NCBI GenBank assembly: GCA_000165345.1
Contig: CM000429.1
Span: 672,001 to 736,000, forward strand
Reading direction: 5' to 3'
DNA: 64,000 nucleotides
Below, piece after piece: positions 1-64,000 of the stretch. The position numbers and the translations under genes are program-made. The notes under the pieces were generated by a model, which made no database searches, was not told the DNA's origin, and saw nothing but the letters and a program-made list of their open reading frames with translations. How positions within the stretch are numbered: position 1 is the first letter of the stretch; every line of letters starts with the position of its first letter.

Positions 1-522
1 CTACTTTTAACATTAAAATCTCTTTATGATATGATAGGATTATTACCATTAGTTATTAATGATTCAAGCTTTAATTGGGAGAATTCTATTGTCATAGGTT
101 CACTCAAGCATGCAACAAGAGCTCTATATCAAAGTTCTACAATGCTTAAAAAACAAGATTTCACAGAAAAAGGATTCCCTATATATAATATAACAAATTT
201 TGAATGGGTTCAAGATATACAAAAGTTTGGAGTATATCAAATTATAGGTCAGACTTGTTTATTTGCTCAAAGAGCAGTTGAAAGATGGGACAAAGTCTTT
301 AATGATATTGGAAAAGCAAACATTTTGTTAGATTGTCTTTCAGATGCTAGAAAGAGTGTAATATCAAGTAGAATGGAAAGAAAGACAAAATTAAGATTAG
401 ATACTGTTAGAAATCCAGAAATAGCTTTCAAGAGAAAGAAAGCAATGAGAGAAAGGATTAGAGAAAACAAAAAGAGGAAGTTAAAAGTAAAGATTGAGAA
501 TAGAAAGTTAAATAGGGTTTGA
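1..522 (+). CDS. Partial CDS: the 3' end of a gene that starts upstream of the window. It has a K/R-rich basic C-terminal tail. I do not recognise the function.
   Basis: Frame 1 is open from base 1 to the stop at 520-522, and the ORF track shows 31..522. Composition is coding-like. Confidence 0.45.
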   Translation, partial: LLLTLKSLYDMIGLLPLVINDSSFNWENSIVIGSLKHATRALYQSSTMLKKQDFTEKGFPIYNITNFEWVQDIQKFGVYQIIGQTCLFAQRAVERWDKVFNDIGKANILLDCLSDARKSVISSRMERKTKLRLDTVRNPEIAFKRKKAMRERIRENKKRKLKVKIENRKLNRV

Positions 523-730
523 ATTATTCAATTTGAAGAAAGATCACAAAAATGATGATGGAATAATAATATTATTTGTTATATAAATAGGTATCGTAAA
601 TAATTCAAAAAGAATAAAAATTAAAGATCAAGTTAGAAAAAAGACTTTTTTAGTTGGATTTTAATAAGCTTTAGTTAAGTTTTCTAATTAATTTATTATT
701 TTGAGAAATTAACAAATTTGAAATGTCTTT

Positions 731-1709
731 TCATCCCTTCAGATGATTATGATAGAAATCTTCATCAAATAAATTCATCTTTGGAATCTTATTATTATAA
801 TTTGCAATAGACATTGCAGAAACACTTAATTGAAGATTTGTATTAGAATCAAACTCCAAAAGGATATCAGCTGGTTCCAATTGAATATCTTTCTCAGCAA
901 GTTCTTGACATAATCTAGATATATCGTCAATTGTGATAATCCTAGAGGATATAATTGAATCTTTATACTGAATTCCATCACAGAAATCTCTTTTAATTTC
1001 TCGACACTCTTCAGGATCTTGAATTTGGCAAGGATCTAAAACATTTGTAATTCTTAGAACTTTTGAATCCAAATTACGTGTACCTAAAGAATAAGTATCT
1101 TCTAGAGTGAATAGTAGTTGTAATGCAGTTTCTTGTCCTAAATAAAAAGCATTATCTTTGGTAATTGCTCCATTTATGGTTGTATGGGAATTCAAATTAT
1201 TAATAGGATTTAATACTGAATTGTAAGGTGATTGAATATTTGTTCCCGATCCTCCAACTGCTGTTGAAGAAGATGATGATTGTAGTGCTTGAGAATAGTC
1301 ATTTGGTCTAGAGACTTTAATTTTGGATCCCATACAAGCAAAACCATCTAATTGAAGAGCTTTTTCAGTTTCTTCTACAGTTCTAAATTCAACAAAACCA
1401 TAATTACCTTTTTTTTGAGCAAACCAAACACACAATATAGGATTTTCATTGGGATTTAAACATAATCCTCTCAATGCCATTTCCTGCCAGACAATTTGTT
1501 GAAAGCTTGATTCAGTAAGACCTAGATTTATAGGTAGATTACCAAAATAAAGCCTTCTAAACCTTCTTGTATTATTCATTGTAGCTGGATCCATTGATGC
1601 TGTACTTCCAGTTTTTGCTACCCATTGGAATCCATCATAGAAGACGGGAGTGGGCTCTTTACCTTCGCTTTGAGCAAGTTTTTGAAATCCTCCAGCCTTT
1701 TTAATACAT
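731..1709 (-). CDS. U2AF65-like splicing factor, exon 2. It contains RRM1 and a C-terminal UHM-like domain. RRM2 is not recognisable.
   Basis: RRLYFGNLP...NENPILCVWFAQKKGNYGFVEFRTVEETEKALQLDGFACMGSKIKVSRPNDY aligns with U2AF65 RRM1 (RRLYVGNIP...[33 protein letters not shown]...RPHDY). KVLRITNVLDPCQIQDPEECREIKRDFC resembles the start of the UHM (TEVLCLMNMV..EEYEEIVEDVRDEC). Confidence 0.7.
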
Positions 1710-1774
1710 CTAAAAAGAAAGGTTTAAATGTTAAAATATTCAATAATGAATTAATAAAAAAAAAACAAACTTAC
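1710..1774 (-). other. Intron (65 nt), GTAAGT...TTTCTTTTTAG, joining the RS exon to the RRM exon.
   Basis: Minus-strand donor GTAAGT and a polypyrimidine-AG acceptor. Splicing keeps the frame as ...RRRRRMQAK|CIKKAGGFQKLAQSEGKEPTPVFYDGFQWVAKTGSTASMDPATM... with no stop. Confidence 0.65.
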
Positions 1775-2997
1775 TTTGCTTGCATTCTTCTTCTTCTTCT
1801 TTCCCTCTCTCTAGATCTTTCTCTTTCTTCAGAAAATGATCTATTAACATAATTTTCATGTCTGTCTCGGTACCTATTTAAATATCTGATATTATTCCAA
1901 TTTCTGTCTCCATGATTATAACTATCTCTTTCATAGTCGTTGTAGTGACTATTTCCATGATCATAGTTGTATCCATGACTTGGTCTATTTCCATATTCAC
2001 TGTTTTTGTTAATAGCATAATCATTATCGTAGCCTTGGTCATAGTAATTCTCATTTCTGTAATATTGTGATCTATTTCGAGAAGTTTTTGTATTCGAATT
2101 AGAGATATATTCCTCATCAGAACAAGAATATGATCTGGTTCTGGGGTTGGATTTGGATTTGTATTTATTTTGAGACTCAGATATATGCTTTGATCTTGAA
2201 GAATGCCTAGATCTTGAGACACTTCTACTTTTGCTTCTGTTACATTCTTTATCAAAATCTCTATCTCTTTGCCTAACTTTGTCTCTAATTTTATTTCTTC
2301 CATCATTTTTATTTTCGCTTTTATTCGTTTTAATACTTGGACTTCTACTTCTACTAGTACTTCTACTTGAATTTATGGGTCCAGGGACAGATTTAGAGTG
2401 AGAATAAGTTGTAATATTATTTAACTCATAATCTTCATCACCAACCCTTTGAGTTGTGGTAATTCTAGAATGATTTTTAACATTACTTCTAAGGTATTTA
2501 AATTCGGATCTTTCATGAGCTCTTCCTCTATTCTCTATTCTGTCTCCAGAGCTTGAAACGGATCTTAACTTTTGTGATCTTCTCGAGTGAGAAAAGTCTC
2601 TCTCATCTTGGCGTTGGTGGTTATAATGATGACGATGATAATAGCCATCGTTAAATTCTTCCGGACTGGATTCATAGTTTCTTTTTACTCTTTCTTTAGA
2701 CCTTCCTCTTTCTATTGATTTTCTTTGAACTTGTCTTGACCCTGCCCTTGGACATGACCTTGAATTCGATCTTGAATTTGATAGTGACATAGATTCAGAT
2801 CGATACCTATTTTCTGAGCTAGATTTTGACATTGATCTTGAACTTGACTTAAATTTTTGCCTTGTGTTCGTTTTGGCTGAAGAATATCTTCTTCTATCAT
2901 AGGAAGAGTTTGAGCTTGATCTAGATGCTTTAGAAGAATTAAAACCTCCTCCTTTGAAGGAAGATTCCCCTCTTCTTCGATGATCTCTGCTGCTCAT
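1775..2997 (-). CDS. U2AF large-subunit (U2AF65)-like splicing factor, exon 1. This is the N-terminal arginine/serine-rich (RS) domain.
   Basis: The ORF 2997..1771 is extremely R/S/D/E/Y-rich with SRSRS repeats, typical of an RS domain. A canonical donor GTAAGT lies at 1774-1769 on the minus strand. Reading past it would hit an in-frame TAA immediately. Confidence 0.65.
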
Positions 2998-3259
2998 TTC
3001 AATTCTAACTTAATCTTTTCAAGCTTTAAGAAATTGAAGGAAAAAAATCTTGGAGAAAAAATTTGATGATGCTTACCACTTAAGTATATATGGATGGTAC
3101 AATTGGACTTATTCTCTTAATTAATTAATTTCAAGAAACTTTAATTTCAGCCTCTTTCCATATCATTTAAATAAAAAATAACAATAATTCCAATGCTTGC
3201 TATTAATTTTTACCACGCTCAAAAATATTTGGGCATATTAAAAAAAAATATAGAAAAAG

Positions 3260-3330
3260 TGCACTAACGGGGAATCGAACCCCGGTCGAAACGATGGCAA
3301 CGTTTCATCATACCACTAGACCATTAGTGC
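3260..3330 (-). tRNA. tRNA-Gly, anticodon GCC.
   Basis: The minus-strand sequence is GCACTAATGGTCTAGTGGTATGATGAAACGTTGCCATCGTTTCGACCGGGGTTCGATTCCCCGTTAGTGCA. It has a 7-bp acceptor stem (GCACTAA/TTAGTGC) and an anticodon stem AAACG/CGTTT with loop TTGCCAT, giving anticodon GCC. The B-box is GGTTCGATTCC. It is followed by a TTTTT Pol III terminator. Confidence 0.8.
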
Positions 3331-3663
3331 TCACGTGACATTTTGTCGAATGAGATAATTAATATTGTATTAGGTTTTTAAGGAGTATAAAGTGTAGAGT
3401 GAAGATTGTTGTGATAACGATAAATAATTAGTGGGAAATTAGGGGAGGTAAAATAAAAATAAAAAAAAATATATTTAGAGCAAGGAGAAAATATAATTGA
3501 ATAAAATAATTAGTATTTGAAAAAAGGTTGTAATTTTTACCTTATTTGTATTAAATTCTTGATTTTGATAATTTATTTGGAGAACAAAATCCAATAAATT
3601 AATGTGGAAATGTGTATTTGTTTATATTACTCAAAAAGTGAATTTTCATAGGTTAGTTTAAGA

Positions 3664-5496
3664 ATGAATAAGAACAATAATGTATGTCTTGGAAGAAGAG
3701 GAAGACCTAAAAAAAACCAGCCAAAGCCTTCTCTAATTGACTGTATTGAAGCTCTTTCGGAGATTGATAACTTTAGTTTTTTCCCAATATATAAAAGAGA
3801 ATTATCAAATAAAAACTTCAGTGAGATAAAGCAAATTTTTAAGTTGAACAATAATTTCAGTAGTTGGTACACTTTGAATAAATCTTCATCCATAATGGAT
3901 TGTCAGAGTGATTTTTTGAATGAAGATACCTTAAACTCTACATCCACTTCTGATAATTCGATCAAAGTTTCATTCAATAATGATTTGGAAGAAATGGTAC
4001 TAAATGTGAATTCAGGAATAAAAACAAAGTCAGATTTTATGCCATTTCTTTTCTTTACCAATGGCCATGTTTGGAAAATGGCATTTAGTCCTCCATCTCA
4101 TTCAATAAATAAGATTTTTCTTGCCATAGGTATTCATTCACATGAATCCCCCATTTCTCAAATAAACAAAAGATATAATGACAAAGGAATAATCCAAATT
4201 TGGAGTATTCCTTTTCAAAATCCAGAAAATGAGGCTGATAACTCTTTATTACCTCAACAAGTTTTTGAGATTTATCATAATGGTCAGTTTTGCAGATTTC
4301 TTGAATGGATTCCCCAAAGTGAGAAACCAGAAAAAGGATCAGCTGGACTCCTTTTTTGTGTTCTAGGAGATGGAGTTGCATATTTACTTTCTATTCCTTT
4401 GCTTAATAATATGATATTAAATCGATTCAATATTGATGATTTGGTTGTTTGGAAATATTCAAATCCATATTACACAATTTGTTCTGCTTCTATTCGTATT
4501 CCAGATGTTGAAGCAGAATACTTAAGAATTGTTGGAACTACTGTTGAAGGGATCTTATTAGTATGGACTTTTGAAGCAGAATCTAATTCTAAACAAAACT
4601 TGGTGCTTCTAAATCCTTCAGAACAAATTATCTTAGTATCCCAAAATATTCCACTCCTTTCAGCTTCTTGGTGTCCCATTTACTCCTCAAGTTTGATCGC
4701 CGTTTGTGATTACAATGGAAAAATCTCAATTGTTGATATTAGAAGAAGCAGTAATAATTTAATCAAGGAATTTGAATTACCAAATAGACCAATAACATGT
4801 ATTATTTGGAGTAGATTTGTTAATAATATCTACCTTTCTCATGGAATTGGAGCCATAGTTTTGTCAGTTGAGACAGGCGATTATACCCAATTCACTATTG
4901 AGGCATACAATAAGAAGAAAAAATATTCAAAATATGAGGAAGAACAAATTTCTCCTATTTTGGGTTCCAGATCCTGGACATGTAGTTCATTTCTTCATCA
5001 TGCAATATTTGGATTCAATGATGGATCAACAATTATTGGACCTTGCTTTGAATTTGAATCCAAGTCTTTCCAAGAAACGATTTTGATCAAGGCTTTGGTA
5101 ACAAATTTAAATGAAAATGAACCAATTCATATTGACGAGGTAGCTGATGATAATAATGTTGAAATGAACAATGAGTTATCTTCTATCGAATACAATGATC
5201 CCCACGATGTAAATAATAACTTAGATAATGAATTAGAGGCAGTCAATAATTTAAAGTTGTTTAATTCTATGAAGGAATTAATCACGAATAATTATAACCA
5301 AAGGGTAAATAGAATGAAACAAGGATCTATTAAGATCATATGGAATCATGAAAATAATAACTTGAATGCTGTTGACTTTCTTGAAGTTCAATGTATAACT
5401 TCCGTTGACCTATTTAATTATCCCAAATTAATAGACCAACCTTATGTTGCTATTGCTTATTTCGGAGGCCTTGTAGCTATCCATAAATTCAAATAA
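3664..5496 (+). CDS. Protein with an N-terminal AT-hook-like motif (GRRGRPKK) and WD40-like beta-propeller repeats. Function unknown.
   Basis: A 610-aa ORF. The AT-hook-like motif is at residues 10-18. WD-like segments include KISIVDIRRSS and PITCIIWS. Confidence 0.55.
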   Translation: MNKNNNVCLGRRGRPKKNQPKPSLIDCIEALSEIDNFSFFPIYKRELSNKNFSEIKQIFKLNNNFSSWYTLNKSSSIMDCQSDFLNEDTLNSTSTSDNSIKVSFNNDLEEMVLNVNSGIKTKSDFMPFLFFTNGHVWKMAFSPPSHSINKIFLAIGIHSHESPISQINKRYNDKGIIQIWSIPFQNPENEADNSLLPQQVFEIYHNGQFCRFLEWIPQSEKPEKGSAGLLFCVLGDGVAYLLSIPLLNNMILNRFNIDDLVVWKYSNPYYTICSASIRIPDVEAEYLRIVGTTVEGILLVWTFEAESNSKQNLVLLNPSEQIILVSQNIPLLSASWCPIYSSSLIAVCDYNGKISIVDIRRSSNNLIKEFELPNRPITCIIWSRFVNNIYLSHGIGAIVLSVETGDYTQFTIEAYNKKKKYSKYEEEQISPILGSRSWTCSSFLHHAIFGFNDGSTIIGPCFEFESKSFQETILIKALVTNLNENEPIHIDEVADDNNVEMNNELSSIEYNDPHDVNNNLDNELEAVNNLKLFNSMKELITNNYNQRVNRMKQGSIKIIWNHENNNLNAVDFLEVQCITSVDLFNYPKLIDQPYVAIAYFGGLVAIHKFK

Positions 5497-5501
5497 AGCC
5501 A

Positions 5502-8039
5502 TTAATTATTGAGTTGTAATAGTAAGAATTCCATTCCTTTATTTGGGTTGGATAAAATATATATTTTTAATGAATCGATGAACTGTTGCTTACTTTCATT
5601 AAACTCTGAGTAAAGTAATTCAAAAGCTAATGCAATCTTTTTAACGGTTTTCTGTATTTTCCTTCTTAAAATCATACATGGAACGTACTTTTTACTCTTT
5701 AAAACATTATTCACATTAATCAAGAATTGTACAAGCTGGTTAATTTTATAAGTTAATATATTTAGTCTTCTTCCAAGCTTGAGTAAGATTACAAAACTTA
5801 TAGAGATTGATTGAAATGACTGATCTATTTCTGAATTATTGGGATCTCTCTTATTTGGAGCTAGGGTCAATTTATGTAGCTTCTCAAGATACAACTTATG
5901 GCTTTTAATCATAAATGAAACAGAGTTATTGCTATTGAGATGATTTTTGAAGTCTTCCCATATTATTGGATATTGCATTGAGAAATAACCATAATAAATA
6001 TCCACAATAAATTGAATTGAAAAACGTATTTTTTGAGTTATATAAAGCAACGAATCAATCCATTTCATAATAATTAGACAATTATTATTACAGAATTTAA
6101 TATAATCAAAATCATCATTTGCCATTTTTTTTGCTTTTTGCTTACAAAGCAGAATTCCCTGTTTTTCTCGATTCATTAAAGTGAGAGTTTGGAATACTTG
6201 ATTTAAAAATAATGAACATCTCTTGACTTCTAATAAAAAACTAAAGATGTTTGAATACTCCTCCATGTTATTTTTGTCAAAGAATTGCAATATTAAATAA
6301 CTTGGGATACCACAAATCAACATTTGAGTATTTGATGGATTTATATTTGAAATTAAATTGGGATTTGTATTATTAATTCTGATTTTTAAGGAATAGAATG
6401 TTGGTAATTGACCTTTAATATAGTCTTTTGAGTTACTAACTTCAAATTCTAATAGAAACATTGACATAATTTTCCTCTTAATTTCCCTTTCATCATCTTT
6501 GATTCCTTTATTATATATAAGTTTAATTGAAAGATTTGCTTCAGTTGGATCAACATCTATATTTGGGAACTTTCTTTTTGAATCCAAACGTAGAGTTTTA
6601 ATTAATTGTTCAGTAGATGATTCTTCCAAAATTACAAGTTCACTTAAGCATGATAAAATATTAATTATTCGAATTCCTTGATAGCTTTCAAAGTTAACTT
6701 GATTTTTGATTAATTTAGTTATGATTGGATTTACAAAATCTACTTTATTCTCTTCATTTTCCTTAATAAATAATTCCTTATAGTAGGTCTTCAAACTTTT
6801 ATTTAGCTCTCTGAATGATTCTCCAATGTTACTTTGAAAAGTATATCTTCTCTGGATAACCTGAGGTTTATTATTATCATTACTCTTGAATAACATATTT
6901 ATAGGAAAAGCTTTTGATTGATCTTGAAGATTTAGATCACTAAATAGGTCCATAGAAGTATTTGGAAGAAGATTATCAACTTTAATTGTTCTCAATATAG
7001 AATCTAGTGTTGAAATTTCATTCTTTGGTTGGATTTCAAAAATATTTCCAATGTTATATAAATAACAAGTATTGTATTTATTATAATAATTTAAAATATC
7101 ATGTAGAATACATACTGAGTCATGAAATTCGATTGTGTCACTTCCTTTATTAGATGGAAATTTTTTGAGAGAGTTTGGAGTATTTGGAATAAACTTAATA
7201 AAAGTATCAATACATTTTCTTAATAAAGAAATCCATATATTCAATAAATATTCGTCAATGATTAAAATCGACTTTTCAATATTACCAAATAAAGTTTCAA
7301 GAATGAATATATTTAATTCAATCTTTTGGATTTCTGCATTCTTGATATTACTTAAATCAGTCAGGAATACTTTATTGATCAAAATATTGAAAAAAGAGCG
7401 AATATTTGACCAAATATTTAAATATGGATGTAGTAAACTGCTAAGATAAACGATCGTAATCGGAGTTGAACATACTGTTTGCTCGTTCATTACTCCAAAT
7501 TGAAATTCACGCAGTGGGTAAGCTGAATCAACTTCCCAAAATAGTTGCTCATCCCCCCATAAATCCTCCTGCATAATAAAACTTTCGATCACATCCATTC
7601 CTTGAACTTTTGCTCCGATTTGATTAAATTCAGAAGCTAACTCATTAAATGATACTTCGCAGTTATTAAGGTGGTGATATTGTAACTCACAAAGTTTTGA
7701 GTCCCATTTTTGCATTAATTCAATAATAAACTCGGAAACACAACTTCCTAACTCTTTCCAGACTTGGAACTGTTTACTGTTCTCTTTCTCGTTAAGCCGG
7801 ATCAATTCAAGATTGTTAACTATAACATTAAGCTGGAATCTTATTTCTTCAAACACACTTTCTTTAAAGCAGCAATTTCTCATTAACTCATTGTATGCGT
7901 TATTAGTGGAAAATAAGGAATTAATTATGTTATTTACTATCCAAAATTGAGAAAATCTTTGTGTGTCTGATGATGAGAATTCCTTTCTATTAATAATTTC
8001 AGAAGGAAGTCTAATAATTGAGCCATTTTCAATGCTCAT
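5502..8039 (-). CDS. Large hypothetical protein, 845 aa, predicted alpha-helical. It may be a gamma-tubulin-complex (GCP)-like or other solenoid protein. I cannot confirm this.
   Basis: A long uninterrupted ORF with A-rich context before the ATG. I recognise no catalytic motif. Confidence 0.5.
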   Translation of the reverse strand: MSIENGSIIRLPSEIINRKEFSSSDTQRFSQFWIVNNIINSLFSTNNAYNELMRNCCFKESVFEEIRFQLNVIVNNLELIRLNEKENSKQFQVWKELGSCVSEFIIELMQKWDSKLCELQYHHLNNCEVSFNELASEFNQIGAKVQGMDVIESFIMQEDLWGDEQLFWEVDSAYPLREFQFGVMNEQTVCSTPITIVYLSSLLHPYLNIWSNIRSFFNILINKVFLTDLSNIKNAEIQKIELNIFILETLFGNIEKSILIIDEYLLNIWISLLRKCIDTFIKFIPNTPNSLKKFPSNKGSDTIEFHDSVCILHDILNYYNKYNTCYLYNIGNIFEIQPKNEISTLDSILRTIKVDNLLPNTSMDLFSDLNLQDQSKAFPINMLFKSNDNNKPQVIQRRYTFQSNIGESFRELNKSLKTYYKELFIKENEENKVDFVNPIITKLIKNQVNFESYQGIRIINILSCLSELVILEESSTEQLIKTLRLDSKRKFPNIDVDPTEANLSIKLIYNKGIKDDEREIKRKIMSMFLLEFEVSNSKDYIKGQLPTFYSLKIRINNTNPNLISNINPSNTQMLICGIPSYLILQFFDKNNMEEYSNIFSFLLEVKRCSLFLNQVFQTLTLMNREKQGILLCKQKAKKMANDDFDYIKFCNNNCLIIMKWIDSLLYITQKIRFSIQFIVDIYYGYFSMQYPIIWEDFKNHLNSNNSVSFMIKSHKLYLEKLHKLTLAPNKRDPNNSEIDQSFQSISISFVILLKLGRRLNILTYKINQLVQFLINVNNVLKSKKYVPCMILRRKIQKTVKKIALAFELLYSEFNESKQQFIDSLKIYILSNPNKGMEFLLLQLNN

Positions 8040-8410
8040 TTTTTCTTATAAATTAATTTAATTACACATTATTGTGAGGTATTTTTATGTGGCGCAATTT
8101 TGCCCAACACCGTTACTAAAAACTGTCAAACACGTAATGCATGCAGTGACGGTATTAAAAAAAAAATTCATGAGGACAATAATAATAAAAAATTACTCAC
8201 AAAAATTTTGATTAATATAAGAATAATTTTTTTTAATAAAAAAATTAATTACTTCATTTAAAAAAAATTATTTTGAATTTTTATCTGGAAAAAAAATATT
8301 TACATATAATTAATGAACAATAACTAAATAAATATAAATTTATGACAGAAATCTCAAATAATTATTTCAAGCAATAATTAATTCAATTTTGATTTTACAA
8401 GTCGAAAAAA

Positions 8411-8424
8411 TTGCATGCATGCAA
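8411..8424. promoter_or_regulatory. Palindromic TTGCATGCATGCAA box in the bidirectional promoter between divergent genes 5502..8039(-) and 8648..10900(+). It matches the apicomplexan AP2-type GCATGC motif. A second TGCATGCA box is at 8138-8145.
   Basis: The palindrome and its position between divergent ATGs are read from the sequence. GCATGCA is a known over-represented upstream motif in Cryptosporidium and other apicomplexans. Confidence 0.6.
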
Positions 8425-8647
8425 TTATTATTCATGTGCGAGTAGTTTTGAGTCAAGCCCATTAAAAATTAATTGGAATTAATTATTTCCGAGGTAAATA
8501 AATTATTAAGAAATTAAATTGATAGAAAAAAATTATAGTTTTGAAAGAGAAAGTAATAATTATTTTAATTAAAAATTTAAAGAAAGGGGAGAGATAAACC
8601 CCAAATAACAGATTTCAAATATCAAAATAAATATATAAAAAAAAATA

Positions 8648-10376
8648 ATGGACCTCCATCCTCATATTAGAGCATTGGATGTAGTAGAGACATTTTGGGA
8701 AACATTCAACGAGCTTGGAAATGTCATAATTTTAAATCCAATAATTGTTAAGTCTTCTTTCCCTATAAGTGTTGATATGGTTAGAGATGCAACACAAAAA
8801 ATGATACAAAGGCATCAATCATTGAGAGTACGAATAATTTCAAAGATGACAAATAGTGAAGGAAAGAAGGCTTTAAAGAGATATTTTGTAGACCTTTGTG
8901 ACAGTGCAGAGGTAGTAATTAGAGAAGAATTTCTATCAACGCAAGAAAATCAAAATTTAGAATTTGAAAATGAACCAGTTTGGGAAAGTATGCTGGTCAA
9001 AGAGCAGAATGAATTTTTCGATAATGAAAATTCTCCATTATGGAGAATTAGAATGATGAGACTCGGAAAGTGCGGAAATACATACAGAACATGTTTTATT
9101 GGGAGCTTTCATCATGCAATAATGGACGGTCTAAGTCGTCAGTATTTCTGGACAGAATTATTAGGTTTATGCGCACTTTCTAATGAATTTCCAGATATAG
9201 CTATTCCAAAAAATAGGCCCACAGCCCTTCCAAAGAGTGTTTGCAAGTACTTTCCTTCTTCATTGAAGGTAAGGCTACTTAAACCATTTTACTCTTGGAG
9301 GGCAACAGCAGCACATGGAGTTTGTTTATATAGAAAGTTGGTGGCACCATTTGAAAATCCGTGTAGTCTTGAAATTTCACGAGACTTATATGCCGATTTT
9401 AAAAAGTCTCCTAGGACAAGCATTTTACCAATAAAAATTTCAAAGGAACTATTAAAGAAATTAATGACAAAATGTAAGGAAAGAAAGATTCAGTTAAATG
9501 GCGCAATAGAGGCAGTTTCAGCTTTAGGACTAATGGGGTTAATATACGAATTGAGAGAAAATAGAATGAATAGAAACTCTGGAGATATTTCCGAGTTGAA
9601 GGATGATGACAAATCACCGGAAAATCAACGCAATAGAGAACTATCGACTACATTAAATTTAAATTGCATGAATAATTGTGCTCCTTTCAATATTAGAGGA
9701 AGTGATTGCTTCATTCAAGGAGCTGAGGGCAATACAATAATTCCAATTAGAACAATGGTTGCAATTAACTGCAGAAGATGGGTAACAAAAGATAACCCTT
9801 CAGTACGCCCAGAAACAAGCAAAGATGTTGAAGCAGATTTAATGAACGTGTTAGAAGTAATGCAGAATAATAATAACAGTGGTACAACAACCACAACTAC
9901 TTTGACAGACAAAAATGATGAGATTGCTATTAAAAATGACTCAACTGAATGCTCAAATTTAAATTCCGGGGATGAAAATATATCTTCATTAGAAAATACT
10001 GAATTTAGTGAAGCTTATGCAAATAGATCAAGAAGCTATAAAAGCCATTCTAGGGAATTCTTTAATAATCTGAATAAAATAAATATATCATTAACAAAGC
10101 TGAATTCACAAAATGGAGAGAAGATTGGCCCATCGTGGCTTAAAAAAGCAGTTTCTAAAGTAATGAGCCCCAAAAATAAAAAATCTAAACAGATTAAAAC
10201 AGTTGGTTTAGGTTCCTATGCAGTGCTTATGGGATTGGACATGAAAGTTGAGAAGGACTGCATGTCAGATATTGATAAGATGTGGGAATTAGCAAACAAT
10301 ACAAACAAGAAAATACATTCAATAGTGGATTCAAAAGACCCATCAGCTGTAACATTTGAGTGGCATGTAATAAGTG
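8648..10376 (+). CDS. WS/DGAT-family acyltransferase (wax ester synthase / diacylglycerol acyltransferase-like, HHxxxDG motif), exon 1.
   Basis: MDLHPH... and ...PLWRIRMMRLGKCGNTYRTCFIGSFHHAIMDGLS parallel bacterial WS/DGAT AtfA (MRPLHP...[31 protein letters not shown]). The HHAIMDG catalytic motif is present. The donor G|GTAAGT is at 10377. Confidence 0.65.
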
Positions 10377-10433
10377 GTAAGTTGCTTCATTAATTTAATG
10401 TATTTATTATGAATGAATATTAATTTTTATTAG

Positions 10434-10660
10434 GTTTTATACACGATTTAGCAAATTCTCCCACAAGGTCTGATAAAAATAGATTATTAATGCAGCTTGG
10501 TGACCCAACAATCAGACCTTCATCGTTTCTAGTTAGTAATGGAGGGTTATGGGATTCAAGCCCATTACAAGAACTAATTAAAAGGATTAATTCAATCACA
10601 ACTGAGCAGGAAGTAATGGTGGAGGTAGAGTCATCATACAGCTGTGTTGCACAGCATAAC
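10434..10660 (+). CDS. WS/DGAT-like acyltransferase, exon 2.
   Basis: Intron 1 is 10377..10433 (GTAAGT...TTTTTATTAG). The frame is maintained (G|GT then FIHDLANSPTRSDKNRLLMQLGDPTIRPSS...AQHN). The donor AAC|GTAAGT is at 10661. Confidence 0.6.
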
Positions 10661-10747
10661 GTAAGTTTAATCAAAAGAAATTTGGTAAAAAGATAACTAG
10701 AAATTCACTTTATTTGATTTTTCTATTCGAAATATTAAAATTTATAG

Positions 10748-10900
10748 GCTGGTTTAAATATGTTTGCACATAATATTGTAACTGTTAATGGAGAACTATG
10801 TTGGAGTTTACAGTATCATAGTAATATTACAAGCAAAGAGGTAGCTCAAGCGTACTCAAACCATATTCAGAAGTATATAAATTTACTTGCAGAATCATAG
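10748..10900 (+). CDS. WS/DGAT-like acyltransferase, exon 3 (C-terminus).
   Basis: Intron 2 is 10661..10747 (GTAAGT...AATTTATAG). The exon encodes AGLNMFAHNIVTVNGELCWSLQYHSNITSKEVAQAYSNHIQKYINLLAES, 50 stop-free codons in phase, ending at TAG 10898-10900. Confidence 0.55.
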   Translation, partial: AGLNMFAHNIVTVNGELCWSLQYHSNITSKEVAQAYSNHIQKYINLLAES

Positions 10901-10985
10901 AAATTAAATGAAAGTTAATGAGAATTAAACTGAGAAGAAGCCAAGAAATTAGTAAGTTGCAAGTTAAAATCAAAAAATTGGATTT

Positions 10986-10997
10986 GGCGCCGGCGCC
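10986..10997. promoter_or_regulatory. Tandem E2F-like GGCGCCGGCGCC (TTTGGCGCCGGCGCCAGC), about 85 bp upstream of the Sas10/Utp3 ATG.
   Basis: GGCGCC is a known over-represented E2F/DP-like element in Cryptosporidium promoters. Two adjacent copies are present here. Confidence 0.55.
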
Positions 10998-11079
10998 AGC
11001 TCATTTGGAGGTCAAATTAAATGGCAATTTTTGACATAAGAGTACGAGAGGAATTATTTTTTTTTAAATAAAAAAAAAT

Positions 11080-13158
11080 ATGGCAGTGCAAGTAAGAAAT
11101 AAAAAGAAGGACAAGACCTTGTGGATTTCTGCGGAGGAAGAAGTAGATGATAGTACTAGCAATGATGAGTTGGAGGTAATGAATATCGATGATGACTATG
11201 ATTCTTCAGATGATAGTGAAGGAGAAGACCAATATGAAGAAGAAGGTGAAGAGGATGATAGTGATGAGGATGAAGATGAATCAAATACTAAGGACTGGGG
11301 GAACAAAAAACAGGATTTCTATGACGGAGGTTCTTCAAGTACAGATAGTGAGGGAGAGAACTGGTCTGATGTAGAAATGCAAGATGAGGAGGCACGAGGA
11401 ATTCAGGCAAGTAGAATGATGAGGTTGAGTAAGGAGGATTTTGGGATGGATGATATTATCGATCAGAGTAAATTGGAGGAGGATGATGAATCGGCAGAGA
11501 ATGAGGCAGCCTCATTTGGATTATCTATTAATGATGCAGAAACACTATTGGAAAGTTTAAGTAATTTATCGAATACGAAGCAGGAAAAAGAGTCGGATGT
11601 TTTAGCAGCATTGGGTAATGACGGATTGGATGGAATAGAGGGTTTGGATTCAGAACTAGCTCCAATATTAACAAGTATAAAGGAAAAAGTTACAGAAGTA
11701 AAAGAGAGAATGCAGGTATTATTAAATTTGGTAAAAACAAAGGAAGGTTCAGGCTTGGTGACAGAAAAAGGGATGGAGTACTTAGACTCGAAGAATACTT
11801 TGCTCTTGATGTATATTGGTTATTTATGTTATTATATGATGTTAAAGACTTCTCCTGATATTAACATTAAGGAGCATCCAATTTTGTTGAGACTGGTTAC
11901 TTTACGAACAATGATGGAAAAATTGAAGCCAATAGATGTCAAACTTCAACCGCAAATAGATAGAATTTTGGAGTTAGCAGAGAAATCATCTCAAGTGGAT
12001 AACTTCTTATCATCAGCTCCAAGGCCAGACAGATTCGTATTTGAAGATGAAGATAATGATAATAGTGACATTGAAGAAAATGAGATTTCTAAACATGATC
12101 TCGGGGATGAGTTTGATGAGTCTACAAATATCGATTCAGATGTAGAATTAACTGAAGAAGATTCGGATGGTGGAAAAGGCGTTTATAAAGCTCCAAAGAA
12201 TTTACCAGTTGAGTTCAACGATAAAAAGTTGAGTAAGACTGAGAAGATGATGAAGGAGTTAGAAAGAGAAAGACAGAGGTTATTAAGAACTGATATTATT
12301 CGCCAAATGAGATCTAGTATTCATGAAGGCCCTGAGGAAGTTGGAAGGGAAGAAGCTGAACAACTACCTCAGTTGGAGCGATTACAACGACAAATAAAAG
12401 AACGAATTAATTTTGAGGAGGATAATATGATGAGGTTACCAAAGACTAAGAAGGACAAAAGAGAAGAAAAGCTTTATAAGAGGTTAATGAGCCAAGTTGA
12501 GGGAGGTGTTAATACTTTGGACGATTTAGCTCAATTTGCAGAAAGAGCTACAGATATGGTAACTGATTCGAAAAAGAACTCACTTTCAAAGTATTTAACC
12601 AATGCTTCAAGGCTCAATAGGGAGATTACAAAAAGTAATTTGGCTCAACAAAATTCTGATAAGAGCATTACAGAAAAATTGTTAAAGAGGAAAAAAGCAC
12701 AAGCCGAATTGGCTCAAAAGAGCAAATATAAACCTGAGTATGATTCTAAAAGTGCCGATTACGATGATTCTGTGGATGAGTCTTATGCTGAAGCAGAAAA
12801 GGAGCTATTTAAGAATAATTCATATTTACAAGAAGTTCTCAAGTTGAATGAAGAGAAAAAAATGCAAAAACAAAAGAGGAAGCAAGAAATTGATAGTCGA
12901 AATATGCCAAATATTGATGATTTAGTAGATTCAGGATCCAGAAGAGCATCTACTAAAGAAATGATTAAGAATAAAGGTTTGACTAGAAAGAGAAAGAAGA
13001 TAGAAGGTAATGCAAGAGTACATAACAGACTCAAGTATAAGAAGGCATTGAAGAGACTTAAGGGAACTCAGAGAAGCATGAGAGATTATGAGAGCAGTTA
13101 CTCTGGAGAATCTACTGGATTAAAGGATAATGTTAAGAGATCAACAAATCTTAGTTAA
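11080..13158 (+). CDS. Sas10/Utp3 family nucleolar protein, a U3 snoRNP / SSU processome component.
   Basis: The Sas10/Utp3/C1D-type domain is present (NTLLLMYIGYLCYYMMLKTSP...). The Sas10 C-terminal domain is present (KNKGLTRKRKKIEGNARVHNRLKYKKALKRLKGTQRS). The N-terminus is acidic. Confidence 0.75.
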   Translation: MAVQVRNKKKDKTLWISAEEEVDDSTSNDELEVMNIDDDYDSSDDSEGEDQYEEEGEEDDSDEDEDESNTKDWGNKKQDFYDGGSSSTDSEGENWSDVEMQDEEARGIQASRMMRLSKEDFGMDDIIDQSKLEEDDESAENEAASFGLSINDAETLLESLSNLSNTKQEKESDVLAALGNDGLDGIEGLDSELAPILTSIKEKVTEVKERMQVLLNLVKTKEGSGLVTEKGMEYLDSKNTLLLMYIGYLCYYMMLKTSPDINIKEHPILLRLVTLRTMMEKLKPIDVKLQPQIDRILELAEKSSQVDNFLSSAPRPDRFVFEDEDNDNSDIEENEISKHDLGDEFDESTNIDSDVELTEEDSDGGKGVYKAPKNLPVEFNDKKLSKTEKMMKELERERQRLLRTDIIRQMRSSIHEGPEEVGREEAEQLPQLERLQRQIKERINFEEDNMMRLPKTKKDKREEKLYKRLMSQVEGGVNTLDDLAQFAERATDMVTDSKKNSLSKYLTNASRLNREITKSNLAQQNSDKSITEKLLKRKKAQAELAQKSKYKPEYDSKSADYDDSVDESYAEAEKELFKNNSYLQEVLKLNEEKKMQKQKRKQEIDSRNMPNIDDLVDSGSRRASTKEMIKNKGLTRKRKKIEGNARVHNRLKYKKALKRLKGTQRSMRDYESSYSGESTGLKDNVKRSTNLS

Positions 13159-13545
13159 TTCAGAAAGAAAGGTGGGACTTTCAAGTATTAAAATGGCCGA
13201 ACTAACAGAACATTTTAAAGGTTTCATGTGAATATACACACATCTGCAACTCAAATTACTATCATTGAAATGAGTAATATTATTAAACCGCGTACTATTT
13301 TCGACTATTTCTTTAATAACAAATTTTGGAATTTCAATCATCCAAGATAAATACAAATTTCCGAAGAGTAAGATTTTCAAGCGAAGAATAGGAAAAAAAA
13401 ATCAACATAGGAAAAGAATAATAAGTAAATTCTAACCTAATTCAGTTTTTCATGAGGAAATGGAATAAATATCTTCAGAAATTGATTTTCAATCTCAGTA
13501 TCAATATTACCCTCATTTTATGATGCTTTTATTCATACTCAATCT

Positions 13546-13555
13546 TGGCGCCAAC
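13546..13555. promoter_or_regulatory. E2F-like palindrome TTGGCGCCAA upstream of the UMP-CMP kinase gene.
   Basis: A perfect palindrome in the intergenic region, about 410 bp 5' of the ATG at 13966. Confidence 0.5.
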
Positions 13556-13965
13556 AGTATATTAAACTAAATATTTTATTTTACAATATACTATATACGT
13601 ATAAATGGAGATTAATAAAATAATTTACTATGGGGGATCTTGAAAAAATTAAATAACATTTACATGTAAATTAACTAAATAATTCTATAACTGGGTAAAA
13701 TTATTAAATTCAGGAATTTTCAATACTATTTATTTGATTGCACTATATTTTGGGAGTAACAAGGTAAATAGTTGCAAATATCCATTGTGAAGAGTTTGGT
13801 TAAAGCTAAAGTAAATCAGATTTTCATAATACAATTTATATATAAATATATAAATATATAGAATTTTTTCTATTGTTGGCTTCATTATTGTTTTTTTGAA
13901 TAAAGGCCAAGAGTCTAACATTTATTGGTTTCAGATCATATTATTAATTTTTTTTTGGAATAAGA

Positions 13966-14565
13966 ATGAGCCAAAATAAACCATTTGTACTTTTTTGTTT
14001 GGGTCCTCCTGGTAGTGGAAAGGGAACTCAATGTGCAAAGATTGTGGATGAGTTTTCATTTATCCATTTGAGCGCAGGCGATTGTTTAAGAGAAGCAATG
14101 TCTAGAAAGGATGAAACCAGCGAGTTAATTGACAGTTATATCAGAGAGGGATTAATTGTTCCTGTTGAGATTACTGTTGGTTTGTTAAAGAAGAAGATGC
14201 AAGAGTATGGTTGGAATGATAAATATTTTTTGATTGATGGTTTTCCTCGTAACCAAAATAATTTAGATGGTTGGTATAAGATTATTCCAGATACTGATGT
14301 TAATGTTATTGGTTGTTTATTTCTAAATTGCGATGATAATATTGTTGTTGAGCGTCTTTTACACAGGGGGGAGACAAGTGGACGTGTTGATGACAATAAG
14401 GAGACAATTGTAAAGAGACTCAGAGTTTATCATGAGGAAACAACCCCAATTATTGAGTATTTTAAAAATTCCAATAAGTGTTTTACTGTAGATACTACTG
14501 GTTCAATAGAATCTGTTTGGGAAGATTTGAAGAAATTATTCAGGGAAAAGATTATTTCGAGTTGA
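13966..14565 (+). CDS. UMP-CMP kinase, an adenylate-kinase-family nucleoside monophosphate kinase.
   Basis: P-loop GPPGSGKGTQC is present. HLSAGDCLRE matches the UMP-CMP kinase signature HLSAGDLLR. LIDGFPRN is the NMP-binding motif. The size is 199 aa. Confidence 0.85.
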   Translation: MSQNKPFVLFCLGPPGSGKGTQCAKIVDEFSFIHLSAGDCLREAMSRKDETSELIDSYIREGLIVPVEITVGLLKKKMQEYGWNDKYFLIDGFPRNQNNLDGWYKIIPDTDVNVIGCLFLNCDDNIVVERLLHRGETSGRVDDNKETIVKRLRVYHEETTPIIEYFKNSNKCFTVDTTGSIESVWEDLKKLFREKIISS

Positions 14566-15134
14566 AATGGACGATTTTAACTATATCAAGAATAATATAT
14601 TTAAGTACAATTATTAATATTAAAATTTTAATGAACCATTTTTTTTTTTTGGAATATCAAAAATTTAATATTAATATATAATAGTTGTTAAAATATTCAA
14701 ATTCTTTTGAGATAGTTTAAATTTGAGATTGTTTATTAATTACAAGCATTTGAAAGTAAATAAATAAGGTATGCTGAGTTGACTATAAGCCTTAACTTCA
14801 AATTTTTGGCATACCAATTTCTTCATTATTAATACCAAATCAAAGAGAGAAAGAAGTAAAATATATGAAGGGTTATAACTTTAGAAATCTTGTAAATTAC
14901 TAATTAGGGTGTTTATTATACTCTTTATATTCTCGTTTAATTTGTTTTTTTTCTTTTTTTTTTTTTTTTTTAAATAAAAGGAGTTCATCATTTTTCTATA
15001 CATTTACATTAAATAATTTCCTAATCCTTTTTGTCTGGAAAAATATGTAAATGTATGTTTGGTGTTTCACTTCTTATTGTTTGTCTATCTTGTTTATGCC
15101 AATAGTCTATAAACAAGCTTTTCATTGTAATCTA

Positions 15135-16118
15135 CTAATTCTTTGTGATTTGATAAATAATATTAACTATTTCTTTACAAAGATAGTTATTAAGAGAGCA
15201 TATTTCTTTAAAAAATAGATTTTGGATATATTGACAGTCAAATTCATTGAATATAATATAAGTTTCAAGCTTTGCCCATAATATAAAACAAGGAATAATT
15301 GAAATGAGTGATTGCCCATTTTTAGTAGTTGGAAGAGGAGTATATTGCAGTAAATCGCAAATAGCTAGAGATGAATCAAATATTCGGATAATTTCTCCAT
15401 TTCTATATAAATGAAGAAATTCTTTTGATAAAATTGAATGATACTTTATTCTTGAGATATAAATATATAAAAGTTTACTAGGAGTATAATTAATACCAAA
15501 ACTTGTATTCACATGAGTAAGAATTTCTAATTGTCTTTTTAATATCTTATCAGGATTTAACCACTTTGCAGCATTACAAAATTGTCTAATACTTGGTACA
15601 ATCATATCAGATACTGTTTCAATAATATTTGAAGCCAATAAAAAACATGCAGCAGCAGTGGCAGCAAGTTCAGAGTTATTATATTGTACATGAGTTTCTA
15701 TTAGAAAAGTGTCAAAAATTCTGCATGAAAGATGAAATGTACATGATTGAAATTTTAGACGATTACTGTGTAAGCTTAGCCAATATATTATTTTAAATCT
15801 TTCATTACTTCCAATATTATGTTTCTGATCAAAATAAGGAATACTTTCAATGCTTTTGATATATGGAGATTTTATCGACATAACAAAATCATTAAAACTA
15901 TCCAAGTTTAGACCATTTATATCTTTTAATGACTGAAAATCAAAAATTTCTTCTGATATTATTCTCAAGTAATTCTCTTCATAGAGTGTTTTATAAAATC
16001 TTGAAATATTTGATGTGAGGTTTCTTCCAATTTTACTAACATTTTTTTTTCGGAAATTACTCAAGGAATTACTAGTTTCTTCATTTTCATCTTTTAATTT
16101 AGAGTAAATTTTTATCAT
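15135..16118 (-). CDS. Cyclin-domain protein.
   Basis: Cyclin-box signatures are present: KIIYWLSLHSNRLKFQSCTFHLSCRIFDTFL and ELAATAAACFLLASNIIE, compare R..L.DWL...TL.LAV...DRFL / LQLVGAACLFLAAK. Confidence 0.7.
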   Translation of the reverse strand: MIKIYSKLKDENEETSNSLSNFRKKNVSKIGRNLTSNISRFYKTLYEENYLRIISEEIFDFQSLKDINGLNLDSFNDFVMSIKSPYIKSIESIPYFDQKHNIGSNERFKIIYWLSLHSNRLKFQSCTFHLSCRIFDTFLIETHVQYNNSELAATAAACFLLASNIIETVSDMIVPSIRQFCNAAKWLNPDKILKRQLEILTHVNTSFGINYTPSKLLYIYISRIKYHSILSKEFLHLYRNGEIIRIFDSSLAICDLLQYTPLPTTKNGQSLISIIPCFILWAKLETYIIFNEFDCQYIQNLFFKEICSLNNYLCKEIVNIIYQITKN

Positions 16119-16720
16119 ATTTCAAATTCGCCACTTCCCTGATTTTCATTACTTTTTTTTTTCTTGTATTCCTGGGTTATCCAATCTATTTAGATCTTAA
16201 TTCAAACATTTCTTTTTCCTTTTTCGGATATATATTAAATATTATTTCGACTAATTATTAATAAATTTTACCTGTAATAATTGTCAATATTTACACGTAG
16301 TGCATTACTTGTCATTACAAATTGTCCACACCGAAGATTTTCAAGTAAAGGTTTTTTTCCATAAATTTTATAATTCATTTTTTTTCATTGATCAAGTGTA
16401 AATAATTAATATTCCATTCCTATTTTTATTAAATTTACATCTGATTTGAATAAAGAAAATGATTAATTAATTTTTTTTTTAAATTCTTAATTACTTACGT
16501 GTATAATATTAATATAATACTTGTCTTTTTTTTTATATTGTATTTCCATTTCTATTTGAATTTGGTTTTAAAAAAATTTGGTCATATATTAACATACTCT
16601 TAATACTATAATATTTTTCTTCAAATAGAATAATTAATATTTATTCTCTCCTGAAGTTTTTTTTTCTGATTTTACTCCACGTAATTTTATCCACATTAAA
16701 ATTTTTATTGCATGTAAACA

Positions 16721-16759
16721 CCGGTACTGGGGAAAAAATAATTAGAATATGCATGCAAT
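16721..16759. promoter_or_regulatory. ACCGGTAC box (16721-16728) followed by ATGCATGCAAT (16749-16759), in the divergent promoter between the cyclin gene and the CstF77-like gene.
   Basis: A composite arrangement that recurs at five other promoters in this window. Confidence 0.5.
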
Positions 16760-17610
16760 TCTGTGTGTAAACAATAAAATAAAAAAAATTAGTTAGAATT
16801 ATTTAAAAAAAATAAAAGTTTAGTGAAATTTCAGCCTATGATGTATTGATAATAAGTGATATAAAGATGACTTAATTAATGATTCACTGTTTAAAGAGAA
16901 TCAGCTTATAATAATAAAAAAAAAAGAGGTGAAGGTAATACATGGAGAAAAGTTGAGAAGAGTATAGTATTGCCAATATTAAAATTCTAAATATAAGAAT
17001 AATAAACAATAGGAAAGAGAAGTTTATAAAAGAAAGAATGTAAGTAATTAAGTTAATATGATAAGTTATTTCGGAATATATTTATTTTTAATAAGCATTA
17101 TGAAGAGTTAAAAATATTAAAAAAAAAAAAATCAACAAAGTTCACATGAAGAGGATAGAAAAGTTTCTAATAAAAAGGGGATTTAAAGTGGGAGTATTAT
17201 TTAGAGAATATAATGCGAAGATAATAATAAAATGCCGAATAAATATAAAAGAAAGTTTCAAAATAATTACTATTTAAGAAGTGGCACAAACATGGAATAA
17301 GAATAGGAATATCTAAGCACACACTCAGAAGAAAAGATAATATCTATAAAAAAGTTTGTGTGTTTCAATGAATGGCTATAAACATCTTTATTATAAGAAT
17401 GATGCTTTTTAAAAAGCCGATATTTGCAAAACTAGTTTAATTAAGCAAACAAGTTTGGGCGGCAAGGCAAAAATGCGTCTCTAAAAAGCAAATTTAAATG
17501 TTGAAAACAAATAAAATTAGTAAAAAAAACAATAAGAGTACTAAATAAATTAGAGATTTGGATTTGGGAAAGAAGTACAAGTGTGAGCAGATTTCACTGC
17601 GATCTCTAAG

Positions 17611-20600
17611 ATGAAGAAGGGAATAACTTCTTTAATAGATTCAATCGTAGAGAAGAATCCATATGATTATTCACTATGGGAGAATATATTCACAGTGAAA
17701 TCAGAAAGTGAAGTTTTTGAAAGAGCTTTGGAGTTTTTTCCAACAAGTCCAATAGTTTGGAAAAGATATATTGAATATCTTCAATCTCAGAAAAATACAG
17801 ACGAAAAGGTTTTATTAGGTATTTATCAAAGATGTATTCACCAATGTTCTTGTATAATGATATGGAAGTTATTTATACCATTTGTTGATGAAAAGATTAA
17901 CAGTCTAAAGGATCGTTATCAAATTTATCAGTTGGCATTAGATACTGTTGGATCAGATCCTAGGAGTGGATTCATTTGGCAAAGAATGTATAAATTAAGA
18001 TTAATGGTTTACAATACTTTAATATCAAAAAATGAGGCAAGTTTATCAGGAAATACATTATTGTTGAATCCATTTGAGACAAGTACTATACCTATTATTA
18101 GTGAGCAAATTGAAGAATGTTTTGCATTGGGTGATAAAATTGCAACTATAGTAACTTTAAGACAATTCTTTATACAATGGTTAACTACTCCTGTTGGAAA
18201 TTTAGAAACTGCATTTATAGCATATTCCTTATTTGAGAACTCTATTTCAAGCTCAAGTACTACTGATGTTCCTAATATGAATACTGGCATTGTAATTGGT
18301 GGAGTTGTTCCAGTTTCTGAATCTGCTAGTAAATTAGTTACAAAAAATTTATTACAATCTGGAGAAAAATTAGTAAATATTTCAAAGATTGTTCACAAGA
18401 ATATGATGGTATTGGTTGATAATTTACATGAAGATATTCCAGCAAAACCATTGGATAAAAGTAATAGAAGTGAGTGGATGAGTAAGTTTATTCCTTGGAA
18501 GAGATATATTTTATTTGAGAAGAGCAATCCATTAGGATTAGATAAATCACACTATTTTAATAGGGTTTCCTATTCTTTTAGGAATTGTTTATTATACTTT
18601 TCATATCATCCAGAAGTTTGGTATGAATATTTTATTTTTGTTTGGAACTCTCATCCAGTTCAATTAACTGGTATGGAAATTGCAACTGAACTTTTGAGCT
18701 CAGCAATACAACGTTTTTTACCAAAAGATGAGATTTTAAAGTTGGTACTGGCTGAGGTTTATGAGCTTAGAAAAAAATTGGACAAGGTAATGCATTTATA
18801 TCATTCCATGATATATATTGAGAGTTCTGGAGAAGTTATTCAAATGGATGATTCTGGAGTACCAGTAACTGATGATAATAATGGCGATAATAATATAAAT
18901 ATGAGTAACACGAGTGTTGGTAATAATAACAATAGTAATAATAATAATAGCACTCAAAGTAATACTCAAAGTAATACTCAAAATAATACTCAAAATAATA
19001 ATCAAAATAATAATAATAATCATCATCATCATCTCAATTCCGGTATTGGAATAAATAATGATCAAAATAATCATCAGATTAATATACAAGAAGAGGCTAA
19101 TGATCACCATATTTCTATGGGAAAAAGTAGAAATAGTCAGCTTTTTGTAAATGTTGGTGAAGGAATAGGGGGAGAGACATTTGGAGTTAATAATGGTAAT
19201 TCTAACAATGTTATTGGCTCAAGATCATCTGTTGCGATGATTGATGATAATTCCAATAGTTTAGGAGGATCTAATACAACAGATTTTCATATTGGTGATA
19301 GGAATGATGGTATTAGTATTAGCAAGCAATACTCTCAAATGATAACTAGTGGCTTATCACATAAACAATATAATCCAGGAGTATCAGCTGTGGTAATTAT
19401 TGAGTATTTGAACTTTATACTACGAAGTACTAATGATAAAGTCATATGGAGGGAAGTATTTTTGGATTATGTTAAAAGATCTCCAAGGATTTATGATATT
19501 AAATGGATTTGTTATTCTCAGGCTTTAAATGAATGGAGGTTATATAATAATCTTGATGGAGCTTATCAAATCTTTTATTTTGGAATGTATTATAGGCACT
19601 TATTTCTGGATGTATCATTTATGTCATGTTTTGTATCTTTTCTATTAGATACTGGTAAACTTCAACAAGCAAGGAATACATTGCAATCATCTATTTATGA
19701 GATTTACAAAGAAACTGGTAAAGTTCCAAAACAACTTTGGTTACAATGGTTTCATTTAGAAAGAATGAGTGGGTCTTCTATTTATTCTTTGAATTATTTA
19801 AATAGGATTTATCAGCTTCAAAAAGATGGGAAAAATGTTGAAATTGATATGTTATTAAGTAAAAGACAACAAGAAGCTTGGCATGCCATTTTAGGAGCTC
19901 CTGAGTTTGCTGAGTTGAATAAGGAGTATATTGGAAATGATAATATTGACCCCAAGACTAAAGTATATGGTCATTCATATATTGTTAATCCATTTGATGA
20001 TGATAACTTCATAGGAGGATTATCATCAAGTAATGTAAATGATAGTAATAATAATGATAATAATAATAATATCAATAGTTCATCTAATTTATTATTACAG
20101 AATCAAAGAGGAGCAAATTCAGTATTAACAACAGGAGCAATAGGAAATTCAAGACGAAGTTTGGAAGTTAATAGTGGTAATAAGTTCATATTAACTTGTC
20201 CGAGCAAATTTAGAACAGCTTTTGAATGTTTTAGATTTGGTTCTATTTACCCAAATAGTTCTTGGACTGAGTTTTATTTATTTGATGGAGAGGAAGGACG
20301 TAATAATTATTTGGGAGGAGGTATTGGTATATCTTCTCAATCAGAGGATGAGAGAATATGTTTAGGGAATTGTAATATTTGCTCAAAGCCATCTTCAACA
20401 TCATCATCATCAGTAAGTAATGGAAATTCAAATACTTGTATATGTAATTGTCATAACAAAATAAAAGGTACAGCAAGTATCTTATCAAGATCAGTTCTAG
20501 AAGAAGGTAAATCTGATTCATCTAATGATTATAATTGTGTTTCTGAAGGTAGAATTGCTGGTACGTATCATAATGAACAAAGTACTGGTATTGCTACTAA

Positions 20601-21969
20601 TAATGGTATTAGTAGTATTAATACCAGTAATACAAGTACTACTACTACTACTACTAATAATAATAATAATAATAATAATAATATTAATAATAATATTAAT
20701 AGTAGTAATATTGATTTAGATGATGATTTTGAGAGTTTTCTGCTTGAAAGACCTTTTGAATTCAGGCTTATACAAAATAGAATAGGAAGAAGAAGGATTT
20801 GTAGTGGAAATGAAGGAAGAGAAAGAAGAAGAAATCAAGGATTAGTTGGTGTTAATTCTAATAATTGTAGAGATTTTAATAACAATAATACAAGAATGAC
20901 AGACGAAGATTGGGAAGATTTTGAAAATCGTAACAATTATGATGATGATTATTATAATTCAGATTTAGATAGCATTGAAGAAGGTCTAGATGATGAAGAG
21001 ATGGAATATTACTATTTAAATAATAAAATATCAGACTTTACTCATATTAATGAGTTTAAATGGTCTAGAGTAGGAAGAAGTTTATGTTCAAAGCCTGATA
21101 CTTCTAGTATGGTTAAATTTAGATTTGAGACTTATCCGATAAAAAATAATTCAATAACAGGAGTTAAAACACAATTACAGAGTCAAATGTTGAAATGTAC
21201 TTTAAATAATGTTAATAATGGAGATATATTAAAGAATATTGAAGATATGCGAGATTTTAATTATTATATGGAAAATACTAATAAATCATTTAATACTTTA
21301 TTACCTAAAGGAATTGTTGATTTTGTTGCTTTACTTCCCCCTAGTAATATTCCAACAAGTTCTATCAGAAATATTCTTGGAATTACTCAAGAAGTTGTTG
21401 ATCTTTTAATTACCAATCTTCAGACTTGTTTACTTCCTCAGAAAATTGATATCTATAAATATTCCTCAATGTCTTCTTTGGCATATTTATGTAATCAGAA
21501 TAATATTAAAAATAATGAACATAATAATATTCAAAATGATAATAATAATAATAATAATAATAGTAATATTAATAATAGTAATAATAGCAATAATGGTAAT
21601 AATAATATTAGCTCCAATAATATTAACAATACTTCAGATTTTGGTATACCACGTAAATCATCATTTAACAACGGCCTTTCGGATCAAATGAATACTAATA
21701 CATCATTAAATGATAATCAAAATTTCAGTAATATACAATATTCATCCAACTCTAATCTTGATATTAATAAATTACAAGAAATCATCCAAAAATCAATTCC
21801 TTGGATTTCTAATAATAATATCAATATGAACATGAATACAGGTAATGATTTGTTAAATAATACAAATAATGATAATAATACTTTCTTTACACCTTGTAAT
21901 GTACCAAATCCTAACAGATTCTCAAATAAACCCAAAAATTCAAACTCAAAAGTACAAATACAACTTTAA
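17611..21969 (+). CDS. HAT (half-a-TPR) repeat mRNA 3'-end processing factor, CstF77/Rna14-like. It has a very long N/S/T-rich low-complexity C-terminal region.
   Basis: The N-terminus NPYDYSLWENI...FERALEFFPTSPIVWKRYIEY parallels CstF77 NPYDLDAWSILI...[20 protein letters not shown]. Multiple HAT-like W/Y-rich helical repeats occur in the first ~700 aa. A Prp39-type HAT protein is the alternative. Confidence 0.55.
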   Translation: MKKGITSLIDSIVEKNPYDYSLWENIFTVKSESEVFERALEFFPTSPIVWKRYIEYLQSQKNTDEKVLLGIYQRCIHQCSCIMIWKLFIPFVDEKINSLKDRYQIYQLALDTVGSDPRSGFIWQRMYKLRLMVYNTLISKNEASLSGNTLLLNPFETSTIPIISEQIEECFALGDKIATIVTLRQFFIQWLTTPVGNLETAFIAYSLFENSISSSSTTDVPNMNTGIVIGGVVPVSESASKLVTKNLLQSGEKLVNISKIVHKNMMVLVDNLHEDIPAKPLDKSNRSEWMSKFIPWKRYILFEKSNPLGLDKSHYFNRVSYSFRNCLLYFSYHPEVWYEYFIFVWNSHPVQLTGMEIATELLSSAIQRFLPKDEILKLVLAEVYELRKKLDKVMHLYHSMIYIESSGEVIQMDDSGVPVTDDNNGDNNINMSNTSVGNNNNSNNNNSTQSNTQSNTQNNTQNNNQNNNNNHHHHLNSGIGINNDQNNHQINIQEEANDHHISMGKSRNSQLFVNVGEGIGGETFGVNNGNSNNVIGSRSSVAMIDDNSNSLGGSNTTDFHIGDRNDGISISKQYSQMITSGLSHKQYNPGVSAVVIIEYLNFILRSTNDKVIWREVFLDYVKRSPRIYDIKWICYSQALNEWRLYNNLDGAYQIFYFGMYYRHLFLDVSFMSCFVSFLLDTGKLQQARNTLQSSIYEIYKETGKVPKQLWLQWFHLERMSGSSIYSLNYLNRIYQLQKDGKNVEIDMLLSKRQQEAWHAILGAPEFAELNKEYIGNDNIDPKTKVYGHSYIVNPFDDDNFIGGLSSSNVNDSNNNDNNNNINSSSNLLLQNQRGANSVLTTGAIGNSRRSLEVNSGNKFILTCPSKFRTAFECFRFGSIYPNSSWTEFYLFDGEEGRNNYLGGGIGISSQSEDERICLGNCNICSKPSSTSSSSVSNGNSNTCICNCHNKIKGTASILSRSVLEEGKSDSSNDYNCVSEGRIAGTYHNEQSTGIATNNGISSINTSNTSTTTTTTNNNNNNNNNINNNINSSNIDLDDDFESFLLERPFEFRLIQNRIGRRRICSGNEGRERRRNQGLVGVNSNNCRDFNNNNTRMTDEDWEDFENRNNYDDDYYNSDLDSIEEGLDDEEMEYYYLNNKISDFTHINEFKWSRVGRSLCSKPDTSSMVKFRFETYPIKNNSITGVKTQLQSQMLKCTLNNVNNGDILKNIEDMRDFNYYMENTNKSFNTLLPKGIVDFVALLPPSNIPTSSIRNILGITQEVVDLLITNLQTCLLPQKIDIYKYSSMSSLAYLCNQNNIKNNEHNNIQNDNNNNNNNSNINNSNNSNNGNNNISSNNINNTSDFGIPRKSSFNNGLSDQMNTNTSLNDNQNFSNIQYSSNSNLDINKLQEIIQKSIPWISNNNINMNMNTGNDLLNNTNNDNNTFFTPCNVPNPNRFSNKPKNSNSKVQIQL

Positions 21970-22030
21970 TAATTAATTTTAATTGTTATTTTAACTATAA
22001 ATATAAATATAAATATTTCTAAGTTTCATA

Positions 22031-22130
22031 TTTTTTCTTTCTTTCTTTCCTTCCTTCCTTCCTTCTTTCTCTCTTCCCCACTCACTGACTCTTTCTTTCT
22101 TTGTTTTTTTTTCTCCCTATATTGCTATTT
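22031..22130. repeat. Polypyrimidine (CT-rich, (CTTT/CCTT)n) tract of about 100 bp in the convergent 3' intergenic region.
   Basis: ttttttctttctttctttccttccttccttccttctttctctcttcccc... lies between the stop of the + gene (21969) and the stop of the - gene (22172). Confidence 0.85.
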
Positions 22131-22171
22131 ATTCATAATCCCCTATTCATTAGTCCATGTTTATTACAAAT

Positions 22172-27031
<4,860 letters not shown>

Positions 27032-27628
27032 TTTTTTTTTCTCCTTCTTTCCTTATCTGAATATCTTTAAATATTCTGTTCTACATATTACTTATTTTAT
27101 TGCCAAAATATTACTATACAAAAATATATTATTTTTTCTCTTTTATTTTCTTGACCTTTTTTTCTTTGTTATTTTCTTGTGGATCTGCATACCTGCATTA
27201 CCCCCCATCTATATATACGGTCTGTCGTTACAGGTTTAAAATTCATTAAATATATATATATTTTTTTGTAACTCTTATAATAATGAATTTTAATATTAAT
27301 AATTCAAATTTTAACTCGATTTTTTCTTTTTTTTTATTGTTTATTCATTTTTTACCTTTTTAATTATTTTTTGTATTTTTGTCAACATAAAATTAATACC
27401 ATTATTTTTTTTATCCACATGAATTTGAAGATGTAAAAAAGAAATTAAAAATTGACTGATAAAAAGTCATTAAAACTTAAATAAGTAAAAATAATTAGCA
27501 ATCCATTAGTAACCATACAATTTAAGTAAATTGAAATTTATCACCAATATTAATTTTTTTTTTGACATACATTCTATCTATATGCCGGGAATTTATAGTC
27601 ATCCACATGAAATTAGTTTCAACGCAAA

Positions 27629-27652
27629 TTGCATGCATGCAATAATGACGTG
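27629..27652. promoter_or_regulatory. Palindrome TTGCATGCATGCAA (identical to the box at 8411) followed by TGACGTG, upstream of gene 22172..27031(-).
   Basis: It is about 600 bp 5' of the ATG at 27031 on the minus strand. Confidence 0.55.
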
Positions 27653-27722
27653 TCAAAACAATAAAAATCAGAAGATATGATAGTAATAGAAATAATTTAA
27701 ATTAAGCTAAATCTAAAATATT

Positions 27723-29093
27723 TTAATTCAAAATTGCAGACTTAAAGCTATCAGTGATGTTTTGAATCAGATTTGTGGAATCTTGAGTGAAATTAATACA
27801 AGGTTTTAGAATATTCTTTGTAATTTCAGCCGATCTGGGTGATTTTCTATCGTTTGAAGAGTATCTTTTAATTGTAAAATTGCGACCTAATTCAGGTTTA
27901 TGTTGTAATTGGTTTTTTGAAAATGTATTATTTATGTTAGGAAGATTGTCTTTTGAATATTTGGTTGTGTTGAGTGGGGTAGAACCAGAAGATAGTTGAT
28001 TAGCATAGTTTAGATTATTATTAAACTGTGGATATTTCCCTTTATTAGCATGATTAGTAAAATTAAAATTTGGAGAATGCGGTGGGAATATAGTTAAAAC
28101 TGGATTTGAATTAACAGGAGATTGAATAGTAGAAAATAATACGGGATTTGCATGGGTAAAATCAATAATATTGTTCCCAATTACCACATTATTCCCTATT
28201 TGTTTATGAAAGTGATTAGAACTTCCATAACTTTGTTGAGTAAAGTCTCTTGATATTTGCTTTTGTTTGGTGAATTCTGAGATATTAGAAGTCTTTCTTT
28301 CTAAAGATGGGTTACTAATTGGTCCATTATTGAATGATGCATTTTGCTTTCTAGTATAGAATTGCTTCTTTTCTGGAATCAGTTCAAAATAAAGTTCTTC
28401 TCTATTTAGAGTTAATCCATTATTCAATTGTTTTCCCAATGTATTACTTGAAATATTCTCTTTATCATTAACTTCAGGCTTATTTAATGAACTAGATGGT
28501 GCTACCAGATTATCTTTAGTAACATTTATTTCTATTTTTTGATTAGAAATTACTGTTTTCTGTTTCTCATTACCTTTGAAATTCTTGACTTTGTAAAAGG
28601 AATAGTAAAATATTTTATCTTTTTTTGATTCAATAATATTCACTACAGAATTTATTCCATGAAAATATCTAATAAGGTTTTGTTGGAATTCCAACATAGT
28701 ATTCTCATCCAATGATAATAGCTCAGATTCATTTTCTAATTCAGTGCTTTCACAAGATCTAGATTTATCCATAATTGCTTCTTGCCTATTATTACTTTGT
28801 TTAAAGTTGGAAATTAACTTATCCATTGCAAATCTTTGTTTTTTATATTCAATCAATTTCATAGTGTGAAATAACATACAAATGGATTGAGTTTGCCTTG
28901 CTAATGCATAAAATCCATCCAACATATATTTATTGTATTTCTTTTTTTGTAAAGATAGTTCCCTTTCAAGCTGACTTTTATACTTCCAATTGTAAAGGCA
29001 GTTCCTAATTTGTCTTTCTTTTATTTGTTTTAGTAGCATTTCTGTTCCATATATGGATACAATAAGATCTTCAATACAAAACTCAGAATCCAT
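27723..29093 (-). CDS. Hypothetical protein, 456 aa, with an N-terminal helical region and an N/S/P-rich C-terminal half.
   Basis: A long ORF with A-rich context before the ATG. I recognise no domain. Confidence 0.5.
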   Translation of the reverse strand: MDSEFCIEDLIVSIYGTEMLLKQIKERQIRNCLYNWKYKSQLERELSLQKKKYNKYMLDGFYALARQTQSICMLFHTMKLIEYKKQRFAMDKLISNFKQSNNRQEAIMDKSRSCESTELENESELLSLDENTMLEFQQNLIRYFHGINSVVNIIESKKDKIFYYSFYKVKNFKGNEKQKTVISNQKIEINVTKDNLVAPSSSLNKPEVNDKENISSNTLGKQLNNGLTLNREELYFELIPEKKQFYTRKQNASFNNGPISNPSLERKTSNISEFTKQKQISRDFTQQSYGSSNHFHKQIGNNVVIGNNIIDFTHANPVLFSTIQSPVNSNPVLTIFPPHSPNFNFTNHANKGKYPQFNNNLNYANQLSSGSTPLNTTKYSKDNLPNINNTFSKNQLQHKPELGRNFTIKRYSSNDRKSPRSAEITKNILKPCINFTQDSTNLIQNITDSFKSAILN

Positions 29094-29482
29094 TTTTTTT
29101 TGTTTATTATATTTCCTTCCTTTTTATTTACTCTAAATAATTATTCCAAAATAAAATTTCTTGAGGTAAATAAACAATTCACACGGAATATCCTTTTTTT
29201 AAAATAATAATAATAATATTGACTGTAATAACTCTGCCAACTCTTATAATTAACCTATAAAAATGCTTCGTTTCCCTTTGTATTGCTTCTCTGAACTCAG
29301 TATATGAAGATCTGTAACCCAAGTTCACTAAATAAAAAAGATTTCCTTCTTCCTACTATTCCCTCTCTATTATATTTCATTTACAAAAAAAAAAAAGGAA
29401 AAAAACATGCCAAAGTGTGGGGTACCGTAAAAAAAACATGCGAAGAACATGCAAGCTGGCGCGCGCGCTAAAATGTATAAAA

Positions 29483-31747
29483 TTAATTAGAGCTAATTAT
29501 TGCTATGGGATCTAGATACTTAATAAGGAAAGATTGTAAAGACGGAAATTTTGATGTGATTTGATCAAAACATGTTCCTTCTGAAAGCTCCTTCCAATCT
29601 TCAATAGAATTTATATCCTTCCAGTAATCCAAATCGAGTAAAAAAGAGCATTTTCCCAAAAGTAAAGTAGCTTCTTCATCTAAAGCTTCAAAATTATTGG
29701 AAAGAATTCGATTATTGAGATTCTGCCCAATCATACTAAGTATCTTAGTGTATTTTATAGAGTTTATCGATGACTCGGCACATCCTAGCTTTGTAAGTTT
29801 GAAATCCGAGATAATTTGTTTGTGTAACATCTCTAAATTAGTAATCATAGATTCAGAATTAGAATTCCCAAAAATATTGTCAACTTTTGAAATTTCTCCA
29901 TTTCTGAGCCCTCTATATTTTAAAATTAATTGATTAAATTCAAAATTTGAATTTCCAATACTTTCTCCTGTAGCTTCATTTTCTGTGTTATTTATATTGT
30001 TCAAGTATTCTTGTGATTCATTGTTATATGGGGAAGAGAGGTCTATTTTGAGAGGAATATCCTGATAGTTTACAAGAAGATAAAGAGTATTCTGAGAGTA
30101 AGTAGTAAAATAAATCTTATTTGATTGGTTTGAATGATCCAAAATATTTTTACATATTAGCTGATGACCATTTTCTGTAATGTATATTATAAAGATGTGT
30201 TTATTTGTACATAAAATACATTTATGAGTAATACCAGGTTGAAGAGAAGATTTTTGATATAGGAAAATATCTTGAGCTTGAGGACTTGATACCAGTTGAA
30301 TATTCTGTTCAAGGTTGCAAATATCACTAAAACAATTGTTATCGTTTTTACTTGCAAATGATGAAATATTCATAATTTCATGTAATAAGGACATATTAAA
30401 TGATGGCTTATGTGTCCAACTCAACAAAGGGTTTGTAGCTTCACTAGTTTCAGGTAACAAACTTGATGTTGGTGTAAGTTGTAAAAGTTTTAAGGAATTA
30501 TTGGATTTATAGATGAAGAAAAGAGCAAATTTATGAAAATCACCCAAAGATATTTCAAGGTGAATCTTCATTGTTGATATACTATTTTCATGATTTCTTG
30601 TATCGGTATTTTCAAAGCAAGGTATTGCTATCAGATTTGAAGGATAAAAGTCACCAATTTGATTAAAGTTTAAAGTCCAACAAAGTTCTACTACTCCAAA
30701 AGAGTCGTGCCTAAAAAGAATAAGTATTTTTGTTTTTTTACCATTAAGAGTATTAGGAATTTCTGCTGTTATAAAACACATAAATGATACATTCCATTTG
30801 ATATAACTTGATGGGAATGAAAATATGAGAATATCCTCATTAAATGTTGTTTTACGTAGCTTTTTAACACCTTTTCTACGATCAAAGGGAGTTCTTATGG
30901 GAGCTTCAGAAGGTCTAGTATATTCAGAATAATCATCAAAATCCTCAGTATTTTCAGCTATTTTAGCAGTTCTTGGTTTAGATCTTTGAATTCTCTCACT
31001 ACTATTCCATGCTGATTTAAGTAATCCAACAATACTTTTCAGGTGACTTTTAGATTCTTTTTCAAATTCTGGACAGAAAATTGAAGAATCAGAATTTTGA
31101 TTCTCAGATTGAAAAATATTTTCATTAAATTTTGCAATATCCCACCAATTAGATGACATTGAAAAACCCAAAACTTGAGCAATTTCTCCAGATACTGTTA
31201 TTCTAAGAGTATGAAGTTTTAAAGTACTAGTAGAAATAACAAATTGAAATTCTCCATCTCCAGTTCTAATTGCAAGAGAAACAGAATGATCATTTTGATC
31301 TTTTAATAAAGCCTGATCTTCAGTATCTTGGTCCTCCTCCAGCTCTAAATTATACACTTTAGGTTCTACTGAAATGTTTATACCTTGTGAATGCATTTCA
31401 GTAAAAGATTTAATATCGTGACAGTAAACCCACATATATCTTCTAGTCCAAGCAACTAAAACATAAACCATATCATTGTATTTAAAAAATCCAAGTTGGG
31501 AGACTAATAAGGAATCTCCATTCGGTATAAACCTTAATAAGTCTTTTGGAACGTTAATATTCCACTCTAACAAAAATTCATCGTTTGTACTCCAACAACT
31601 ACATTTCCACTGAAAAGCAACTTCTGAGTTATCATTCAAATCCTCCACTTTTTCTAATGATATACATATTCCTTGGTTTGGGTCTCCTCTTACTGGTTCT
31701 TGCTTCATTTTACTTGTATTATTTGTTTCTATTTGCAATTCTCGCAC
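29483..31747 (-). CDS. Hypothetical protein, 754 aa. The N-terminal region could be a longin-like fold. I do not recognise the function.
   Basis: An uninterrupted ORF. A TTTGGCGCCAAC box lies about 180 bp upstream. Confidence 0.5.
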   Translation of the reverse strand: MRELQIETNNTSKMKQEPVRGDPNQGICISLEKVEDLNDNSEVAFQWKCSCWSTNDEFLLEWNINVPKDLLRFIPNGDSLLVSQLGFFKYNDMVYVLVAWTRRYMWVYCHDIKSFTEMHSQGINISVEPKVYNLELEEDQDTEDQALLKDQNDHSVSLAIRTGDGEFQFVISTSTLKLHTLRITVSGEIAQVLGFSMSSNWWDIAKFNENIFQSENQNSDSSIFCPEFEKESKSHLKSIVGLLKSAWNSSERIQRSKPRTAKIAENTEDFDDYSEYTRPSEAPIRTPFDRRKGVKKLRKTTFNEDILIFSFPSSYIKWNVSFMCFITAEIPNTLNGKKTKILILFRHDSFGVVELCWTLNFNQIGDFYPSNLIAIPCFENTDTRNHENSISTMKIHLEISLGDFHKFALFFIYKSNNSLKLLQLTPTSSLLPETSEATNPLLSWTHKPSFNMSLLHEIMNISSFASKNDNNCFSDICNLEQNIQLVSSPQAQDIFLYQKSSLQPGITHKCILCTNKHIFIIYITENGHQLICKNILDHSNQSNKIYFTTYSQNTLYLLVNYQDIPLKIDLSSPYNNESQEYLNNINNTENEATGESIGNSNFEFNQLILKYRGLRNGEISKVDNIFGNSNSESMITNLEMLHKQIISDFKLTKLGCAESSINSIKYTKILSMIGQNLNNRILSNNFEALDEEATLLLGKCSFLLDLDYWKDINSIEDWKELSEGTCFDQITSKFPSLQSFLIKYLDPIAIISSN

Positions 31748-31921
31748 ACTATAATTTTAAGCTTCTACCAAATAGTGGCTCCAAGAGGAAATGGTAAAAT
31801 TTAGTTGCAATGTATTTCTGTATTTCTATGAACCTCTTTTCTCAGCCACTTTTGAACTTTCTTTTTTTTCATTCAATTCTTTTTTACTTTAATATGCTAA
31901 TAAAGTATTCATTGTCTAAAC

Positions 31922-31934
31922 TTTTGGCGCCAAC
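31922..31934. promoter_or_regulatory. E2F-like TTTTGGCGCCAAC box, about 180 bp upstream of gene 29483..31747(-).
   Basis: A GGCGCC core with a palindromic TTGGCGCCAA context. Confidence 0.5.
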
Positions 31935-32211
31935 ACATGTTGTATTTTAACGGCTTGTACATGTAATAGTGGGTTTTATAGTGTAAGATTTACGTAATAA
32001 TTTGAATAAAAGAATTTATAAAGGAAGATTATATAGAGGGAAAATAATTCAGGATATTTAAATCAAGAGAATAAACATGAACTATTTATTAAGGACTAAG
32101 TCTAATTTTTTGCTAATATATATTTTAATGATTGGTGTGAAAAAAGCATTAGAGTAAACAAATGCGGTATAGTATCTGTATATAAACATGGAAATGTGAA
32201 TTGAAGATTAG

Positions 32212-32976
32212 TTAGTCAGTTTTGTGTTTTTTACCTTTTTTTGACTTTGCTGAATTTTTGTTTTTGGAGGTTTGTTTATTATTATTGGTTTTGTTATTAT
32301 TAGTAATGGGTTTGTAAATATTAGTAGTCTTTGATCTTTCTTTACTATTTAAATACTTATAAACTGGGTCTTCTTTCATAACTTTAGAAACTTTCATATT
32401 CCTTTTAATATCGTAAATCATAAATAAACCAACTTCAGCAATTAAACATAGAATAGAGCATGCAATTCCAATGAAGATTCTGGAGTTAATATCCTCAAGA
32501 CCCATATATAATGGAGCATAGAATCCACCAATAAATGTTAAAATAAGACCAATTAGTGCATTCATACTCATTAAAACGTCTCTAGAATAGTGCACTCCAA
32601 AGGCATCTGGTACATTATTTGAAGTTTTAGTATACTTAGCTTGCGATAAATTTTTGATTGATGATTGATATTTACGTTCTTCTGAGCGCTTTCTTAATAT
32701 TTCTATTATAGACAAATTTTTTTGTGTTGCATTTTTTTGATTCTGATCTAAGTCGATCTCTTTTTTGCTATTCAAAAGAAGTTCTTGTAGACTTGGAATA
32801 GAGTCAACATTCTTTTCATCAGTTCCATTTTCTTTATTAATAGAGTTATATTCTTTAACTATTTTTGAATATGCTTTATATAATGTATCTACATCAATAT
32901 TATCTGAGTTTTTAAAGGACTTATCACCATATTTAGAGAAGAAATCTTTCAGTTCTGGGGTAACTGAAACCTTCAT
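32212..32976 (-). CDS. Small membrane protein, 254 aa. It has an N-terminal soluble domain, two adjacent C-terminal transmembrane helices and a lysine-rich tail. It may be a Vma12/TMEM199-like assembly factor.
   Basis: Two hydrophobic helices: LMSMNALIGLILTFIGGFYAPLYM and IFIGIACSILCLIAEVGLFMIY. The topology resembles Vma12. The assignment is weak. Confidence 0.45.
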   Translation of the reverse strand: MKVSVTPELKDFFSKYGDKSFKNSDNIDVDTLYKAYSKIVKEYNSINKENGTDEKNVDSIPSLQELLLNSKKEIDLDQNQKNATQKNLSIIEILRKRSEERKYQSSIKNLSQAKYTKTSNNVPDAFGVHYSRDVLMSMNALIGLILTFIGGFYAPLYMGLEDINSRIFIGIACSILCLIAEVGLFMIYDIKRNMKVSKVMKEDPVYKYLNSKERSKTTNIYKPITNNNKTNNNKQTSKNKNSAKSKKGKKHKTD

Positions 32977-33715
32977 TTAGCTCAAATATTGTCACTTCTG
33001 TTAATGCTATTACTACTTTTCGTGGGGAATTAATAATCTATTAATTTTTTTCTTTTCTTTTTCTTTTAGTGACTTTATTTAATATTTGAATTAATCTTAT
33101 TCCCGCCTAATTGTGATCTTAAAGAATTAATTTCCAGAGGTTCTTAAAGATTCTCTTGAAAGGATATGATATAAATAAAATCTTGTAATTTAAGAAAAAG
33201 AGAATCGAAATGAATTGTTTTTTTGCTAATGATAAATTTTTATACATCTTTCTTATTAGGTAGATTTTTCAAATCATATTCAGTTTCAAGATCCTATCTA
33301 TTGCTTTATTATACATAGTAATATTCAACTATTACTTTCATTAATAGATTTATTTATTTAATTAGGCCACTTTAAAAAAAAAGTATTGAATTTTAAATGT
33401 GGGTTTTTTTTTGTAGAATACAAATAGTTACATTGAACTTTTAGTTAAAATTAATAAACAAAAATTACAGTTATTAAATAGCTTTTAATCAATTATCAAG
33501 TTATGAAATTTTCATTAAAACTTAAATTACTCAATATTAGTAATTCTAATATGCTATTGAATTTTTATTTTAAACATTTACAAGTACTAATAGTTATATA
33601 AGTTATCAATAAAATAAAAATATTAAAAAAATTATATTAAATAAAATTTTTGTAAAAGCTCACAAAGTTTAATAGTACTACCGGCAATTATTTTCTTATA
33701 ATATTTTGAATTCTT

Positions 33716-33778
33716 ATGCATGCAAGAATTATGCAGTCATTATTTTTGGTACCGGCATAGGCGCCACCTTGCATGCAA
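33716..33778. promoter_or_regulatory. Dense motif cluster TGCATGCA (33718-25), GGTACCGG (33749-56), GGCGCC (33760-65) and TTGCATGCAA (33769-78), in the divergent promoter between 32212..32976(-) and 34289..37411(+).
   Basis: All three recurring motif types lie within 65 bp. Confidence 0.55.
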
Positions 33779-34191
33779 AAATTAGTTCATGTGGATGCAG
33801 AAAAAATAATAGTGTGGAATAAAAAGAATTATACGTATGTAATAATAGTAAATGTTAAAAAAAAAAAAAAAAACTTAAAATAAGTGGCAATAATAATATA
33901 TATAAGAGAAAAATTGTGAAGTAAAAGTTAGAAAGAAAAAGTAGAATTTCAACAAAATTCTATTGTATTTCTTTTTCTCTTAAGTCCATTTTTTCGATGA
34001 TAAATGGATTCAAATTGATATAATTAAAGATTGACAACTAATTATTTAAAATAAGCTTTTAAGGAAAAAGAGTTACTATAAAAGTACGAAAGAAAAACAA
34101 ATTAACGAGAATAATTCTTCAAGAGTTTAAATTTTTAATAAATCAACGATATTATATGTGAAATAAATTACTATCATTAAAAAAAAAGCTG

Positions 34192-34227
<36 letters not shown>

Positions 34228-34288
34228 CAGTTCCTCTTTATATATATACATATTGTTATTTATATATAAATATATAATATAGGGGAAA

Positions 34289-37200
34289 ATGACTGATCAT
34301 AGCCAAATTATGGATAGTGTGATTGCAACCCCAAGAGCTTCAAGTAATGGTAGCATATTCTGGGTTACTCCAACACAATTTAATCCACAAACAGGCACTT
34401 ATCAGACACATTATTATTCAGATGATTTGGTGAAATCTGGAACAGTTAGTGTTGGAACCCCAACATGGAAAAATAATTCAATGGTTCCACAAGCAATTCC
34501 ATCTTCAAATATAAATAGTAAATCAGTTGCAGCTCCGATTTTAATTCCTCCTCCGCAAAGCCGAAATTTGGCAAACTTTGAAGATCCAGTGATAAGGATA
34601 CCAGAAGGAATAAAAGAATTAGAATATGAAGATGACGACGATCAAAGTGTTGTAGATATTAAACAGTTAGGTCAAAATTTTGATTATGATTCAGAGAATG
34701 GCGATAATTCAAATAGAGCAAAGAATGTGGTTGATGCTGTAGTTGCATTAGGACATGTTTTAGTTAAAGATTTGCAAAAAGCAGTACCAAATTTAAAAAA
34801 CAGTGGAAGTTCAATTTTTGAAAGCTGTCTTGCAGGTTCAAATATTACTGGTTTAGAAAATGAGTTGGCATTTTCTCCAAAAAATATATTAAAAGATACA
34901 TTAAAAAACAATACCCAAGTTAAGCCACATTTACTTCCTAATGGGGTAACTATGCAAGAATTAATTGCATCAGGGGGTAATATTGGAAGTTCACCAGATA
35001 AAAGATTTAAAAAAATGTCGAGTATGCTTTCATCTTCAACATTATTATCTTCAGAATTATTTTTTGATCAAAATAAATTCCCAAGAATGAGCTTAATCAC
35101 TTATGAGTCATCTCATAATAATAATAAGGCAATTCAATTGAATCAGGAAGCCGTAAAACGTTTAAATTCAGATTTTGGAGATTCACCTCTATGCTTTATA
35201 AGCTTGATTGATTGCCCTAGTGAATTATTCTCAACTTTGTTATTAAATCCAGATTTGGAATCATTATCAGTACAAAAGATAATTAATAAAGAGTTATCAG
35301 ATAGACAACAACATATTACCAATAATCAAAATAGTTTGGTTGATTTATACTATTGGTACAAAGATGAAGAATTTATATATTTATTATTAGATTTTAAAAT
35401 TTCAATGATACCAAAGTTACATGATATTTTATTAATTCTAGCAAATTCTATTTCATCTACCGTTGTTATGAATAATTCTGGAATAATTAATCAAGAATCT
35501 TTAAAAAAGCTTGTACCAATTATGGATTTACAAAAAGAATTTGAATCACGTCAAGAAAAAATTATTAATAAATTGGTTAATAATAGTAAATCTGGAGGTA
35601 TGAGTAATAATAATAATAATAATAATAATATAAAGAGTGGTGAATTTAATACTCCACCACGAGAAGTTGGACAAGAATTAAAAGATGATGATTTCAAAAC
35701 AGCTCAAGCTAATCCATTGTTATTATTAACTCCAAGATATAAACCTACTCTAAGATCAGAAACTTTTAATGAGTTTAATCAAATAACTGAACAAGAATTA
35801 GATAAAAATAATTTAAATCATGGTACTCCTAGAACCTTATTATGCACTTTAAAAACTACTCCAAGGCCATATTTAGTATGGTTATTACATGATTTTAATT
35901 TCTTATTATATGATACAGCTAATAATATGATATTAAAAAGCATTGATTATTTTGAGACACTTATGACAGAATTAGGTTGTGGTTATGAATGTGAAGATTC
36001 ACAGATTACTTATTTTGAAAATCTCAAGCTTTATTTAAGATCATATTATACAATGAAAGAATGTCATACATTAGTTTCACCATATACAATTGATAATAGT
36101 GAAAGAAAAATTAGAATGGATCATATGAAACAGATTGCTTGTTTAAGACAGAGATTACTTGGAATAAGTAAAAATCATGCAATCAGTCATAAGCTTGGCC
36201 AGTATAATTCATCATTAACAATTAATCGTTATCTTTCAATATTCTTTAAAGTATTAAATAATAATGAAACACAAGATCTCTCAGAGTTGAATGAAATTGT
36301 GCAAAGAAGGTTTTGTGATAGAATATTAATGGATGTTAATGATTATTATTTGTCAGAAGACAAGAAATTAATGGAATCTTTACCTATGAATGAAACTGCA
36401 TTAAAATGTGAAACTAAAGAGATCAGATCCAAATGCATGCATTTATATAAGGAATACACAAGTACATTAATAGATACTGATATTTATATTGATTATAAGA
36501 TTCAATTACAATCAGAATTACAAGATAGAGAGAATGATACAATAAAAGAGAATTTAAATATTTCAGTAAAATATTGTACAACATATTTGAATGAGATAGC
36601 AAAAAAGAATATTTCAAATAAATTATATAATGGAATAAAAAGTAATAATACATCATTTGAAAGTTTAAATAATAAAAATAGTAATATTAATTCAAGAAAA
36701 CAATATAGTATATTAGATCTTGAGAAGGATTTGGATGATATATATTTAACTATGTTAGATAGTTTGAATGATAAAATTCCAAGAGAAATATCATTGAATT
36801 GTTTTCTAAAAGTGGCAAATGAACTTAGACATGAATGGTATCAAGTTAATGGAAGTGGAAATAATATGGGGTTAAACTCCAGTTCAGTTAATAGTAAAGG
36901 AGTGGAAAACGATAAAATTGGAATAGAAAATTGTTTTGGTAGTAATAATGGTAATAATAGATTTGATGATGAATTTATGAGAAGAATGGAAACTCCTGAA
37001 ATGCTAGTAAATAGGCTGAATGCTGATTTGGAAGAAATTGATTCGGAGTATAATGGTTATTCTTTGATGCAAAAAAAGGAGTTATTGGAAGATATATTAT
37101 TAGAAGCAACAAAGAAGAAGGATCGATTAAGTGATTTTTATAATAGTAACCAACTATATGGTTTAGATAATTTAATAACTGCAGTACAAGATAGATTGGA

Positions 37201-37411
37201 TATAGTAAATTCAGAAAGGAAAAGTATTATGGATAATAACGAGATACAAAGACAGATGATATTAAAACAAAAGCATAAACGTTGGAGAAAGTTTTTTCCT
37301 TGTTTAAAGAAGAATATTAATTATGATGTAAATACAATTAATAATACAACAAATAATTGTAATAACATTCAGATGAATGACATGAGCCATTCGATAGATG
37401 AATCATATTAA
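34289..37411 (+). CDS. Hypothetical protein, 1040 aa.
   Basis: A long ORF flanked on both sides by (TA)n microsatellites. I recognise no domain. Confidence 0.5.
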   Translation: MTDHSQIMDSVIATPRASSNGSIFWVTPTQFNPQTGTYQTHYYSDDLVKSGTVSVGTPTWKNNSMVPQAIPSSNINSKSVAAPILIPPPQSRNLANFEDPVIRIPEGIKELEYEDDDDQSVVDIKQLGQNFDYDSENGDNSNRAKNVVDAVVALGHVLVKDLQKAVPNLKNSGSSIFESCLAGSNITGLENELAFSPKNILKDTLKNNTQVKPHLLPNGVTMQELIASGGNIGSSPDKRFKKMSSMLSSSTLLSSELFFDQNKFPRMSLITYESSHNNNKAIQLNQEAVKRLNSDFGDSPLCFISLIDCPSELFSTLLLNPDLESLSVQKIINKELSDRQQHITNNQNSLVDLYYWYKDEEFIYLLLDFKISMIPKLHDILLILANSISSTVVMNNSGIINQESLKKLVPIMDLQKEFESRQEKIINKLVNNSKSGGMSNNNNNNNNIKSGEFNTPPREVGQELKDDDFKTAQANPLLLLTPRYKPTLRSETFNEFNQITEQELDKNNLNHGTPRTLLCTLKTTPRPYLVWLLHDFNFLLYDTANNMILKSIDYFETLMTELGCGYECEDSQITYFENLKLYLRSYYTMKECHTLVSPYTIDNSERKIRMDHMKQIACLRQRLLGISKNHAISHKLGQYNSSLTINRYLSIFFKVLNNNETQDLSELNEIVQRRFCDRILMDVNDYYLSEDKKLMESLPMNETALKCETKEIRSKCMHLYKEYTSTLIDTDIYIDYKIQLQSELQDRENDTIKENLNISVKYCTTYLNEIAKKNISNKLYNGIKSNNTSFESLNNKNSNINSRKQYSILDLEKDLDDIYLTMLDSLNDKIPREISLNCFLKVANELRHEWYQVNGSGNNMGLNSSSVNSKGVENDKIGIENCFGSNNGNNRFDDEFMRRMETPEMLVNRLNADLEEIDSEYNGYSLMQKKELLEDILLEATKKKDRLSDFYNSNQLYGLDNLITAVQDRLDIVNSERKSIMDNNEIQRQMILKQKHKRWRKFFPCLKKNINYDVNTINNTTNNCNNIQMNDMSHSIDESY

Positions 37412-37442
37412 GGTATGAGAAGGAAAAAAGGATAATTTATAA

Positions 37443-37464
37443 TATATATATATATATATATATT
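37443..37464. repeat. (TA)n dinucleotide microsatellite.
   Basis: It sits immediately 3' of the stop of gene 34289..37411. Confidence 0.9.
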
Positions 37465-38028
37465 ATAAATTGAAAGAAAAGAAGAATAAAACAAATATTA
37501 TATTCTATATTTCGGGGTTTATTTTACTTGAAATATGGTTTTAAATTACTCAACCAGTTGATGATCTTTGCCAATTTCTTCATAGCAATATATAATAATT
37601 CTTTAATTACATGTAAAAATTAATAGTAAATTTAATTAAAAAGTTTGCAGAAACAATTTCAATATTAAAGTTAAAAAAAGGGTATAAATAAAAAAAAAGC
37701 ATTAATTAATAGAAATATCAAGTTAGAGGAGATAAAGTAATTAATAGGAACGGATAATGAAAATTAGGTAGTATAGAAATTCAGAAATAATTCCAGAAAG
37801 TGATAATGTTAGCGAAAAAAGACAATATTTTTTTCTTCTTTTGAAGCTAGTAATTATTTATTTTCTAATGTATTATCAAACTATTTATTGAGATTAAATC
37901 TTGCTCTCTTTTTTAAAATTATTATTATTGATATTTCCTACATAAAACAGAAAGAATTACGTGTCATTTATTATTTTTGCATGCAATGCAACTTTTGGCG
38001 GTAATGTAGTAAGAATAAGGGGTATGTT

Positions 38029-40050
38029 TTAATATGGTGAGAAGTTAAAGTTGGGACGACCTTCTGACGGAATATTGTAATATGGGGAAGAAGTTTCATA
38101 AGTTGATCTGTAGTTTGATAGTGGATCTGGTGTAAGGAGCGGGTTTGGTGGAGAGTTGGAGTGTGCGGTGAATTGGTCTTCTTGTTTTCTGGTGATTGTG
38201 CTAGAAATTGAGTTATTTTTTGATAGAATAGTATTATGTGGTGGAGTAATTTGATTATTATGATTACTATAATTGTAGTTGTAATTACTATTAGTACTAG
38301 GATTAATATTAGTATTATTATAGTTATAGTTGAATGTTTCCGTAGTATTTTGGTTTTGAATTCCAAGTGAAGCATTAGTTTTAGGTTTAGAGATCGATGA
38401 TAATGAGAGAATAGGCTGGTTATTACTGTTATTGAGTGTAGATGGTGAAGGTGGTTTTGAAGAGATAGTTTTCATATATTCATCATTTGGACTTATGATA
38501 GTTTTAAGTTGAGGAAACTGTTCAGTTGATGCATTAATGGGTGTATTATAGATTGAGCTATTATTATTGGGAATAAAGTTTTGAGGATGATGAATATTTG
38601 TATTATATGTTGAGATTTGAGGGAATTGACTTTGGGATTGAGGGATAGAGTTAGATGAGGGTGAAAAAGGTTGTTGAATATAATTAAGATTTTGAATAGA
38701 ATTATTGTATGGGAGTTTGTTATAAATTTGTTGATTTGGTGGGGAGAATGATGAAGATTGATTTTTCTTTTGTAAAAAGATATCATTTCTGCATCTTAAA
38801 AGATTAACAGTACCGTTAAGAATTCCATTGTTTACAAGTTGGAAAAAGTCATCATAAGAGCAGAACTCTTTGTTAAGGTAATCACGAATAACTTGAGATG
38901 CAAGTTTTTTAGATTTTTCAGAGGAAATTTGAGTTTTCTTTTTTGGTTTTCCATTTTTATTATTTGTAGTAACTTTAATAATACTAATATGTTCAATAAG
39001 TTTGGCAAGCTCATCAATAGAAAGCAATCCATCACGATTGGAATCATAGTAGAAGAATATGAACTGTAATCTAAGCCTATTGAAATTTGGAGAATTTTTT
39101 TCTTTAATATTATATGGTCTAAAAATGAGCATTCCAGTAAGAAATTCGACTTGGGTAATGTAATCATCTTGATTTCTATCCATTACACTAAAAATAGTGC
39201 CTCTATATCCAACTTCAATAATATTGACATATTCCATAAGTTTTTCAAATTCAAAGTTTGATATGAATCCTTTAACAGTATTTGAAAATGAGCTAAATAG
39301 AGTAGATAAGTAGTTGCATTCATTTTGAACATCAAGTTCAACCACTGCAAGCGGTAGAAGTTTGGAGTAGCTATTCCATTCTTTCCAGTTGGAGCTATTT
39401 GGTTTAGTTACTGTACTCTTTGCATTTGCATAACCTCCAAATTCAGTTTTTTTTGCTGTATTTAAATCAATTCTGCTTGATGATATTACATTATTGTCGT
39501 ATGAAGATGGTAATTTCCCGGCTCCCATTGGTGCTCCTATAGTAGTTATTGTTGCTGTTCCAGTACCTAATTTTATTGGTGCTGCTGCTTCTCCAATTCC
39601 AGTTCCAGTTCCAGTTCCTGATGAAATATATTTTTCTCTTGATTGATAATTACTGTCGATTATTCGACTGGATTCATCAATTGTATTAATTCTATTTGGA
39701 ATAGTTTCATATTCTATTGGTGTATTAAAATTATCGTTGCTTTGATTTAAATATTGATAACCACTTATATTATGAATATTATTATGTTGATTAATATATC
39801 TTGGATATACATTTGGGGATGAAACATAACTCTTATTAGTATTATTAAAGTTATTATCGCCTGTATAATAATAAGTTCCAGCATTATTTTTATCTGAATA
39901 TTCTGATAATGGTAATTTATATTGATTATAATTTCCGGGTGAATTTGGCTGTAAGACTTTTTTCATATTGTTTAAATTCATGCTAGTACTGGGATTACCA
40001 CCTATTCCATTAATATTTGCACAGTTTCCAAAACTTAGCAATTGGCTCAT
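38029..40050 (-). CDS. EF-hand calcium-binding protein with a long Q/N/P/S/Y-rich prion-like C-terminal region.
   Basis: Two EF-hand loops are present: DRNQDDYITQVEF and YDSNRDGLLSIDEL, the latter preceded by LQFIFFYY. The N- and C-terminal regions are low-complexity. Confidence 0.6.
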   Translation of the reverse strand: MSQLLSFGNCANINGIGGNPSTSMNLNNMKKVLQPNSPGNYNQYKLPLSEYSDKNNAGTYYYTGDNNFNNTNKSYVSSPNVYPRYINQHNNIHNISGYQYLNQSNDNFNTPIEYETIPNRINTIDESSRIIDSNYQSREKYISSGTGTGTGIGEAAAPIKLGTGTATITTIGAPMGAGKLPSSYDNNVISSSRIDLNTAKKTEFGGYANAKSTVTKPNSSNWKEWNSYSKLLPLAVVELDVQNECNYLSTLFSSFSNTVKGFISNFEFEKLMEYVNIIEVGYRGTIFSVMDRNQDDYITQVEFLTGMLIFRPYNIKEKNSPNFNRLRLQFIFFYYDSNRDGLLSIDELAKLIEHISIIKVTTNNKNGKPKKKTQISSEKSKKLASQVIRDYLNKEFCSYDDFFQLVNNGILNGTVNLLRCRNDIFLQKKNQSSSFSPPNQQIYNKLPYNNSIQNLNYIQQPFSPSSNSIPQSQSQFPQISTYNTNIHHPQNFIPNNNSSIYNTPINASTEQFPQLKTIISPNDEYMKTISSKPPSPSTLNNSNNQPILSLSSISKPKTNASLGIQNQNTTETFNYNYNNTNINPSTNSNYNYNYSNHNNQITPPHNTILSKNNSISSTITRKQEDQFTAHSNSPPNPLLTPDPLSNYRSTYETSSPYYNIPSEGRPNFNFSPY

Positions 40051-40763
40051 TTTGCGATATTCAATCAGTCACTTTTATTATCTTTTCTTTCTTAGTTTAT
40101 ACAATCTTAACTTAATTAAAGCAATAATTTTATTATAATTATTATTATATTTAGGATTATGATTGAAAACTAAATATTGTGGGCTTTTTAAGTAAATAGA
40201 TATATAAAATTAAATAAAAAAAGAAGGAAATGGATCTTTCTTGATTCGATTTTGATTTATATAATCAATCAATAAGCCGAGTTACTTATTTGTAAAAATA
40301 AATTCACATATATTTCTTTTTATTTCCTTTTTTCTTTTTTATTCCTCTTTTTATTTTATCCCTTTATAATAATAATCTACATAATATATACATGGAAAAT
40401 ATTATGTATGCCTGCTTGCCCGCCAAAAATTTTGAAACACGTGGAGATTAAATGACTAAATAAAAAAAGAAAAATAAATAAATTTATTCTAATAATATGG
40501 AAAATTTTCTTACATAAAGTTGTATGAAAGAACATCGTTATTTTATTTTATTTTTCCTAATCTTATTAAAAACATAAAAAATCTGAATATTTCTAAATTA
40601 TACTGCATTCCAAATAAAATGTAATTAGTTATTATCTTTAATTATATCTTGAAAATAAAAGGAAATTATTTGGGAAAGAAAAAAAATAATTAGCTAACAG
40701 TTTAATATCTATTTTTTTAAAAGTATTATTAATAATTAAAATTTTATTTGTACAAATCATCAT

Positions 40764-40811
40764 TACCGGTATTGTTTGAAAAAAAATGCTTGCATTTTCG
40801 CATGCATGCAC
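40764..40811. promoter_or_regulatory. TACCGGTA (40764-71) and CGCATGCATGCAC (40799-40811), in the divergent promoter between the EF-hand gene and the kinase-like gene.
   Basis: The same composite ACCGGTA + GCATGC arrangement recurs here. Confidence 0.5.
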
Positions 40812-41645
40812 AATTTTTTACTAAAATCATTTATCCACATAAAATTTTATGTGGACAAAAATTTTAAAAAAATTAAAATTAAGAATAGAAACGAATAAAT
40901 GGTTTATAATGTTTAATTTTGGTATTGAATATTATCTCGTAAATGTATACAAAAAAGAAGAAAAAAAGAATAAGTAGTAGTAAGAAGAAGGATTGTTTGA
41001 TTATTGGTAATTTAATTTTATTTATAGAAAGTAAGTGTATTCAAGAACTCAAGTGAATATATTACAAATACTAAATATTTATTAGCGTAATAAATATTGA
41101 AAAAAATTAATTATTTAAAGTATTTGATTAATAAATATTAATAAGATATATGCGTAATTTGAAAGATTTAGGAGCAAATAGAATATTACAAGTGTGGGGC
41201 GGCCTGTATGTGTGTCATGTCGTAAAATAAATATTTGGGTTATATAAAAATATAAATATATATTTTATATTTATATTATATTGTACTTAAAAAAAAAAAA
41301 TATATTAATGAATAAAGTTTTTCAAAGAAAGGAGAACACAAAACTTGGCTAAATTATAAAATCGAAACTTTTAATAATAATAATATTATTATTATATGCA
41401 TAAATATATATAAAAGGTATAAACAAGATATTGCAAAGAAGAGAATTAATTAAATAGAGAATATAGTGGTGGTTAGTAATAAATATATAATGAAAAATAT
41501 TTGATCCAGAATCTAAAAATTAATAAAATATTCTCTCAGTTAAAATTAGGAGAAAATAAATAAAATAGTTTTAAGGTAAATAAAGAGAATGCAAATTAAC
41601 AAATAATATTTGAAATAATATATAGTTTAAGGAAAAATTATATAT

Positions 41646-44270
<2,625 letters not shown>

Positions 44271-44476
44271 CCAATTTAATTACAAAGTATCCTTTTTCTT
44301 AATAAAAAAAGTAAATGGTACCTATATGGTATCGAATATATATATGTAATTATATTATTACAGTATAAATAAGATCCGAGAGGAAACTAAATAGAAAATT
44401 ATATATCTCCAGTATAGAAAGATAAGATATAAACCTTAAAATCTAGTAGTAATCCTTTGTTTCTTTAATAATCGTT

Positions 44477-47400
44477 TTAATTGAAAAAGGGGAGTAGTTG
44501 GACAATCTTGCAATTTTGTAGTGTATCAATAATTAAAAGAGTGTTCTTATTGATGAAAATTGCATGGGAAATGATTTTGTTGTATTGATTGGATGTTAAG
44601 CTGTTATTAATAATATTAAGAGGATTTAAAGAAAGGGAATGATTAATATTGAATTTAATAATTGGTACGATTGTAATTTGATTATTATTAAAATATCTTT
44701 TGAAAGATGATTTAAGTAATAGAAATATATGATAAATAATACAAATACCATCAGATGATAATACTGTTAATTTTGAATTAATATAATTCGAATTTCTGTT
44801 AATAATATTATTAAGAGTGTTTAAATTGGATAAATTTGAAGTAAGTATATTCTTTTGTTTAAGTTTAAATAAGCTTGGATTTAAAAATTGTCTTCCAAAT
44901 AAATAAGATATAAACCATAAATTTCCAGTATTTGTAATAATTAAGAGTGTATTAGCTTGTTTCCAATTATGGCTTGTTGAAATTGGTGAACTTTCTAAAG
45001 CTATTAAAAGATCTGGTCGACTAATTATAGGTAAATTATATGATAAATTAGTCCAAATATCCCATATACATAAACAATTTTCATCTGATAATACTGATGA
45101 AATTTCGATCTTACTACTTAAATTCAAAGTATTATCTCCCATAAATTCTGCCAAATTTAATGTACCACTATTAATTAGAGTTCCACCTAATCCAATTCCT
45201 CCTTCACTTTCATTTAAGTAACCATAACTATTACCACCAATTGAATAAGAACTATTGGACTTTGCAGTATTAGGTGTTGATGCATTACTAATCGATTGTG
45301 ATTGAACATTATTGTTATTATTTGTTGTAGTAGTAACACTAATATTACCACCAACAATAGGTATTCTCTCACCTCTTGAATTAAATTTAGTATAGTTTCT
45401 AAAATTGAATGACGACCTTCCAAGTTCATTTCCTTCATTGTTATTAAAACTATTATTATTAATACTAGTAGTGTTATATACGAAATTGATTCCATTACCT
45501 GATGTTAGAATATATCTGCAAGAATAGTCAATAATTCCTGACCAAAAACAATTTGATTTATGTACTTGGAATATATATATTGGAATAAATGGATTCATAG
45601 CAGAACTTGACTTTGAACTTGAATTTGAATTTGAACTTGTGCTTGAACTTGTACTTTGTGCATTAATTGAACTTGAAGTCAAAATAATATTACTGCTGGA
45701 TGATAGTGAAGAATTATTTACACCTCCATTATTGACTGAAGTTGTTTGTAAACTATTATGAGATGAGGAAGGTTGGGAAGGATTAATATTGGGATTAGAA
45801 GGAACAAAAATCTCATCCTCTTCATCAGATAAGTAATTATTGTTGGAGTTGAGTTTATAAACCATAATAAAACCATTCGAAGTTGAGATAATTATATGTA
45901 TTTTACTTGGAGACCAACTTACATGGGTTATATTACCTAAATTATGATTATTTACCATTAATTTATTCAAATTAGTTGAAGTTGTAGGAGGCAATTCTTG
46001 GTGATAATTACGACCTTGGCCAATAGAATCAATACCCTTAAAAGATCTTTTATTAACATTATTTGATGTTAAATTGTAATATGACTTTGATAAACTATTT
46101 GAAATCATTATTGGCTTTGGATTTGATTTACTACTATTAATATTATTAATAATATCTCCAGTAATATTACTACTGGTATTAATAAAATAATTGGGATGAT
46201 TTACTTTATGATAATTACTGAAAGCTAAAGAATGACTCCAATATGGATAAACAATATGAGAAACTCTTGGATTTCTTAATTGTATTGCTTCACCACATAT
46301 TATTGCTTTGACATTATTGAATTGATTTTGTATTTTTGAAAAACTTAACGGAATATCTGTAAATATCTGTAAGAATCGTATTTCTTGAAAATTACAAGTT
46401 AGATGAGATCCTGATCCAATATTTGTATTAAAATCCGATACTCCTCCCCCTATATTTAACTCATTTTCTTTTGATGTATATAAATCGAGATAAATACTTT
46501 TAACTCCTTTCTTTATATTAACACAAAAATCAATATCATATATTGGCATAATACAAGGAGATGATGATGATGATGATAACAATAAGCTTTTATTACTTTT
46601 TCTTCTTTCCAGTTTTCTATATGATAAAAGTCCATGATCATCTTGATTTTCCTCCAATTTCCCAAAAATTAAGAGTCTCTTTAAAAGAAAAGAGTTTAAA
46701 AGAACTTCTAATCTTATGATCTTTTCTGATTTGAAAATGTTATCAAAATCTTCTCCGAATTTACCAAATTTCATTCCCTGAAAAATAACTCCTTCATAAT
46801 AATATGAATTTATATGATTTCTTCTCATAAAACTTATTGGATGAATAAAATATAATTTTGAATTTAACATTAAGTGAGTTTTTTCACCTAATAATAAAAA
46901 TGGACTGTTATTTACATCCATCTTACAATCCATCAATAATGGACTTTCTTGATATAATATATGACCTAATAATGTATTTGATCTTTCTACTCCTTCTTTT
47001 TCACCTTTTTGAATTCTATTCTTATACCATTTATAATAATAATCTTCTTCATTAACATATTCATTTTCATTCTCTAATTCAACTAAAGTTTCAGATTCAT
47101 TCTCATCTTGTTGCTTACTTTGATCAAATCCAAAATAATGATAATAATAAAAATCATCATCTTCATATTGTTTAATCTCATTATCTATTAATATATTATC
47201 ATTCATCATATTCTCCTCTTTTTTACTGTCTCTCTCCAAATCTTCAATATTGTTATTATTACCACTCAAATAGTGAACATTTGGAACTAAATTAAGTTTA
47301 GGAGTTGGAATAATACGATTATTATATATTAACATATTAATCATAAAGAGTGATGGATTATTCATTCTCATTGATTCTTCTTTCTTATTCAATCTGAATC

Positions 47401-50400
47401 TATCATCACTTACTTCAAAGTATTCATTTGAAAAATCTAGTTTCAATTTTTCAAGTTCAAAACCTGAATTTTTATTATTATCATTACTTGTATTTGTTGT
47501 TGTTGAATTTGTACAAGATATACTATTTAATAAATTCACAGAATACTGTTCACTAGATTCTAATTCAATGCTTGAGATATTATTCGAGTTTTCTTTAAAA
47601 TTCCATACCTTCTTCAATAAATAATAATATAAATTACTGATTGATCCAATATCATATGATATTATTAATTCCTTATTTCTTAGTATATTTATTAATAATA
47701 GATTTTTGATTCCCATTCCAATCCAAATTTCTTTTAATATAATAATAATTTTGATTATAATAACATTAATAGTGGGCAGATGATGATTATTAGTATTTAG
47801 TTCAGGATAATTATTAGTATTAACAACTCGAGTAAATAATATACTTTTCTTTTCATCAATAGAATCATAGTAATATGTTAGGATGAGTGGTAATAACGGA
47901 ATAATAATTTCTTTCCATTCTTTAAATACTCTATTATTATAGGACTCTTTTAAAGCAAGATTTAATTGGTCTGTTGTTATCTTGTTTGTAATAGATTCTT
48001 CTTGTAATATAGAATTGAAACTTAACTCGCTATTATTATCTTCATTAATTAATTCTTGATGAATTTTTATTATACTAGTAGATAATACTATTATTATAGT
48101 ATTAAAATACATGAGTTGATCTTCTTTTACATATTGAAATGAATTATTTTGAATTTCTTCTTGGATATTATCATTATTAGAATTACTTTCAATATCTTTA
48201 ATATATCCATATTCTTTAGTAAATTCTAATAATAACCTCAAAAGCTTTAATAACTTGATTCCTAATCTTTTGGTTAATCTTCTTTTTAAATGCAAATCTA
48301 ACTTTTGATAACTTTTTAATATTATAACAAACTTGATTATTTTTATTAAATTTTGATACTTGAGCACATTAATATCTTTAGAACCTTTTATTTTGGATAT
48401 GAGATCCTGTATAATAATCATAAACATATAAATTTTTAATAGCTTGGTTATAATAATTGTTGGATTTTCATTAATAATTTTGGAAGAACCAACTTCTTCT
48501 CCTTCATTTCCAGGCTCTAACAATAATTCAAATAAAATATGATTAACTTTATTCCTAAATATTAAAATTAATAATTCACATTTATTTATAATATATTGAT
48601 CACCATTCCTACTTTCGAAAGTTAATATAATTTCATTATTAATTCTGGAAAAAAACTCAAATAAAGAGTCCCATATATAATCAAATCCAAAATGACCCAA
48701 ATTCCAAGAATTCTTATTTTCTGAAAATATCTCAAAAATTAAATTCAAATATTTACCCCTCAACCCGGAAATATCTTCTGATAGTCTTTTTTTACATGCA
48801 ACATGCATTATGCTAATATCATTTTTAATTACGTCATTTTTTGTGTGCATACCGGTATTGACATTATTAAAATATTTGTCCACATTAGTTAATAATAAAT
48901 AATTAAAAATATTAATAGGATTAATATTAAGATTGTTTTTTTCTTGATTATAGTTGAAATGAAATACGGAAATAAATTCTGGAATTTTGGAATATTGATT
49001 AATCCATTCAAAAAGATTATTGTTGTTTAAGAAGAAGAAGTAATTAATATGTAAATATTTTATATAATTTTGAATTCTATTGAGAATATTTGGCTTAATA
49101 ATTAAATTATAATAATGATAATGAATATTTTTTGTTTTAAAAAAGTCTTGATTATTTTCGATATAAGTTAGCCACGAAATATAATGGTATGGATTCATAC
49201 ATTTTTTGATATAATAAGAAATTATTTCAATTATATTGTCAAATGATGGATATTTTAAGCTTTCACTTAATTCATAAGATTGAGATTGTGAGCTGATTAA
49301 AATTTTTAATTTAATATAATTATTAAATAAGAATAAATGTTCAGGATGTATAAAGCTGTAATTTAAATCATAACTATTTTGATCATTTAAATAAGAATCT
49401 TCAATATATTTATTATTTGGAATGATTTCTTCAATCTTTATATTACTTTTAAAATAATCTTCTATACTACACATTAATTCACAAACTTTAAAGAAAATTG
49501 TTGGACATGATAATTTTAACAAAATATTAAGTATATCCACTCTATTAATATTATCAAATTTGAAATTATTTACACTTGAATAATTTAATATTGATATTAT
49601 GCTTAACCACGGGTCTTTATTTATTAATGATAATAACCATAAATTACTCAAATACTTATTGTAAAGATTCACCAAAGTATTCTTCTCATTATCATTTATT
49701 CCATTCGAGTTTAATAACAATTTTAATAAAAGAAATAATAGTTGTGGATCATTCAAATACTTTATACATATGTTTGCTATTTCGTCATAAGATCTACTTA
49801 ATATAAAGAAACACAAACTCCAATGGTACTTTCTTTGTTTTATCAAGTAATAACCATTATTAATTGCTTGTTTCTTTAATTCATCATTATTTATATTATA
49901 ATTTAATAAAAAATCAAATACATTCTTTTGATCTAAAATCTTAAATATTGCAGAAACTATATTTAATTTATTAATGCATGTGTATATTATCAAAACAATA
50001 TTTAACATTTCATCTTGGAAAATATTACTATTTTTTTTCTGATTATCTGGAAATTCAAAGCTTAATTCTTTTCTCCTTTCAGAAATTACTTTTATCAGGT
50101 TTTGATATAATTTTTGAACCCATTTTTCAATAAATTCCTGAAATTTAAAATTTTCTGTTAATATATAAATCACTCCAAACTTTTTCAAATCTTTCCAGTC
50201 GATTAAATTACTATTAAAATTCCCAAGAATTTTATCAACTATATGGTCCTTTTCGCAAAGTGAAATCCAACAAATATCTTCAGATTTTAATATGAATCCA
50301 CCTTCTCCTAACATATCATAGTAATTTATTCTTATAAAATATCTCTTTATTTGGTATTCTTCGAATTCCGTAATATTCATTCTATGGCCATATGTTTTAT

Positions 50401-53400
50401 TTTTTCTTAGCTCTATTAAAGAATCGTAAAGTTTTTGATATTCTCCTAAATTTTCCAAAGATTTATAATCTTGGTTATCATAATATCCATCCAAATAATC
50501 ATCAAGATTGTAAGGCACAATATTAAGATTTGGTGAATCTTGAATATCCTCTATAATCTTATCAAAAATTTGTTTGGAAAATGATTGCTTTCTATCATTT
50601 AATGAAAAAACAAAATCTTCCAATACTTTAATTTGTTTAAGTGAAAAATTATTTCCTTTCTCATATATATTATTTTCAGGTCTTTTATATATTCTTGGAA
50701 TAATTTGGTCATTTGTATTAAAAAATAAATAAAGTCCATCAAAAATTTCCAATCTTTGTATTCTAATTAACTCACCAGTATTACTCATCTGGAAATGTTC
50801 ATACAAATCTATCTCGTTATTGGTTTCCCATCTACATACGTCCTTGTTCCAGTAAATTGACCCAATAATTTTTCCATGGTTAACTATGAAACAAAAATAA
50901 GTCATTTCAAAGTCTTGAAGAATTACTAGTTGATTATTCTTGTATTTATTATATGAAGTTAAATCATCGTCGCTTTCATTATTTTTTTCAAAAGAGATTT
51001 CCTTTGAAAAATTAATATTTTTTGATTTATACAAACTATAATCATCAATAATTGAAATCTCTTGAAAAGGATTTAAAGAAATGGTTTCTTCTCCTTCAAT
51101 ATTAAGCAGATTTAATGATAATAAAGAATAACAAAGCAATATTCCATTCCTATTATTATAAATTAATAAGTTATAATCCAATGTTTTTATTAATAATGAA
51201 TCTTTTGTGAAATCAAAGAATGATCTGTTCAACTTGATTTTTGAAGTTATTTCAACCTTATTATGGATATCACTTATATTACAAATATATATATAAAGTT
51301 GTCCCATTTCATTAATTTTATTATTATTAATCATTTCTTGGCCATTTTCTTTATCATATATAAAAATATTGGTTGTTACAAATATTAATGATTTTTCAGT
51401 ACTTGGTTGTTTTATTAATAAAAAACATCCATTAAAATTTATATTGGATAAACTTTGATACATATATGTTGATATTAACCTTAATTCTAATTGAATTCCA
51501 GATTTATTATAACTTTTTTCAATTTGGCTTAATAATAGAGATTCTTGATTTTTTATATTAATCTCAAACATTATTATGTGGTTAACTTCAAAAACTAAAT
51601 CTTTAACCAAACATACGCAAATACAATATCCACCAATTACTGAAGAATGTTTATCTAAGAATACGATTTCATATTTATTATCCATAAATTCATTAAAAAA
51701 TAATTTTTCCAGAATTTGTTCATGATTAATAAATAAATCACTATTATCGTTTTCTAAGCTCCCAATATTATCCCCAGAAATTATTCCTTGACTATTAATA
51801 TCAACTTGTAATAATTCTAAAGTTGAAGAACCATTTTCACAAATACTCGTTAGTCCAAATATTCTCAATTGGCTTGAATTATTTAATTGTACTAATAAAA
51901 TCTGATAATAACTGGAAGTTATTCCTTCTGATATATTAACTATTTTTTCAATATTCAAATCATTTAAATCATAAATATCATTATTATCAAATTCTATACC
52001 GTTGTCCACATTAATATTTAATGTGTGCATGTTTGAAAAAATGCATGCAAAATTATTATTTGCATGTATAAATGTAAATAATTTTTTGGGATTAAGATTA
52101 TCTAAAAGAAGGATATGTCCATTATTGAGTAAAATAAGAATTTCATTGATATTAGTAAGCTCTACAGCAAATTTTCCATAAATATTATTAGTATTTTTGA
52201 GATTTGATTGAATTTTTGGAGTAATTCTTATTAATTTTGAAAAATGCCAAATACCAGTTTTGTCATTAAAAATATATTCAGAAATGCTTGAATCTTTTAA
52301 TTGAAATATAAAATTATAATTATTTCCATTTGAATGGTTTGAAAGTTTATCATTCTTCCAAAATATCATAATATTTGACACGTCACTAGGTAAAATATTA
52401 TTTCTATTAGAAATAAAATTCATTTGTGAGTTGTTTATGAAATTCTTATTATCAATATTATTAAATTGGCAGATTTCCCATTTACATATTGATGAATTAA
52501 TTTCATCATTCCAAATGTCTAATTGAAATACATTAAAGCAAAAAACTTCTTTGCCAATGGAAATTATTAACTTTACTTGCTTATTTTGTTCCTCATTCAT
52601 TGTAAAAATATCACAATTATGTATGCAAGAATTTAAAGGAATTGAAGATTTGGAAATCTCATCATATTCTGAATTTAAATTATAATAAAAATAATCATCA
52701 TTGTCATCTTCAACAAGAGGAAATCTATTTGTTGAATAATAATAAGAAGGATCTTCAACTTCAACATTATAATCATTAATAGATTTATCTAATGCTTCCA
52801 TTGAATTAAAATGATGAATTACATTATCTCTATAACTTTCCCAAATTATATTAATATCCTCATTTCTAACGAATGGTCTATTATTAAATCTTAAATATAA
52901 AGTTTGAATAAATTGACATGGTTTATTTAAAGATGATTCTCTCCAAATTCTAATAATTATTTCTTCATTATTTCTTGAAATTATACAAAAAGAAGATAAT
53001 TCTGAAATTCCTCCAAGTTTCTTTAATTTATATGGTATTTTTGATGACCAAGGCTTCCATGAAACATTTATAATCTTTTCTTCTTGTTTTAAAGAAATCT
53101 TTTGAAATTGAAATTGGTTTGGAAATACACCTGAAATACGAGTATTACTACCAATTGTATATAAATTCATCTCTTCTTCATTCTTTGAATATTCATATCT
53201 CCATATAAATAATTCATTATCTAAATGTTGATATACTAGAATAAATCTTTCACTATTATCAAAAGCTAATTGTAAATCTATTCTTGGACCTGCAAAGCTT
53301 AATTCTTGTTCTAATAATGGTTTCGAATCTACACCTGTTAATATTTCTATATATAAATTTTCCAAATCATTTAAAAATGTATTTGATTCCTTTTCAAGTC

Positions 53401-54031
53401 TTCTTCTATATATTATTTCTTTATAAATATCAATATTAAAAATCTCAAATTGTAATTTCCAAACTGTTAAAAAAGTTCCACGATTACTTGAAGAATGTTG
53501 TATTACTAATTTATTATGATCAATCCAACTTATACTCTTCAATTTTCCATCATTATTATTAACTTTTGATAAATCTATCTTAATAAAAAGTCTTAATTTT
53601 ATATTTTTATATCTTTGACTCCATAATATATTTAATCTTCTTCTATGATTTTCTCCTAAAATATCAGTAACTCCAAAACCTTGAATTTCTTTCAAATTTT
53701 CTTTACAAAATTTATTAATATTATTATAATATTCTTCATAATTTATATCAAAATTTGGAGCAATTATTCCTTCATCTAGTAATTCAATATATCTTAAATC
53801 ATCATCAAGAGTCCAAACTTCAAAACTATTTTCAAAACCAATCACTAAAACAAGTAAATCTTCATGCCAACACAAATAAGTTGGTACTACTTCTTCAAGT
53901 GTATCTATTATTTGAATAGTTTTTCCTTGATCAATATTAATTATAGCAACTTTTGGCAGTATACTCTTTTCATCCACTAACACACACAATGGCCACCTAT
54001 TATGAACTGCTCTATTACCGTTGCTATGCAT
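44477..54031 (-). CDS. Giant protein, 3184 aa, with WD-repeat-like segments near both ends and a long helical middle. Function unknown. A DmX/Rav1-like regulator is one speculative possibility.
   Basis: A single 9.5 kb ORF. C-terminal WD-like segments include HVSWSPSKIHIIISTSNGFIMVYKL and DENCLCIWDIW. I recognise no catalytic motif. Confidence 0.6.
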   Translation of the reverse strand: MHSNGNRAVHNRWPLCVLVDEKSILPKVAIINIDQGKTIQIIDTLEEVVPTYLCWHEDLLVLVIGFENSFEVWTLDDDLRYIELLDEGIIAPNFDINYEEYYNNINKFCKENLKEIQGFGVTDILGENHRRRLNILWSQRYKNIKLRLFIKIDLSKVNNNDGKLKSISWIDHNKLVIQHSSSNRGTFLTVWKLQFEIFNIDIYKEIIYRRRLEKESNTFLNDLENLYIEILTGVDSKPLLEQELSFAGPRIDLQLAFDNSERFILVYQHLDNELFIWRYEYSKNEEEMNLYTIGSNTRISGVFPNQFQFQKISLKQEEKIINVSWKPWSSKIPYKLKKLGGISELSSFCIISRNNEEIIIRIWRESSLNKPCQFIQTLYLRFNNRPFVRNEDINIIWESYRDNVIHHFNSMEALDKSINDYNVEVEDPSYYYSTNRFPLVEDDNDDYFYYNLNSEYDEISKSSIPLNSCIHNCDIFTMNEEQNKQVKLIISIGKEVFCFNVFQLDIWNDEINSSICKWEICQFNNIDNKNFINNSQMNFISNRNNILPSDVSNIMIFWKNDKLSNHSNGNNYNFIFQLKDSSISEYIFNDKTGIWHFSKLIRITPKIQSNLKNTNNIYGKFAVELTNINEILILLNNGHILLLDNLNPKKLFTFIHANNNFACIFSNMHTLNINVDNGIEFDNNDIYDLNDLNIEKIVNISEGITSSYYQILLVQLNNSSQLRIFGLTSICENGSSTLELLQVDINSQGIISGDNIGSLENDNSDLFINHEQILEKLFFNEFMDNKYEIVFLDKHSSVIGGYCICVCLVKDLVFEVNHIIMFEINIKNQESLLLSQIEKSYNKSGIQLELRLISTYMYQSLSNINFNGCFLLIKQPSTEKSLIFVTTNIFIYDKENGQEMINNNKINEMGQLYIYICNISDIHNKVEITSKIKLNRSFFDFTKDSLLIKTLDYNLLIYNNRNGILLCYSLLSLNLLNIEGEETISLNPFQEISIIDDYSLYKSKNINFSKEISFEKNNESDDDLTSYNKYKNNQLVILQDFEMTYFCFIVNHGKIIGSIYWNKDVCRWETNNEIDLYEHFQMSNTGELIRIQRLEIFDGLYLFFNTNDQIIPRIYKRPENNIYEKGNNFSLKQIKVLEDFVFSLNDRKQSFSKQIFDKIIEDIQDSPNLNIVPYNLDDYLDGYYDNQDYKSLENLGEYQKLYDSLIELRKNKTYGHRMNITEFEEYQIKRYFIRINYYDMLGEGGFILKSEDICWISLCEKDHIVDKILGNFNSNLIDWKDLKKFGVIYILTENFKFQEFIEKWVQKLYQNLIKVISERRKELSFEFPDNQKKNSNIFQDEMLNIVLIIYTCINKLNIVSAIFKILDQKNVFDFLLNYNINNDELKKQAINNGYYLIKQRKYHWSLCFFILSRSYDEIANICIKYLNDPQLLFLLLKLLLNSNGINDNEKNTLVNLYNKYLSNLWLLSLINKDPWLSIISILNYSSVNNFKFDNINRVDILNILLKLSCPTIFFKVCELMCSIEDYFKSNIKIEEIIPNNKYIEDSYLNDQNSYDLNYSFIHPEHLFLFNNYIKLKILISSQSQSYELSESLKYPSFDNIIEIISYYIKKCMNPYHYISWLTYIENNQDFFKTKNIHYHYYNLIIKPNILNRIQNYIKYLHINYFFFLNNNNLFEWINQYSKIPEFISVFHFNYNQEKNNLNINPINIFNYLLLTNVDKYFNNVNTGMHTKNDVIKNDISIMHVACKKRLSEDISGLRGKYLNLIFEIFSENKNSWNLGHFGFDYIWDSLFEFFSRINNEIILTFESRNGDQYIINKCELLILIFRNKVNHILFELLLEPGNEGEEVGSSKIINENPTIIITKLLKIYMFMIIIQDLISKIKGSKDINVLKYQNLIKIIKFVIILKSYQKLDLHLKRRLTKRLGIKLLKLLRLLLEFTKEYGYIKDIESNSNNDNIQEEIQNNSFQYVKEDQLMYFNTIIIVLSTSIIKIHQELINEDNNSELSFNSILQEESITNKITTDQLNLALKESYNNRVFKEWKEIIIPLLPLILTYYYDSIDEKKSILFTRVVNTNNYPELNTNNHHLPTINVIIIKIIIILKEIWIGMGIKNLLLINILRNKELIISYDIGSISNLYYYLLKKVWNFKENSNNISSIELESSEQYSVNLLNSISCTNSTTTNTSNDNNKNSGFELEKLKLDFSNEYFEVSDDRFRLNKKEESMRMNNPSLFMINMLIYNNRIIPTPKLNLVPNVHYLSGNNNNIEDLERDSKKEENMMNDNILIDNEIKQYEDDDFYYYHYFGFDQSKQQDENESETLVELENENEYVNEEDYYYKWYKNRIQKGEKEGVERSNTLLGHILYQESPLLMDCKMDVNNSPFLLLGEKTHLMLNSKLYFIHPISFMRRNHINSYYYEGVIFQGMKFGKFGEDFDNIFKSEKIIRLEVLLNSFLLKRLLIFGKLEENQDDHGLLSYRKLERRKSNKSLLLSSSSSSPCIMPIYDIDFCVNIKKGVKSIYLDLYTSKENELNIGGGVSDFNTNIGSGSHLTCNFQEIRFLQIFTDIPLSFSKIQNQFNNVKAIICGEAIQLRNPRVSHIVYPYWSHSLAFSNYHKVNHPNYFINTSSNITGDIINNINSSKSNPKPIMISNSLSKSYYNLTSNNVNKRSFKGIDSIGQGRNYHQELPPTTSTNLNKLMVNNHNLGNITHVSWSPSKIHIIISTSNGFIMVYKLNSNNNYLSDEEDEIFVPSNPNINPSQPSSSHNSLQTTSVNNGGVNNSSLSSSSNIILTSSSINAQSTSSSTSSNSNSSSKSSSAMNPFIPIYIFQVHKSNCFWSGIIDYSCRYILTSGNGINFVYNTTSINNNSFNNNEGNELGRSSFNFRNYTKFNSRGERIPIVGGNISVTTTTNNNNNVQSQSISNASTPNTAKSNSSYSIGGNSYGYLNESEGGIGLGGTLINSGTLNLAEFMGDNTLNLSSKIEISSVLSDENCLCIWDIWTNLSYNLPIISRPDLLIALESSPISTSHNWKQANTLLIITNTGNLWFISYLFGRQFLNPSLFKLKQKNILTSNLSNLNTLNNIINRNSNYINSKLTVLSSDGICIIYHIFLLLKSSFKRYFNNNQITIVPIIKFNINHSLSLNPLNIINNSLTSNQYNKIISHAIFINKNTLLIIDTLQNCKIVQLLPFFN

Positions 54032-54148
54032 ATTTCTCGTACACTTGACGAATAAATTTACGCAATTTTTCCATCCATCACTTTTTTTCTTTTCAATTTA
54101 TTTAATATATATTCATTTAATTAATATTATTTACTTTCTGAACCCGCT

Positions 54149-54164
54149 CCCGCCTTTGGCGGGC
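54149..54164. promoter_or_regulatory. Canonical E2F-type TTTGGCGGG inside the inverted repeat CCCGCC-TTT-GGCGGG, in the divergent promoter between the giant gene (ATG 54031) and gene 54527(+).
   Basis: TTTSSCGC is the classical E2F consensus. It is embedded in a 6-bp inverted repeat. Confidence 0.5.
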
Positions 54165-54526
54165 ATTTGTGGTTCGGTACTTAAGACAAATTCTACTATT
54201 AACTGGAAAAAATTATTAAAAGGAAAGAAAAAAAGTAAAAGGAGAATAAATTTAAGGGAGGAATGTGAAGCAAGGATTTTCTTTTTTTTCTATAAATAAT
54301 AAATTTATTAAAAAAAATAAATTTATTTATTATATATATGAATATATATATATGTATATATACATATATATATACATATATATGCAAGTATAGAAATATT
54401 TAATCAAGTAATAAAGAGAAGAGAATATTAAAATAATAGATTATTTAGAGACTATTGAAGGAATTATTTTATTAGTATTCCTTTTTTCCTCCCTTTGTAA
54501 ATAAATTAAAAGGTGAATAAAAGTAA

Positions 54527-55252
54527 ATGTTCAATATGATTAACTTAAAATTGCATACTACTAGATTTTTAATTCTAGTATTAGTTATTTTAAGTAATAT
54601 TGGTGAATTATTATCACAGGATGTTGAAACTGAAAATAAATCAAGTAGATATGATCATATAGTTGATCAAATTTATTATAATAGGTACCATTCAAATAAT
54701 GCTAAATATTTAGTTTGGTTATTAGTATTGGTGCCGGTATTTATATGTATTCCATGCCTAATTTGGGTTTGGTGTAGTGATCACTGTTTACAAATTCTTA
54801 AATATAGAAGTAATATGAAAGTTTTTAAAGAAAAGAAACTTATGAATGAAATTATTCTAACTAATTTAAGTGATAATATATTAAATAAGGAATTGAATGG
54901 TAGCAACTCATCACTTCCTTCAATGGGAGTTCCTCATTCTATGCCCCCGCCTATTCCTCATCCACCTCAACCTCAATTTCATCCTCAAATGGGAGGAGTT
55001 ATGCCACAGCCACCTCCAATGCCACAACCGCCTCCAATGCCACAACCACAGCCCTCTTCTCATCCACAGATATTATCTCAACCAATAATTGGAGGACCTC
55101 AACAAAATCCTATATTACCAACACATATTCAACCATCACCTTCATACATTCCGAATCTCCATATATCTAGGCCACCTAATATGGAGTTACCTCAACTTGT
55201 ACAACAAGATCATGCTCACCATCATCATCATTGTGGATTTAATGGTCATTAA
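54527..55252 (+). CDS. Small type-I membrane protein with a signal peptide, one transmembrane helix and a P/Q-rich, His-rich cytoplasmic tail.
   Basis: N-terminal hydrophobic signal (FLILVLVILSNIGELLS). TM helix LVWLLVLVPVFICIPCLIWVW. PQPPPMPQPPPMPQPQP repeats. C-terminal HAHHHHHC. Confidence 0.5.
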   Translation: MFNMINLKLHTTRFLILVLVILSNIGELLSQDVETENKSSRYDHIVDQIYYNRYHSNNAKYLVWLLVLVPVFICIPCLIWVWCSDHCLQILKYRSNMKVFKEKKLMNEIILTNLSDNILNKELNGSNSSLPSMGVPHSMPPPIPHPPQPQFHPQMGGVMPQPPPMPQPPPMPQPQPSSHPQILSQPIIGGPQQNPILPTHIQPSPSYIPNLHISRPPNMELPQLVQQDHAHHHHHCGFNGH

Positions 55253-55654
55253 TGACAATAATATGTTTAAATAATTAATTCATAATAGAGAAAATTATTT
55301 GGATTATTTATCTCTAAATCTATAATTAGAGACTACCGATATAAGAGCACAGGAAAAAGAAAGATATAAGAATTGATTTGGAATATATTAGTCATCCACT
55401 TGATAGTTCAAAAAGTATCGAGCCAGTTTTTTTTTTAAAGAGAAAAAAAGTATTTTTGAAAATTAAGATCAAACAATAATCATATAACCATTGTTTCTTT
55501 TTCTTTTAAAAAAAGTTTTACAGATTTGATACCTGAGAATAATTATACGGTACTAGTAAAAATGCATGTATATTATTAATTGTGAGCCAGATGAATGTAA
55601 ACATTGCATGCAATAGATGGCAACTATTTTAAGAAATTTTTTAAAAAAACAAAG

Positions 55655-56692
55655 TCACATCTGAGGGTCTTTTTTCGCTTTTTTAGTAGATCCTGGTGGT
55701 CTTCCTCTATTACCTGAACCTGGAGGTCTTCCTCTAACACCTGTTTTTCTTTTAACAATACCAATTTCACAGATCTCACTACTATCTATATTATATAATG
55801 GTTTAGTATGAGATTCTAATAAGTATTGGTTATTATTAATAAATTTTTCTATTGATGATACAATCTTATTAACTCTTGAATCAAGTTGTGTTACCATTTC
55901 AGATTTTCTCTCAAAAGTGATTTCAATATCATTTTTACATGTTTGAAATTTATTATATAGTTCTTCATATAATCTCATCTTGAATTCATTTTCACGAGCA
56001 ATATTTTCAGAATTTAATTCGGTACCTGGTATATATATATTAGTAACTCTAAAATAATTTAATTGATGATGATTAATTATTTTAGATTTTAAAGATACAT
56101 ATTTATTATGTATACTTTTTTCAATAAAAAATATATTATCGATATTATGTGGTACCGAATTATTAATACTAGCATAAGTTTTTGATAATTCTAGCAATAA
56201 ATTATATAATTTATTATGACTTTCATTTAATAAAGACCATCTTTGATCAATATAATCATTAAATCTATTTAAAGATAGAAATACTTGATTAAATATATGT
56301 GGAAACGAAAGAAGTTCATTTCTCCACTCACTTGCTTTTTTTTTTGAATTTAACTGTTGTTGTTGTTGTACATTAATTATATTATTGTTAGTATAATAAT
56401 TATTTTCTTTCTTTTCAATTTCAATATTATCTTGTTTTTCATTTTGAGTTCTAATTTCCATTCCAATTGAGTGATTTCCAATTATAACTTCAGAGTTTCC
56501 TTCATATGTTTGTTTAAAATGATTATTTAAGCTTGAATTTTGATCATGTTTATCACTATTATTATCATAGAAATTCCTTTCTTCTGTATATTTATTTCCA
56601 TTCAAAGATTCCTCCATAGTATTCTGTTCTAAATCTCCTACAATTTCGCTTCCTTCATGACAAACTTTATCAAAATGTATGTTTGTTTCCAT
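55655..56692 (-). CDS. AT-hook DNA-binding protein with two tandem GRP AT-hooks at the C-terminus.
   Basis: The C-terminus is KRKTGVRGRPPGSGNRGRPPGSTKKAKK. The upstream region is helical and N-rich. Confidence 0.6.
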   Translation of the reverse strand: METNIHFDKVCHEGSEIVGDLEQNTMEESLNGNKYTEERNFYDNNSDKHDQNSSLNNHFKQTYEGNSEVIIGNHSIGMEIRTQNEKQDNIEIEKKENNYYTNNNIINVQQQQQLNSKKKASEWRNELLSFPHIFNQVFLSLNRFNDYIDQRWSLLNESHNKLYNLLLELSKTYASINNSVPHNIDNIFFIEKSIHNKYVSLKSKIINHHQLNYFRVTNIYIPGTELNSENIARENEFKMRLYEELYNKFQTCKNDIEITFERKSEMVTQLDSRVNKIVSSIEKFINNNQYLLESHTKPLYNIDSSEICEIGIVKRKTGVRGRPPGSGNRGRPPGSTKKAKKDPQM

Positions 56693-56769
56693 AAATTAAA
56701 AAGAAAATAGTTGCTTTTTTCTCTTAAATTGTGAATTATATTTATATATATAAAAAATAAAAATATGAC

Positions 56770-56847
56770 TTGGCGGCAAAATGAGCCCGCCTTTAAGTTT
56801 AATAATTATTTAAAAGGTACCGGTATAAATATGTTTTGCATGCAATT
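56770..56847. promoter_or_regulatory. Promoter of the AT-hook gene (ATG 56692, minus strand): TTGGCGGCAAAA (56770-81), GCCCGCC (56785-91), GGTACCGGTATAAAT (56817-31) and TTGCATGCAATT (56836-47).
   Basis: Multiple motif types cluster within 80 bp, about 80-150 bp 5' of the ATG. Confidence 0.55.
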
Positions 56848-57094
56848 AAAGATGGAATAAAAAAAAAAATAATAATTCTTATTTTTAAAATTAATAATTA
56901 TTTTATTTAAAAAGATAAGAGAAAAATAAAGAAAATGAATAAAAAAGAAAAGGTTTGAAATGAAATTATATGGCTTAATAGTAAAATAAAATTAGGAATA
57001 ATAATAATATAAATACAATTAGACAATAGAAAATGAAGATAAAAGATATTTATTAAGAAAATTATTTTTTTCTTCCTTCTCTTATTCTTTTGTA

Positions 57095-58909
<1,815 letters not shown>

Positions 58910-59313
58910 TTTATAATTTTTTTTTTTTTTAATAATTAATTCTTCTTTTTCTTCTAAATAATATTAATATTTAATATTAATATATAATCAAATTAATTGT
59001 AGAAATCTTTTGATTTTAAATAACTATAGTTTATTCAACTTTTAAATAATAATTCCATATATAAATACGCATGCGTGTAAATATGTATTTAAAAGTAATT
59101 AACTTAAATTTAGTGTATTTTTTCCCTTATTCCTTGTTCTTAAATAATTTTATAATTACCAAATTATATTTTGTAAGATAAAAAAAGAAGGAAAAAAGGA
59201 AGATTTTAAAAAAAAAAAAAAAGAAAAAGAAATCGATTATGTAATTTCTTCCAATCCAAATTATACAGTCAAATCTTCCTTTTTCTTTATTTTTATAATT
59301 TCTTTTTTTAAAT

Positions 59314-59351
<38 letters not shown>

Positions 59352-59420
59352 CTAAATTTTTTATCTCCTAAATTCGACTTCTTATTGTTAATTTTGACTA
59401 TTAATTAATATTCTCTACTG

Positions 59421-59480
59421 TTGGCGCCCAAACTCACATATTTTTCAATTATTAATTCCGGTACCTGTTTTGGCGCCAAC
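59421..59480. promoter_or_regulatory. Two E2F-like boxes, TTGGCGCCCAAA (59421-32) and TTTTGGCGCCAAC (59468-80), flanking CCGGTACC (59458-65). A palindrome ACGCATGCGT lies at 59067-76. All are in the divergent promoter between NOL10(-) and gene 59680(+).
   Basis: Read directly from the sequence. Confidence 0.55.
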
Positions 59481-59608
59481 TAGAAAATTAAAAAATGTCA
59501 AAAAAAAAAAATTTCCCACGTTATTTAATAATAATTAATATATAAATGAAGAATTTAAAATTGTGTGAATAAAAAATATGAAATATATAAAGCTATATTG
59601 ATATAAAA

Positions 59609-59627
59609 AGAGAAAGAGAGAGAGAGA
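59609..59627. repeat. (GA)n microsatellite.
   Basis: agagaaagagagagagagag lies about 55 bp upstream of the ATG at 59680. Confidence 0.8.
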
Positions 59628-59679
59628 AAAAAAAGTTATTGTTATCAATATAATAATTAATTAATATTTGTAATTAGAA

Positions 59680-60618
59680 ATGCTATATGTTATTGGTGAA
59701 TATAACAAACAAAAAAAATTTTTATCAAGTTTGATAAACCATTTACAAGGAAAATACGAAAATAAGGAAGAAACAACATTACCAGAAGAAGCAAAATTAC
59801 CAGAAAAAGTAAAAATTAATACCAAATATTATACAACAGAAATACAAGTCCAATTTTGGACCATAAATGAATATTTAGCTTTAGATTATAAAAACAAAAA
59901 TTTATATACTAAACATGAAATAATAACTCATACTCCTATTTTAATACCTAATCCAGAAGCTATTCTATTAATATTTTCTAAAATAGATTTGAACCAAAAT
60001 TATCATCTTTTATCATTACTGGATAAAAGATATCATCCATCAAATCATGAAATAACTAGAATTTGTTGTATAATATATAATAATTATGAAGAAATTATTA
60101 AAGAAAATGACAGCCTTAGAGAAAAAATGATTATTAATTGTAATCAGTTTAATTATGAATTTATCATATTAGTATTGGATACTAATGATATAATAAAACA
60201 AGATGACTTATTATTCTCCTTTATTGAAGGGACAAAAAGAGTCACCCAAGCATTATATTGTACACATTGGAAAAATATGTATAAACAACAAATAGCTGTT
60301 CCAAATCTTGAAAACAATAAACATCATGATATTTCACAATATCAAGAACAAGATCTTGATAATTATTTAGATAATTTTGAATTCTTGTTATCCATTATGA
60401 GAAAAATGACCTGCGATATTAAGCATTTGTCTGATCAAGAAAGAAGAGAAAGAGCCTCAAATCTTATTTGTGATTTAGCCAAATATCTAAATCTGGATGA
60501 TGAGGACGGCAATAATGATGACACCAATGACGATAACTCTAATAATGATAACTTCAATGATAATAACGCCAACTATGAATATGAATACAATGACTCTGAT
60601 CTTGTTAACAGCCAATAG
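59680..60618 (+). CDS. Hypothetical protein, 312 aa, with an acidic D/N-rich C-terminus.
   Basis: An uninterrupted ORF downstream of a promoter that carries two TTGGCGCC boxes. I recognise no domain. Confidence 0.45.
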   Translation: MLYVIGEYNKQKKFLSSLINHLQGKYENKEETTLPEEAKLPEKVKINTKYYTTEIQVQFWTINEYLALDYKNKNLYTKHEIITHTPILIPNPEAILLIFSKIDLNQNYHLLSLLDKRYHPSNHEITRICCIIYNNYEEIIKENDSLREKMIINCNQFNYEFIILVLDTNDIIKQDDLLFSFIEGTKRVTQALYCTHWKNMYKQQIAVPNLENNKHHDISQYQEQDLDNYLDNFEFLLSIMRKMTCDIKHLSDQERRERASNLICDLAKYLNLDDEDGNNDDTNDDNSNNDNFNDNNANYEYEYNDSDLVNSQ

Positions 60619-60672
60619 TATTGGTATACATTTAACTGGGTTGCCAGTAGTATATTCAGTCACAATAATAGC

Positions 60673-60945
60673 TTCTTTTCTTTCTCCTTAGTTTTCCTTT
60701 TATCCTTCTCCCTTCCTTCCTCCCTTCCTCTCTCCTTCTCCCTTCCTCTCTCCTTCTCCCTTCCTCTCTCCTTCTCCCTTCCTTCCTTCCTCCCTTCCTC
60801 TCTCCTTCTCCTTTCCTCCCTTCTTCTTTCCTCCCTCCTTTTTCATTTCCTCCTCCCTTCTCCCATCCTCTTCGCATTCTATACCTACAACTCCCCTCTA
60901 CTTTCCTCAATATTCACCTCCCACATTTCTTAATTCCCAACTTCT
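60673..60945. repeat. Nearly pure polypyrimidine (C/T) tract of about 240 bp. It has an internal ~18-nt periodic unit (cccttcctctctccttct, about 4 copies).
   Basis: Read directly from the sequence. It lies between the stop of the + gene (60618) and the 3' end of the - gene (stop 60930-60932), and overlaps the latter's stop region. Confidence 0.85.
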
Positions 60946-63137
60946 GATTCATATATATTTGATATAATTGTATTATTAGCATTTATACTATCTCTTGATT
61001 GATTATATAAAGAATCAATATATTTTCCAATATTAAAAATGCCATTTCCATTTTCCCCCATATTAGTATCTTCTCCTTCTTTACTATTGTCTTTATCTGA
61101 TACAATATAATGTTTTACTTTTAATGGAGTTTTACTATAATGACTTATCTTTGTAGAAAATATCTTATTTGAAGTATTCAATTCATCACTAATAATTTGA
61201 TCAACAGGTGATGCCAATGTTGATGTAATATTCATTTCTTGTTGCTCCTCTTCCTTACCACCTGCTCCTCGCTCTCCTTTCTCTTCTCCTTCTTCTCCTT
61301 CTTCTCCTTCTTGCTCTCCTTCTTCTCCCTTTCCCTCTTCCTTTCCCTCTTCCTTTCCCTTTCCCTTTCCCTCCTCCTCTTCCCTTCCCTTTCCCTCCTC
61401 CTCTCTTACATTCTTTTCTTGTTTCTGCTTCTTCTCTTCTTTTTGCTTATCTTCATTCTCATCCATATGTTTTACTTGATCCTCTTGATCTCGTTCTTGT
61501 TTATCCACATATTCATCATTATCATTTTCAATATCTTCACTGCCATTTCCTCTTAAAGAAATATATAATTTATCATGATAATCAACAATACTTGAAGAAT
61601 CTGATGAATTATCATTTTTTTCATTATTTATACTCATCAAATATCTTTGACTTATATTATTTAAACTTGTATTTCTTCTTCTTAATGAATTATGACTATT
61701 CTTTGATATTTGATCTTTTAAATCACTATTATCGTTATTATTACTATTATCATCATCATTATCATTATCATCATTCATTATTGCTTGATTTATATCATTT
61801 CCAGAAACAAAATTATCCTTAATACTTTCATTTCCATTTACATTAATATTCGATAATAAAGTTGAAACATTTTCATTATCTTTTTCATTTATTTTAATAT
61901 TTGTTAATTCAAAATCTTGACTTTCATCTTCTTTATTATTACTATTATTATTATTATTACGTTTCTTCTTATTATTCTCAGAAGGAATTGCTTGAATAAT
62001 TGCATATGGATATTTATTCTGACCAAAATCTCGATGATTTAAATTTTCAAAAAATTTGGATTTATCATAAAAATATAACATATCTGTACAATTACAATTA
62101 ATATTATTACATAAAAGTTTTCCTTGTTGATTTGGATTACAAGGCATAAATTTATAATATGTATAATTACAATCCATTGGATCAGTTACTTTTAATATCA
62201 TAGAATATGAACTATTTGATAAAGTACTAAGTTGAACAGCTGTTAATTCTTCATGTATATTTTCAGAATCAATCATTTTTGAAATTTCATACATTATATG
62301 TATTCCTTGCATTGCTGTAATTGTATGTCCAATATTATAATACATTCTTTGATTAATATTTTGTATTTCAAGTTCAGTACTCATAAATATTGAAGTTTGT
62401 AAAAATATATGAAATGGAATTAATTTATCTTTACTTCCATGAAATATATATACTCGAGTATTTTGTTTTTTTTCATCACTAACATTGAAATCAAAAATTT
62501 CATTATTTAAAGGAGAATCTTTTCCTAATGATAAATGACTAATCATTGGAATCCAACCAGATACTCCTATTACACCTCCTATTGTAATATCTCTCATAAT
62601 CATTGAAGTAATTAATGCCATAGCAGAACCTTGAGAAAAACCTATTAAAAATATTCTACTTTGATCAATTCCTAAATCAATTTCAGATTTAATAATATTA
62701 CGTATTCTTTTTACACTTTCTAAAATTCCATTAATATCTTCAATATTTTCTGTTGGTGAAAATGATGTAATATTAAACCATGCAGGACATTCATTTCCAT
62801 AGATAGCAGTGATTTTTCTATATTTAGAAGTTGGTATTATCCATTTTGTATTTGGTAAGAAATCTTTTTTATTAACAAGTATTAAAAATCTTTCCCATTC
62901 TACTGCTGAGCTACATAATCCATGTAACCATACAATAACATTTTGATAATTAGATGGAGTAAAATTTAATCCATAACCTCCATTAGTATCACCTTTTTTA
63001 AATTTTACTGTTTGATTTGCTTTTTTTAAAAGGCATTCAACATTAGAAAAAAAAATTATAAAAATGATAAAAATCACATATATTCTTGGGATTTTTCTTT
63101 GAATTTCTAAGCTTAACATATTTGAATTTTTTTCCAC
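60930..63137 (-). CDS. Alpha/beta hydrolase of the phospholipase/carboxylesterase family (acyl-protein thioesterase / lysophospholipase-like). It has an N-terminal signal/anchor and an E/G/K-rich C-terminal extension.
   Basis: Motifs VIVWLHGLCSS, a GxSxG nucleophile elbow GFSQGSAMAL, and a downstream IFHGSKDKLIP segment that fits the Abhydrolase_2 fold. The N-terminal hydrophobic segment is IYVIFIIFIIFFSNVECL. Confidence 0.7.
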   Translation of the reverse strand: MEKNSNMLSLEIQRKIPRIYVIFIIFIIFFSNVECLLKKANQTVKFKKGDTNGGYGLNFTPSNYQNVIVWLHGLCSSAVEWERFLILVNKKDFLPNTKWIIPTSKYRKITAIYGNECPAWFNITSFSPTENIEDINGILESVKRIRNIIKSEIDLGIDQSRIFLIGFSQGSAMALITSMIMRDITIGGVIGVSGWIPMISHLSLGKDSPLNNEIFDFNVSDEKKQNTRVYIFHGSKDKLIPFHIFLQTSIFMSTELEIQNINQRMYYNIGHTITAMQGIHIMYEISKMIDSENIHEELTAVQLSTLSNSSYSMILKVTDPMDCNYTYYKFMPCNPNQQGKLLCNNINCNCTDMLYFYDKSKFFENLNHRDFGQNKYPYAIIQAIPSENNKKKRNNNNNSNNKEDESQDFELTNIKINEKDNENVSTLLSNINVNGNESIKDNFVSGNDINQAIMNDDNDNDDDNSNNNDNSDLKDQISKNSHNSLRRRNTSLNNISQRYLMSINNEKNDNSSDSSSIVDYHDKLYISLRGNGSEDIENDNDEYVDKQERDQEDQVKHMDENEDKQKEEKKQKQEKNVREEEGKGREEEEGKGKGKEEGKEEGKGEEGEQEGEEGEEGEEKGERGAGGKEEEQQEMNITSTLASPVDQIISDELNTSNKIFSTKISHYSKTPLKVKHYIVSDKDNSKEGEDTNMGENGNGIFNIGKYIDSLYNQSRDSINANNTIISNIYESEVGN

Positions 63138-64000
63138 TTAAAAAAAAAATCTTTAAAAATTTATCGAATAAATAAAGAAATAAATATGTGTGTTAATACC
63201 CCGTACATATATTTATATCTTTTTTTCTTTTTTAGTTAATTTCTTCCTTTTTTTTTTTTTTTTTAAAAAAAAACTTTATATATGTTTACTATTTAATAAA
63301 TATATAATTTATATATATAAATTATCAATAAATAAATAGATAAATATATATAAATGTGTATTAGATATATTCACTTTTCTAATTCTGAATCAAACAAAGA
63401 AAAAAAAATGTATTTATTTTCACAATTTAACCATTAATTATTTTAATCTGTAAAATTGATAATATTTCTTATATTACTTAAATGTGAACTATTGTACTAA
63501 TACTTCCATATATGTGCAAATTGAAAATTGAAAAAAATAATAATAAATAAAAGTAAATATTGCCAAATTATTACTTTTTATTAAGCAAATCCTTACGATT
63601 TGTTAATATGATTATATTATTTTGTGAAGTAATATATAAATTTAGAAAGGCTATTAATAAAATTTCCTGTTAACTTGATTTTCCACAAATTATTAACTTC
63701 ACTCTTCAATTGCCTTTTTTGACTATTACCTGAAAATCAAACACCTTTCAAATTTTTTCTTTTCACCTTTATTTATCATAGTATTTATATTTTACTTTCT
63801 TATATAAATTTGACCGAGACAAGACGTGCGGATCGAGCAAATTAAATATCAAGAAGGAATTTTGACACGTAATTGCTAGAAGCGCGGTGGGGGGAAGAAG
63901 ATATGGGTAATGAATGAAAAAGTGTAGTAAAATTTGTAAAAGAAATTGAATGAATAGGTGAGAGATTTGATGTAAATTGAATGAGAGTGGAAATGGAATG

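What the first reader, a model, noticed from the sequence alone, without database searches (positions are those of the whole stretch)
8648..10900. Three-exon gene encoding a WS/DGAT-type HHxxxDG acyltransferase
Exon 1 shows the bacterial/plant WS/DGAT N-terminal signature (MxxLHP..., PLW, and the catalytic HHAIMDG box, compare Acinetobacter AtfA HHAMVDG). Two short introns, 10377..10433 and 10661..10747, both GTAAGT...YAG, extend the frame by a further 125 codons to a TAG at 10900.

WS/DGAT enzymes make wax esters or triacylglycerol and are patchily distributed in eukaryotes. In a reduced parasite genome this is a candidate neutral-lipid or acyl-ester synthesis step, possibly acquired by horizontal transfer. 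The introns show it is a resident eukaryotic gene, not contamination.
Basis: partly seen in the sequence, partly recalled or inferred. Interest (0 to 1): 0.6.

Follow-up and report, generated by a model that had tools for sequence, protein, structure and literature searches.

The report
Female-specific stand-alone condensation-domain enzyme gene
The three-exon gene is real and is the already annotated Cryptosporidium parvum gene cgd1_3120, but it encodes a stand-alone "condensation-domain" enzyme rather than a WS/DGAT wax-ester synthase, and it is switched on only in female gametes together with the parasite's giant fatty-acid and polyketide synthases.

Summary
The sequence observation holds. 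Exons 8648-10376, 10434-10660 and 10748-10900, with two GTAAGT...TAG introns, give a 702-aa protein. [quoted passage not shown] Both intron positions are conserved in C. muris and C. ryanae.

The protein belongs to an uncharacterised clade found in apicomplexans and chromerids: Cryptosporidium, Toxoplasma TGME49_248440, Eimeria, Cyclospora, Cystoisospora, Rhytidocystis, Cardiosporidium and Chromera. No haemosporidian or piroplasm member was found, which parallels the published distribution of type I FAS/PKS.

Published RNA-seq shows the gene silent in asexual stages and high in females (log2FC 7.9), like CpFAS1 and CpPKS1.

My best reading is inferred, not shown. It is a cytosolic thioester-dependent O-acyltransferase that esterifies FAS/PKS-derived very-long-chain alcohols or hydroxy-acyl chains for oocyst lipids. 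So it may act like a wax synthase without being WS/DGAT. The gene is known; the functional link is new but untested.

The parts
8648..10376 (+). Exon 1 of cgd1_3120 (aa 1-576 plus the first base of codon 577). It carries the N-lobe of the condensation-type fold, the start of the C-lobe and a low-complexity insert.
   Evidence: ORF list. Splice model. 100% identity to QOY43312.1. PF00668 matches aa 31-175.
8669..8698 (+). RALDVVETFW: N-terminal R-x-L-(D/G)-x-x-E motif, resembling NRPS C-domain motif C1.
   Evidence: R8, L10, D11 and E14 are invariant in Cryptosporidium. R is present in 82 of 94 and E in 83 of 94 relatives. It aligns to AzeD RPLSAVE. The C1 comparison is from my own knowledge of C-domain motifs.
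8807..8836 (+). QRHQSLRVRI: resembles NRPS C-domain motif C2 (RHxxLR).
   Evidence: Invariant in Cryptosporidium. The family consensus is RHPxLRxRI. It aligns to AzeD RHPLLRARI.
9032..9049 (+).
   Evidence: P130, L131, W132 and R133 are invariant in the genus. W is present in 89 of 94 relatives.
9110..9130 (+). HHAIMDG: the HHxxxDG catalytic motif (aa 155-161).
   Evidence: Coordinates. Invariant in Cryptosporidium. D160 and G161 are invariant and H155/H156 are at least 90% conserved in the apicomplexan/chromerid clade.
9758..9781 (+). VAINCRRW: strand with the conserved N...R, resembling NRPS motif C5.
   Evidence: R376 is present in 87 of 94 relatives and N374 in 54 of 94. R376, R377 and W378 are invariant in the clade.
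9890..10186 (+). Lineage-specific, predicted disordered insert (aa 415-513) inside the C-lobe. It is much longer in the coccidian orthologues.
   Evidence: pLDDT is below 50 for 415-498 and 500-513. It is poorly conserved in the genus alignment. Coccidian orthologues are 1291-1641 aa long.
10377..10433 (+). Intron 1 (57 nt, GTAAGT...TAG, phase 1). It contains the in-frame TAA at 10391-10393 that ended the old 581-aa model.
   Evidence: The same position is used in C. muris and C. ryanae, with diverged intron sequence.
10434..10660 (+). Exon 2 (aa 577-652). It includes RPSSFLVSNGGLW (the SN-G motif, 10526-10552).
   Evidence: tblastn to C. muris at 2e-37 and C. ryanae at 9e-39. N612 is present in 84 of 94 and G614 in 85 of 94 relatives.
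10661..10747 (+). Intron 2 (87 nt, GTAAGT...TAG, phase 0).
   Evidence: The position is conserved in C. muris and C. ryanae.
10748..10900 (+). Exon 3 (aa 653-702 plus TAG). It includes the clade signature MFAHNIVTVNGELCWSLQYHSN (10760-10825).
   Evidence: tblastn at 1e-25 and 2e-23.
8412..8423 (.). Two overlapping TGCATGCA motifs (ApiAP2 AP2_1-like) about 230 bp upstream of the ATG, with a third at 8138-8145. This is a candidate promoter element, and assigning it to this gene is speculative.
   Evidence: 14 copies in the window against 0.43 expected. The motif family is described in PMC3734150.

Best explanation
This is cgd1_3120, a spliced three-exon C. parvum gene.

**The protein**
- It is 702 aa long, has no recognised domain other than the C-type domain, and shows no evident N-terminal hydrophobic segment of the kind its ~500-aa animal relatives carry. 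A cytosolic location is inferred, not tested.
- It is a stand-alone member of the condensation (C) domain family, the HHxxxDG CoA-dependent acyltransferase superfamily.
- It has no fused adenylation or carrier domain.
- It belongs to an orthologous clade restricted to apicomplexans and chromerids. A ~100-residue disordered insert sits in the C-lobe.

**Proposed mechanism (inferred, not shown)**
- In female gametes, His156 of the HHxxxDG motif activates a hydroxyl acceptor.
- The most likely acceptor is a very-long-chain fatty or polyketide alcohol or hydroxy-acyl chain released by the reductase-terminated megasynthases CpFAS1 and CpPKS1.
- The acceptor attacks an acyl thioester donor, either acyl-CoA or an acyl-ACP of the megasynthases, as PapA5 does with Mas.
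- The products would be wax-type or other complex esters destined for oocyst wall or storage lipid.

**What is shown and what is inferred**
- Shown: gene structure, family and fold, clade distribution, female-specific co-expression.
- Inferred: the acyl-transfer chemistry, the substrates and the link to the oocyst wall.
For: **Gene model**
-.

**Family**
- PF00668 scores 37.1 bits against a cutoff of 30.6, and no other acyltransferase family is reported.
- Relatives match Condensation, PapA_C and AATase.

**Fold**
- The AF2 model has pLDDT 80.1 and pTM 0.81.
- The Foldseek top 50 are all C, E or Cy domains, PapA5 or Tri3.

**Catalytic motif**
- HHxxxDG is intact and conserved across the clade.

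**Distribution**
- All 12 hits at E<=1e-30 in an exhaustive search of 1.84 billion representatives come from Cryptosporidium, Rhytidocystis, Chromera, Cystoisospora, Eimeria, Cyclospora, Toxoplasma and Cardiosporidium, plus two unnamed sequences (P0025, P0028) from public read-set assemblies. None is from a haemosporidian or piroplasm.
- Coccidia, Cryptosporidium and nephromycids retain type I FAS/PKS, while haematozoans lack it (PMC6777426; PMC3760245). FASI is reported in all the deep-branching apicomplexans surveyed in PMC6733595.

**Expression (Tandel 2019, PMC6877471 supplement 4, log2 CPM)**

| Gene | Asexual | Female in vitro | Female in vivo | log2FC female vs asexual |
|---|---|---|---|---|
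| cgd1_3120 | 0.96 (floor) | 8.82 | 9.24 | 7.86 |
| CpFAS1 (cgd3_2180) | 4.58 | 11.28 | 11.17 | 6.70 |
| CpPKS1 (cgd4_2900) | 5.54 | 9.46 | 5.97 | 3.92 |

**Candidate acceptor**
- CpFAS1 and CpPKS1 end in reductase domains. Their products are thought to be very-long-chain alcohols (PMC2995488; PMC6568194).
Against: - There is no biochemical or genetic data on this protein or any clade member.
- The closest solved structure, AzeD, is a dehydratase acting on a free substrate, not an acyltransferase.
- Oocyst-wall lipids reported so far are mainly triglycerides with polyhydroxy or long acyl chains, not wax esters (PMC3760245).
- There is no genomic clustering with FAS/PKS. The neighbours are housekeeping genes.
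- Co-expression in females is shared by hundreds of genes.
- The Pfam match covers only the N-lobe (aa 31-175).
- The profile built from the clade alone hits solved structures only weakly (McyA 2.7e-4, AzeD 0.038). The close link to AzeD therefore rests on the fold and on intermediate sequences.
- Absence from haematozoans is inferred from a hit list, not from a direct genome search.
Confidence: 0.5

Rival explanations
1. One reading: a WS/DGAT-family wax ester synthase / diacylglycerol acyltransferase (PF03007 + PF06974) that makes wax esters or triacylglycerol from acyl-CoA.
For: - It has an HHxxxDG motif and a PLW element.
- The family profile hits 6chj at 5.9e-9 and 7nxg at 1.5e-7.
- 6 of 94 relatives touch WS_DGAT_cat.
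- Likely alcohol products of CpFAS1 and CpPKS1 would suit a wax synthase.
Against: - No PF03007 or PF06974 hit at E<=10, while PF00668 passes its cutoff.
- AzeD, NRPS C domains and PapA5 all score better by profile.
- The N-terminal 'LHP' is not conserved within the genus.
Confidence: 0.05
2. An AzeD-like stand-alone C protein doing non-acyl-transfer chemistry, for example dehydration or another tailoring step on a free polyketide or fatty-alcohol intermediate.
For: - AzeD is the best profile hit of the wider family, at 2.3e-45 over its full length.
- hhalign scores the apicomplexan/chromerid clade against the AzeD group at 299, and against NRPS C domains at 252.
- AzeD is a dehydratase and founds a 'C_standalone' clade whose other members have unknown function.
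Against: - AzeD has PHxxxDG, and its mechanism is tied to that Pro. This protein keeps the canonical HH.
- The direct sequence link from the clade to AzeD is weak, at E 0.038.
- The structural model was built from an alignment that includes AzeD-like sequences. That may pull it towards that geometry.
Confidence: 0.15
3. An amide-forming (N-acyl) condensation enzyme acting on a free amine, VibH-like or acting on a lipid amine or amino acid, rather than an ester-forming one.
For: - The best Pfam family is the NRPS condensation domain.
- The best PDB sequence hits of the clade-only profile are the microcystin synthetase C domains McyA (8jbr) and McyB (8hlk).
Against: - No NRPS adenylation or PCP partner is fused to the protein.
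- From my own knowledge, not tested here, none is known in C. parvum. The only carrier domains known there are the ACPs of CpFAS1 and CpPKS1.
- The co-expressed megasynthases are thought to give alcohols.
Confidence: 0.1
4. A non-catalytic partner or regulator of lipid-elongating enzymes, like plant CER2-type proteins of the same fold that bind a ketoacyl-CoA synthase.
Against: - HHxxxDG and the other core motifs are strictly conserved from Cryptosporidium to Chromera, which points to catalysis.
- The CER2-type hits rank well below the C-domain hits.
Confidence: 0.05

Closest known systems
AzeD of Pseudomonas aeruginosa (PDB 8s6l), founding member of the 'C_standalone' subgroup of condensation-domain proteins
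   Same: - It is a discrete ~450-residue two-lobe C-type fold with no fused NRPS domains.
- It shares RxLxxxE, RHPxLRxRI, GPL(W/I)R, SN-G and the C-terminal NG-L-W--Y elements.
   Different: - AzeD is bacterial, sits in an NRPS gene cluster, has PHxxxDG and dehydrates a free alkaloid intermediate.
- The Cryptosporidium protein keeps HHxxxDG and carries lineage-specific inserts.
- It is eukaryotic and spliced, and is not clustered with biosynthetic genes.
- The direct sequence link is weak.
PapA5 of Mycobacterium tuberculosis (PDB 1q9j; Pfam PF00668 + PF16911)
   Same: - It works with a type I polyketide/fatty-acid megasynthase to esterify long-chain diols into waxy wall lipid. This is the functional model proposed here.
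- Orthologues give weak PapA_C matches.
   Different: - There is no PapA_C hit for the C. parvum protein itself.
- The profile E-value is only 1.6e-11, against 2.3e-45 for AzeD.
- PapA5 lies within the PDIM biosynthetic gene cluster (own knowledge); this gene has no PKS neighbour.
- Use of an ACP-bound donor is untested.
WS/DGAT (Acinetobacter AtfA; Marinobacter enzyme, PDB 6chj; Pfam PF03007 + PF06974)
   Same: It belongs to the same superfamily fold, has the HHxxxDG motif and may share the product class of long-chain esters.
   Different: - Neither Pfam model matches.
- The profile E-value is 5.9e-9.
NRPS-embedded condensation domains (Pfam PF00668)
   Same: The protein passes the Pfam gathering threshold. 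Motifs resembling C1, C2, C3 and C5 are present. Most of the top structural hits are C, E or Cy domains.
   Different: - It has no adenylation or carrier-protein context.
- hhalign scores the NRPS segments lower than the stand-alone groups, at 252 against 299 and 632.
Fungal acyl-CoA O-acyltransferases of the same fold (Tri3, PDB 3fp0; MEL acyltransferase, PDB 8jos; Pfam AATase PF07247)
   Same: - 57 of 94 relatives and two clade members (Chromera P0023 and the unnamed P0025) match AATase.
   Different: There is no AATase hit for the C. parvum protein, and sequence identity is low (about 10%).

Membership tests
WS/DGAT (wax ester synthase / diacylglycerol acyltransferase) | Significant match to the catalytic-domain model PF03007 (WS_DGAT_cat) | tested here: not met
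   hmmscan against Pfam at E<=10 returns only PF00668 and a chance DUF. Only 6 of 94 relatives match it.
WS/DGAT (wax ester synthase / diacylglycerol acyltransferase) | Match to the C-terminal domain model PF06974 (WS_DGAT_C) | tested here: not met
   No hit for the full protein or for the isolated C-terminal 186 aa at E<=1.
WS/DGAT (wax ester synthase / diacylglycerol acyltransferase) | HHxxxDG active-site motif | tested here: met
   HHAIMDG at aa 155-161. The motif is shared by the whole superfamily, so it does not discriminate.
WS/DGAT (wax ester synthase / diacylglycerol acyltransferase) | A WS/DGAT structure is the nearest solved fold | tested here: not met
   [not shown]
WS/DGAT (wax ester synthase / diacylglycerol acyltransferase) | Wax ester or triacylglycerol synthase activity | not testable with these tools
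   This needs an enzyme assay.
Condensation-domain family (Pfam PF00668) | Pfam match above the gathering score | tested here: met
   37.1 bits against a cutoff of 30.6, E 2e-9, covering aa 31-175 only. 83 of 94 relatives match, with a best E of 8e-59.
Condensation-domain family (Pfam PF00668) | Two-lobe fold, each lobe like chloramphenicol acetyltransferase, V-shaped, with HHxxxDG | tested here: met
   [not shown]
Condensation-domain family (Pfam PF00668) | Core motifs C1, C2, C3 and C5 | tested here: met
   RALDVVETFW, RHQSLRVRI, FHHAIMDGLS and VAINCRR are conserved in the family alignment. The motif definitions come from my own knowledge.
Condensation-domain family (Pfam PF00668) | Acts on a carrier-protein-bound thioester | not testable with these tools
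   No fused carrier domain is present. A partner cannot be inferred from sequence.
C_standalone subgroup (AzeD-like) | A discrete protein without other NRPS/PKS domains | tested here: met
   There is a single C-type domain and nothing else in Pfam.
C_standalone subgroup (AzeD-like) | Closer to AzeD than to other C-domain classes | tested here: inconclusive
   - Against: the clade-only profile hits AzeD at only 0.038, and phmmer with AzeD does not reach the clade directly.
- The published reference tree was not reproduced.
C_standalone subgroup (AzeD-like) | Dehydratase chemistry with a P-H-xxx-DG variant motif | tested here: not met
   The motif here is HHAIMDG. According to the preprint, only about one third of the subgroup varies the first His. 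The activity itself is not testable here.
PapA5-type polyketide-associated acyltransferases (PF00668 + PF16911) | Match to the PapA_C model PF16911 | tested here: inconclusive
   There is no hit for the C. parvum protein. Orthologues give sub-threshold hits, for example Chromera at 22.6 bits against a cutoff of 30. 62 of 94 relatives match at E<=0.01.
PapA5-type polyketide-associated acyltransferases (PF00668 + PF16911) | Functional association with a type I PKS/FAS | tested here: inconclusive
   - Female-specific co-expression with CpFAS1 and CpPKS1.
- A matching phyletic distribution.
- No gene clustering and no physical or genetic evidence.

The most novel reading that the evidence does not exclude
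The clade of stand-alone C-domain proteins in apicomplexans and chromerids (cgd1_3120, TGME49_248440 and their orthologues) could be the missing tailoring or off-loading enzyme of the FAS/PKS pathway.

It would esterify megasynthase-derived very-long-chain alcohols or hydroxy-acyl chains into the acid-fast lipids of the oocyst wall. That would make it a eukaryotic counterpart of mycobacterial PapA5. Losing it would then block oocyst wall formation and transmission.
Probability: 0.25. Interest if true: 0.7.

Novelty: new member of a known kind. Interest (0 to 1): 0.4.

Why it matters
Cryptosporidium and coccidian oocysts owe their environmental toughness partly to acid-fast lipids. Those lipids are thought to come from giant type I FAS/PKS enzymes. 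How the products are released, joined and deposited is unknown.

This female-specific acyltransferase-type enzyme is conserved in the apicomplexan and chromerid lineages sampled here, which the literature reports as retaining type I FAS/PKS. It is absent from human-type metabolism. It is a concrete candidate for the next step in that pathway, and it can be tested by knockout. It is also a possible transmission-blocking target.

On the practical side, this work does three things:
- It corrects a tempting misannotation (WS/DGAT).
- It links coccidian "hypothetical proteins" such as TGME49_248440 to a defined enzyme family.
- It flags truncated gene models in several Cryptosporidium genomes.

Tried and rejected
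- **Shallow structure prediction.** AlphaFold2 with only the ten Cryptosporidium sequences gave an unusable model (pLDDT 32.7). It was redone with 94 relatives.
- **Word-indexed protein searches.** The single protein, the 94-sequence alignment and P0034 as queries returned almost only Cryptosporidium sequences or very few hits. The distant relatives came from the exhaustive HMMER search.
- **NCBIfam.** No hit.
- **PDB sequence searches.** The single protein, the genus profile and the clade profile gave only marginal NRPS C-domain hits.
- **AlphaFold database fold search.** It was not available.
- **Literature on the gene.** Searches for the accessions, for "peptide synthase like condensation", for TGME49_248440 and for oocyst-wall fatty alcohols found nothing.
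- **Supplements of other papers.** Two Toxoplasma stage-transcriptome papers have no supplement text held. The AP2-F knockout paper's supplements do not list cgd1_3120.
- **Genomic context.** Neighbouring genes are housekeeping genes: a GCP-like protein, Sas10/Utp3, adenylate kinase, a cyclin and a Suf/HAT-repeat protein. They give no functional context.
- **Recent horizontal transfer or contamination.** Rejected because of the introns, the conserved synteny and the spread of orthologues across apicomplexans and chromerids.
- **Neighbour-joining tree.** The tree has no support values. I used it only to show that the clade is exclusive, not to infer deeper relationships.
Full report
**1. What is in the sequence**

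The window has 26.7% G+C. An ATG-initiated ORF runs from 8648 to a TAA at 10391-10393 and encodes 581 aa.

Removing 10377-10433 (57 nt) and 10661-10747 (87 nt), both GTAAGT...TAG, joins three exons into a 2109-nt CDS. That CDS encodes 702 aa and ends at TAG 10898-10900. Intron 1 is phase 1 and intron 2 is phase 0.

The product is identical, residue for residue, to the 702-aa C. parvum proteins QOY43312.1, WKS76217.1 and WRK30708.1, named "Condensation domain containing protein". The old Iowa II model XP_628128.1, "peptide synthase like condensation domain", is the 581-aa read-through into intron 1. So the window is C. parvum chromosome 1.

Tandel et al. 2019 list, in order, cgd1_3120 (condensation domain protein), cgd1_3130 (Sas10/Utp3), cgd1_3140 (adenylate kinase) and cgd1_3150 (cyclin-like). 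This matches the ORFs downstream in the window. The gene is therefore cgd1_3120.

**2. Are the introns real?**

No transcript data can be read with these tools, but the comparative evidence is strong.
- The exon 2 and exon 3 peptides are found by tblastn in C. muris (E 2e-37 and 1e-25) and in C. ryanae (9e-39 and 2e-23).
- In both species the donor follows ...ATAAGTG|GTAAGT and ...CATAA(C/T)|GTAAGT. The acceptors precede GTTT... and GCTGG.... These are the same codon positions as in C. parvum.
- The intron sequences and lengths are unrelated between the species.
- The 702-aa C. muris model aligns end to end at 60% identity.
- Gene order (GCP-like, this gene, Sas10, adenylate kinase) is conserved in C. 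muris.

This is a resident, spliced gene. Several public models miss one or both introns: C. ryanae 613 aa, C. xiaoi 615, C. hominis TU502 582, chipmunk genotype 582, C. canis with intron 1 translated, and C. felis truncated.

**3. Which family?**

*Sequence models.* Pfam reports only PF00668 Condensation (37.1 bits, cutoff 30.6, aa 31-175). Nothing is reported for PF03007 or PF06974 even at E<=10. NCBIfam reports nothing.

*Distant relatives.* An exhaustive HMMER search with the genus profile against 1.84 billion representatives gave 170 hits at E<=1e-3. Scanning 94 of the relatives against Pfam gave the following counts.

| Pfam model | Relatives matching (of 94) |
|---|---|
| Condensation | 83 |
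| PapA_C | 62 |
| AATase | 57 |
| WS_DGAT_cat | 6 |

*Structure.* With those relatives as the alignment, AlphaFold2 gave a confident model (pLDDT 80.1, pTM 0.81). It has disordered segments at 335-344 and 415-513.
- Next come the CDA starter C domain (28.0), PapA5 (26.9) and Tri3 (25.6).
- The Foldseek top 50 contains no WS/DGAT.

*Profiles against the PDB.* A profile of the 94 relatives hits AzeD at 2.3e-45 over its full length. It hits PapA5 at 1.6e-11 and WS/DGAT at 5.9e-9.

*Caveats.* A profile of the apicomplexan/chromerid clade alone reaches solved structures only weakly (McyA 2.7e-4, AzeD 0.038). AzeD finds the ~500-aa intermediate proteins by phmmer but does not reach the clade directly. 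Profile-profile scores are 632 against the ~500-aa group, 299 against the AzeD group and 252 against NRPS C domains.

*Conclusion.* The protein is a condensation-domain family member of the stand-alone kind. Its nearest characterised relatives are AzeD/C_standalone and PapA5. It is not a WS/DGAT.

The N-terminal "LHP" is not conserved even within the genus.

**4. Who else has it?**

All 12 hits at E<=1e-30 were accounted for:
- Cryptosporidium
- Rhytidocystis (two)
- Chromera velia (Cvel_19000 and Cvel_17058)
- Cystoisospora suis
- Eimeria acervulina
- Cyclospora cayetanensis
- Toxoplasma gondii TGME49_248440, with Hammondia
- Cardiosporidium cionae
- two unnamed sequences (P0025, P0028) from public read-set assemblies

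The members share the signatures RPSxF[LM][IV]SN and W(S/T)LQYH(S/T)N, which no other retrieved protein has. They form an exclusive group in a crude neighbour-joining tree.

No haemosporidian or piroplasm sequence appears. The next tier (E 1e-19 to 1e-10) is ~500-aa proteins, many with an N-terminal hydrophobic segment. The named ones come from cnidarians, hemichordates and a brachiopod.

The gene is therefore ancient in this part of the alveolate tree and not a recent transfer into a reduced parasite.

The coccidian orthologues are annotated only as hypothetical proteins. The Toxoplasma model begins at MDGLSRQ, inside the catalytic motif, so it is probably truncated at the 5' end.

**5. Biological context from the literature**

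In the sorted-cell RNA-seq of Tandel et al. 2019 (supplementary file 4, log2 CPM), cgd1_3120 sits at the floor value in all four asexual samples.

| Gene | Asexual | Female in vitro | Female in vivo | log2FC female vs asexual |
|---|---|---|---|---|
| cgd1_3120 | 0.96 | 8.82 | 9.24 | 7.86 |
| CpFAS1 (cgd3_2180) | 4.58 | 11.28 | 11.17 | 6.70 |
| CpPKS1 (cgd4_2900) | 5.54 | 9.46 | 5.97 | 3.92 |

- In the bulk series the values are about 6.6, -0.7 and 8.4. I infer these are sporozoite, 24 h and 48 h from the order of the sample sheet.
- That paper highlights FAS and PKS as female-specific wall-lipid enzymes but does not mention cgd1_3120.
- Bushkin et al. [quoted passage not shown] They noted that Plasmodium has no such synthases.
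- Nephromycids retain type I FAS, unlike haematozoans. FASI is reported in all the deep-branching apicomplexans surveyed by Janouskovec et al. (PMC6733595).
- CpFAS1 and CpPKS1 end in reductase domains. They are thought to release very-long-chain fatty or polyketide alcohols.

**6. Most likely mechanism**

*Shown:*
- an intact, conserved HHxxxDG enzyme of the C-domain fold
- a stand-alone protein with no recognised domain other than the C-type domain and no evident N-terminal hydrophobic segment of the kind its ~500-aa animal relatives carry; a cytosolic location is inferred, not tested
- expression specific to females
- a distribution that matches that of type I FAS/PKS

*Inferred:* it transfers an acyl group from a thioester (acyl-CoA, or acyl-ACP as for PapA5) onto a hydroxyl of a megasynthase-derived long-chain alcohol or hydroxy-acyl chain. 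This would build complex esters for the oocyst wall or for stores. I put this at about 0.5.

*Rivals:*
- AzeD-like non-acyl chemistry, 0.15. Its support is the top structural match. Against it, AzeD has PHxxxDG and this protein has HH.
- Amide formation on a free amine, 0.1.
- True WS/DGAT membership, 0.05.
- A non-catalytic CER2-like role, 0.05.

**7. Novelty and score**

The gene, its three-exon model and its "condensation domain" label are already public. The following are new inferences:
- the rejection of WS/DGAT
- the definition of the apicomplexan/chromerid clade, including coccidian "hypothetical proteins"
- the structural kinship to the recently described C_standalone group
- the link to the female FAS/PKS programme

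None of them is tested experimentally. I rate it a new (uncharacterised) member of a known kind, with interest 0.4.

Noticed in passing
window 8138-8145, 8412-8419, 8416-8423 (and 11 more sites): TGCATGCA, the ApiAP2 'AP2_1' motif, occurs 14 times in the window against 0.43 expected. Three copies lie in the 608-bp divergent intergenic region between the GCP-like gene and cgd1_3120.
   Followed up: partly
window 10983-10998: An E2F-like palindrome, TTTGGCGCCGGCGCCA, lies between the stop codon of cgd1_3120 and the start of the Sas10/Utp3 gene at 11080. It matches the most abundant C. parvum upstream motif family.
   Followed up: no
window 3260-3330 (-): A tRNA gene (Rfam RF00005, 61.9 bits) lies between two protein-coding ORFs.
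   Followed up: no
L002 3001-5314 (C. ryanae); also the public models of C. xiaoi, C. hominis TU502, chipmunk genotype I, C. canis and C. felis: The orthologue is mis-modelled in several public genomes: it is truncated at intron 1, or intron 1 is translated, or intron 2 is missed. Applying the three-exon model to C. ryanae gives 734 aa instead of 613.
   Followed up: yes
P0031 / P0179 (Toxoplasma gondii TGME49_248440, 1380 aa) and P0030 (Cyclospora): The coccidian orthologues are annotated only as 'hypothetical protein'. The Toxoplasma model starts at MDGLSRQ, inside the HHxxxDG motif, so its N-lobe is probably missing from the gene model. The Eimeria acervulina model is 1641 aa.
   Followed up: partly
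P0033, P0036, P0038, P0041, P0045, P0188 (Nematostella, Glandiceps, Saccoglossus, Ptychodera, Lingula): Marine invertebrates encode a family of uncharacterised ~500-aa stand-alone condensation-domain proteins, many with an N-terminal hydrophobic segment. These sequences bridge the apicomplexan/chromerid clade and bacterial AzeD.
   Followed up: partly
P0073 (1070 aa, source unknown): This is the nearest sequence outside the clade in the neighbour-joining tree. It is long, rich in inserts and has SHSMFDG in place of HHxxxDG. It may be a divergent paralogue from an unidentified alveolate.
   Followed up: no

Follow-up and report, generated by a model that had tools for sequence, protein, structure and literature searches.

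A polymorphic polypyrimidine minisatellite, probably young and near-neutral, between the convergent genes cgd1_3280 and cgd1_3290 of Cryptosporidium parvum

The nearly all-pyrimidine tract between two convergent genes on chromosome 1 of Cryptosporidium parvum raises the question of whether it is a functional element of these genes, a coding sequence in its own right or simply a repeat. It is best read as an ordinary fast-evolving minisatellite rather than a conserved functional element. The two genes, cgd1_3280 and cgd1_3290, have 311 bp between their stop codons in the 64,000-nt stretch of DNA analysed here (the window; Table 1), and their names were taken from the tags CPHLJ_1g3280 and CHM_1g3280 in other assemblies together with a published listing of cgd1_3290. 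In assembly CP029780.1, the same locus lies at ~738 kb. The cgd1_3280 ORF encodes 312 amino acids identical to EAK88322.1 (a C. parvum Iowa II hypothetical protein), its product has a weak match to alpha/gamma-adaptin-binding protein p34, and the gene is mentioned nowhere among the papers searched. The product of the cgd1_3290 ORF is identical to EAZ51357.1 (‘carboxylesterase’) and contains an Abhydrolase_2 domain (E 3.6e-31); in the papers searched, this gene appears as ‘carboxylesterase, putative’, as an entry in an expression table only. The original prediction had placed the tract between convergent ORFs at 59680-60618(+) and 60930-63119/63137(-), and this agrees with the gene models. Its further claim that the tract overlaps the stop codon region of the minus-strand gene does not hold: the repeat stops before that codon (60930-60932), from which the end of the pure run is 86 nt away, and the final 56 nt are a pyrimidine-rich but unique, non-repetitive sequence. 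The tract lies in the 3' flank of cgd1_3290 and is purine-rich on the sense strand of that gene. On the opposite side, the left spacer may be a 3'-end processing region; it contains a motif, AGTCACAATAATAGCTTC, that runs into the tract start at 60675 and that chipmunk genotype I and C. ubiquitum share in recognisable form. The whole spacer is 85% pyrimidine and has 45% G+C; the other intergenic regions of the window mostly have ~20% G+C (range 17-32%, one 5-bp spacer excluded).

Table 1. Features of the cgd1_3280/cgd1_3290 junction in window coordinates, and the corresponding junctions of five other Cryptosporidium species
Feature	Positions	Strand	Description
cgd1_3280	59680..60618	+	Hypothetical protein; plus-strand partner in the convergent pair
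Left spacer	60619..60671	+	From the cgd1_3280 stop codon to the tract start
Artefact ORF	60656..60910	-	84 aa (73 aa from first ATG), purine strand
Extended tract	60672..60873		202 nt, 4 purines (98% pyrimidine), degenerate 18-nt periodicity
Pure C/T core	60703..60844		142 nt, 76 C + 66 T (54% C)
Perfect period-18 array	60720..60783		64 nt, 3.56 copies of CCCTTCCTCTCTCCTTCT
Right spacer	60874..60929		Between the tract and the cgd1_3290 stop codon (60930-60932)
cgd1_3290	60930..63119	-	Putative carboxylesterase (Abhydrolase_2), annotated 729 aa, ATG 63119
Second C/T tract	61272..61407	-	41 + 94 nt, coding, EEGKG low-complexity region of cgd1_3290
C. meleagridis junction			Spacer 125 bp; longest pyrimidine run 8 nt; two independent assemblies, identical
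Chipmunk genotype I junction			Spacer 154 bp; longest pyrimidine run 13 nt
C. ubiquitum junction			Spacer 146 bp; longest pyrimidine run 13 nt
C. canis junction			Spacer 261 bp; longest pyrimidine run 16 nt, a T-run; no C/T tract
C. ryanae junction			Spacer 524 bp; no tract on reading of the sequence

The homopyrimidine tract is real and sits where it had been predicted, but its description as 240 bp of uninterrupted pyrimidines overstated both length and purity: the pure run covers 142 nt, and even the extended tract is interrupted by purines. The interval 60673-60945 as a whole is 92% pyrimidine. The tract holds the longest pure purine or pyrimidine run of the window, the next being 94 nt long and coding; the longest run expected from 100 first-order Markov simulations of the window had a mean of 19 nt and a maximum of 27 nt. 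The 18-mer CCCTTCCTCTCTCCTTCT, for which about four copies had been reported, occurs exactly four times (at 60722, 60740, 60758 and 60792), with three occurrences in tandem. TRF assigns a period of 18 with 8.9 degenerate copies and 78% match to 60714-60871, along with a higher-order period of ~70 nt, and a 30-nt segment recurs 70 nt apart within the tract. Autocorrelation peaks at lag 18 (0.74), with smaller peaks at lags 26 and 52 (0.70). The tract has no match to a canonical G-quadruplex or i-motif (four runs of at least 3 G or C, loops of 1-7 nt) and a single match to a relaxed pattern with loops of up to 15 nt. An Rfam scan of 59000-62000 returned nothing overlapping the tract; its sole match, to SNORD31 at 61164-61196, is at chance level (E 0.73, 19 bits versus a gathering score of 40).

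The tract varies in length among isolates, in keeping with its prediction as a copy-number hotspot and contrary to the invariance that would have spoken against it. Alleles were taken from assemblies and contigs, not amplicons, and comprise those of the window, GCA_031892065, HLJ, IOWA-ATCC and a Logan contig of ERR14760746. GCA_031892065 and the window agree base for base across the tract. The allele of HLJ, a chromosome assembly, is shorter by 18 nt, that is, by exactly one unit; the ERR14760746 contig shows an exact loss of 54 nt; and IOWA-ATCC, an assembly that we take to be nanopore-based, has gained 10 nt at about 60774. All C. parvum length differences of the tract map to the perfect array, and each of the four C. 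parvum alleles is explained by one indel in that array with zero substitutions. Comparison of the window with ATCC over ~14 kb revealed 3 SNPs and 7 indel events, and comparison with HLJ over 10.6 kb likewise 3 SNPs and 7 indel events; the tract indel is among them in both cases, and the events are mostly in other simple repeats. C. hominis has a tract at the same position, with pure runs of 127, 97 and 110 nt in three assemblies that differ from each other by 30 and 48 nt at the tract. Its units are TTTTCCTTTCCTCCC (15 nt) and, in isolate CHM, TCCTCCTCCCTTCTCCCA (18 nt, contains an A), and the repeat units of C. parvum and C. hominis are wholly different while the flanks are nearly identical. 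The locus therefore behaves as a minisatellite (VNTR), with tandem units, a copy number that differs among isolates and turnover faster than that of the flanks. Allele differences from short-read or nanopore-based assemblies could be errors, especially the 10-nt gain of IOWA-ATCC and the short-read alleles of C. hominis. In C. tyzzeri, the assembled sequence is a run of N at exactly the position of the tract. Short-read contigs from more than 20 samples end at 60740/60741, and the contig from the opposite side begins at 60782, because of the 30-nt segment repeated 70 nt apart. We note that the 1.4-kb Logan contigs were rejected as evidence for transcript 3' ends: their ends are de Bruijn graph breaks, located in the (AT)n repeat at 59322-59337 on the left and at the edges of the 30-nt repeat on the right.

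The same gene pair is found without the tract in other species. Syntenic junctions in distant species were reached via the conserved neighbouring gene NOL10; a search for homologues of the carboxylesterase domain matched, within Cryptosporidium, only a C. hominis fragment and C. ryanae, the other ten matches being bacterial carboxylesterases with ~30% identity. At the orthologous cgd1_3280/cgd1_3290 junction, the tract is missing in C. meleagridis, chipmunk genotype I, C. ubiquitum, C. canis and C. ryanae (Table 1). The flanks abut directly at the corresponding point in C. meleagridis (...GCTTCTTTTATCACCTCC...CTTCTTAATTCCCAAC), and in chipmunk genotype I all that is present is ~70 nt of CT-rich sequence, a segment of which, ACTCCCCTCT, can be matched to the C. 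parvum right flank. Five relatives with the same convergent pair and no tract indicate that the long tract is restricted, among the junctions compared, to the C. parvum/C. hominis/C. tyzzeri clade. The presence in relatives that would mark a conserved intergenic regulatory or terminator element is not seen at these junctions, and the lack of the tract in close relatives argues against an essential role.

We consider it likely that the tract is a neutral or near-neutral, non-coding polypyrimidine/polypurine minisatellite that is both young and clade-specific. The starting point would have been a short CT-rich seed within the cgd1_3290 3' flank, which expanded via replication slippage and/or unequal exchange of 15-18-nt units after the lineage of C. 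parvum, C. hominis and C. tyzzeri split from C. meleagridis, and turnover since then would be ongoing and independent in each species and isolate. Indels of unit length, units that differ between sister species, an amplified unit that contains an A, and absence in relatives together point to slippage or unequal exchange free of constraint. A conserved function is improbable given the five other Cryptosporidium species that have the same pair and no tract; a clade-specific function, as a terminator, a 3'-UTR element or a recombination hotspot, may exist. Since the convergent spacer is very short and mostly taken up by the tract, transcription probably includes the tract in the 3' UTR or termination zone of one gene or of both. 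H-DNA, and R-loops formed by the purine-rich cgd1_3290 transcript, would likely be side effects that add to instability rather than selected functions, and could incidentally impede polymerases. One observation may run against neutrality: more than 95 nt are strictly pure in both C. parvum and C. hominis despite complete unit turnover. Selection may have kept the sequence pure, as an alternative to its recent expansion from pure seeds, although amplification of the A-containing unit in C. hominis CHM argues against strict purity selection.

Under negative supercoiling, H-DNA can arise in homopurine/homopyrimidine tracts, and hybrids of purine-rich RNA with pyrimidine DNA are unusually stable. 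H-DNA-forming mirror repeats (intramolecular triplexes) are known from S1-hypersensitive sites in eukaryotic genomes. The tract resembles them in being all-pyrimidine on one strand over 142 nt, where a strand asymmetry of at least about 15-20 bp is the usual criterion for H-DNA, and in a G+C content of ~54% that suits C+.G.C and T.A.T triads. Its internal mirror symmetry, another feature of that class, is imperfect (two mismatches over 51 nt, one over 33 nt; perfect mirrors reach at most 15 nt). The designation of the tract as an H-DNA candidate in the original prediction stands on the usual sequence criteria only. An alternative to a neutral minisatellite is that the clade acquired a functional R-loop and/or H-DNA element, the R-loop being formed by purine-rich cgd1_3290 RNA on the pyrimidine template. 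By stalling RNA polymerase II, such an element would serve as a terminator or insulator and keep the convergent transcripts out of each other in the 311-bp spacer. Besides the long pure run with its mirror repeats and the general behaviour of such sequences, this would fit the position of the tract exactly between two converging stop codons, the purity of the main run kept in C. parvum and C. hominis despite unit turnover, and a 49-nt C/T tract at another convergent junction (21970-22171) with the same orientation relative to its minus-strand gene. We nevertheless regard such an element as unlikely, since the pair converges tract-free in C. meleagridis, across 125 bp, and in the four other relatives, since no such tract occurs at six of the eight convergent junctions in the window, and since unit sequence and length are unconstrained. 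A general association of C/T tracts with convergent junctions likewise found no support, two of eight in the window having one. A literature search combining Cryptosporidium with polypurine/polypyrimidine tracts or non-B DNA returned nothing on genomic tracts; its polypurine matches were about eIF4A and rocaglates.

The tract could also act at the RNA level, as a 3'-UTR cis element that is CU-rich in cgd1_3280 mRNA or GA-rich in cgd1_3290 mRNA and binds RNA-binding proteins; stability or translation would then be tuned, and repeat number would modulate expression. In a spacer this short, tract sequence is almost certain to be part of at least one 3' UTR, the motif directly 5' of the tract on the plus strand is conserved, and the minus strand from the cgd1_3290 stop codon to the tract has no visible AATAAA-like signal. 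We give this reading, too, only a small chance: the units are unconserved between C. parvum and C. hominis, close relatives do without the tract, and C. parvum alleles differ by up to 54 nt. Somewhat more doubtful still is the proposal that the clade gained a self-expanding R-loop/H-DNA transcription barrier between the two crowded genes, with the number of repeats setting the level of read-through, antisense transcription or meiotic recombination nearby. If true, a parasite with essentially unmapped termination signals and recombination hotspots would possess a terminator or hotspot that is specific to its lineage and adjustable through copy number.

It is very improbable that the tract encodes an E/G/R/K-rich protein of 73 or 67 amino acids, or that the carboxylesterase continues into it at its C terminus through splicing, read-through or frameshifting. 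The ORF exists and is annotated as a gene of 73 or 67 amino acids in GCA_031892065.1 and C. parvum HLJ; most indels (-18, -54, 30 and 48 nt) are multiples of 3; cgd1_3290 itself carries a similar E/G/K-rich coding tract; and the carboxylesterase ORF of chipmunk genotype I extends 5 codons further, into the CT-rich seed. The open frame is uninformative, however, because TAA, TAG and TGA all mix purines with pyrimidines and so cannot occur in a strand made of one kind only, leaving six open frames by construction. The ORF also lies in a frame other than that of cgd1_3290, which if continued in its own frame would meet a stop after 14 codons, and the frame of the ORF is broken by the 10-nt gain of the IOWA-ATCC allele. 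Its sequence is unrelated in C. hominis and missing in C. meleagridis, the 84-residue translation has no match in Pfam, and the 73-residue product was not found in a collection of 15 billion proteins. Splicing from the 3' end of cgd1_3290 into the ORF was rejected on reading the sequence: the purine-rich minus strand has neither a polypyrimidine tract nor an AT-rich, intron-like context before a possible acceptor. The original prediction was thus right to call the 84-residue ORF an artefact, and the annotated small gene is most likely an over-prediction. A coding past is hinted at solely by the repeat periods, 15 and 18 nt both being divisible by 3, and two observations are too few to carry weight.

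An origin of the tract, or of its variation, in the misassembly of low-complexity sequence is exceedingly improbable: short-read contigs do break at the array, C. tyzzeri has its run of N and the 10-nt insertion is confined to IOWA-ATCC, but the tract occurs with identical flanks in at least eight independent assemblies from three species, GCA_031892065 reproduces the window exactly, the 18- and 54-nt differences are exact unit losses in otherwise identical sequence, and the contig with the 54-nt loss runs through unbroken, as expected if the repeat loop is truly missing in ERR14760746.

Read as a minisatellite, the tract may be compared with the VNTR loci used for Cryptosporidium typing. The C. 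parvum MLVA scheme has seven loci, including the non-coding cgd8_4440_NC_506, and its sole chromosome 1 marker, cgd1_470_1429, has low discrimination (HGDI 0.17) (PMC9043402). Like those loci, the tract is a tandem repeat whose copy number varies between C. parvum isolates and which is also present, with different alleles, in C. hominis, and like cgd8_4440_NC_506 it is non-coding. It is unlike them in its unit of 18 nt composed of C and T only and in its short, imperfect array, with 3.6 perfect copies within ~9 degenerate ones. The junction is not among the seven MLVA loci (PMC9043402), a comparison that leaves aside the longer candidate list of Perez-Cordon et al. 2016. The locus is apparently an undescribed polymorphic marker on chromosome 1 of C. 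parvum and C. hominis and could serve for typing there. It also calls for caution: short-read assemblies are interrupted at this site, and automatic annotation has produced a spurious small gene. Nothing here would surprise a specialist, and no long-standing question depends on the tract; its interest is as a clean, dated case of a homopyrimidine minisatellite that arose de novo and turned over rapidly.

A second C/T tract lies within the coding part of cgd1_3290 (Table 1). Like the intergenic tract, it is C/T on the plus strand, has ~53% G+C, lies in the same gene neighbourhood, is expanded in the same clade and is polymorphic in length; unlike it, the coding tract is in frame, is translated within the carboxylesterase and has another repeat unit. 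It is expanded and polymorphic in C. parvum, C. hominis and C. tyzzeri, with length changes that are always multiples of 3, is reduced to a short seed, GKGKGEEEEERGAG, in C. meleagridis, and was not found in chipmunk genotype I or C. ubiquitum. The intergenic tract was rejected as a copy of the coding one (alignment score 100 versus 92 +/- 10 for composition-matched random sequences). The expansion of this GA-rich coding tract in the same clade suggests a bias to GA/CT expansion, either local or lineage-wide.

The C/T minisatellite between cgd1_3280 and cgd1_3290 lies close to further low-complexity stretches, and the putative carboxylesterase gene cgd1_3290 carries a second C/T tract in its own coding sequence (see table), which encodes an EEGKG low-complexity region. 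This coding tract is expanded in C. parvum, C. hominis and C. tyzzeri, short in C. meleagridis, and absent from chipmunk genotype I and C. ubiquitum. Its length is polymorphic and changes in frame: C. parvum HLJ has 9 additional nucleotides, and C. hominis CHM is 14 amino acids shorter here than other C. hominis assemblies. At the 3′ end of the same gene, the chipmunk genotype I open reading frame continues for five codons (QERKT) beyond the C. parvum stop position (4340-4354 of L019, the locus fetched from that genotype), an extension that enters the CT/GA-rich seed. The carboxylesterase stop position is therefore not fixed across species.

Features surrounding the minisatellite and at a second convergent junction; coordinates are those of the window unless a fetched locus is named.
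Feature	Coordinates	Size or composition	Location
Convergent junction	21970-22171	202 bp, 74% pyrimidine	
TTTC/TTCC tract	22031-22079	49 nt	Inside convergent junction 21970-22171
(AT)n repeat and T15 run	59312-59351		Divergent promoter region, cgd1_3280/NOL10
GA-rich purine tract	59605-59635	31 nt	Tract end 45 nt upstream of cgd1_3280 ATG
Coding repeat	60510-60572	N/D-rich, period-15	cgd1_3280 C-terminus
Motif AGTCACAATAATAGCTTC	60658-60675		~40-55 nt past cgd1_3280 stop, directly before minisatellite
Second C/T tract	61272-61407	41 + 94 nt	cgd1_3290, minus-strand coding
Annotated 'gene'	L001 10977-11198 (-)	73 aa	C. parvum assembly GCA_031892065.1
Annotated 'gene'	L015 7224-7427 (-)	67 aa	C. 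parvum HLJ

On the other side, cgd1_3280 proteins range from 306 to 328 amino acids among the C. parvum, C. hominis and C. tyzzeri entries. Part of this range probably reflects the C-terminal coding repeat, a likely second VNTR ~100 bp from the minisatellite. In the 306-residue HLJ protein the difference is confined to the N-terminus, owing to a stretch of ~351 bp (59349-59699) that is missing from the HLJ chromosome assembly (near 6260 of L015). This gap, whether a genuine deletion or a collapse during assembly, is bounded by a T-run and an A-rich stretch and includes the cgd1_3280 ATG; the HLJ annotation gives the gene a different N-terminus, with an intron. The IOWA-ATCC assembly differs from the window by 1-4-nt indels at 59207, 59337, 59499 and 59615; two of these lie within the (AT)n/T15 stretch and the GA-rich purine tract, both part of the divergent promoter region.

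The AGTCACAATAATAGCTTC motif may be a 3′-end processing signal; chipmunk genotype I and C. ubiquitum have a recognisable counterpart, and in C. meleagridis it is altered. Elsewhere in the window, the TTTC/TTCC tract and the main tract are oriented alike with respect to their minus-strand genes; none of the other six convergent junctions in the window contains a C/T tract. The genes of 73 and 67 amino acids annotated in two public C. parvum assemblies consist wholly of the purine strand of the minisatellite and are probably false gene calls.
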